DNA of 64,000 nt, from contig NW_026889774.1 in assembly GCF_033153115.1 (NCBI RefSeq), forward strand, positions 10,850,001-10,914,000, read 5' to 3'. Source of the DNA: Saccostrea echinata. Taxonomy: Eukaryota. Below the pieces are notes generated by a model. The model saw nothing but the letters and a program-made list of their open reading frames with translations, did not search any database and had not been told where the DNA came from. Positions 1 to 64,000 of this stretch are shown piece after piece (the first letter of the stretch is position 1; every line of letters begins with the position of its first letter). The translations under genes and the position numbers were made by a program.

Positions 1-500
1 GCTCCCGACCTTTCGCTTGGCGAAATTTACATTCAGGTAGAATGATCAAGAAATCAACTCAACTAACTTTCAAAGAGTTATCACAGAGAAAACAAATAGA
101 AATGGAAATATAACAATTTATCAATGAAATATGTGGAGTTAAATTCGTTAAAACAAATTACTAAAAGGTACTACAGCGGCCCTAATACACTTCCATACAA
201 TTAACATCTTTGTGGTAAGAATGTGTAAGTATGAGGTTAAAGCAAATCAAAACAGCGCTTTCTTTTTCAAAGCTTATTTATCACATGTACTATCATTATT
301 TTCGACCCCAGCCTCTGTCCTCTTGACGAAAAAAACTGAACTATCTTTCAGCACTCTAAACTTTGCCCACAACATCACTGACATTGAACTGACGAGTTCA
401 TCTAGGAGGCAATATGGGATAAAAGCCAAATGGTAACTGATTCACAAACGCAATGAGAAATGGAAGTACATTTTACGGATACGGAATGTTCTTGTGAGTC

Positions 501-770
501 GCCTACGTGGCGCAGTGATTAGACCGTGCGTTTGCTGTAGAGTCGCGGAGTAAGGAGTTGATCCTTGTGTCGCGGGTGCGAATCCAACTGCGATACGTGG
601 AGACCGGTCTTTTGAATGAGGCAGTATAAACTGAGATCCCGTGTCGCAGTAGGCGCTGGCAGGAAAAAGATCCCTCAATGCTCAAAGGCCCTAAGTGCCG
701 AGTACAGGTCTAACTTTGCAACAAGTGGTGGCGTCTCAATATGAGTGAAACAAACAAAAAACAAACAAAT
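501..770 (+). mobile_element. tRNA-derived SINE, probably Deu/Nin-domain type, near full length
   Basis: A-box-like GTGGCGCAGTG at ~507 and B-box-like GGTGCGAATCC at ~575. The central TGAATGAGGCAGTATAAACTGAGATCCCGTGTC...AAAGATCCC resembles the Deu/Nin domain as I recall it. It ends in an (AAAC)n tail, and a second copy lies at 1040-1196. Confidence 0.75.
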
Positions 771-1039
771 CTCATTCACTCGTCATCTCGTTGTTTACTG
801 ATAACGTCACTGAAAAGGGGAGATACTCTAAATTTAACCGCAAATAATGCCAAATTGGTAGGGAGATTGTGAATTAAACGCGAAAATAGAGCTCGCATTT
901 TTCTTTAAATCTAGTTGACATAACGTTTTTTCGCCATGTTGCCTTCCAAAGTTTGCAACTCGGCCGCCCTAAGAAATATTGAAAGCAGCCACGTGACGTC
1001 TGTTTTCCAACGACAGAGCGTCATTTTAGTCGGAGGCAA

Positions 1040-1196
1040 AACAAATCGAAGTCCCGTGTCGCAGTAGGTGCTGGCGCGAAAAAGATCCTTCAATGCTCAA
1101 AGGTCCAAGGTACCGAGTACAGGCCTCCACCGGCAAGTGGTGGCATATCAATATGAGTGAAAAATTCTCGAAGGAACGTTAAACAAACAAACAAAC
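1040..1196 (+). mobile_element. 5'-truncated copy of the same SINE
   Basis: TCCCGTGTCGCAGTAGGTGCTGGC..AAAAAGATCC.TCAATGCTCAAAGG..CCGAGTACAGG..CAAGTGGTGGC..CAATATGAGTGAAA matches 637-750. (AAAC)n tail. Confidence 0.75.
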
Positions 1197-1289
1197 TTTG
1201 TTGAGAGGGATATGAAAAGTTGAAATATGATGAGCTGACGTACATTTATAACTTAATCTGAATAATCCAGAGGACTTACGTATTGTTCA

Positions 1290-1497
1290 ATTTCTAGAGG
1301 TCAATGTTCATGGGGAACTTTTCAAAATATTTGACTAGTTCGTGGTAATATAATATAATTTGGCGGATGGCTCCTGTATAAAACAATATACGAAAATAAT
1401 TGATGAAGTTTCGAGGGGGATATATATTAGTTGGTAAGGGTGACCCACGAAATCCACGAACATTGATACCCCACAAACAAAGATGATTCCACCGTAT
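1290..1497. mobile_element. Degenerate MITE remnant
   Basis: Internal inverted motifs (CAATGTTC/GAACATTG, TTCGTGG/CCACGAA) and a TIR-like right end ATGATTCCACCGTA. The left TIR is not clear. Confidence 0.4.
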
Positions 1498-4400
1498 CTT
1501 TTGGGGAATTTTTTTTCGCCCACTTTGAGTTTTCACTTGAAATATTTAGTCTACAGTGTAGTTTCATGTGTTAATGACTTTCTTATAGGGTTTTTAACTT
1601 ATTACTTTTTATATTGTTAGTTTTATTGGAACTGGGTGCTTAGGACATAGCGTACCCAGAGAAAAAAAATTATAGTTAAAATATTTTAAATATTTCAATT
1701 TTACAGTGGCACGTATTTTTTTTTAATTCGTGGCCACGAAATAAATTATTTTGCTCTGACATTTTTACATTTATATACATTTTATAGGGATCATTTTTCA
1801 AACATTAAAGTTTGCAATTTATGAAATTCAAAACTATCTATCACAATTGTTTTTGATTCATTAAATTATATACTCGTTAGGTTATAAATTAATAAATAGT
1901 TTGAAATATTATTGATGTATAGTTTTTGCCGCGGTGATTCATATACATTTATTATGATAGATACATCTTGAAATACTGTAACTTTGATGCATATGATATA
2001 TTGATATGATGTTAAATTCAACAATATGTTTTAGGTAGCAAAGTTCTAGTATTTGAAACGTGTATTGATGATTTATATTTGTTTACAAAACTGATTTGTT
2101 CACAGTGGTTATAAAGCTATTAATGATGTCTAATATGATTTTATTCACTAGATTTTTTTTATCAGATTAGTATATATTTATATCAACCAAAAACTTTTTT
2201 TTTGCTTGGGTAGAATACTAAGAGTTCTAAATGTTAATATGAAAAACGCATTGTGCGTATAATGCATCAAGGAAAACATTTTTATTGTTGCAATTTCTTT
2301 ATGACTTTTTGACTGACGTAAATTAAAACGCACGAAGTTTGAAAGACAGTGCTGAACATTTCATAGCACACACAATGTCTACTAAGAAAAATTGATGGCC
2401 ACAAATTAGTAAAAAAAAATCTCGTACCATATCCTATATACCAACCACCGTACAATTTATATATTTTTGATGCATTTTATTTCGTCTTATATCGGCTACA
2501 AAAATCCTTTTTTTCGGTTGTGCTACAAAAATTCTTTTTTTTTTTTAGGGTTGTATTTGCAGAAAAACACCCTAGCTAACTTTCATCTTACAGAAAGGAA
2601 TCATTATTGTTGATAAAAATTTTAAAAACAATCATTGAATTGGTATCTTCGTGATATTTACCAATCAAGTTCTTGAAATAACAATGAGAATTTGAACTGT
2701 CAGATGATGACACAGTTACCCAAATGGAGAGTTTCTGTCTTATTTTGAAAGGTCACTAAAATCGTAATCCACGTATGTTCTCGTTGAATTCAAGGTAACG
2801 CATGTTAATAATATTTTCACTTAATTTATTTCATGTTTTACTGGAAGTAAGTAATGAGAATAGTGTAAATTTCAGTAGATTCTTGTGTTAATTACGTTAT
2901 ATTCGACATGGCTTGTCTGATGTCACTAAACATCTGTGTGAAATATACATTGTGTACAAGGAAGAGGTTGCCCTCACGATTTTAGCACATCAAGTCGTCA
3001 TTTTTTTCACTTTGACCACTGAATCGTTAGTAAGATCGCCATGACCTGGTAAAAAGTGGAAGTCGTCTTGGCTATTTGTTCACTGGCCGTGACCCTTCAA
3101 AGTCAGTGGTAGAACATAAGACATTTTTCATTATTCAACAAGATGAAAACCCTTGGAACGTCGTGATAAATAATAATTAGGGGTTTAAACCGAGGGATAT
3201 GGCTCACATTGGTAGTTTTTTTTAAGGGGGGGGGGGGGTGCTCTTCTATTGCAGTTTATATTATTTGCATTTAACTTGCAAGTAACTTATTAAAATCATA
3301 TACCACGACACCCCCCCCCAAAAAAAAAAATAAGAATGACAATAATACCTCACTTTATCTTAATGTAAATGCTAATAATATAGCTACTAACTTTAGTTAG
3401 ACTGAGTAACTAACCCACCCCACCCCCTGGAATTCTGGATATTTGTAAAGGTAAAAAGGACTTTCAAATTTTAACGATGTTACGTAGTTATTTTTACAGA
3501 CTAACATGTTTTGTTATTCAGGGATCCTTTTACGTTTGAATGTGTGTGGTCATTTGACGATAAAATTCCGTTAAATATCTTAGAATGCGTAGTAAAGACC
3601 ATGTTAAAACATTGTTAACAACAATGTACTACAGTAGCTACATATAACCTTTGGCAATAAAATACGCATCTGTTTTGACATCCCCGGAATTCATTCAAGT
3701 GGACTTGGTTATAAAAATATCAAATTGTAGTCGGGACCCTGGTTCATTAGGATAACTTATTAATTAATTGCAGTCAAATGACAGCACAGTATAGCTGTCT
3801 CCGGGTTAAGTAAGTAAGGAAATAAAAAGAACATTAGACTTCCAGGAGTCTACTTTTTTCCTCCTTACAGCGTTTTTCAATAAAAGAAAGTAGCAATACT
3901 AAAAGTATGCACAAAATATTCCACAGTTACACACTTAATTTAACAGAAAGATATTTTTCATGTACATGTGTATTTAGAAGTCGTGGAGTAATGATAGGGG
4001 TGGGTGGGGGTAAGTTGTCTATCGAATTTCTTGGAGTCTTTTTACAGAAGCTTGTGACCCCGTCAATTGAAAAAAGTAACTTTTTATCTAATTTATTTAG
4101 AAAGATTCAAATATAAGTATCTCAAATAATTCATTGGCTTCATGTTTTTAAAAGGAATCCTAAATTTACGATGTAAATCAACAGAGTCATTGGAAGACCT
4201 TCGATGCCAATAGTTAAATTAAGGCCCTACGACTTATTTATTTGAAAAAATCCCTTTTACACCTGAAAAAAAATCATTAAAGATTGGCATGCATAAATAA
4301 TATATGCGTGTAAACTATCACTGATGTAATAAAATAGATAAATAATAGCTAATCAATTGGCACTTGTTTGTGACCACGTTCTGAACTTGCATATCAAGTA

Positions 4401-4906
4401 CATGTACTTGTTATAATATCACTAAAGCATATTTATCGAATATATCATGTATTGAATGATTCAGGATAGTCTTTAAGTATACAGTCATATTGTAAACTTT
4501 AATTTTATCGATTGTTAGAAAATCAAAATCCACAATGCAACAACTTCCAACCTTTGTTGATACCTTCCAAAATAATTTTTAAAAATGACAAAAGGAAAAA
4601 AAAACTGTGTGCTTAGTTTTCCTTTCATAGATTTTTCACCTATTTACATTTTGAAACAGAATCTTTTTTATTCTGCAACTTACACATATATGTGAAATCA
4701 CAAATAAAAGAAAAATCATATCTTCTATATAAATAAATAGTATTACTTATGCTAATTTACATCTTTATGTTTATACTAATTTCCAACTTATAAAAAAAGG
4801 TGTTTTTATTTAATTTGATAATGAATAACACTCTGGTTCTTTCCTGAACATTAAATAAATAAAACACTTTTTCAGTTGAAAATTAATATTATCTAGAGTG
4901 ATCATA

Positions 4907-5054
4907 AGTAATCATGATTATACGATGGAAACGTAATCAGATGTAATCCATTACTTTAAAAAATGGCTGTAATCATTTTGTAATCGATAAATTTTAAGAT
5001 CCAAAGTAATTGTAATTTAAACGATTACATTTGAAAGTAATTGACTCCATCCCT
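4907..5054. mobile_element. Remnant of a hAT-like MITE with GTAATC/GATTAC subterminal repeats
   Basis: Clustered GTAAT(C)/GATTAC motifs ending in GTAATTGACTCCATCCCTG. Only one end is recognisable. Confidence 0.4.
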
Positions 5055-7520
5055 GCATTATATATACCCCTACAATATTTACTAATGTGCTTATCATGTA
5101 AAATCCAAAAAGGGGGGAATGAATGACTACAATGCACAATTCATTTTATGACTCACTAACACGTTGATTTGCTTTATTACAATAAACAAAAGAATTCATG
5201 AAAAATTCTTTCTTCTTTTTTTTTCTTCTCTAAGAATAAATGACCAAAAACATTTTTTATATAAGCCAATTGTGTATTCAGTAATAAACGGAAATCGTAG
5301 AGATCAGATGACAGTTATATTGGACGTTTATACATGGTTATTTTGATGGTGACATCTGACATGGTATCGTAGCACTGTCATTGCCACCGCGTGCGAAGGG
5401 ACGTGTAGTCGTTCCCAACGAAAAAGTAAGTCCAGCAGCGGTTGACAATCCGGAAATTTCAAAATTTCTGTTATAGGTTTTATTTTCGCCGTAAACGCAC
5501 TGCATGCTGGAACATTAAATGAACATATTTCGACGAAAATGAGGAATATCACAAAAGGACTTTTATTATTATTTTTTGGTGAGTTTTTATTTTTCATTTT
5601 AAATAATTTTTTTTCATTTGCGTTACCTTTATTTGCTGAAATCATGATTTATTTTCAGATAGGTAAATCGAAAATCTTTGATTTCTTACATTAGATACAG
5701 CTTAGAAGGAAATCTTATTATTTTGTGTAAATTCAAAACATTTATTAATAATGTCATTTTGATTGTCAACACACATTTCTTTAAATAAGATATTCAATTT
5801 ATCATTCTGTTTTAGCAAAAAAATTATTCGTTTTCATTGTTAACTGTCAGTGAAGTTACATAATTACAAATGAAACAAGTCTAAAAAAAAAAAATAATAA
5901 TAGTAATAACGAAAACTAAAAAGCTTATTCTTAAATGAAAAAAAAATCACTATAGGATATTTATTTTATTCAGAAACATTATGTATACACCAAGAACATT
6001 TTCTACTTATAATTTTGAGAACTTTCATTGTAAGCAATATCAGATTAGTAGGTCTGACATGAAAGGAATCATTTCTAAGAAATATTCTAGAATTTGTTCA
6101 TTTTATCTAAACTTAGAAATGACATAGATAATTCAAGGAAATTAAATTTCAAGAATACTAAAACTAAAGATATTGTTTTTCAAACATGTCGCTGTAAATG
6201 TGAAAGGAAAAATTTTCAAAAATGATTTTTAAATTTTTAAACTATATATGTATCTTGGATGAAAATCCATAACCTACATGTGTGGACTTCTGGAACTAGT
6301 TCATTAACTGAACAAGAGGATTTAATATTCGAGGTTTTAGGTAAAATAAGCTATAATTGCACTTATGATGTGAATATGTACATATATAATACATATTTGT
6401 AATTCTGTTTTCTAGTAAAAATAGCAAGTTCGTATGTCGATGTTTTTGTTTGTACCTTTTAATTGTATTTGTTTTTGCCGAAAGTTATGTAACCTCTTTT
6501 ATCTTATGATACACATTAACACTAATTAATTATTCTTACATGGTATATTTTCTGCATTATCTATTAATGGTGTGCAGAGCGGGCGGACATCTAATTTATT
6601 GTCTCTCATTTATGGGGTTTTGACCATAAAAGTAAGGTGTTAATTGTCAGGAAATGGTAAATAGATAAGTCAACGTGTCATCAAATAATTTCCCGTAGAA
6701 GGGAATTCGTTTTCAAATCGTTTACATTTTTTAAACGTTGTTTATAAATCAAGTATGTGATATATCTTTCTTAATCGAATTTTTACGACTTTTGTCCAAA
6801 TGTCAAGATAGGTTCTATTTTTAGACTCTGATTAATGGAAAACTTGTGCAGGTAAAACGTACGTGTGTCGTTTATTAATTTTTAATACGAGTTGAAAGGG
6901 ATTACAGGTCAATAATAATGATCTACTTCCGTTTTAAAATATAATGGTACGGAATACTACGGACCTTTTCATTTCAAATGACGATTTACTTATATTAAAA
7001 TAAGCTTTAAATTTTGTGATTCACTTCAGCATTTTCTTTAAATTAGACTCAAAGATAACAAACATTAATAGGTTTGGGTTTTTTTAGAGTAAAAATTTCA
7101 TCATACCAATTTTGAGAAAAACAATCAAAATTTTAAAATATTTATAGATGATAAAAAGATAATACTCTTTATATTAAATCTAGGAATGTTGGGGTCAAAA
7201 AATACTCTCTATTGCCTCAATAACAAATACATGTGACTTATACAATTAATTCTTAATACTTAATTCTTAACCCACTGCATATACTTTACCACCCACCCCC
7301 CTCCCCCTTTATCACACCCACCCCAAATAGAGATTCTCGTCTGATGACAATTTTAAACTCTGATTTTCGGATGATTTTAAAGTGTGTATCCTGAAAGGCT
7401 GTTTTAACTTAGTATTTGTTTCATGATTATCCGTTTCCTTGCGGAACTTGAGAAAATTGCTCATTGTTGAGTTTCATTGAATACTCTGCTTTGTCATTTT
7501 CACGTCTGCTCCCTTACAAG

Positions 7521-9298
7521 GTGTGACGGTACATGTATGTTTCGTACATATCGCCAGCTACAATACTGGCGACAATATGCTCCTACCCTCACTGAACATA
7601 TATTGTCGTCCATGGACGCATATTGTCGCCGGATGAAAAAAAACATACATGTAAATATTGTCGCTGGCGACATTATGTGCCTACCCTCACTGCACATATT
7701 GTTGCCGCACAGTTGGGTTTCTTAGGATTTTTGTTGTAGTTTTGGGTATGTTATTGGTGTGTAAATCATGCCCGCAGATATGACTTTTAGAATATTTCAT
7801 GAAGCGCAGTTGTGACGTTTTATATTTTCGTCCTGTACATTATGTCGCCGGCGACAACGTACATACCCTCACTGCACATATTTTCATCCGTCGGTACATA
7901 TTGTCGCAGGCTGAACATTTAAACATGTACATATTGTCGCTGGCGTCAGTAAACTTTTCACATTTTCGACTTCTTCCCAAGAACTGCTCGGTCAATTTCA
8001 ACCAAACTTGCCATAAAGTATCCTTCGAGAAAGGGAACTCAAATTTGTTCAAATGAAGGGCCATGCCCTCTCTCATTCTCAAGGGGAGATAATTAAGAAA
8101 ATTTACTGACATCTTTTATAAGTCTTTTTCTCAAGAATCACTTTGCCGGAAAAGTTGAAACTTAAGTAAAAGCTTCATTATAAAGTGTAGATTCAATTTT
8201 GTTCAAATCATGACCCCCGGGGTAGGTTAGGACTACAATAGTTGAAGTTTTACATAAGAATATTTAGGAAAAAATCTTTCAAAATCTTCTTCTCAAGAAC
8301 CATTGGGCCAGAAGAGTTGATACTTAAGTGAAACCTTCATTACATAGTGTACATTTAAATTTGTTCAAATCATGACCCCTATCGGTAGGGTGGGGCCACA
8401 ATGGACGATCAAAGTTTTACATTGGAATACATGTACATACGAGAAATCTTTTAAAAAAAATTTCTCGAGAACAGCAAGCCCATGATTAGTCATATTTATA
8501 TGGAAGTATCCTCAGGTAGTGTAGATTCAAGTTAGTTCAAACCATTACCTCCTGGGCTAGGTTGGGGCTACAATGGGAGATCAAAGTTTTACATAAAAAA
8601 ATATAGGAAATTCTTTAAAAATCTCAAGAACATTAAAGCAATGATTAGTCATATTTATATGGAAACATTGTCCGGTATTGTCACGCGACATGTACTGATG
8701 GACGACAATATGAGTATTTAGGGTAGGTACAGTACGTATTGTCGCCGGCGACAATATGAACAGGACAACAATATGTCATAATCGTCATAATCGTGCTGCA
8801 TGAAATAGCCTACGAGACACATCAGTGTGATTTACACACCAATTACATTCACAAAACTACAAAAATATCTTTAAGCAACAATATCTGTGGGGCGACAATA
8901 CTGTATAGTGAGGATAGGCACATAATGTTGCCAGCAACAATATGTGTAACTTTTCAGCCGGCGACAATATGACGATATGTGCAGTGACGGTAGGTACATA
9001 TTGTCGACAATTTTACGACAATCAAACGACAATAATTATGTAAACCGTCACAAGACCCCAGTAAGTATTCCTCACAACAATGTATTGGCGACAAAATTTG
9101 CAAATGTTCATAGTATATATTGTTGCCGACGACAATATATGCCGATGTGTGACTGTACATTTGTCGTCCATTCTGCAGGAGGAAAAAAGGCTCGTCTCGG
9201 TACATATTGTCGTCGGTGACAATATGTACCGATGGACGGAAGTATGTGCAGTGAGAGTAGGTACATATCGTCGCTGACGACAATATGTACCGTCACAC
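7521..9298. mobile_element. Foldback/MITE-like non-autonomous DNA element with palindromic ACATATTGTCGCCGGCGACAATATGT motifs, interrupted by a HINE fragment
   Basis: TIRs GTGTGACGGTACAT (7521) and ATGTACCGTCACAC (9285-9298). ATTGTCG/CGACAAT and TACCCTCACTGCACATA motifs are mirrored in both arms. No clear TSD. Confidence 0.65.
7948..8670 (+). mobile_element. Truncated HINE (Helentron-associated) fragment with ~3 Cg170-type satellite monomers
   Basis: GTAAACTTTTCACATTTTCGACTTCTTC... followed by GTAGTGTAGATTCAA..TTGTTCAAATCATGACCCC monomers, homologous to 28668-29200. Both termini are missing. Confidence 0.85.
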
Positions 9299-10249
9299 AC
9301 CTGCTCTTATGACGTCGTCACCAAACAACTATTGTGATTAGCAGGTACCATGATAAGTAATTTAAAGGGAAAATGGTTTGAACTATGATGATAGAAGCTG
9401 TTGTAAAGATACTTTATCTGTCGTTATTGAAAATTTCTAGTATGAAGCCAAACTTAGCAAAGGTAAAATATTAAGGAAGAAAAAAACATATGGATAACAT
9501 GAGGTAATAAATCTTGTGATTTTCGACCCGTTTTCATCTTAAAATAAATCAAAAACTTTTTGTGACAAGGTCTAGACGTTGAAATAGAGAATTCCATTAA
9601 AAACAAAGCTGGTAAAACGTTAATTCTATTATTTCATTATCCCTTGACATAAATTGCTGAATGAACAAGATACAAACACACGATTAGCAATTAAGAAGGA
9701 GGACAAAACATGTCGAACATAGCATCCCTGAGTTATAAGATAGCTGTCTGACCCCATTCCATATGAACACTACATTCACGAGACAAAAAAAAACAAGTGG
9801 CTTTTCTTTTACCTCTGCCCAGGTTTGGCTAATATGTAACAAAAGGCAATACTCAGTAAGCTGAATTATTACACTTTGCGTTGAGATCAACGCAAATTTA
9901 ATAAGATTATCCATATTGATTTTTGGTCGTCTGTTCAACAATCCAATCTGTCTGTCGGCAAAATGAATTTTGATAAACCTCTTTGTACATTGAGGAAATC
10001 AAAACGGAACTTGGTAAAAAAAAATTGAATGTTAGAACCAGGGAATGGAAATAAGAATAAGTGAAAACTATTATTCTGGCATATTTGCCTTTATTTGCAA
10101 TTCAGTATCAGTAAGGGGATTAGTATATCATTTAATAATTGTGTCAATTTAAATCAAATAAACAAAACAAAAAAAAAACCCCAAATTTTACTTTTTTAAT
10201 GATAGGATACGTAAGTGCAAATGGGTGATAAAAAGGCAATATTCAACAT

Positions 10250-11165
10250 CAAAAGTGGCATGGTTACGACAGTTTCATATTGTTTTCCTTATGAACGTCA
10301 AAAGTGACATGGTACCCCCCGTTTTATTGTTTTCCTTATGAACATCAAAAGTGACATGGTACCCAAACTTTCTTATTGTTTCCCTAATGAACAACTAAAG
10401 TGACATGGTACCCACATTTTCTTATTGTTTTCCTAATGAACAACTAAAGTGACATGGTACCCAAACTTTCTTATTGTTTCCCTAATGAACAACTAAAGTG
10501 ACATGGTACCCACATTTTCTTATTGTTTTCCTAATGAACAACTAAAGTGACATGGTACCCACAGTTTCTTATTGTTTTCCTAATGAACAACTAAAGTGAC
10601 ATGGTACCCACACTTTCTTATTGTTTCCCTAATGAACAACTAAAGTGACATGGTACCCACACTTTCTTATTGTTTCCCTAATGAACAACCAAAGTGACAT
10701 GGTACCCACACTTTCTTATTGTTTTCCTAATGAACAAATAAAGTGACATGGTACCCACACTTTCTTATTGTTTCCCTAATGAACAACTAAAGTGACATGG
10801 TACCCACACTTTCTTATTGTTTCCCTAATGAACAACTAAAGTGACATGGTACCCACACTTTCTTATTGTTTCCCTTATGAACATCTAAAGTGACATGGTA
10901 CCCACATTTTCTTATTGTTTCCCTAATGAACAACTAAAGTGACATGGTACCCACAGTTTCTTATTGTTTCCCTTATGAACATCTAAAGTGACATGGTACC
11001 CACATTTTCTTATTGTTTCCCTAATGAACAACTAAAGTGACATGGTACCCACAGTTTCTTATTGTTTTCCTTATGAACATCTAAAGTGACATGGTACCCA
11101 CAGTTTCTTATTGTTTCCCTAATGAACAACTAAAGTGGCATGGTACCCACAGTTTCTTATTGCTT
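10250..11165. repeat. 49-bp minisatellite, ~18-19 copies
   Basis: Unit AAAGTGACATGGTACCCACA(C/G/T)TTTCTTATTGTTTCCCTAATGAACAACT, with consecutive starts at 10446 and 10495. Confidence 0.97.
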
Positions 11166-11184
11166 TTCCTCTGATTTTTTGTAG

Positions 11185-13855
11185 ATGTCCTGTTTGTTGT
11201 CCTTGAGGCACAGACGGCTCATGGTAAGTCAGACATATCTTGGGAATCGGTAACAATTTATTTTTGTGTTTTGTGTAGACAGCTTTTAATACGTTCTCAC
11301 CCGAGTCTTATGTAGCTTATGTATATAGCAATATACTTGGATCCGATCCCATTGTACCTCAACACTCAGCAACATATGACGTCATTTTAAAATTCTTTTA
11401 TAAACTATAAATTATTATTTTTAATGGAAGTTTTTTAGTGGCCAAATCGTTTTAGTGGACAAATTAGTTAAATATTTTTTTTAAAAAGAAGTAATTAGAG
11501 GTATAAAATCACCGTGGTGATCCTTGACGTCAGAGAACGCTGAGATTTGAGCTATCATGATTTTTAAATTCCATATCTGCATTTCGGTGGAGGATAAATA
11601 TTCAGTTATTCCAAAGTATTAAATTACGTATTTTGATCCTATTATTTTTATTTACTGAGTGTAAATAATGCTCTTGTGCTTACTTTGCGGAATACGATTG
11701 CAGTTTGGCAGAACAATCTGACGTCACGTGATTTCTGGCATGCACTAACAATATTCCCTAATATGTAATGTAGAACGTAAAATAACTGCATGTATTAGTA
11801 GTGTTACCCCAACCCCTCGAAATTTATACAGAAATGCAGGTAATTAGGTGACTCTGTGATTCAGTTGACAATTGAATGACAGAGTTATCTAAAAATTTTA
11901 GATTCAACATCTGTGAAATAATTTCAATTTTTAGTCGAATCTGGCATGTTTTGAACCAGTATTAAGTAAGGAATACTAAAACTAATTGCGATGCCTAACT
12001 GAGTTGTAAGACTATGCTAAAGGGTTTGATTCGATATTTATCTCTTGAGATCGGACCAAGTGTTTCTAATCAAAAATGGATAAAGAAAATCTAACAAAAT
12101 AACCTACTAAAACAAAATGCTGACCTTAAAAACAAGTAGAATACTCAAGGTTACAATTAATGTAGCACGAGGTATATCAACACTTTCTGCATTCAAAATC
12201 ACGTGACGTGTATCAGAACTCAACAGCCAATCAGTGTCTGCCTTTCTGCAAACGTACTCGGCAGGAATTAAACTTTTACCTTTGCGGTTCAAAGGTCCCT
12301 ATATGGCAGCACAATTTGGCGGAGGGTTCAACCAGCCTGTATACAACCAACCATACAATCAACAAGGTTACAACCAGCCATATAATCAACCATATAATCA
12401 ACAATATAATCAACCATATAACCAACCATATAACCAACAGTACAACAACCCAGGGGGATACACTGCACCACCAGTACCTACAACTGTTGCTACCACTAGT
12501 ACTACACCAGGTACAACGGTAGAGACGGAATTCGAACCCGAGGAAACCACTATTCCGGCAATCACGACCACCACAACGACGACGACAGCCAAACCAACAC
12601 CAGCACCACCAAAACCGCGAAACAAAAGACCGCCACAGAATCGAGGTCGATTTTCGCAGAGACAAGAGCACCAACCAGAGCCAAGGCGGAACAACTGGAT
12701 GGGGCCGTCAAGGAGATATCCGAATATGGGGCCACCACCAAGGCGACCTAATCAGAATTTTCGAAATCAGAAGCAACCACCTCGAAATTACATTCCCCCA
12801 AGTTTTCAGAGACCGCTTAAAGGGCAACAGAATTTCAATAAACCCCCTTCAAAACAACCTATTAGAGGTCAGCTTAAACTTATAATAAGGGATTGATAAT
12901 AAATAACCATAACAAATAAAACGAATACACAGTACAATGCTTTTAAATTTTTAGACGATGTACAGACAGGGTATTATACACAGTCACATTTTTAAAAAGT
13001 TTTTCAGTGGAAAAGCAGGATTTAGCATGTTGAAAACAAAAGTTTATAAGCTTAGCTCACATAAAAATGTGTTAATCCCGTCTTCTGCATCCCATAGGTC
13101 AACAGTTCAGGAATAACGCTCCGCCAATGAAAAACCAGCCTGTGACATTTAACCAGCCTCCATATGGTGGTCCAGCATACAACTTCCAACAACAGACAAG
13201 AGTAAATACAAACCAGTATCCACCACCACAAGCCAGACCGCCGATGCAGGCTCCCATGCAACAGCAACCGAACAGACAGCCACTACCACCACAACAGGCA
13301 ATGCAACAAAGGCAACCGTTCCAACAGCAACCGAGAATCACAAAAACTGCTAGCATTAACCAGAAACCCCCTGTATCACTTAACATACCACCCATAGGAA
13401 CACCTGCACCCAAGACAGTGGGAGAATCATGTCCTACATATCGCTACACTGTAGATAATAACTTTGTCGAGTTCCACACAATACCCGGAAGCTGTAAAAT
13501 GTGAGTAAAAACACATGTCGAGTGAAAGGAAATTGACACTGTTTTGAATTCATCCTTGTATATACCATAGCTGGGTTTCTTCATATTGAATTTTGATTTT
13601 GGGGTACTTTTGAGATGCAATATTGTAGTTTTACTGGTCTCTATTGATAAAATTGATAAAATTGGTTGTAAAAAGGTGTGGGGGCAGCATATTTTGTTTA
13701 CAATGCCGAATACAATAAATCTGTCCTTAGTGCTAACTTGTTTCTTCTTTTTCAGACAAGTGATGTATCCACCAGGCGGTAATGGGTTCGTATTAAGATT
13801 TCTTCTTCTTAAATGCCTTTCATATTATAAACACAACTCAGAGGGGAGGTTATAA
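11185..13855 (+). CDS. Probably secreted low-complexity protein (YNQP repeats, Thr-rich, Pro/Gln/Asn/Arg-rich, short Cys-containing C-terminus). Shell/extracellular matrix-like; 5' partial.
   Basis: Phase-consistent exons: 11185-11223 (..VLFVVLEAQTAH, likely the end of a signal peptide), 12295-12867, 13098-13500 and 13756-(13855 stop, or an earlier donor). The exon carrying the start codon was not located. The donor at 12868 (GTCAGC) is weak. Confidence 0.7.
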
Positions 13856-15832
13856 GTTCATGTTGTTTATAAACTAAGTATGTAGACCCATAGTTATTCA
13901 TGATGTGTCGATTTCTCTGTGTTCGTTAAAACGAGGGGAAACTGTACTGCATATATACTAATTGCTAATTTTTATCCTTTATTATTTTAAACTTTTTAAA
14001 AAGATAAAAAGTAAAAATAACATTGTAAAATTGAATTCTGGGAGAAAATTGATTGTTCGGGACTAATTTAAAATCGACTGAATGTCACATTCTATATACG
14101 ACTTCGGCTTCGATTACAGCTTCCTTTTTTTTTCGGAGAGTTCATTTTCGTTTTGCTTTAAAATCAAATATATATTTTTTCACTATAACCTTCTACAAAT
14201 ATTCAAAAAATTTCCCCTCCTCTTTAATATGAATGTTCCATTGAAGAATTTCAAAGCATGTATCAGATCATGACCTAAAAAAATCAAAGTACTAGAAATA
14301 CTTGAAACATGCTTGAATTTAAGATTTGTATACAGACACCGAAGGTATGGATATGCACTAGTTAACAAAAATGTAAAAATAAAAAAAAATTCCAATAATA
14401 AGATGACTAGAGCTCACGATCCGTGTCCACGATTTGTCCAAAATAACCGTAGTAACATGATGAATAGCCGACATTTTTATGGCGTTGGTTACTTTCTCGC
14501 AGTAAATGAAACATATGCCGTCTCCATAAACGACGTTTGAACTGTTGTGCAAAGAGTACATTTTCGGAGATAAAAAACACATATAAGATGGCACGACAGT
14601 AGAGACGAAAATGTGAAGTGTTATGGTGGAATATTCTTCATTCCACAATAAGTATGAATAAATTAGCTACACATCTAAAGAATTGCCTGTTTTGCTTCTC
14701 TTGGTAGATCATGTAACAGACGAAAACAATAATTTAAAAGAGATTTCAAGCATTTAATGAGCTTATTTAGCTTGAAAAAAAATAACTTAAAGAACATGAA
14801 ATAATCGATTTTAAAAGAGAAAAGTTCGTTTTTTTCTAGTGTTTATTTATTTATTGTTTTCTTTAAAAAGAATTTTTGAGTGTTTGAATTATGAAACTAT
14901 AATGAGAACGGGGCTGAGACTAATGGGGGGAGGGGGGGTTAATGTTAATTATCTTTTCTTTCTGTATCGTTCTCTTATTTTAAAAAAATCAATATGAATA
15001 TTCTATTTGTAATCTGGAAGGTAATAGATATCTCAAAACCTATTATCTTTGCTTTTTTCTTTCTGATTATATATTTCTCTCCTTAAAAATTCTTAAACAG
15101 CAAATTTTCATATACGAATCTTTATCAAAAATGAAGAGTTCGCTTATACTCGAATTACAGTCTGCCAAATCTGAAAACTCTTTTCTCCGAAAACGGGGAA
15201 GAAAGAAGCAAACGAACAAAGTACAATTTGATTACCTTATCTTTTTTCAGACCCCCAAAGGTACAGTTTCTTGCAAAAGTTCCACTGAAGTAAAATCAGA
15301 AGGATATGAAAAATCAAATCATGGAGGCAACTTGTTGAATGGTCATAGGATTTCATTATCTATATATACAGGATTATATATACATTTTCAAGGAAACCTA
15401 TTTCCGCTGCATGATGGTGGTAACATTTCAAAGAATATTGAGTAACATACACCACGGTAAAGTCGGCATCCGAAAGAGACTTTTCATTCTGTATGTGCAA
15501 ATGACGTGAATGACAGTGTGTGTCGTGAGTGTAGGTCCAATCATTTTCATCTTCACCCAGTTCCTGTTTATTCGTATTATTTCCCCTTCCGGGAAGAATC
15601 TATTATTGAATGCGTTTTCTGAGAGTATGGATATTCTTAATAACTCAACTAATACAAGTTGAAGTAATTTTTACGTTACAAATTAAAAAAAAAAGTCTTG
15701 ACTTCATCATGCTTTTTTATTGCCATAAATGATATAAAACATTTATCAAATATTCGTACTCTATGCCAAATAAATTATGTATGTTTTTGTTATATATTGT
15801 GTCATTCTTTTTTCCCGCGATCATCACATTTT

Positions 15833-15910
15833 ATCGTCGCAAGCCACGGGTGTTGTGTCCATTCAATTTCCGCAAACAGATTGGACACAAAACCCGTGGC
15901 TTGCGACAAT
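15833..15910. repeat. Isolated 29-bp inverted repeat (hairpin or mini-MITE)
   Basis: ATCGTCGCAAGCCACGGGTGTTGTGTCCA pairs with TGGACACAAAACCCGTGGCTTGCGACAAT (2 mismatches) around a 20-nt loop. Confidence 0.85.
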
Positions 15911-18201
15911 GACTAGTAATTGAAAATTAATTGTCATTTAATTAGTTTTTGAAAATCGTTTTGTTTTATTAGTCAGTATGTTTTACTAATGATACAAATT
16001 ATGCCATGTGATGTATACACGTATTATAAAGTCTTCTTACGCGATATATAGGCCCAAGTGGGGTGTTTGTCTTTAATAATTATAAACACGTCACTCATGG
16101 TAAATAAACACTACATCCTTTATGGATAGTAGCGTCATCTACTGATTTTAGAAAAAAAAAATTCTTATAGAAAAATAAAGTTGAATTCAGATATATCATG
16201 ACAATATTATATCATTTGTTGATTTTGTACCATTAGTGGTACATGACCCTAACCCCCCCCCCCTCTTCCCCTTCATAAATTATACACGTGAATTGACGTA
16301 AAGAACAACATATGCTAATTCTCAATTCCCGCCTACATTTTACACCCAAATAGCAATTTGGCCAATAAATCTTGTTTGAATGCAAAGAAGAGTTTATATA
16401 AGTAATTGATTAATAATTTTAAAACCAGTGCCAAAACGTTAATTGCTCCTACTTACAACTCTTTTCAAAAAGGGGTTGAATATTTTATTAATTGATATCG
16501 GGCTTTAAAACATCGCCAGATTTTCAAATACTCGTGGAAATGGATAAATGACACTAAACTCTTTCTGTATGTTTAATTTATGTAAAATTCAACATACATG
16601 TATAAGATTGAAAAAGGTTCATTTTTTAATTTTTTAATTCATATGAAATTAATAATAAAATAACCAGTTTTGCAGTTGTCTGTCTGAATACATTCCCCCC
16701 TCCCCCCTGAAACAAAAAAAGCTTTGGTATGAATTTGCGAAATAACAATACATAATACCTGTGAAAAGGAATTGGGGGGGGGGGGTAAAAATATTTCCCG
16801 TTTTCCGTTCATTTCTATAGCGTTTTACCAAAATTATGGAGTTATCTCTCTTTGTTTTCCCAAATAAGTTATGTTTATTTATAAATATGAAAAATCATTC
16901 AAATATGTTAAAGTTTGAAAATTGACTTGGAGGTAGGCGACAGAACAATACTATCGTTCGCAGTTCTTCCATGAACTTGAGTACAGGGCTTTTGATAAAT
17001 AGATCTAGGGTATAGGTTCGTGCATGTCTTGTATATGTCAGTTATGATACACCCAAGGCCCAGTAATGTAGTCTGCATTGTCCCGTTGGTGTCTGAAGTC
17101 TCTGACGTCCAAAGGTAAGATCCTCGTATCTTAGCTTTCAAACCTCTTTCCACTTTCCGCACAAATTATATATATGAAGTATGTAAGAAGGTAAGAAGAC
17201 CAGTGCCTCAAATAAAAAATATCAAAATCCAAGGTAAAAATCTGTTACATGTACACGTAGTTGTTTCATTTTGTTTTAATATGGAACATAAATTTCGGTG
17301 TATTATCAATATACATGTATTTGAAAAAAAAGGTGCACAAATGTATTTCATCTTCTTAGTTCAAGATATGCCTAATCTGATAATTCCAAACAGAGGATAG
17401 ACTTATGTCAAATTAGTATAACTTTTGAAATACTTCTGAAAATAAAGGAAAATTTCCATTATGTTTTTTCATTTGAATAATATACAAACTTGAAGTTTTT
17501 AAACATGTTTGTCAAGGTACTAGTATTGAAAATCTAAATGTTGACTTCAGTCTGTTCCCAGTTTATGTTCTTGGGGCCTGTATTTTGGCAGGTTGGCAGG
17601 CGAGAAATAAATTAATAGAAATTTTCGTTTAAAGAAAATGATCAGGAGCCGTAACGATTTTCATGTATATTGCAATTCCTCGACTTTTCTCATGTAAGAT
17701 GCATTTAACCATTTTTTTTTTACTCTTTCAATCATTTAGATTACTTAATATTACTTTCCCAATCATTTAAATTACTTAGTATTTTAGAAATATATTTCTT
17801 ATTGTAAACGTCGTAGGGTTATTTTCTATCGGCAAATTTCACCTCGGACGATGTTTGTCGAAGTTCAAAAATAAATAAATCTTGCGCAAAAAGGGATCAA
17901 TATGTAATGTGTATGTATTGAACATTTTTCTTAAATACATGCATACAATGTATATGAATGTTAATTAATGTGGAAAAATTACGGGTGCTGTACCTGCATA
18001 GCGAAATAAGTAGATGTAGTTCGTCGGAAACACGAATACAAAAACAAATTTAATGTTTTTAGAGATGAACAAATATAATGTTTTTAGAGATAAATTTAAC
18101 AAGACACAGTATATATCTTAATCTTGAAACCAGAATGAAGATTCAAGCCTGCTGAGCCGTTAGTCATGATTATTCTTTCTATAAAAGAATATGATAACAA
18201 A

Positions 18202-18536
18202 ACCAGGCACGTAGTATCGGGGGGGGGGGGGGGGGCTTTTTTCCAAACGTAACCTTTTACCGTTGAAAATGTTCATTGAGAGGGCGGTCCGCCCCCCCCC
18301 CCCCTTTGTTGCAGCATACAGTCAAAGCGTTCCACGGTAATGTATTAAAAATAATTTATAAGGGAAAGGTTAGAATGATCTAACCCACCCCCTCCCACAC
18401 ACACATTCAAGTTCTGGACAATTTAATTACCGCTCCCCCTTTTTTCTTGTTTGTCAAAGATTTCTCAGGGAAGTTGTCAAATACTTTTTTCTGGCTGCCC
18501 CCCTCCCCACTTTCCAAAACGATACTTCGTGCCTGG
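18202..18536. mobile_element. MITE, hAT-like, with poly-G/poly-C subterminal tracts
   Basis: TIRs CCAGGCACGTAGTATCG and CGATACTTCGTGCCTGG. Flanks TAACAAAA and ATACAAAA form an imperfect 8-bp TSD. Confidence 0.7.
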
Positions 18537-20508
18537 ATACAAAAAAGTTATCATCGGTAGATATAATCCAGAAAACGCCTCATCTTAATAATTTTCATAG
18601 CATGCTGTATCATGGAATCAATGAGGGATAAAAAAAAATAATGTAATGGGATGCGAAGGGTAGCGTTATGGCTCTATCTGTTATTTGGGGAAACATTTTC
18701 GTCGTCCCTGACGTCGACAAGTCACAGCCATTGTCATGTTTCTGGAAAGGGGTGCAGGGGAGGGTCTGGGAGGGGTACCCCTTATTTGAGCTAGATTTTT
18801 TTTTATATAAATGAAAACCACTTTGGTTGGTTCTGGTGACTTCTTTTGTTTTAAATGTTCTCACATAGTCCATGAATAAAGTTTAGCAACGTTAAATAGA
18901 TGAATATTAAATGATTTTATTTTGTTTCAAAATTAATATTCTTGGGTTGTTATTTTTTTTTTTTCTAGAGGACGTTCGATCCTAGTCATTGCACCCTCGT
19001 CCTGAAGGTTTTTGAATTCATATGATGTATCAAAAGAATCGGAAACAATCAAGTAGTGTACCATGTTACAGCCAAAGCAATGTACTCTGAGAATGTTCAA
19101 CTTCTGGTGTATCCAACAAAAGCTGCATTTTTGGGAGGGAAAGAGTGCACATCTCATTGAAACGGGTATAAAAGAAATAGGTTCAATCATAAAATTATCA
19201 GTTTTGTGGCCTTAGGTTAAAATTGAACTGGTATGCTTTAAACGTCAGGTAAACTGGTGAAGCCCCCACCCCACACATTTAACTAAATTATTGAACTTAA
19301 TTTTGGCCTGTAGCAATGCAGTGATTAGTGTAACGCCCATCCTAAAACAAAAAAAATGAGTGATTAATGTCAATCCATAGACCAGATTATGTTGTGAATC
19401 TGGACAAACCCGCATACATTGTTAACGTAATTCAATGCAAATTCAATTGATAACAAACAAAAAGAGTTTTGCTATTTTAATACAATTACAATACAATATA
19501 CTGGACTGTAACATAATCAGCACATACAATATTAATGCATGACAACAGATGTACTTTTCACAATGGAAAAAAATATTTTGACGTGACCTTGAAATCATTA
19601 TCTATCAACAATGCAAGAGAGTAATATTTAATATAAATATTTTTAGGGATAGCACAGGATAAAGTTACATCTTTCCACCAACTTTTGAACAACTCATAAT
19701 TGAAAGAAATATGTAATTATTAAAATAAGTAAATTAAAAAAAAGAACATTAAATATCAACCTATCATATTATTTGCTTGACCTGTATTACCGGTACATTA
19801 TTTTGTATTTTAAACAGTATCGGCCCTATTCTTTAGGTTTGACTTGTCATCTCAATAGGTAAGTTAGAGGAAGGGGATTTCTTATTGGTATTAGCAAATG
19901 CTAAAGATTAATTATTCATTTGTTAGTTTTTGTAGCACGATTGTCTGTGCTGTTAAAGGACTAATACATCCTAGGCAAATCTGTACATTTTAGGGAGTAT
20001 CACGTTTCTTCTGATAAAACAAAGCCTTTAATGAAATAATGCATAGACTTAACTTATATTTCAGTGAGCATTTTGCAAACAAACTACCTTTTCTTAATCT
20101 TTAAATTTAAACCATCTTTCTCAAACTTTAAAATTTTCAGCAAAAAAAATCCATTTCCTAAATTTCTGGTATTAAAGTCATTTTATGTAGAAAGTAATGT
20201 GAGCAAAAGCAAGTGAGACAATTGTTGCCAAACAGTCCAAATTTTGAATGAGCTTGACTAACCTCCAATTATATCATTAGGAAAATGATCAGCCATGAAA
20301 ACAATCAAAATGTCTCCCTTCAAAATATAACAAAAGCCTCACTATAACTGAGGCACTCTTAACTGATAAAAAAAGGACTATCATACAATAGCAAAAAAAA
20401 AAAAAATTGCCATGTGTTTATATCCAAGCAATAGCTTAACTGTCATCAATATACAACAAGTCTCCAAGAACCTGCAATGAAGCTGACCATGCTGTGAAAG
20501 TGTTTTCC

Positions 20509-23500
20509 TCAGAAATATCTTCCTGGATGTTGACCACTCATGTGATGCTGGGGTCTGGACTGGTTGGTGTAATTTGGCTAGGACAGATAAATTAAACAAT
20601 TAAAAATTACTTGGTCAGTTATCATCAAATTTGATATAAAATGCAGTAAATATAAAATACGAACACAACTTTGCATTGCTCTTCATTTCAAGTCTTCTAT
20701 ATGACTCAAGATATACTTTGACAGTATGATGGTCTATGTGGACAATGTATATGTACATCTCAAGTAAAAATTTACATGATTTTCAAATTTTTGCAAATTA
20801 TGTTACTAATAACTCAGGAACCTTGAGAATCTGTAACTGTCAAGAATATCATGAAAAGACAATATATGCTGCTTATATAGGAGTGCTCTATGACTGATAG
20901 ACAGATTTTATCTTTCAAGGGTTATAGTAAACTTTCCAGGCACCAAGTTCACGTGACTGTGGTTACATGTACCCACTGTGTTTCTTCAATCTTCATACAA
21001 AATATGATTCAATATATACTATGAGTCACCACAATTCAGCAATATAGCAAAGATGAACACACAAATTACACAACGGTGTACATGTACATGTACCAGATAC
21101 TGACTCCAGAGAATCTTCACCACATCAGTGTAAAATTCAAAGTCATTAAAGTCAACAGCTGCTGATACTAACCTGATTTATATTAGGGGGCTGGTACTGG
21201 GTGGTGGAGTTAGGGGTCTGGCCCCTGGCAGCATAGCCTGTCACAATACTGCCCTGAAAAGCAAATTACATGTATATCAATTTTATTTGGGTAATCTTAA
21301 GCTAATGCCATGATATGTACTGGTATACATAGCTTTATTTATAGGAGTTTTATTGTTGCCAGCAAGATTTTCTAGGGATAAAAAATCCTAGAAAAATAAC
21401 CCCTTATATATTATGCAAATAAATGGGAGCCTTTACATAAAATCTTACCTTGGACTGCTGTTGCTGTTGTTGCATTTGCAGGGACTGGTGCATAATAGGT
21501 TGCTGTCCTGGCATTGGAGCAACACCTCTGATGGCTGATCCCTGCTAAAAATATTAAAAGATAATTCACTCACTTTATCTAAGAAAGAGAGACTGAACTG
21601 AATAATCATATCTTTATAAACAATAATTATGGGGGGGGGGGGGGGGAATGCATTACACAACATATACAATCAACATAAATATGAAAAACTTTTTTTCCAG
21701 TTGTGAGAACCATCCATGTAGAACACATACTTGTTGTAATTTATATTTTTCTTCATTAAAACCTGACTGCTGATTGGCATGTTCAAGTTGTTTCTGCAGG
21801 GGGATATTTGAGCCATGTTGAGTAGCTATATAACCTGAAATGGAGAAAAAAAAATGCTAAGAATGATTCATTGATACAAATTCATTTTCCTTCATACCTA
21901 TTTCAAATACTTGTAATGCTACTGACAGGATATTAAATGGAATTTTTGTCTGGTCACAAATGTTCTACAAAAATACACAATTAATTGGAAGTTCATGGTC
22001 AGAAATATACGTGAGAATCAAAAGGTTGAGGAAGTAGCAGATATCACTCATGCATGAATAAAAATTGGTTTACAGTAATCAACTCCAGATCTGTTAGAGT
22101 GTTCGCACCTGGTTGCTGCATCCGGTAACCTGGGTAACCAGATTCTTGAAGCTGCTTGGATTGCTGATGTGCGTATGGATTTGAGTATGATGAGAATGCA
22201 GACTGTCCCCCAGGATTGTACTTGACCGGAGACTTACTAGGGACGTACCCTGCCTGCTGATAGGCATGACTAGAGGCTGACTGATTGGGGTAGACAGGTC
22301 CGGCCTGGGTCTGAGGGAAGTTAGATTGCTGTTCTGTAAAAAAGCAAACAAAAACCTTGCTGGAATAGCATGGTGGAGCCAATAAAGCCATACAGAGCAG
22401 GGATTTTAATTGTGTTGAAATTCTATAGAAAGAACAAAATCTTATAATGCTTTGGTTCCATTTTCGATTTTGTTCAAAGTATAAAATCAAACAAGTACTT
22501 GAACGTGCAGAAAAAAATCCTTTGATTTGCTCCCAAGGTTGTTTAATACATATCTTTTTCTTGATTTAATTCTTGTGTTTTGGAGTGTTTTATTTCTTCC
22601 TTTTTTTGGGGGGTGGGGGGTGGGGGGGGGGGGAGAGAAATCAACGTACTGTAATCCGGTTGTGTGGAGTGGGGATAAGGGTGTGTTTTCTCTACAGCCA
22701 TCATTTTATTGCTGTACTGGTACGACTGAGAGGGAGGAGGAGAGGGGCTCCGTCCTCTTTTCATGCTCACTTGCTGTAAAAGGTAAAAAAATATTTTGAT
22801 CATTTGATTGAATGGTGTTTAAATTCAAACCTGAAACAAATGCCAGATCCTGGTAAATTCTACTTTCAATTTTTTAAAATATTTTATTGAAAATTAGACC
22901 TCATTGTCTGCTATATTCAATCTTAAAAATAGAGATATTAAATTGCACTATTATTTACAACCCAAAGAAAATGGTGTTATGAGAACAATTTGCTAAAACT
23001 GCTTTTCTTTGTATGCAAAACTTCATCCTCTGAAGCAATTTGTTATTCTGTACAAGTGTACCTGAACCATGGTTGGCTGGGGTGGTCTATATAACATAGG
23101 ACGGCCAGACATGGCATGAGGCAGCCCCAGTACTGTACTGTGCTGCATAATCTGCAACTCACTGCAAAAAACAAATTAAGTATACTGTATCTAATCAATT
23201 TGTTTATCAAAAGAATTGAAAAGGATTTTTTTATCGTATACAAAAAACTGGCAAGAGTGTCCTTAGGCATTTACTCTCCCTATCCCCAGGCCCTTATAAT
23301 ATTTGAGTATCTATTCTTAAATGAAAATGTTGGCAGTAACCCCATACATTCATTACCTTTGTTCTTTCAGTTGAGCTTTTTTACGACTCTCATCTTCTTG
23401 ATGCAGAACTTTCTTCAGCTGTGAGAATAATTCATGCTTCTCTGTTTTGAGTTCTTCCATCTTCTTGTCAAGTTGGGCAATCTTAAGTTAAAAAAAAAAT

Positions 23501-24022
23501 ACATACTTTCTTACTAATGATCGTTTGATGAAAAATTTCTTTCAATATATAGTCTAGATGAACTTCAATTGCAGTTGCCTTTAATAAACATCATCATTTC
23601 ATTTAAATATGCAAATGGATCAAAAAACATGCAAATTAGCTACTTATAATACCTGTTCTTTTGTTTGTTCCAGAGTTAAACTGTCCTCTTGTTCTTTCTT
23701 CTTCCTAATCTCTTCTTCTTTCTTCAATCTTTCCATCATTATTGCATCTTGTTCTTGTGCTGCATGTCAAACCAATTATTGAAAGATTTTTGAAATGATA
23801 CTTATAGATAAAAAAAACTTAAATTGGAATCATTCTTGTTCTTCTGTTACAGAATATAGAATATATACTTGATGTAATGTTTATGTTTTTCATTATAAAC
23901 ATCTGTTTCACTTTTAATACATTACCTTGTTTTTTCCTTTCTCTTTCCTTCATTATATGTCTTTTCAAGGCCTGGTACATTGTCTTTGTCATTTTTGGTC
24001 GGTCAATGAGTGCCCCAGGCAT
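20509..24022 (-). CDS. GPS2: G protein pathway suppressor 2 (NCoR/SMRT-HDAC3 complex subunit)
   Basis: Exons: 24022-23926, 23759-23653, 23481-23357, 23161-23062, 22773-22650, 22333-22109, 21834-21731, 21544(or 21541)-21449, 21253-21173, 20577-20509, all GT-AG and phase-consistent. MPGALIDRPKMTKTMYQALKRHIMKERERKKQ..LTLEQTKEQIAQLDKKMEELKTEKHELFSQLKKVLHQED and LQKQLEHANQQSGF match vertebrate GPS2 as I recall it. Confidence 0.93.
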
Positions 24023-24133
24023 GATTAAACGTTTAGTTTATAAGTTCTAAAAAAGAAAACAGAATCTTGGTTTCAGCAAGACTGATGTGTAAATTTATGA
24101 AATTCCTACTTTCAACATTTGAGTAAGAAGAAC

Positions 24134-24481
24134 CAGGGGTTGAAATATATGGTAGCCCGACATCCAGGGCTAGTGTTTTAAGACTCGGGCTAGCTAACTC
24201 AAATGTAATGATAGTCTGTTGGACTAGCAGTCCGGAAAAAAATTGTCACTTTACTTTCGTTTTCTATGTAGACTGGTTTCTAGTTTGTTTCTATCACAAA
24301 GCATTTTGAAAGCATGCCAAGCGAATATATATTTGCATGATAAAGCATTTTAATCACATTAGTCAATGTTGAGTAAACAAACAGTGTTGTTGGGCTAGTT
24401 AGTTTGAGGTTTGGGCTAGTAATTTTTTCTTGATGAGTAGCCCCTAAGCTAATGAGTTTTCCAGGAAAATTTTAACCCCTG
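24134..24481. mobile_element. hAT-like MITE in the GPS2 5'UTR intron
   Basis: TIRs CAGGGGTTGAAAT and ATTTTAACCCCTG, internal GGGCTAG repeats, and a flanking direct repeat AAGAAC (6 bp). Confidence 0.8.
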
Positions 24482-24819
24482 AAGAACTCAATCATTCCTA
24501 ATGCCTGAGTGTCAGATTTTTTTCTTTATTTCCTGTGCATGTCCTGAAAAAATGTGACTGACTATATTATTGAATTCACTTCAAAAATAACCCCAAAGAG
24601 ATAAGTTACAATGTGGTGATTACTCAAACATCAATATTATAGAACTTAAAAATAAATCAAAATGACGAGGAAATTCGAACTTACACTTTCTTGATTTAAT
24701 TTTGATCAAAATAGCGATTAAATATTTTCATTATCCAGTTCTTATAGATAAATTATTTAATTATTTAATAAAAGAATTTGTTATTAGTCATCAATGTTCA
24801 GTGTCAGTGCAAATTTCTA

Positions 24820-24950
24820 TCAATATTTACCTTCCCGATCTAGAAAAATTACTTTGGAACTCTTCTGTAAAGGAAATTAAATTATTAATTCAACATGGCG
24901 GAAAAAAGAAAAGCATAATTACAATAGAAACGTTATCCCTTGTGTTTGTA
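24820..24950. promoter_or_regulatory. Putative bidirectional promoter between GPS2 and CCDC84
   Basis: A minus-strand 5'UTR donor AAG|GTAAAT lies at 24831/24830, with a matching acceptor near 24047 just before the GPS2 ATG. The CCDC84 ATG is at 24951. A YY1-like AACATGGCGG motif is at 24892-24901. Confidence 0.6.
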
Positions 24951-27900
24951 ATGTTTAAACAGTTCCAGTATTGTTCTCTGTGTCGTTTCAGCCATAAAAA
25001 GAAGAGGAAACATATTTATTCCATCAGGCATCAAAATGTAGTTAATAATATATTGGAAAAGTATTTGAAAAAGGTAAAAAATTTACTGCTTGTGTCATGG
25101 AGGACAGTTAATCTCTCTTTGATATCTTTTTTAGTTCACCTAAGTTTCTCTGGTTACGGTTTCTCCATCGTCTGCTTTGTGTTTATTGTTTTTTGTCATT
25201 ACCTTTTTTGGTTTTCAACTTCTTGAGAAACTCTAAATCAATTTCACCATGTTGACCACAGACACTTGTTTCCTGTACAGGGCACCCCCTACTTATATTT
25301 CCCACAAGATACCTAACTCAATTTCAGGCAACTCACTTCAAGCCAGTATTCTTAGCAATTCATTAATCATTAACCAACTTCAATAAGACATAGTTCGCTT
25401 CTAGAGACTTTTTTTTTTCAAATATATCGTTCCAGACGTCCTTGGTCAAGCCTCTTTATTGTAAACCACTCGTTTACTCCTCGAAAATTACCTAACAACA
25501 TTTTAAGACTTTTCGACAGGATACATCAACTTCCAGTTATGGTTATAGTGTAGGATAAAACCAGAGACTTCCAAACTTTTCATTCTGAAGTCTCTGGTTT
25601 TATAATCAAGAGCTTTGACCAAGGACATTTTGGAACGATATATTTGAAAAGGAAAAAGTCCCTAGAAGTGAACTATGTCTTATTGAAGTAGGTTAATGAT
25701 TGATAAATTGATAAAATGCTGACTTGAAGTGGGGGTGCCTGAAATTGAGTTAAGTACCTAGTGGTAAAAATAAGTAAGGGGTGCCTTGTATACAAAACAA
25801 GTGCCTGTGATGTTGACCAATGGGGCGAGAGCAGTTGAGTATATAACTGGATACCTTTTCACCTGTAACTTAGATCCATCTCTCAATCGCACGAGGCAAA
25901 TGATAGTTGCATTTCCATAACATAGTCTTATATCAAAGAGCGTCTTATCTACTGTCTACATTTCCATTAAAGCAAGAATGAAGATGAATTTATTTACTTT
26001 TTGGTGATCATTTCTTTGGTGAAGAACATGAGCCAAAGAGCAGTACCACAGTTGTGAAAAAAACAGTGTATTTTGGGTAAAATTGTGGGGACCTGAGGTT
26101 AGGTCATTCCAAGTTTTTTCTCTGTTTAGCGTTCACCCATCTTTCAAAAACCTAGCTAGTACCTACCTATTTGTAAAAAACACACAAACCAAAAAATAAA
26201 ACAAAGAATTTATAATCATAAAAATGAGGTCAATCAAAGGATTTGATTTCATTAATCTGTTTTTCTCATAGAAAGATATATTCCATCTTTGCTAGCCAAG
26301 GGTTTCTGATACGCTACTCTCCTCATAAACCCTTGGCATACGGTGCTGACAAAAGATGGGATTGTTTTTGTCATGTGATCATGATTCTTACCAGGTACGA
26401 ACAGATTGCGTCATCGACAGAAATAAAAAGCGTATTTAAAAAAATTTTGTTTTTAAAGAATAATTAACAAGAAGGTATCGAGTTATGTTAATTTGTTATT
26501 TAAACATGTAAAAATGCAAATCTACATCTTCAGTATAGATTCTTAATCACATATTTTGCACGTAGCTTTAGATATTGGATGACACCATATAGCTATTCAT
26601 AGAATGGCATGTTATCTTACGGATCATTGTTTACTTGCATTTTACATTACCGATATTAAAGAGTCAAGATATATCCCGAACGCAAATATTGTCATTTACA
26701 AAAAACAATTGCTGATTGGTTGAATGATGTCGATCAACTCCAATCACAACTTGAGAAAAAAATCCCAACTTTTTTTAACACCGTATGCCAAGGGCTTATG
26801 AGGAGAGTAGCGTATCAGAAACCCTTGGCTAGCAAAGAATGATATATTCTGAAGCAAAATCAGGATATTAAATGCTTAAAGTGTACCTAACATGACATAT
26901 TGTAGACAAATATTTAGAGAAATTGACAGAATTCAAAGATTTTGACCAGAATAATCAGTTTTGGGACAGCCCCTTATCCCGCAGTCACCACCGGGTAGTG
27001 GGTCTATAGGATAATATCATTTTTAACAATTAACAGAAGGTTCTTTTTACAATCTGAGCACTAATGAACAATGTATAATGTCCCAGTTTACATACAGATG
27101 TTTGTAGGGGTGTGTTATAATATTAAACTTTAAATTTCATTTTTCTTATTTTAGATGACTGAAGCCAGGTCCTCTTTAGAATCTCCACAAATTCAAAGTT
27201 CACATTTTGAAAGAGGAGCCAAATTTTGGTGTCATTTTTGTGCAGAGGAATATCTAAAACACATGGAGCTTGACACGTGTACTGTTAAATATGGTGGTCT
27301 CCTAGAGCACATTGCAAGGTGTTTACAAATTATACATAACAGAAAATATTTCTAAAATAGATGTAGATTTGACCAGATAAGCAGCTGGTTATACAGGGTA
27401 CATATTTGGAATTCTGCAAGTATTAAAATATTTAGTTATTACTCAGCATGAGCAAAAGTGTGTTTTATCCAATACTGAGACACAGTGTAATGTCACTCTT
27501 GGACTAATACCTTGATTTTTGGCATTTTAGTTATTCAACATCTAAATATTTACACCTTTTAAATGCTACTTGTTGAGCTTCCAAAATTTGATTTGGTATC
27601 TAAGCACATATGATAGGATTATTAAACAGTTTTATGAATTTTAGATAAATAATTTGTTATTACAGTTTTGACCATAAGAGGAAAATGTACAATTTCTTCT
27701 ATGAGAACAAAGTGGATGAGAGCAAAAGACATCCAGATCTATTCCACATGCCAGAGGAGGATCTGAAGAAGTAATTGATAACACACATTTTCATTGGCTA
27801 AGATTTAATTGAGAAGCTTTTTAAAAAAATATGTTTCTCTGTGTATTTTGGACGTTGCAAAATAATCTCATAATGGGAAAATTTCATTGTGTTGTCAGAA

Positions 27901-28588
27901 TGAATATAAGAGCAAAACATGCCATATCAATCACTAGTTTCATGTACATGTATTTTTGTTAAAATCATGAGGGAGTCTAGAAAGCTCTTTTTATTATACA
28001 GTAAAACATGCTATAGTGAACACACTTATAATGAATTTACTCTTATAGTGAAGTGATTTTTGTTCCCCTTGGTTTTAAATACCGTATAAGCAGAAATTTA
28101 AGAAATTTAAGCAGAGGATTTAATTTTGGCATTATAAGCGAGCTAGGGTACTGAGATCGCTAGAATTGAATATCGCTAAAAATTAATTGCGTTTTATTTG
28201 TAATAGCTTCTTTAGTGAGCATGTTAAAATTGTTAAAATTACTTCTTGCTTAAAATAAAATACCAATTTTTAAGAACAAATCACTAAATTTGCGTCTCGC
28301 TAAAATTTCCACTTATACAGTAGTATTATGAACTTAACAGATATAACAAATTACATTTATAAGGGGAAAATTGGTCCATCCCTGGCACTTTGCCTCTAGT
28401 CTTAAATTACTCTAGTCTCATTGGTCAGTGAAAATTAAAAAAAAAGTATTTTCTCAGATAAAAAAAAAAAAAACAATCTGCAGGTTTCAAGAGAAAGTTG
28501 CCATTTATGCAAAGAAATATGATGCTGGAAGAAAGGAGAAAATAGAAAAGGTATTTGATTTTAAGAATGCATTTTTTGGTTATAATTA

Positions 28589-28631
<43 letters not shown>

Positions 28632-28687
28632 CATTTGGTCTGTAGTCCGTCTGTCCGTCCGTCCGTCTGTAAACTTTTCACATTTTT

Positions 28688-28718
<31 letters not shown>

Positions 28719-30463
28719 CGACCAAACTTGCCACAAAGTATCCTTGGGTGAAGGGGATTCAAGTTTGAACAAATAAAGGGCCACGCCCTCTTTCAAGGGG
28801 AGATAATAAAGAATTAGTGAAAAATTAATAGAATCATTTAAAAATCTTCTTCTCAAGAACCACAAAGCCAGGGAAGATGAAACTCATGTGGAAGGATCCT
28901 CAGGTAGTGTAGATTCAAATTTGTTCAAATCATGACCCCCGGGGGTAGGGCGGGGCCACAATGGAGGATCAAAGTTTTACATAGAAATATATAGGAAAAA
29001 CCTTTAAAAATCTTCTTCTCAAGAACAGCAAAGCCATGATGAGTCATATTTATATGGAAGCATCCTCAGGTAGTGTAGATTCAAGTTTGTTCAAATCCTG
29101 ACCCCCGGGGGTAGGGCAGGGCCACAATGGAGGATCAAAGTTTTACATAGAAATATAAAGGAAAAACCTTTAAAAATCTTCTTCTCAAGAACAGCAAAGC
29201 CATGATGAGTCATATTTATATGGAAGCATCCTCAGGTAGTGTAGATTCAAGTTTGTTCAAATCCTGACCCCCGGGGGTAGGGCAGGGCCACAATGGAGGA
29301 TCAAAGTTTTACATAGAAATATATAGGAAAAATCTTTAAAAATCTTTTTCTCAATAACAGCAAAGCCCAAATTGGTCATATTTATATGAAAGCATCCTCA
29401 GGTAGTGTAGATTCAAGTTTGTTCAAATCATGACCCCTGGGGGTAGGGCGGGGCCACAATGGAGGATCAAAGTTTTACATAGAAATATATAAGAAAAATC
29501 TTTAAAAATCTTCTTCTCAAGAACAGCAAAGCCATGATGAGTCATATTTATTTGGAAGCATCCTCAGGTAGTGTAGATTCAAGTTTGTTCAAATCATGTC
29601 CCCCGGGGGTGGGGCGGGGCCACAATGGAGGATCAAAGTTTTACATAGAAATATATAGGAAAAATCTTTAAAAATCTTTTTCTCAATAACAGCAAAGCCC
29701 AAATTGGTCATATTTATATGAAAGCATCCTCAGATAGTGTAGATTCAAATTTATTCAAATCCTGACCCCCAGGGGTAGGGCAGGGCCACAATGGAGGATA
29801 AAAGTTTTACATAGAAATATATAAGAAAAATCTTTAAAAATCTTCTTCTCAGGAACAGCAAAGTCCTGATTGATCATATTTAAATGGAAGTATCCTCAGG
29901 TAGTGTAGATTCAAGTTTGTTCAAATCATGACCCCCTGGGGTAGGGTGGGGCCACAAAGGAGGATCAAAGTCTGAAATAGAAATGTATAGGAATATATCT
30001 TCTGATGAAGAACTGCAAAGCCATGATTAGTCATTTTGATATGGAAGCATCCTCAGGTAGTGTAGATTCAAGTTTGTTAAAATGATGACCACAGGGGATA
30101 GGGATGGGGCATAATGGGGGATCGAAAATTTTACATAGGAACATATAGGAAAATATCTTCTTCTCAAGAACTGAAAATCATGTTTAGTCATTTTGATATG
30201 GAAGCATCCTCAGGTAGTGTAGATTCAAGTTTGTTCAAATGATAACCCCTGGGATAGGGAGGAGCCACAATGGGGGATCAAATTTTTACAAAGGAATATA
30301 TGGGAAATTTTTTTTTAAAATCTTCTCAAGTACAACAAAGCCATTTGTTATATTGACATGGAAGCATCATCAGGTAGTTTAAAATTCAAGCCCCCCCCCC
30401 CCCCCCCCCCCCTTGTAATCTTTTCAATACTGAACTGATTTGTGCTTTTGCCTTGCCAATGTG

Positions 30464-30499
<36 letters not shown>

Positions 30500-31677
30500 A
30501 ATTTTTACCTTCACTGCAATGTTTATTTGATGCAAAAACTTTTGTTTTTAAATCAAGAAGGTAGATTCATTTATATTAAATTTCCCATTTTTTTTTCCAG
30601 ACAGCAATCCGAATAAAAATCACAGAGGCTGTTAGGAAACAAATGGTGCAGTCGCAGCAGTTGTCCATGGTGCAGGTGTGTGGGGCCTGAATCGTATCCA
30701 TAAAATCAGGGTTAATTCTATGTCAGGGTCATGGGTGTCTTTTGTTGAGGTATTCCCATCTATGGCCAACATTGTCATGTAAACCTACATATGGAGTCTG
30801 AATCAATTTTGATGACTGGAATCAGTCAACTAAGCTTTAAGTAAAAAAAGTATAGTATTGTTGTGTTTCATCTCATTTATTCACTTGAATAAGAACCATA
30901 TAGCCTGTTCATTTAACAAGAGTTGAATTGCCCTCTCTTATGAATTAGAATAATAATCAGTGGTTTATAAATGTATCACCTGAAGTAAAATTTTTAATCA
31001 GTTTGTAGGAAAGTTGTGAGACAGAGGAAAAAATTCTTTTCTAAATGTATACCGGGTACTTCAATGTATTTTAATAGGGAAAAAAAATCCTTGTAGCTTT
31101 TGATAGCAACTTTGAACCAGATCCAATAAAAAATCCCCCCCCCCCTTGTCCAATTTTCTTAGCAGTGAGGGTGTTTCTTATGCCAAGTATGGTACCTTAT
31201 TTCTTGTTTCTGATACTTTGATCTACATTTTGTCACACTCATTTTCTGACAGGAATTTAAAATGTGTGTTGTCATCAGGAGAAATTTAATACCTGAGCAT
31301 CATTGGTCAATGTTTCACTCACTCACTCATAACAAAATCATGTATTAATCATTATAATTAGAGCTATGCATCAGAAACTGTCAATAAAAGTAACCATATG
31401 AGCCAGTTTAATCTCAGAATAGATATTAAAAAAATACCGTAGACTTAGAAATCGGAAAAAAAACTACAGGAGTTGGCAAACCTACATTGTGTAATGTTAT
31501 CAGTTACATTACTGGTAATATTTTCAATAAATGAAATACTATGATTTCTCCCTATTTAAAGTCCCCAATAAGTAAAGTAATACATGTACCATGTAATTAA
31601 ACAAAAAATTAAAAACCTTGAATGAAATGTTTCACATGTAAAAGTGGATGTACATGTAAATCAAAGGTGGACATAGT

Positions 31678-31708
<31 letters not shown>

Positions 31709-34700
31709 GGGAGCTTCATATATCTAGACAACCCCTAGGATATTTGGTATAAAATTAATTTGTGATATACATGTACAACATGGCTTTGGAACAAAGTCAA
31801 CAAACAACCAACTTCTTCCTTAAATTTTCAATGTATACATTATTTATATGAAATAGAAAACAAATTTCCTGTGTGAAATCCTATCTCTAGTCTACTGCCT
31901 ATTAATATTTTATCAAATATTGTTTTTCTAGCCATTTTTAGTTTGCTTTAAAACTTCCATGCTGGAGACATCAGAAATAGAATGCAATGAAAAGTAAACA
32001 GTATTTCACAGTGTATGAGAAATTAATATTTTTAGAAATTCCTTGTGCATAGCTCTAGTCTTAATGATTGCTAATTATGAACCATTTGCACATTTAATTA
32101 TAATCTGTTCCTGAACAAAACTACAGCCCCAGATTATTGAAAATACAACTCCTGAAAGAAGAAATGTTTTGAATTACGTAAGTCCTGGGACAGTTCTAGA
32201 GAAGAAAGCAACATTGCTAGCCAAAGGTGATGGACTGACATTTATTGGTAGTCATGTGAGTAGCTTTATACTTATGATAATCAGTTTAGAATATCTAGAA
32301 AATTAAGCATGACATAATTCATGAGAATTTAAAGAGGACACTTTTTCTGTGTTTGAGTGCACCATGCACACAGAATAATGTAAAAATAAATAGCAGTTTT
32401 TATGAAATAAAATGCCTTGTGTATTTATATTTTGTAATTTGTACTGTATATGCAGGTGTACAACAGTAAAGAGGGCAACATTCACTCAGGAGCCCCTCCT
32501 CCCTGGCTGTTGTCCTCAAATGAGGAGTCTACCAATAATGAGATAGGTCCTACTGAGGAAACTTTTAAGGCTCACTGTAAGTAACTGAATTTGTAGTATT
32601 CATCTGTCCTTTTTCTAGATGTATCATAGATTCTTTTGTGAATCTTCTTTGTGTTTTTATGTTTAATTTTACGATTCATTTCAATGATTGCTAGTTTTTC
32701 AGAATCAATGAGTTTTTTCATGTCACTTTTGTTAATATTAACTAATATATTGAAAATATATTTTGGTTACTTCCTAAGCAGAAGACATTTTGAAATGAAA
32801 TTTCTTATAGTAAAGTAACTTACACTGTTTTTCAGTTCTCTAAACAATTAATTGTCTATACTTACAAACTGCATAAAACATTTTAGAGAAATTATGAAAT
32901 AAACTTGTATTACCTCAGTCATATATTACATGTGCTGTAGCACAATTTCATAGCCAAATATAGTTTTGTTTTTTTTTTTTTTTTAGTGGAGAGGGAAAAG
33001 AAAAAGAAACTTCCTGCGAACAGAGTGGGTGCCAATTTTGATCACCAGCAGAACACAGATCAGTCATGGCTTCCATCCTTTGGGAGGGTGTGGAGTAAAG
33101 GGGGCAGGCAGCAGTCAAAGTATGTCATTGTCCAAAGGCTGGCTAGTTTGAAATATTTGATGATGCAGAAGCCTTGTTTAAAGATTTTTAGCTCTACTGG
33201 TCAGAGACCAGTAGAACTTATGTGATAGTAAGGTATCTGTCATCCATCTCTCCATCTGTAAACAATTTTTCTAAATTTTAATTTTCCTACAGTTTTGGTC
33301 TGATTTCAATATAACTTGGCACACAAGTAGACTACACTAAGGTTCATAATTCTGTATTTTGGTTTTTTGATTTCAATGAACGGTATTGCCATGGTTATTA
33401 AAAATAGAAATTTCAGTGAAATGCTTTCAAAATGCTACTCCTCCTGCAGTTTTGGTCTGATTTCAATATAACTTGGCACACAAGTAGACTACACTTAGAT
33501 ACATACTGTAATTCTGTTTTATCATTTTTTTGATTTTGATGAATGGTGTTGCCATAGTTACTGATACTAAAAATAGAAATTTCTGTGAAATACATTCAGA
33601 ATGCTACTCCTACTACAATTTTGGTATGATTTCAATGAATGGAGTTGCCGTGGTTAGTATAAATAGAAAATACTCTAAAATTCTTTCAAAAGGCTACTCT
33701 CCTACAGTTTTAGTCGGATTGCAATGAATCTTGTCACAAAAAGAGACTAAACCAAGGATCATTATTCTGTTTATTGCTGCTGCAAAGTTTCAAGTCCAAG
33801 TGCTACTTTTCTCTTCCTTTGTTATAAGTACAAACCAGTAGAGCTTCAGTCTTGTCAGAGACTTCTGGTTTTGTATTAGCAATGTAGTAATCCTTCACTG
33901 AGATCATTTATTTGGAAACTAGTTAGTTTTAAGGGTATATAAATAAATAATCAATGCATAATTATTTTAATATATTTACGGTGACACCGTTGTGGCAAGC
34001 GCAGTTGTGTACCATAAAAAAAAGCTTACATAGCTTACACTTTAAATTTTGATCCGCCTCTTCAAACTTCAAAACTGCACAAGACAGTCTAGACTGTGAC
34101 ATCACATGACGTATGTAAGTTGTATTTCCGTAACTGAGTCAAAATAGGCCTTTTGCAGTTTTGTAACAAAAGGTATTGTAGAGTACCGGTAGATGCAATT
34201 ATTATTTGTTTCGTTTAAGCTTTCTGCAAGAACTAAATCTTAATACTTGATATTTGTGGTACTGTTTATTCACCATTATCGCTTGGAATCATTGTAGCGA
34301 AGGAATTCTGGGAAGGTTTCATAGAAAAATTTGCTTGATGAATATACAGATTTTATTTCGAATTTTCTCTGTTCTTACATGTTAGTCTATTGAGCTCACT
34401 GTGCTTGCTATAAGAAAAATTCATGTGTGCAAATTTCAAATTTAGAAATTTCATTTAACAGTGCATAGCACTTTGCACTATGCCAAAAGGAATACATTTC
34501 TAGAAAATAAAGTTAATTCATGTACATGCATGGAGTTCGAGATAACGAGGTTTGACTCTATATGGGAACTGTATTTTGGTACTTTAACTATGGAAAAATT
34601 ATTTGCAGAAAGTATTTCCAAAGACAACATTCTACAAAGAAGATTTCACCTAGTTCAACATATCAGGCAACTAGTTCAAGAGAAACTGGTTCCTCCAGTT

Positions 34701-35221
34701 TGACAAATAATACTGCAAATGACCTGCATTTAGCAACAGACAGTATAGTTAATTTCAATGGTGAATATCCTTTTCATTCTAACATTGACACCAACTCCTC
34801 AAACATTTCACAAGTGGCCCTGAATGTGGAAAATCCAGTTAGTGACTTTTCAGGATTTCAGCTGGACCAGAGTGGAGTTATGGGGTCAGATGCAAGTTTT
34901 TCATATGTTCCTGGAAATGTAAAACCATATGTGAAAAAACATAGGATTGAAAATTCAACATCACTCAGTGAAGTTGTTGGGTATGCAGAGCACCATGTAT
35001 TTGAATCATTTCAACATCAGAATCAGACTGGTGTTGAAAATGCATTTGTGAACCATTCGTCTATATCAAGAAATGTGAAACCCTACGTTAGAAAACGACA
35101 TGTGGAAGAAGCAGGGTCATCTCATTCACAACTTGTAGATTTCATTCCTATGATACCAACACCAATTTTGGATGCTCAATCACATCCGGCAAATTCCAAA
35201 CTAAAGAAAAGAGCAGGATGA
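24951..35221 (+). CDS. CCDC84: Centrosomal AT-AC splicing factor (CENATAC/CCDC84), minor spliceosome component
   Basis: Exons: 24951-25073, 27155-27318, 27666-27770, 28484-28550, 30601-30675, 32127-32255, 32456-32576, 32987-33119, 34609-35221, all phase-consistent. Two N-terminal zinc fingers (CSLC..HIYSIRH; [18 protein letters not shown]) and the C-terminal motifs [25 protein letters not shown] and WLPSFGRVW are typical of CCDC84. Confidence 0.94.
25257..25809. mobile_element. Foldback MITE with ~190-bp arms and an 8-bp TSD
   Basis: Ends CACAGACACTTGTTT and AAACAAGTGCCTGTG. Perfect TSD ATGTTGAC at 25249-25256 and 25810-25817. Confidence 0.9.
26284..26841. mobile_element. MITE with ~60-bp TIRs and an 8-bp TSD
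   Basis: CATCTTTGCTAGCCAAGGGTTTCTGATACGCTACTCTCCTCATAA..., with its reverse complement at 26778-26841. TSD ATATATTC on both sides. Confidence 0.92.
27997..28386. mobile_element. Tc1/pogo-like MITE remnant with a nested MITE (28080-28322)
   Basis: Outer start TACAGTAAAACATGCTATAGTGAAC. Inner TIRs TACCGTATAAGCAGAAATTT and AAATTTCCACTTATACAGTA, with TA ends. Confidence 0.55.
28590..30497 (+). mobile_element. Complete HINE (Helentron-associated, pearl/CvA-like) carrying ~9-10 Cg170/HindIII-type satellite monomers, in CCDC84 intron 4
   Basis: 5' TAGCTCACCTGAGCCGAAGGCTCAAGTGAGCT (subTIR + IR), a (GTCC/GTCT)n microsatellite and ~165-bp tandem monomers. The 3' end has CTCAGGTGAGCG plus the palindrome GGCCCATGGGCC and CTCTTGTT. 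T-rich insertion site. Confidence 0.93.
30676..30701 (+). promoter_or_regulatory. Competing U2-type (GTGTGT, 30676) and U12-type (GTATCCAT, 30694) 5' splice sites of CCDC84 intron 5
   Basis: The 18-nt extension GTG TGT GGG GCC TGA ATC contains an in-frame stop. A U12-like branch point TTCCTGAAC is at 32108-32116, 10 nt before the exon start at 32127. Confidence 0.7.
33188..33870 (+). mobile_element. HINE-like element of a second family with ~160-bp internal repeats, in CCDC84 intron 8
   Basis: 5' TTAGCTCTACTGGTCAGAGACCAGTAGAACT, (TCCA)-like microsatellite and repeated CAGTTTTGGTCTGATTTCAATATAACTTGGCACACAAG units. The 3' end has CCAGTAGAGC plus the hairpin AGTCTTGTCAGAGACT and CTGGTT. Confidence 0.75.
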
Positions 35222-35685
35222 ATTTTGTGTTTGGTTACGTATTGTTTGTAAACTTGTTTTCTGACTTATTATAAAAACATATTTAGTAAACACTTTTTCT
35301 TTAATAGAAAATTTTAATTAAAACATGAACACATTGTACAAATTGCTCAAGAAATGTATAATGATTTTTGTATAAAGGTTATGTACAAAAGTTTCAACAA
35401 CAACAAAAAACTGGATTATAAAAATGCAAATTTTTCAAAGCACTAAGATTACATGTGTATTTTGCAAATTTCAATGAATAATAAACATTTTTCTGCTGGA
35501 AAAGAAGTTGTAATAGACCTTTCAAAATGGATATGGAGATTGTCAAGATGCATGTATAGAGTATTTTGAAGGAGGGGGGAAGGGGGGGGGGGGTAATGTT
35601 TACTAGGTATGGATTATTGGTTAACTGAAATGACTTCATGTACACACAATTGAATAGAAATTAGATTGCCTCTATAATGGAAGTG

Positions 35686-49417: not shown

Positions 49418-49805
49418 AATTTTTTCCTATATTTTTCTATGTAAAACTCTTATCCCCCATTGTGGCCCCACCCTACCCCCGGGGGTCATGATTTGAACAA
49501 ATTTGAATCTACACTACCCAAGGATACTTCCATATCAATATGACTAATTGTAGCTTTGTTGTTTTTGAGAAAAAGATTTTTTAAAGTTTTTTCCTATATA
49601 TGCCTATGTAAAACTTTGATCCCCCATTGTGGCCTCGACCTACCCCTAGGAGTCATGATTTTTACAAATTTGAATCTACACTATGTAATAAAAGTTCATA
49701 TAAGTTTCAACTTTTCTTGCCCAATGGTTCTTGAGAAGAAGATTTTTAAAACATGACACCAAATTTTCTCAAATTCTTAATTATCTCCCCTTGAAAGAGG
49801 GTGTA

Positions 49806-49839
<34 letters not shown>

Positions 49840-49943
49840 GCAAAAATGCTTTGTGGCAAGTTTGGTTGGAATTGGCCCAGTGTTTCTTGAGAAGTCGAAA
49901 ATGTGAAAAGTTCACAGACAGACAGTCGGACGCCATACAAAAT

Positions 49944-49987
<44 letters not shown>

Positions 49988-52900
49988 TGAATAACTGTCT
50001 GGGCTTTTTTATTTACATGTATGTACATTGTAATCATAGGCATCGAGTATTCTGGGACATTGCGCCCCCTTTTCCAAAGCTTATCTTTAACTGTTAATTT
50101 TGTATAATATTGATCACTGAAAGGCCAGTTTCTATTACAATATAATCAAAAACTCCCATATTGATATTTTTTTTTTAAATTCTTGTACTAAGTTAAACCC
50201 TTCCCCCACCCCTAAGAGGTAAGAGAGAGATGAAAGATTTCAGAGTAAAGGAGCTAGGGTTTGTGATAAATCCTTAAAGACATCTTAGACTGCCTTTAGA
50301 CGCAGTGAGAACTCAACAAGTTTAATTGCATGACAAAGAAATAGTTTATTTTAATATGAATCATAAATTTTAACTGAGAACACAGCATTATGTAATAACA
50401 ATGGGAAAAGCATTTTTTTTTTACAATTATTGCATTACTTGTCATGCTTATGAGGAAAAACAAGAGAAAAAAATGAATCTCTTGAAAACCTATCTTTACT
50501 ACTTATGTACTAAGTTGCACATGGTGCATAACATTAAAATGTACAAAGTATATACAGCATTATCAATAAATTCTTTTGTAATAAAAAAAATTGTGGAGAG
50601 AGCATCCAAAACAAAACTGTTACATAGAAAGATAAAAATATTAGTACATTATTAAGGCCTGCTGTGCAAATCAAAGAGAAAAAAAAAGAGAGAATATAGT
50701 AAGAACTCAGATTTGGTTTATTGGAATGTTTATGTTGAAACATATCAAAAGGTAATAACGTAACTAAGAGATCACTGATTTTTTTTTTCAAGAATCAGTG
50801 CAGAGAATTTTTATTAAAAAATGTATTGGCTGCCATATCAAAAAATGATTTAAAATTTAAGAGGGGAATGAAACTTGAGCTGATGACTCTATTTTAAAAA
50901 CAATCGCAGGCCTGTTGATCTTGAGGTCAATGTTAAAAGGTCAAGATAAAAAAAATCAGTTCTTTGATGTAAAACATAATTACTTGGTTACACTACTCTA
51001 TAAAAATTTCGAACTTATGGGCAGTCTTACAATGTATAAACCCTCTCCTACATTAATGTAAATATACAATAAGGCTCATAATTTATATGTGTTTCTAAAT
51101 ACAATTAATACATGTACATGTATCTTGGATTCAATTAACCCTATGCACAGCTTCAAAATTTACAGCTTTAAATAAATGAGGAATACAATATACAACTTAT
51201 CTATATGAATAAAATTGCCAATTAATATTTTACCAATAGTGGATAAAATGAAAGAAAAAGAAATGAAAAAGTAATTATGTTATACTTAAATATTTCAACA
51301 ACATTATCATTATCAATATCAAATTCTTATACACAGTAAGAAATAATTCAGATATGTGAAGTTGCTAACATATTGTTTGTCCGATGTTATTTAAAGTACT
51401 ATTTAAATATTGCTTATACTATTAAGTTAATAAAAAAGTTAATGGGTGTCTTTATACAAAGACATAAGCAGAGGGAGGGAGGGAGGTTTTTACCACATGT
51501 ATATATTTCTCAAACATAAAATTAAAACATGCCTGAAACGATGACTTGCTAATATATTGTATGAAAAGTGAAAAAAAGTTAAAGAGAAAGGAGAGTTTTG
51601 AGACATAAAATTTATACTTCACTACCTTTGAAAATTTAAAAGAGAAGAAAATATTCCAGAATATCTAAATTTGTTAAAAAAACCCAACAACTTGTATTCA
51701 TATGTGCAATATAATGGGTATAATTTTTTGGGGGGTAGCAGTTTTTGTAGTTTTTAAAAAATACAATATCAAAATAAATGTGAACTTGACATGAAGAAAT
51801 GAAAATGAAACTGCAGAAACTTAAATCTATCGATACTGCCTTTTATAAAGTTATAATCAAAAAGAAAATAAAAGAATTTCCAAATATATTACAATAAACT
51901 AAAACTTAAAGGTGACTTCTTTTTTCATTTCAAAATTAGTCAAATTTTTCTAATTTCATAGGTATGAATGTGTATAATGCTGTATGAATCAATAAATATC
52001 AAAGTAAAAATGAGTTAGGGGAAAAATCAAAATGAAGCAAAATTGAGTTAGGGGTGAGACATAGTCTTGGAGACATCCCCTGCCATTTTTCTCCTAAATG
52101 TGAAAAGAGGAGACTGATTATTCTTTTCAAAAGAGAAAAATAGAAAAGAGAACTAGCTTTATTACAAATATTAGATTTTTTAACAATTTAATCAAGTTTT
52201 CAAATTCACATTAACAGAAGAAAGAGAATATTCTTCTTAACTGAAAAAAGGGGGACAGAGAAAGGTATAGTTTTGATAACAAAAACAATGCTGCATAATA
52301 GTTAATTTATCCATTTTTAAAATTCTTACTTCATGTAAAAATTACCCAAAAAATATTAAATAGCAAAATAGTATTGCTCTATGAAATAAAATGAAATTGC
52401 AAATTCAAACTTATAGCCTTTTATATGGATATAATAAATAAATATATGTTATAATAAAATATACATTTACTTCACACTTGATCTTTTTATGAAAGAAGTA
52501 AAAAAAAATGTCATACTACTAATCAATTTGAAGGAGAGGAAGGGAACTAAAACAAAACTACCTAGGAAGAAAAATATAACTCTGTCTGAATTTAAAAGAA
52601 AAAGAGAGAGTAATAAATCAAAATATTAACTTTTCAACAACAACAACAAAATGGAAGACAAAGAGAATACAATGAAGGAATAACAGTAAGGAAAATTACT
52701 AAAAACTAACTCGGAAAGGTCATTTCTGTGCTTTTCAATTTTTGCACGATTTTGGCATTTTTAACAAAAACTGAAAACTTAAATAGCATTGTTTATTTAC
52801 TGTTCAAATAGCAATGTAAATTTACTGTTTAAAATGAATTTAAAAAAAAATATGAAATAGCAACAATTTTGAACAAAAGAAATTGTCAATGCCTTATATC

Positions 52901-54214
52901 TAACATACTAAAAGAATATATACTTTATATGATGTATTTTCATATTTAAATTTTGAATGAGGATACTTTCCTTATAATTCAGAAAGAAGTAAATTTTTTG
53001 AATGATCATTAAAAGATCAATATTAAAGTAAAACTGAGTTAATATGATTGAGATTATATCCCAAAAGATATTTCCTGTTATCTGTTCCTCTGAATGTAGA
53101 AAAGGTGGGGGACTGATCAGTCCTATCTTCTTAATTCAGCATTGTTAAAAAATCTTTCTACTGAAATTGTCATTCAAATAAACAATAAAATTGTTTTAAG
53201 TTAGATTTGAAAAAATGGAAAACATTAAATTTTGTGATGAATAACTTAAAGCTAACTTAGCTTAGTGGATGAAAAATATTTTTCTCTAATTACATGTATA
53301 TATTTTAAGCCAAGAAAAAAGGTAATTAACCGCAATGAATAGTCCAATGTAATTGTTTGAAAAACATGACACTTAGAATTCAAAATACATTGTATTTAAA
53401 AATAAATTATTAGAGAGCTTACAATTTATGTTGCAACTAATACTTGAGGGAAAATAGAATATTGTTGTCCTATTTGGTTAAGTTTAAAAAAAAAAACATT
53501 TTACTCTGAATAAATAAGAAAAAGAAAAATATTCTTTTTTAATGCCTCTTATTTAAACATATAATGAATAAAAATACCTCCCTTGCTTTTAATCTTAAAT
53601 GTTCAGACAAGCACTGATTAAATATTACATCCCTTGTTTTGTTTTTTTAAAACTTAAATAACTAATCATTAAAAAAATCTTTATAAGAAAATAAAAAAAC
53701 AGAGAAAATCACTTATAAACAGACAGACAATAGTTAAGTAAGTCAGCCTTTTCTTCCATAGAATATCTTGTGATTTAATGCCTTTATAATATGAATTTCA
53801 CAGTCTTCTTAATCCCTAAGTGAACTTCATGATGTTGATGTCATGAGTAATCCTTTGTTTCCCAAATAAAGTCAAATGTTAAGCCATCATTTGATTACTC
53901 CTAGTCTGTACTGTCATAAAAATTTCCAACATGAAAGTGATTATGAAACTATTTTGTTATGTTTTCACTTCACATCCCATGCAGTTGTTGATGATCAATA
54001 ATTGCAAGCATGTAGTCCAAAAAGGTTTCTAGTCTGTCCCTGATCTCTGTATGCATGTCAGAAATTATTCAGTTACATATGATGTGGTGGTGCATGTGGT
54101 ACATGAAATATGGAGATAACAAACAGTAATCAAGCGCAAAATACCATTAAAACAATACAAATCGAGAGCAGAGCATATATCCATAAAGGTGAAGATAAAG
54201 ACGAAGTTTGTTGT

Positions 54215-55545
54215 TAATGTACTTAGCACTGTCCATTAAATTCTGTGAGTTTAGCTGTTTAGTGTGTCCATGTGAGTTAAGCTGTTCAGTGTGTCCATCA
54301 TTTTGTTATAACAATATACTCATCACTATCCATCGAATTCTGTGAGGTTAGCTGTTCAGAGTGTCCATCACTTTGTTATAACAATGTACTCAGCACTGTC
54401 CATTGAATTCCATGAGTTTAGCTGTTTAGTATGTCCATCACTTGTTAATAGTAATGTCATCCATTGAATTCTGTGAGTTAAGCTGTTTAGAGTGTCTATC
54501 ACTTGTTAATAACAATGGACTCAGCACTGTCCATTGAATTCTGTGAGTTAAGCTGTTCAGAGTGTCCATCACTTTGTTATAACAATGTACTCAGCACTGT
54601 CCATTGAATTCTGTGAGGTTAGCAATTTAGTGTCCATCACTTTGTTAATAACAATCTACTCAGCAGTCACCGCCGTCCATTGAATTCTGTGAGTTAAGCT
54701 GTTCAGAGTGTCCATCACTTTGTAATAACAATGTACTCAGCACTGTCCACTGAATTCTGTGAGGTTAGCTATTTAGTGTTCATCACTTTGTTAATAACAA
54801 TGTACTCAGCACTGTCCATTGAATTCTGTGAGGTTAGCAATTTAGTGTCCATCACTTTGTTAATAACAATCTACTCAGCAGTAACCACCGTCCATTGAAT
54901 TCTGTGAGTTAAGCTGTTCAGAGTGTCCATCACTTTGTAATAACAATGTACTCAGCACTGTCCATTGAATTCTGTGAGGTTAGCTATTTAGTGTTCATCA
55001 CTTTGTTAATAACAATCTACTCAGCAGTAACCACCGTCCATTGAATTCTGTGAGTTAAGCTGTTCAGAGTGTCCATCACTTTGTAATAACAATGTACTCA
55101 GCAATGTCCATTGAATTCTGTGAGGTTAGCTATTTACTGTCCATCACTTTATTAATAACAATGTACTCAGCAGTCAGCACTGTCCATTGAATTCTGTGAG
55201 TTTAACTGTTCAAATTGTCCATCACTTTGTTATAACAATGTACTCAACACTGTCCATTGAATTCTGAGTTTAGCTGTTTAGTGTGCCCATCACTTTGTTA
55301 ATAACAATATACTCAGCACTGTCAATTGAAATCTGTGAGTTTAACTGTTCAGAGTGTCAATCCATTTATAAAAATGTACTCAGTACTGTCAATTGAGTTC
55401 TGTGAGTTCAGCTGTTTGATGTTCTCAGCACTGTCCAATGAATTCTGTAAGTTTAGGTATTTAGTATGCCCATCACTTTGTTAATAACAATGTACTTAGC
55501 AATGCAAATTGAATTCTTTTAGTTTAGCTATTTATAGTGTGTCCA
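54215..55545. repeat. ~70-bp minisatellite, ~19 copies, with alternating variants
   Basis: Unit ACTCAGCACTGTCCATTGAATTCTGTGAGTTAAGCTGTTCAGAGTGTCCATCACTTTGTTATAACAATGT, with starts at 54519 and 54589. Confidence 0.96.
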
Positions 55546-57357
55546 ATTTGAAAAAAAGGTGACAAATGGATCCTCCTTGTCCTGAGATTTCGGATCAGAG
55601 GAACCATCCTCTACACTCTCAATAGATGGTGACATAATTAGTTTCCTCTTGGCTAATTTTCTGTAAATGAAAAAAGTATAACAAAAAATATTAAGACAAT
55701 GCAAATCAATGACATTAACTGAAATTTGAAGAAATTTTTAAAAGTATTTATCTCTTATATTCTTTTGTACATATATTCATTTTTGCCACAAAGGGCTGAA
55801 AGTCTGCTTTGCAGTGTAGAATTGAAGGCTAAATATCTAGTCATATTCATCAACAGTATCATAGATAAGTAAGATGGTCACCTGAGTTCTATGAATTTCT
55901 CAGACATGATGACTAAATAAGCCCCAAACAGAACTAGAATTCTAACACTGTGTGACAAAAATTTATTTGTAGAGTTTTCTGCCCTGAGGGTCATGATAAA
56001 CAATATTTTGGTGGAGAGTTTCAAGCTCTTCCTAACCATGCACTTTCTTCCAGATTTGTAGAAAAGATGAAAAGTTTCTAAAATTATGTGCATTTTCACT
56101 ATATGACAATTTTAACCCTACCAAGGAGACAGAATCCATCTTGAGGTTCATTAAAATACTTTGATAAAAGGTTTCTTCCTAACCCTGATACATCAGATTC
56201 TCATGAACCGAGTGAGTAACCAAAAAAGAGTTTCTTAGACCTTGTACATCTTCACTACATAACATTCTGTTCTGGGGGTAAAACCTCAGCCCTTTGTGTC
56301 AAGATTGTCCCCAAATTGATAGAGGAACTTAATGTTTTTCTTTACCTTACATTCAGTTTTTTAAAGATGTGTAGTGGTAATTTTTGTTTGTTTGAAATTT
56401 TATTCAGAAATTTTAGCAGTTTTTGCCCCTTTCCTGAGATCCCAGAGGTATGATTAAGAAGAAAACAATCTATATTCATCTTATCCCTATGCTTTAAATC
56501 AAAGTTGCATAAAATTGGACAGAAAGTATTTAAGAAGTTAAAAATACAGTAAAACATACTAATATGGATGGGCAAAATTTGCTTATTATAAATGTTATAT
56601 CTGTTTAGTTCACAATATATTTAAAATCATAGGGATTTAAAATCACTTCACTATAACCATGAATTCATTATAAGTAAACCTGTTATAAGTTTGTTCTACT
56701 GTATTGAATTGTTACAATGTAATGGACAACAGACAATGCATTAAACATCATGATGGACAAAAATGAATGGCAAAATGTCAACTGATAGACTGAAGTGACC
56801 TTAAAAGTCTTATCATGTGAAAGGTGTACAGCTGGCCCCTTACCATCGCTTCCAGGTCAGGCTGCAGTCCATCCTTACTCTCTGCACTCTTGTTGATGCA
56901 TATTTGTCTATATACAATAACAATATTAATGTCAGTCTGCCTGTAAAGAAACAGTCTGGAGGGGTCATCAAAAATATTAACAAAACTTTAACAAATGAAA
57001 GAGCTAACATAATTTCACAGAATAGAAGGAGTTTGTAGAGCTGGTGTCTTACCTTCATTTTCAGGTCAGCACTCATTGATCTCTTTGAACTCTTCCTGAA
57101 TCATGGCAACTTGCTCTTGGAATCAGGATCAATGCCAGCAAAATCACCTGTCTATGAACCAAAAAAAGACACTAGGAATTCAAGAAATGAGAAATACTCA
57201 TAAAATCTAATGTACATAATGAAATACCTAGAGCTAGTGTCTTACAATTAATTTACGGTTAGGTAGCAGTTAATCCTTATTCCCCCAAGTCTTGTTGTAG
57301 CATGATGGTCTTATCCATGGGATTGAGGTCTGCCTCATCGTCTGCCTGTTAAAAAAG

Positions 57358-58265
57358 AACAGTGAGGCCTAGATGCCTAAATGCTCACCTTAGTCACCTT
57401 GGCCTTGTTATCAGAAGGAAAATTCTTAATTCATATTTTTTTGCCCACCCTAGCTCCAAGGGTTTATAACATTACCTAATTTGAATCAACAAATTCTGGG
57501 GTTGCTTCACCATTATTGCAAATAAAATGGTCTTGCTGTTCTGCAACAGAAGTGAATCCTCTTGGGACTATGATTTGAACAAACTTGAATCTAAAATATA
57601 TCAGGATTAAGCTTCAATATAAGTTTCATCTTTTCTGAGGAGCTGAGCAGAAGATTTGTTAACATTTTTTTCCCTGTGTCTTCCTATGTAAACTATTCAG
57701 CCCTTATTGTACCCCCACCCTACCCCTGAGGATCATGATTTGAACAAACTTGAAACTACACTCTGCCAGGGAGATTTCAGATAAACTTCATTTTTTTCCC
57801 TAGCTCAGTTCTAATGCAGAGGATTTATTTAAAAAATGTTCCCATATGCTCCCATGTAAACATTTGATCCCTCATTTTACCCAATTCCTACTACTGGGAG
57901 CCATAATTTAAATTAACTTGAATCTACACATCAGGAAGCTTCAATATAAGTTTTTTTCCCCTGGAATAATGGTTCATGAAAAGATGATATTTAACTGATT
58001 CAACCCAATATTGACTATTTCTTAATTATCCCCCCTTAAATTACAATGTAGCCCTTCTCTCCTTTCTCAAGTACCTTCCCTTGACTCAGGGTGTAGCTCT
58101 TTATTTGAACAAACTTGAATCCCCTTTTTACACAAGGATGTGGTTGAAATTGGACCAGTAGTTTTGGAGAAGAAGATAAAATTTTGTTAAGTTTACAACA
58201 ACACTCATGATGACACACAACAGACAAACTTCAATCTAAAAGTTCACTTGAGCTCAGGTGATCTA
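57358..58265 (-). mobile_element. Diverged HINE with Cg170-type monomers
   Basis: Degenerate 3' palindrome plus GCTCACCT at ~57360-57390, TGATTTGAACAAACTTGAATCTACAC monomers, and a 5' end TTCACTTGAGCTCAGGTGATCTAA. Confidence 0.8.
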
Positions 58266-58369
58266 AAAAAGAAATCAACACAGTACATGTGCTCAGACTT
58301 GAATCTGACAAACAATGGATTTCTACCTTGCAACTTGATTGAGGTTTACCAAACCATTCCTCTAAAAAC

Positions 58370-59518
58370 ACAAGAGGCCCATGGGCCACAATGCTTACCT
58401 GAGTAACTGTGACCCCTTTTGTTCATCAGCAGATTCTTTTTTTTCCTATATATTTCCATGTTTAACTTGATCACCCATTGTAGCCCCACTCCATCCCCAG
58501 GAGGAGGGGGGGGGGGGGGTCATGATTTGAGCAAACTTGAATCTACACTATCTAAGGATGCTTCTTTCTAAATATGACTAAACATGACTTTACTGTTCCT
58601 GGGGGAAAAAATTTAAGTTTTTTGCTTGTATATTCCTATGTGGAACTTTGATTGCCCATTGTGGCACTTCCCTACCCCCTGTGGTCATGATTTGAACAAG
58701 TTTGAATATACATTACCTGTGGATGTTAATGTTAATGTGACTAAACATAGTTCTTCTGTTCTTGAGAAAATTTTTACAGATTTATTTGTAATCTATGTAA
58801 AACTTAAATTGCCACCCCCCCCCCCCCATGTCATAACCTGAAAACCTGAAAATACACTACCTGTGAATGCTTACATATAAAAATATGACTGATCATGGCT
58901 ATGCTGTTCTTCATCATAAAATTTCTTAAATGCTGTTCTTGAGAGGAAGACTTTTAAAATTTTTCCTATAAATACTCATGTTAAACTTTGAATGCCTATT
59001 GAAGCCCCTCCTAGTCATGATTTGAACAAACTTCAATCTACACTACCAAAAGATGCTTCCATATAAATATGATTAGTCATGCCTTTTCTATTCTTGAGAA
59101 GAAGAGTTTTTCCTACACATTCCCAAGTAAAACTTTTATCACCCATAGTGGCCCCTCCAAACCCTTGGGTTTCATGAATTGAACAAATTTAATCTGTACT
59201 ATGTCAGGAAGTTTTCACATAAATTTTATCTTTTCTGGCTTAGTGGTTCTTAAGAAAAAGATTTTTTTAATGACCCAATCCAATTTTAATTTGTTCTTAA
59301 TTACCTCCCCATGGAAGAGAGTGTGCCCTTCATTTGAACACTTGAATCCCCTTTTCCCAAGGACACTTTTTGCCAACTTTGGTTGAAATTGGCCTAGTGT
59401 TTCTGGATGAAGTTTATGAAGACTGTGACGCAGAAAATAACAACAATGAAAACAATAACAGACAACGAATAATTTTTAATCAGAAAAGCTCACCTGAGAC
59501 TTTGGTCCAGGTGAACTT
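58370..59518 (-). mobile_element. HINE with Cg170-type monomers
   Basis: ACAAGAGGCCCATGGGCCAC at 58370, ~5 monomers, and a 5' end CAGAAAAGCTCACCTGAGACTTTGGTCCAGGTGAACT. Confidence 0.85.
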
Positions 59519-60275
59519 ATAAAAATTCAAGTGGTTAAAGTAGAAAAGTGAAATAGAAAACAGAGATCTAAAAGTACAACAAAAAAAGAGATATCAGAGA
59601 GGAAACAAGACTTCAAATAAAGTAAGAAAGACTAAAAAAAACTCATTAAGTACTAAAAAAAAATTTAAAAATTGCAAAAAAAAGCTTTTTACTTACTCCT
59701 TGGCTAATGATGGCTGCTGGACATAGCTGGGCAATACACTCCTCTTCTTCTGTTAATCTACCCTGGTTCTCCCCTTTCATCTCTCATCCTTGAAAATATA
59801 CGATGAAGACAAGATTCGAAATAATTCAATGCAATGTAAAAATCACAGATATTCAAGTAAACATAATCATTAAATCATTCTTAGTTGGAAAATCAGTTAG
59901 CAAAAAACAAAAACAAACAAACAAACAAAAACAATAAGATTAATAAGGTTAGGGTAGGAATCAGAAGAGGGGACAAGATGAGATGGATAGTTAGTTATGT
60001 TAGAGTAGGGAGGAGATAGGAGAAAGAAAAGTCAGAAAGGCTTAAATAAAAAGTACTTCTTATAAGGCCCTCGCTGTTTAAGTGGGTCCTGATGATGTTA
60101 AAATAAAATGAAGTAGAGCTTGAATCTTACCATGAATTCTACTCATGGCGGCAGTTGATTGAGAGAGGGGATTACTTCAGGATCCTGGTCAGCCAACACA
60201 TTCTTCTGCTAACAAAGAAAAAACAGAGACATCAAAAAAGGAACACTTGCATTTCATATCAAGTGACAAGTTTAA

Positions 60276-60280
<5 letters not shown>

Positions 60281-60317
<37 letters not shown>

Positions 60318-61057
60318 CTTTGGCCATGCTGTTCATTACCAGATATCCCCCCTTGTAATACCTCTTGTGGCCCCACCATACAACGGGGGTCATGATTTGA
60401 ACAATTTAGAATCTACACTACCCCAGGATGCTTCCACATAAGTTTCAGCTTTTCTGGTCCAATGGTTCTTGAGAAGATTTTGAAAGATTTTTCCTGCACA
60501 TTTCAATGTAAAACTTGGATTCCCTATTATGACTCCACCCTACCCCAGGGGTCATGATTTGAACAATTTAGAATCTACACTACTTGAGGATGCTTCTACA
60601 TAAGTTTCAGCTTTTCTGGCCCAGTTGTGCTTGAAAAGAAGATTTTAAAAGATTTTTTCTTACATATTTCAATGTAAAACTTGGATTCCCTATTGTCGCT
60701 TCGGCCTACCCCTGGGGGTCAAGATTTTAACAATTTAGAATCTACACTATCCCAGGATGCTTCTACATAAGTTTCATTTTTCTTTGGCCCAGTGGTTCTT
60801 GAGAAGAAGATTTTATAATGACCCCACCCTATTTTCCTCTTTTCTTGATTATCTCCACTTCTAAGGGGACTTGGCGCTTTATTTTCACAATTTGAACTTC
60901 GCTTTACCAAAGAATACTTTGTACCAAGTTTGGTTAGAATTAGCCCAGTGGTTCTTGAGAAGAAGCTGAAAATGTGAAAAGTTTACGGACAGATGGATAA
61001 ACGACGGACAACAGGTGAACAGAAAAGCTAACTTCAGCTTTCAGCTCAGATGAGCTA
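60281..61057 (-). mobile_element. Complete HINE with ~3 monomers inserted in an intron of the repeated cassette
   Basis: Both termini are present. The flanks join to give the empty-site sequence seen in the neighbouring tandem units. Confidence 0.92.
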
Positions 61058-61060
61058 AAA

Positions 61061-64000
61061 AGCAGCTTGTTGCTTACCTATTCCAGCAAGGTTGGCTGTC
61101 ACATATAGCTGGGAAATGGACTATTCTTCAAGTGGTGGTGGGCCTTGGTCCTCCTTTCTCCTTCCTATTCTGAGCCCCTGAAAATATACAACTGACACAA
61201 GATTAGTAGAAATTCAAAACAATGCAACAAATCACAGAAATTCAAGTCAAAATAATCAGTACAACAAAATTTGTTGAAAAATCAGTTAGCAAACAATGAC
61301 AGTTAACTCAGGAACAGGAATGTGGGGGAAAGGGCAGGGTGGTGGTTAGTTATGTTAGAGTAGGGAGGGGGATAGGAGAAAGGAAAGAGAAAAGGACAAA
61401 ATTCAAAAATACCTCCATATAAGCTTCCATGGCTGTTGATGTGGCTCCTGGTGATGTTTCTTCTGAACTGTCTCAGCATCTCTGCATCCTGTCAATTAAA
61501 GGTTAAGAGGTCAAAGCCTGATACAGCCAACATCAATTGCAAAGCAAAATATCAGCAAAGGATGCAAGAAGTAAAGTCGGAATCTAACCGCGCATGCTAT
61601 TCATGTCTGCAGTTGTATGGGAGAGGGACCACTCCTCACTTCAGGATCCTGGTCAGCCAACACATTCTTCTGCTAACAAAGAAAAAACAGAGACATCGAA
61701 GAAGGAACACTAGTTTTGCATTTCATATCAAGTGACAAGTTGAATTAAAAAAAAAAGCAGCTTGTTGCTTACCTATTCCAGCAAGGTTGGCTGTTGTATA
61801 TAGCTGGGAAATGGACTATTCTTCAAGTGGTGGTGGGCCTTGGTCCTCCTTCCTTCTTCCTATTCTGAGCCCCTGAAAATATACAACTGACACAAGATTA
61901 GTAGAAATTCAAAACAATGCAACAAATCACAGAAATTCAAGTCAAAATAATCAGTACAACAAAATTTGTTGAAAAATCAGTTAGCAAACAATGACAGTTA
62001 ACTCAGGAACAGGAATGTGGGGGAAAGGGCAGGGTGGTTGTAAGTTATGTTAGAGTAGGGAGGGGGATAGGACAAAGGAAAGAGAAAAGGAAAAAAAATC
62101 AAAAATACTCCCATATAACCTTCCATGGCTGTTGATGTGGCTCCTGGTGATGTTTCTTCTAAACTGCCTCAGCTTCTCTGCATCCTGTCAATTAAAGGTC
62201 AAGAGGTCAAAGCCTGATACAGCCAACATCAATTGCAAAGCAAAATATCAGCAAAGGATGCAAGAAGTAAAGTCGGAATCTAACCGTGCATGCTATTCAG
62301 GTCTGCAGTTGTATGGGAGAGGGACCACTCCTCACTTCAGGATCCTGGTCAGCCAACACATTCTTCTGCTAACAAAGAAAAAACAGAGACATCAAAGAAG
62401 GAACACTTGCATTTCATATCAAGTGACAAGTTGAATTTAAAAAAAAGCAGCTTGTTGCTTACCTATTCCAGCAAGGTTGGCTGTTGTATATAGCTGGGAA
62501 ATGGACTATTCTTCAAGTGGTGGTGGGCCTTGGTCCTCCTTCCTTCTTCCTATTCTGAGCCCCTGAAAATATACAACTGACACAAGATTAGTAGAAATTC
62601 AAAACAATGCAACAAATCACAGAAATTCAAGTCAAAATAATCAGTACAACAAAATTTGTTGAAAAATCAGTTAGCAAACAATGACAGTTAACTCAGGAAC
62701 AGGAATGTGGGGGAAAGAGCAGGGTGGTGGTTAGTTATGTTAGAGTAGGGAGGGGGATAGGACAAAGGAAAGAGAAAAGGAAAAAAATTCAAAAATACTT
62801 CCATATAAGCTTCCATGGCTGTTGAAGTGGCTCCTGGTGATGTTTCTTCTGAACTGCCTCAGCTTCTCTGCATCCTGTCAATTAAAGGTCAAGAGGTCAA
62901 AGCCTGATACAGCCAACATCAATTGCAAAGCAAAATATCAGCAAAGGATGCAAGAAGTAAAGTCGGAATCTAACCGTGCATGCTATTCAGGTCTGCAGTT
63001 GTATGGGAGAGGGACCACTCCTCACTTCAGGATCCTGGTCAGCCAACACATTCTTCTGCTAACAAAGAAAAAACAGAGACATCAAAGAAGGAACACTAGT
63101 TTTGCATTTCATATCAAGTGACAAGTTGAATTAAAAAAAAAGCAGCTTGTTGCTTACCTATTCCAGCAAGGTTGGCTGTCACATATAGCTGGGAAATGGA
63201 CTATTCTTCAAGTGGTGGTGGGCCTTGGTCCTCCTTCCTTCTTCCTATTCTGAGCCCCTGAAAATATACAACTGACACAAGATTAGTAGAAATTCAAAAC
63301 AATGCAACAAATCACAGAAATTCAAGTCAAAATAATCAGTACAACAAAATTTGTTGAAAAATCAGTTAGCAAACAATGACAGTTAACTCAGGAACAGGAA
63401 TGTGGGGGAAAGGGCAGGGTGGTGGTTAGTTATGTTAGAGTAGGGAGGGGGATAGGAGAAAGGAAAGAGAAAAGGACAAAATTCAAAAATACTTGCATAT
63501 AAGCTTCCATGGCTGTTGATGTGGCTCCTGGTGATGTTTCTTCTGAACTGTCTCAGCATCTCTGCATCTTGTCAATTAAAGGTCAAGAGGTCAAAGCCTG
63601 ATACAGCCAACATCAATTGCAAAGCAAAATATCAGCAAAGGATGCAAGAAATAAAGTCGGAATCTAACCGTGCATGCTATTCAGGTCTGCAGTTGTATGG
63701 GAGAGGGACCACTCCTCACTTCAGGATCCTGGTCAGCCAACACATTCTTCTGCTAACAAAGAAAAAACAGAGACATCAAAGAAGGAACACTAGTTTTGCA
63801 TTTCATATCAAGTGACAAGTTGAATTAAAAAAAAGCAGCTTGTTGCTTACCTATTCCAGCAAGGTTGGCTGTTGTATATAGCTGGGAAATGGACTATTCT
63901 TCAAGTGGTGGTGGGCCTTGGTCCTCCTTCCTTCTTCCTATTCTGAGCCCCTGAAAATATACAACTGACACAAGATTAGTAGAAATTCAAAACAATGCAA
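61061..64000. repeat. ~693-bp tandem repeat, >=4.2 near-identical units (continues past the window), plus one diverged unit at ~59690-60280
   Basis: AGCAGCTTGTTGCTTACC recurs at 61061, 61756, 62446, 63141 and 63834 (periods 695, 690, 695, 693). Confidence 0.98.

What the first reader, a model, noticed from the sequence alone, without database searches (positions are those of the whole stretch)
30661..32130. Minor-spliceosome poison switch in oyster CENATAC: competing U2 and U12 5' splice sites sharing one acceptor
Seen in sequence: the productive donor CAG|GTGTGT (30675/30676) is a weak U2 site, and GTATCCAT lies 18 nt downstream (30694; U12 consensus GTATCCTT). The 18 nt between them read V-C-G-A-STOP in frame, so U12 splicing would give a premature stop with several junctions downstream, i.e. 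an NMD target. The acceptor at 32125-32126 has no polypyrimidine tract but has TTCCTGAAC (U12 branch consensus TTCCTTRAC) about 10 nt upstream, the usual U12 spacing. Established: CENATAC is a minor-spliceosome factor, and minor-spliceosome proteins such as 48K and 65K are feedback-regulated by unproductive splicing. I recall competing major/minor donors being reported for animal CENATAC, so the concept is not new. Inference: this mollusc keeps the full circuit as a twintron-like intron in which high U12 activity lowers CENATAC mRNA.
Basis: partly seen in the sequence, partly recalled or inferred. Interest (0 to 1): 0.8.

Follow-up and report, generated by a model that had tools for sequence, protein, structure and literature searches.

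The report
Oyster CENATAC poison splice-site switch
Intron 5 of the oyster gene for the minor-spliceosome protein CENATAC has a normal donor site and, 18 bases further on, a minor-spliceosome donor whose use adds a stop codon; this is real, but the same self-limiting switch is already described for human and other animal CENATAC.

Summary
Every motif is at the stated coordinate. The gene is the single-copy CENATAC/CCDC84 orthologue of Saccostrea echinata (RefSeq XP_061184879.1 matches the window's exons).

Main results:
- A spliced RNA-derived contig from a public run joins 30693 directly to 32127. That is the junction predicted for the U12-type donor GTATCCAT and the acceptor at 32125-6, and it carries the in-frame TGA.
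- The productive U2 junction (30675^32127) appears only in RefSeq models of two Saccostrea species. It was not in any assembled contig of the four runs laid.
- The Crassostrea gigas RefSeq protein is the truncated form and ends in the same VCGA-stop tail.
- The genome has U11, U12 and U6atac snRNA genes.
- Orthologous loci in metagenome contigs (clam-like, coral, worm-like) keep a U2 donor, a GTATCC donor 13-40 nt downstream and a TCCTRAAY branch site next to an AG at or just upstream of the exon 6 start.

Competing U2/U12 donors with a shared acceptor and a premature stop are published for human CENATAC intron 5 and described as conserved in animals (Cologne 2019; de Wolf 2021; Akinyi & Frilander 2021). 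This locus is therefore a new member of a known circuit. Feedback and NMD sensitivity remain inferred. Interest is low.

The parts
24951..35221 (+). CENATAC (CCDC84) orthologue of Saccostrea echinata. Nine coding exons: 24951-25073, 27155-27318, 27666-27770, 28484-28550, 30601-30675, 32127-32255, 32456-32576, 32987-33119, 34609-35221 (stop included).
   Evidence: Pfam PF14968 matches exons 1, 2, 7 and 8 in colinear order. tblastn of XP_061184879.1 (P0068) matches at about 100%. Exons 5-9 are confirmed by spliced contigs. Exon 1-4 boundaries were read from sequence. The gene is single-copy in the genome.
30601..30675 (+). Exon 5, productive form (75 nt, phase 0 at both ends).
   Evidence: The RefSeq protein reads ...QQLSMVQ|PQIIEN across the junction.
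30673..30681 (+). U2-type 5' splice site CAG|GTGTGT (cut after 30675).
   Evidence: Sequence. The junction is used in RefSeq models of S. echinata and S. cucullata. A GTNTGT donor recurs at this position in coral and worm-like loci.
30676..30693 (+). 18-nt poison extension kept when the U12 donor is used. It reads V C G A stop, with TGA at 30688-30690.
   Evidence: It is present in RNA contig X5 record 21, which lies on 30599-30693 and continues at 32127. The same VCGA-stop tail ends C. gigas XP_011449772.1.
30694..30701 (+). U12-type (GT-AG subtype) 5' splice site GTATCCAT. It has A at +7 where the consensus has T.
   Evidence: The junction 30693^32127 is. GTATCCAT or GTATCCAA is at the same place in clam-like and worm-like loci, and GTATCCTC in coral.
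30676..32126 (+). Intron 5: 1451 nt as a U2-type intron, 1433 nt (30694-32126) as a U12-type intron. One acceptor serves both.
   Evidence: Low-depth contigs also show intron retention: X2 record 7 lies on 30673-30933, and X3 record 17 keeps 32041-32126 although introns 6 and 7 are spliced.
32108..32116 (+). U12-type branch-point sequence TTCCTGAAC (branch A at 32114 or 32115).
   Evidence: It pairs with the GUAAGGAA box of this genome's own U12 snRNA with one G.A mismatch (the pairing register is from my knowledge). TCCTGAAY or TTCCTAAAC is at the orthologous place in other phyla.
32125..32126 (+). Shared 3' splice site AG, 11-12 nt from the branch A, with no pyrimidine tract.
   Evidence: The RefSeq model starts exon 6 at 32127.
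32127..32255 (+). Exon 6 (129 nt).
   Evidence: Contigs X5 record 21 and X3 record 17, and the joint 32255^32456.

Best explanation
This is the oyster (Saccostrea echinata) copy of the known CENATAC self-limiting splice switch. Exon 5 can be cut by the major spliceosome at CAG|GTGTGT or by the minor spliceosome 18 nt downstream at GTATCCAT. Both donors join the same acceptor, whose only upstream signal is a U12-type branch site 11-12 nt away.

The major-spliceosome product encodes the full protein, including the conserved C-terminal motifs. The minor-spliceosome product keeps 18 extra bases that contain an in-frame TGA. It can only encode a 182-residue protein with the two zinc fingers, and four exon junctions lie downstream of the stop.

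CENATAC is itself a minor-spliceosome (U4atac/U6atac.U5) protein. More minor-spliceosome activity should therefore divert more pre-mRNA into the unproductive form, which is negative feedback.

Shown here: the anatomy, use of the U12 junction in RNA, presence of the minor snRNA genes, and conservation.

Inferred by homology with the human data: dependence on the minor spliceosome, the feedback, and decay of the PTC form.
For: - Motifs and frame.
- Gene identity: Pfam PF14968 on exons 1, 2, 7 and 8; P0068 = XP_061184879.1, 'centrosomal AT-AC splicing factor-like [Saccostrea echinata]', matches the window's exons.
- RNA: contig X5 record 21 (1178 nt, depth 28) lies on 30599-30693 | 32127-32255 | 32456-32576 | 33013-33119 | 34609-34837. 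It uses the U12 donor and four further GT..AG introns. There is no retrocopy in the genome that could mimic this.
- Partly spliced contigs that retain parts of intron 5 fit slow U12-type splicing.
- Productive junction: the S. echinata and S. cucullata RefSeq proteins read SMVQ|PQII.
- C. gigas XP_011449772.1 is 182 aa and ends ...LTLKVCGA. This is the same tail, although exon 5 itself is only about 40% identical.
- U12, U11 and U6atac genes score above the Rfam cut-offs in this genome.
- Conservation: clam-like L019 and L024, coral L076 (with the coral RNA-like contigs L010 and L026 carrying the extension joined to exon 6) and about ten worm-like contigs all keep GTATCC a short way after the exon 5 donor. 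They also keep TCCTRAAY with an AG 8-12 nt further on, at or just upstream of the exon 6 start.
- Literature: human CCDC84 intron 5 has competing U12 and U2 donors and a shared acceptor. The U12 form carries a PTC, and the balance shifts to U2 when U4atac is defective (PMC6800510; PMC8329584). The arrangement is described as conserved in animals and as autoregulatory (PMC8280824).
Against: - No assembled contig in the four runs laid shows the U2 junction 30675^32127. The depth figures leave no room for one, so the productive junction rests on RefSeq models and on the need for the conserved C-terminal exons to be translated.
- The runs are only guessed to be RNA. They are contigs, not reads, so no isoform ratio can be given.
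- The 5' splice site has A at +7 and the branch site has G at position 5. Both weaken pairing with U11/U6atac and U12.
- Nothing here tests minor-spliceosome dependence, NMD or feedback.
- The PTC form seems abundant, which is not what efficient NMD would leave.
Confidence: 0.8

Rival explanations
1. The truncated product is the point, not a poison. The U12 form is a stable, translated mRNA for a 182-residue zinc-finger-only CENATAC isoform with its own function, for instance as a competitor on the tri-snRNP. The switch would then set an isoform ratio rather than an mRNA level.
For: - The +18 form is the only one assembled in run X5.
- It is the form RefSeq chose for C. gigas.
- In Crassostrea, Logan clusters of 257 and 130 members hold ORFs that start at a Met inside exon 6, as expected downstream of a stop.
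- The VCGA tail is identical between two oyster genera.
- In human controls the PTC form is about 65% of transcripts (PMC6800510).
Against: - The tails differ in length and sequence between phyla: VCGA, VCFVQALTAG, VCLRKAG, or a frameshift in clam-like loci. This fits selection on splice signals and a stop rather than on a peptide.
- No protein evidence exists.
- Contig abundance is not a measure of stability.
Confidence: 0.12
2. It is an evolutionary relic without regulatory use. A U12-type intron is being converted to U2-type, and both donors are still usable.
For: Nested U2/U12 introns have been proposed as conversion intermediates (PMC8329584).
Against: - The two-donor arrangement is kept in cnidarian, mollusc and worm-like loci, and in vertebrates. 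That is far too long for a transient intermediate.
- The U12 route gives a premature stop in every lineage looked at.
- The host gene is a minor-spliceosome component.
Confidence: 0.05
3. GTATCC is just an alternative U2-type donor used by the major spliceosome, and the minor spliceosome plays no part.
For: The intron has GT-AG ends. No experiment here separates the two machineries.
Against: - GTATCC matches the U1 consensus poorly at +4 to +6.
- The acceptor has no pyrimidine tract.
- It has a U12 branch motif at the 11-12 nt spacing typical of U12 introns.
- The motif pair is conserved across phyla.
- In human cells the orthologous junction drops when U4atac is mutated.
Confidence: 0.03

Closest known systems
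[quoted passage not shown] 2019, PMC6800510; de Wolf et al. 2021, PMC8280824; Akinyi & Frilander 2021, PMC8329584)
   Same: - Orthologous gene, and the fifth intron.
- The U2 donor lies upstream of the U12 donor.
- One acceptor is preceded by a U12 branch site that must also serve the major spliceosome.
- The U12 route gives a premature stop and the U2 route gives the full protein.
- The PTC form is abundant at steady state.
   Different: - The species and the details differ: 18-nt spacing with the stop inside the extension, A at +7 of the U12 donor and G at branch-site position 5.
- I did not compare these details with the human sequence.
- The functional response to minor-spliceosome defects is shown only in human cells.
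USSE-mediated feedback of U11-48K (SNRNP48) and U11/U12-65K (RNPC3) (Verbeeren et al. 2010, cited in PMC8280824 and PMC3584512)
   Same: A minor-spliceosome protein gene carries U12-type 5' splice-site sequence, and recognition of it by the minor machinery yields unproductive mRNA. The feedback logic is conserved over long distances.
   Different: - In the USSE case, tandem U12 5'ss-like repeats bind U11 without being spliced and activate an upstream U2-type 3' splice site.
- Here a single GTATCC is itself spliced as the donor of a complete U12-type intron.
Nested U2/U12 introns (twintrons) such as Drosophila prospero and human SRSF10 (PMC8329584)
   Same: Major and minor spliceosomes compete for one intron, with different mRNA outcomes.
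   Different: - In prospero and SRSF10 the U2 intron lies inside an AT-AC U12 intron, with separate sites at both ends.
- In the oyster the U12 intron (GT-AG) lies inside the U2 intron and shares its acceptor.

Membership tests
CENATAC competing U2/U12 donor autoregulatory circuit | The host gene is the CENATAC/CCDC84 orthologue. | tested here: met
   PF14968 matches exons 1, 2, 7 and 8 colinearly. The RefSeq name and an approximately 100% match of XP_061184879.1 agree. The gene is single-copy.
CENATAC competing U2/U12 donor autoregulatory circuit | A U2-type donor is followed closely by a U12-type donor at the end of the same exon. | tested here: met
   CAG|GTGTGT at 30675/6 and GTATCCAT at 30694, 18 nt apart.
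CENATAC competing U2/U12 donor autoregulatory circuit | A shared 3' splice site is preceded by a U12-type branch site. | tested here: met
   TTCCTGAAC at 32108-32116 and AG at 32125-6. The U12-form contig and the RefSeq U2-form model both start exon 6 at 32127.
CENATAC competing U2/U12 donor autoregulatory circuit | Use of the U12 donor introduces a premature stop. | tested here: met
   In-frame TGA at 30688-30690. The stop lies in the RNA contig that carries the U12 junction.
CENATAC competing U2/U12 donor autoregulatory circuit | Both junctions are used in vivo. | tested here: inconclusive
   The U12 junction is seen in a spliced contig. The U2 junction appears only in RefSeq models of two Saccostrea species and in none of the four runs laid.
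CENATAC competing U2/U12 donor autoregulatory circuit | Same intron position as in human (intron 5). | tested here: inconclusive
   It is the fifth intron, lying between the zinc-finger half and the C-terminal motifs. Papers give intron 5 for human. No alignment to the human gene was made.
CENATAC competing U2/U12 donor autoregulatory circuit | Phylogenetic conservation of both donors. | tested here: met
   - The C. gigas protein has the same VCGA-stop tail.
- Clam-like L019 and L024, coral L076, L010 and L026, and the worm-like contigs keep both donors.
- L019's U2 donor is only inferred from the reading frame.
CENATAC competing U2/U12 donor autoregulatory circuit | The isoform ratio shifts toward U2 when the minor spliceosome is impaired; the PTC form is NMD-sensitive. 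| not testable with these tools
   This needs a perturbation experiment. It is shown only for human cells.
U12-type intron, GT-AG subtype | 5' splice site RTATCCTT. | tested here: met
   GTATCCAT matches 7 of 8 positions, with the invariant RTATCC core intact.
U12-type intron, GT-AG subtype | Branch site TTCCTTRAY at 11-13 nt from the 3' splice site, with no pyrimidine tract. | tested here: met
   TTCCTGAAC matches 8 of 9 positions. The branch A lies 11-12 nt from the intron end, followed by AAAACTAC. The optimum distance is quoted in PMC3584512.
U12-type intron, GT-AG subtype | The organism has a minor spliceosome. | tested here: met
   U12 (129.5 bits), U11 (98.4 bits) and U6atac (92.1 bits) genes are present in G000, all above their gathering scores.
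USSE (U11 snRNP-binding splicing enhancer) regulation | Tandem U12 5'ss-like repeats that activate an upstream U2-type 3' splice site. | tested here: not met
   Only one GTATCC lies at this site in the oyster. It is used as a donor, not as an enhancer.

The most novel reading that the evidence does not exclude
The departures from consensus may be selected rather than tolerated. A purine at branch-site position 5 is found in every lineage sampled (oyster, clam-like, coral, worm-like). A at +7 of the U12 donor is found in the lophotrochozoan loci. Together they would keep the poison intron in the class of inefficiently spliced minor introns that de Wolf et al. found to need CENATAC most. The loop would then sense CENATAC (tri-snRNP) dosage itself rather than bulk U11/U12 activity. 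The abundant 182-residue zinc-finger-only product may add a second, protein-level layer.
Probability: 0.2. Interest if true: 0.45.

Novelty: new member of a known kind. Interest (0 to 1): 0.2.

Why it matters
- It confirms with sequence, RNA-contig and comparative evidence that the CENATAC feedback switch exists in a bivalve. Together with the coral contigs, this supports the published statement that it is ancient in animals.
- Genome annotation of oysters is affected. The C. gigas RefSeq protein used here is the truncated PTC form, and the S. echinata model has a doubtful N-terminal extension.
- The locus gives a ready read-out of minor-spliceosome activity in oyster RNA-seq: the ratio of 30693^32127 to 30675^32127.
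- It opens no new question for the field.

Tried and rejected
Orthologous genomic loci of named molluscs (Crassostrea, Mercenaria, Mya, Haliotis and others) could not be fetched. Unnamed metagenome contigs were used instead, so their taxon labels (clam-like, coral, worm-like) are my inference from best protein matches.
- The Appendix of de Wolf et al. (Fig S9A) is not held as text. I could not see which species they showed.
- A search with the 182-aa C. gigas protein returned only genomic ORF fragments of exons 1 and 2 and no further truncated isoforms.
- Read laying offered only assembled contigs.
- The spliced model of this gene was searched exon by exon only. The step of searching my own joined model was left out. 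Full-length comparisons used database proteins returned by the tools.
- I considered a processed pseudogene as the source of the spliced contig. This was rejected because all nine exon matches in the genome lie in this window.
- I considered GTATCCTT at 28738 in intron 4 as a second U12 donor. It lies in a repeat-rich stretch of intron 4 and has no support in the contigs, so I take it as chance.
- No splice-site scoring program (intronIC, MaxEnt) was available. Strength statements are consensus counts and pairing registers from my knowledge.
Full report
**1. The observation**

- Exon 5 ends ...ATG GTG CAG at 30675 and is followed by GTGTGT.
- GTATCCAT starts at 30694.
- The 18 bases between are GTG TGT GGG GCC TGA ATC.
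- TTCCTGAAC occupies 32108-32116.
- The acceptor AG is at 32125-32126, preceded by AAAACTAC, so there is no pyrimidine tract.

The exon frame was fixed by building the gene model and by tblastn of the database protein. Exon 5 is 30601-30675 in phase 0, so the extension reads V-C-G-A-stop. The branch adenosine is 11-12 nt from the intron end, within the 11-13 nt optimum quoted for U12-type introns (PMC3584512).

The two 8-9 nt motifs are each about as frequent in the window as chance predicts: 6 found against 4 expected, and 3 against 2.8. Their placement at the two ends of one intron, at the right distances, has a chance probability near 1e-7 by my arithmetic.

One correction: by consensus, CAG|GTGTGT is a fairly good U2-type donor and not a weak one. 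This is my knowledge of U1 pairing and was not scored.

**2. What the gene is**

Pfam PF14968 (CCDC84) matches four exons in colinear order:
- exon 1: profile positions 1-35
- exon 2: 37-89
- exon 7: 238-273
- exon 8: 278-319

A search with exon 2 alone and then with a returned full-length protein found P0068 = XP_061184879.1, 'centrosomal AT-AC splicing factor-like [Saccostrea echinata]'. It aligns to the window's nine exons at about 100%, so the window is from that oyster. The whole genome (923 Mb) holds only this copy and no retrocopy. It also holds U12, U11 and U6atac snRNA genes well above the Rfam cut-offs.

Full-length comparisons used proteins that the tools returned.

**3. RNA evidence**

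Runs were found with 30450-35300. Their contigs were laid on the same stretch. In run X5 a 1178-nt contig at depth 28 lies on these pieces, which are contiguous in the contig:
- 30599-30693
- 32127-32255
- 32456-32576
- (32987) 33013-33119
- 34609-34837

It therefore joins 30693 to 32127, which is exactly the junction predicted for the U12 donor and the shared acceptor, and it contains the TGA. The other three introns it removes have GT..AG ends, and there is no retrocopy, so it comes from spliced RNA.

The depth figures for the bin covering exon 5 are fully accounted for by this contig in X5 and by one intronic contig in X2. Contigs drop minor variants, so this shows only that the +18 form is not the rare one.

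Two low-depth contigs show retention of intron 5. X2 record 7 lies on 30673-30933. X3 record 17 keeps 32041-32126 while introns 6 and 7 are already removed. This is the usual behaviour of slowly spliced U12-type introns.

**4. Evidence for the productive junction**

- The RefSeq proteins of S. echinata and S. cucullata read ...SMVQ|PQII....
- Any use of the GTATCC donor includes the TGA.
- Exons 7 and 8 carry the most conserved CENATAC motifs (39.5 and 68.4 bits; invariant columns). A stop-free mRNA must therefore exist.
- The only in-frame donor upstream of the TGA is the GT at 30676.

**5. Conservation**

Crassostrea:
- XP_011449772.1 of Crassostrea gigas is 182 residues long and ends ...FLTLKVCGA. 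RefSeq annotated the truncated form there.
- Its four-residue tail plus stop is identical to that of Saccostrea, although the 25 residues of exon 5 before it are only about 40% identical.
- Two Logan clusters with 257 and 130 members hold ORFs that begin at a methionine inside exon 6. This is expected if the transcripts carry an upstream stop. I cannot exclude full-length members among those that were not listed.

Clam-like contigs (best matches Mya and Mercenaria):
- L024 has TCT|GTCAGT, then 13 nt, then GTATCCAA. It has TCCTGAAT, 8 nt and AG directly before an exon 6 that aligns with Mya.
- L019 has GTATCCAA at 1716. It has TCCTGAAT, 8 nt and AG directly before exon 6 at 2121.

Coral contigs:
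- The genomic contig L076 has CAG|GTCTGT, then 40 nt with an in-frame TAA, then GTATCCTC. It has TCCTGAAT, 12 nt and AG before exon 6.
- L010 and L026 carry the extension joined directly to exon 6. That is the U12 form in RNA-like contigs.

Worm-like contigs (about ten):
- They have AAAAYG|GTTTGT, then 21 nt, then GTATCCAT.
- They have TCCTGAAC or TTCCTAAAC at the 3' end.

Position 5 of the branch motif is a purine in every lineage and never the consensus T. The lophotrochozoan donors share A at +7.

By the standard pairing registers (my knowledge), applied to this genome's own snRNAs, both changes remove one base pair. The branch-site change affects pairing with U12. The donor change affects pairing with U11 and U6atac.

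**6. Mechanism**

Shown:
- two donors and one acceptor
- U12-type signals
- the stop in the extension
- use of the U12 junction in RNA
- intron retention
- the minor snRNA genes
- deep conservation

Inferred from the human orthologue:
- The +18 junction needs the minor spliceosome. In human U4atac-mutant cells the balance moves from about 65/35 to about 15/85 in favour of the U2 donor (PMC6800510).
- This gives negative feedback on a protein of the U4atac/U6atac.U5 tri-snRNP (PMC8280824).

NMD of the +18 form is plausible. Four junctions and more than 380 nt of exon sequence lie between the stop and the last junction. It is untested, and the apparent abundance of the form argues that decay is at best partial.

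**7. Comparison with what is known, and novelty**

The architecture matches the one published for human CENATAC intron 5. It has competing U2 and U12 donors, a shared acceptor whose U12 branch site must also serve the major spliceosome, and a PTC from the minor pathway. Those authors state that both donors are phylogenetically highly conserved in animals.

It differs from the USSE mechanism of 48K/65K, in which unspliced tandem U12 donor repeats act as an enhancer. It also differs from the prospero and SRSF10 twintrons, in which a U2 intron lies inside an AT-AC U12 intron.

No paper in the library treats CENATAC in molluscs. The oyster locus is a new member of a known kind, not a new mechanism.

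**8. Verdict**

It is not novel in concept.
- Interest: 0.2.
- Confidence that this is the orthologous switch and that the U12 route yields the PTC mRNA: 0.8.

Noticed in passing
L054, L063, L079, L080, L059, L068, L045, L032, L081 (e.g. L054:100-175 and 1105-1160): - In the worm-like metagenome contigs the CENATAC U12 donor motif is duplicated: GGTTTGTCACT-GTATCCAT, then again GGTTTGTCACT-GTATCCAC 33 nt later. L045 has three copies of a longer unit.
- The first AG after the branch site lies about 25-31 nt upstream of the in-frame start of exon 6, with a TAG in between.
- The U12 intron there seems nested inside the U2 intron at both ends.
- The tandem donors recall the USSE of 48K/65K.
   Followed up: partly
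L010:1120-1260, L026:40-210, L076:370-500 and 1660-1790: Coral contigs show the same switch: CAG|GTCTGT, an in-frame TAA, GTATCCTC and TCCTGAAT. Two RNA-like contigs carry the U12-spliced form, and one of them (L026) still holds other introns.
   Followed up: partly
window 24789-24950: The RefSeq model XP_061184879.1 starts 60 codons upstream of the conserved MFKQFQYC start that S. cucullata and C. gigas use (ATG at 24951). The N-terminal extension is probably an annotation artefact.
   Followed up: no
window 28832-30390: A tandem array of a 166-bp unit fills most of intron 4 of CENATAC (9.5 copies, 86% matches). Each unit has an open frame reading [38 protein letters not shown].
   Followed up: partly
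window 30450-30611 and 33042-34013: Two intronic stretches collect contig depths in the thousands to tens of thousands in all four runs, with many loose ends and internal joints. They are high-copy repeats (transposon-like) that are abundant in those runs. 33287-33636 also holds a 169-bp tandem duplication.
   Followed up: no
window 32131-32132: A second AG lies 6 nt (in frame) after the acceptor used (CCCCAG). The contig and the RefSeq models use the first AG. A minus-two-residue variant is possible.
   Followed up: no
window 28738-28745: A perfect GTATCCTT lies on the + strand in a repeat-rich stretch of intron 4, 188 nt after the exon 4 donor. No contig supports its use, so it is probably chance.
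   Followed up: no
window 44527-44673: This is the only run of N in the window (147 bases). It is far from the feature and was left untouched.
   Followed up: no
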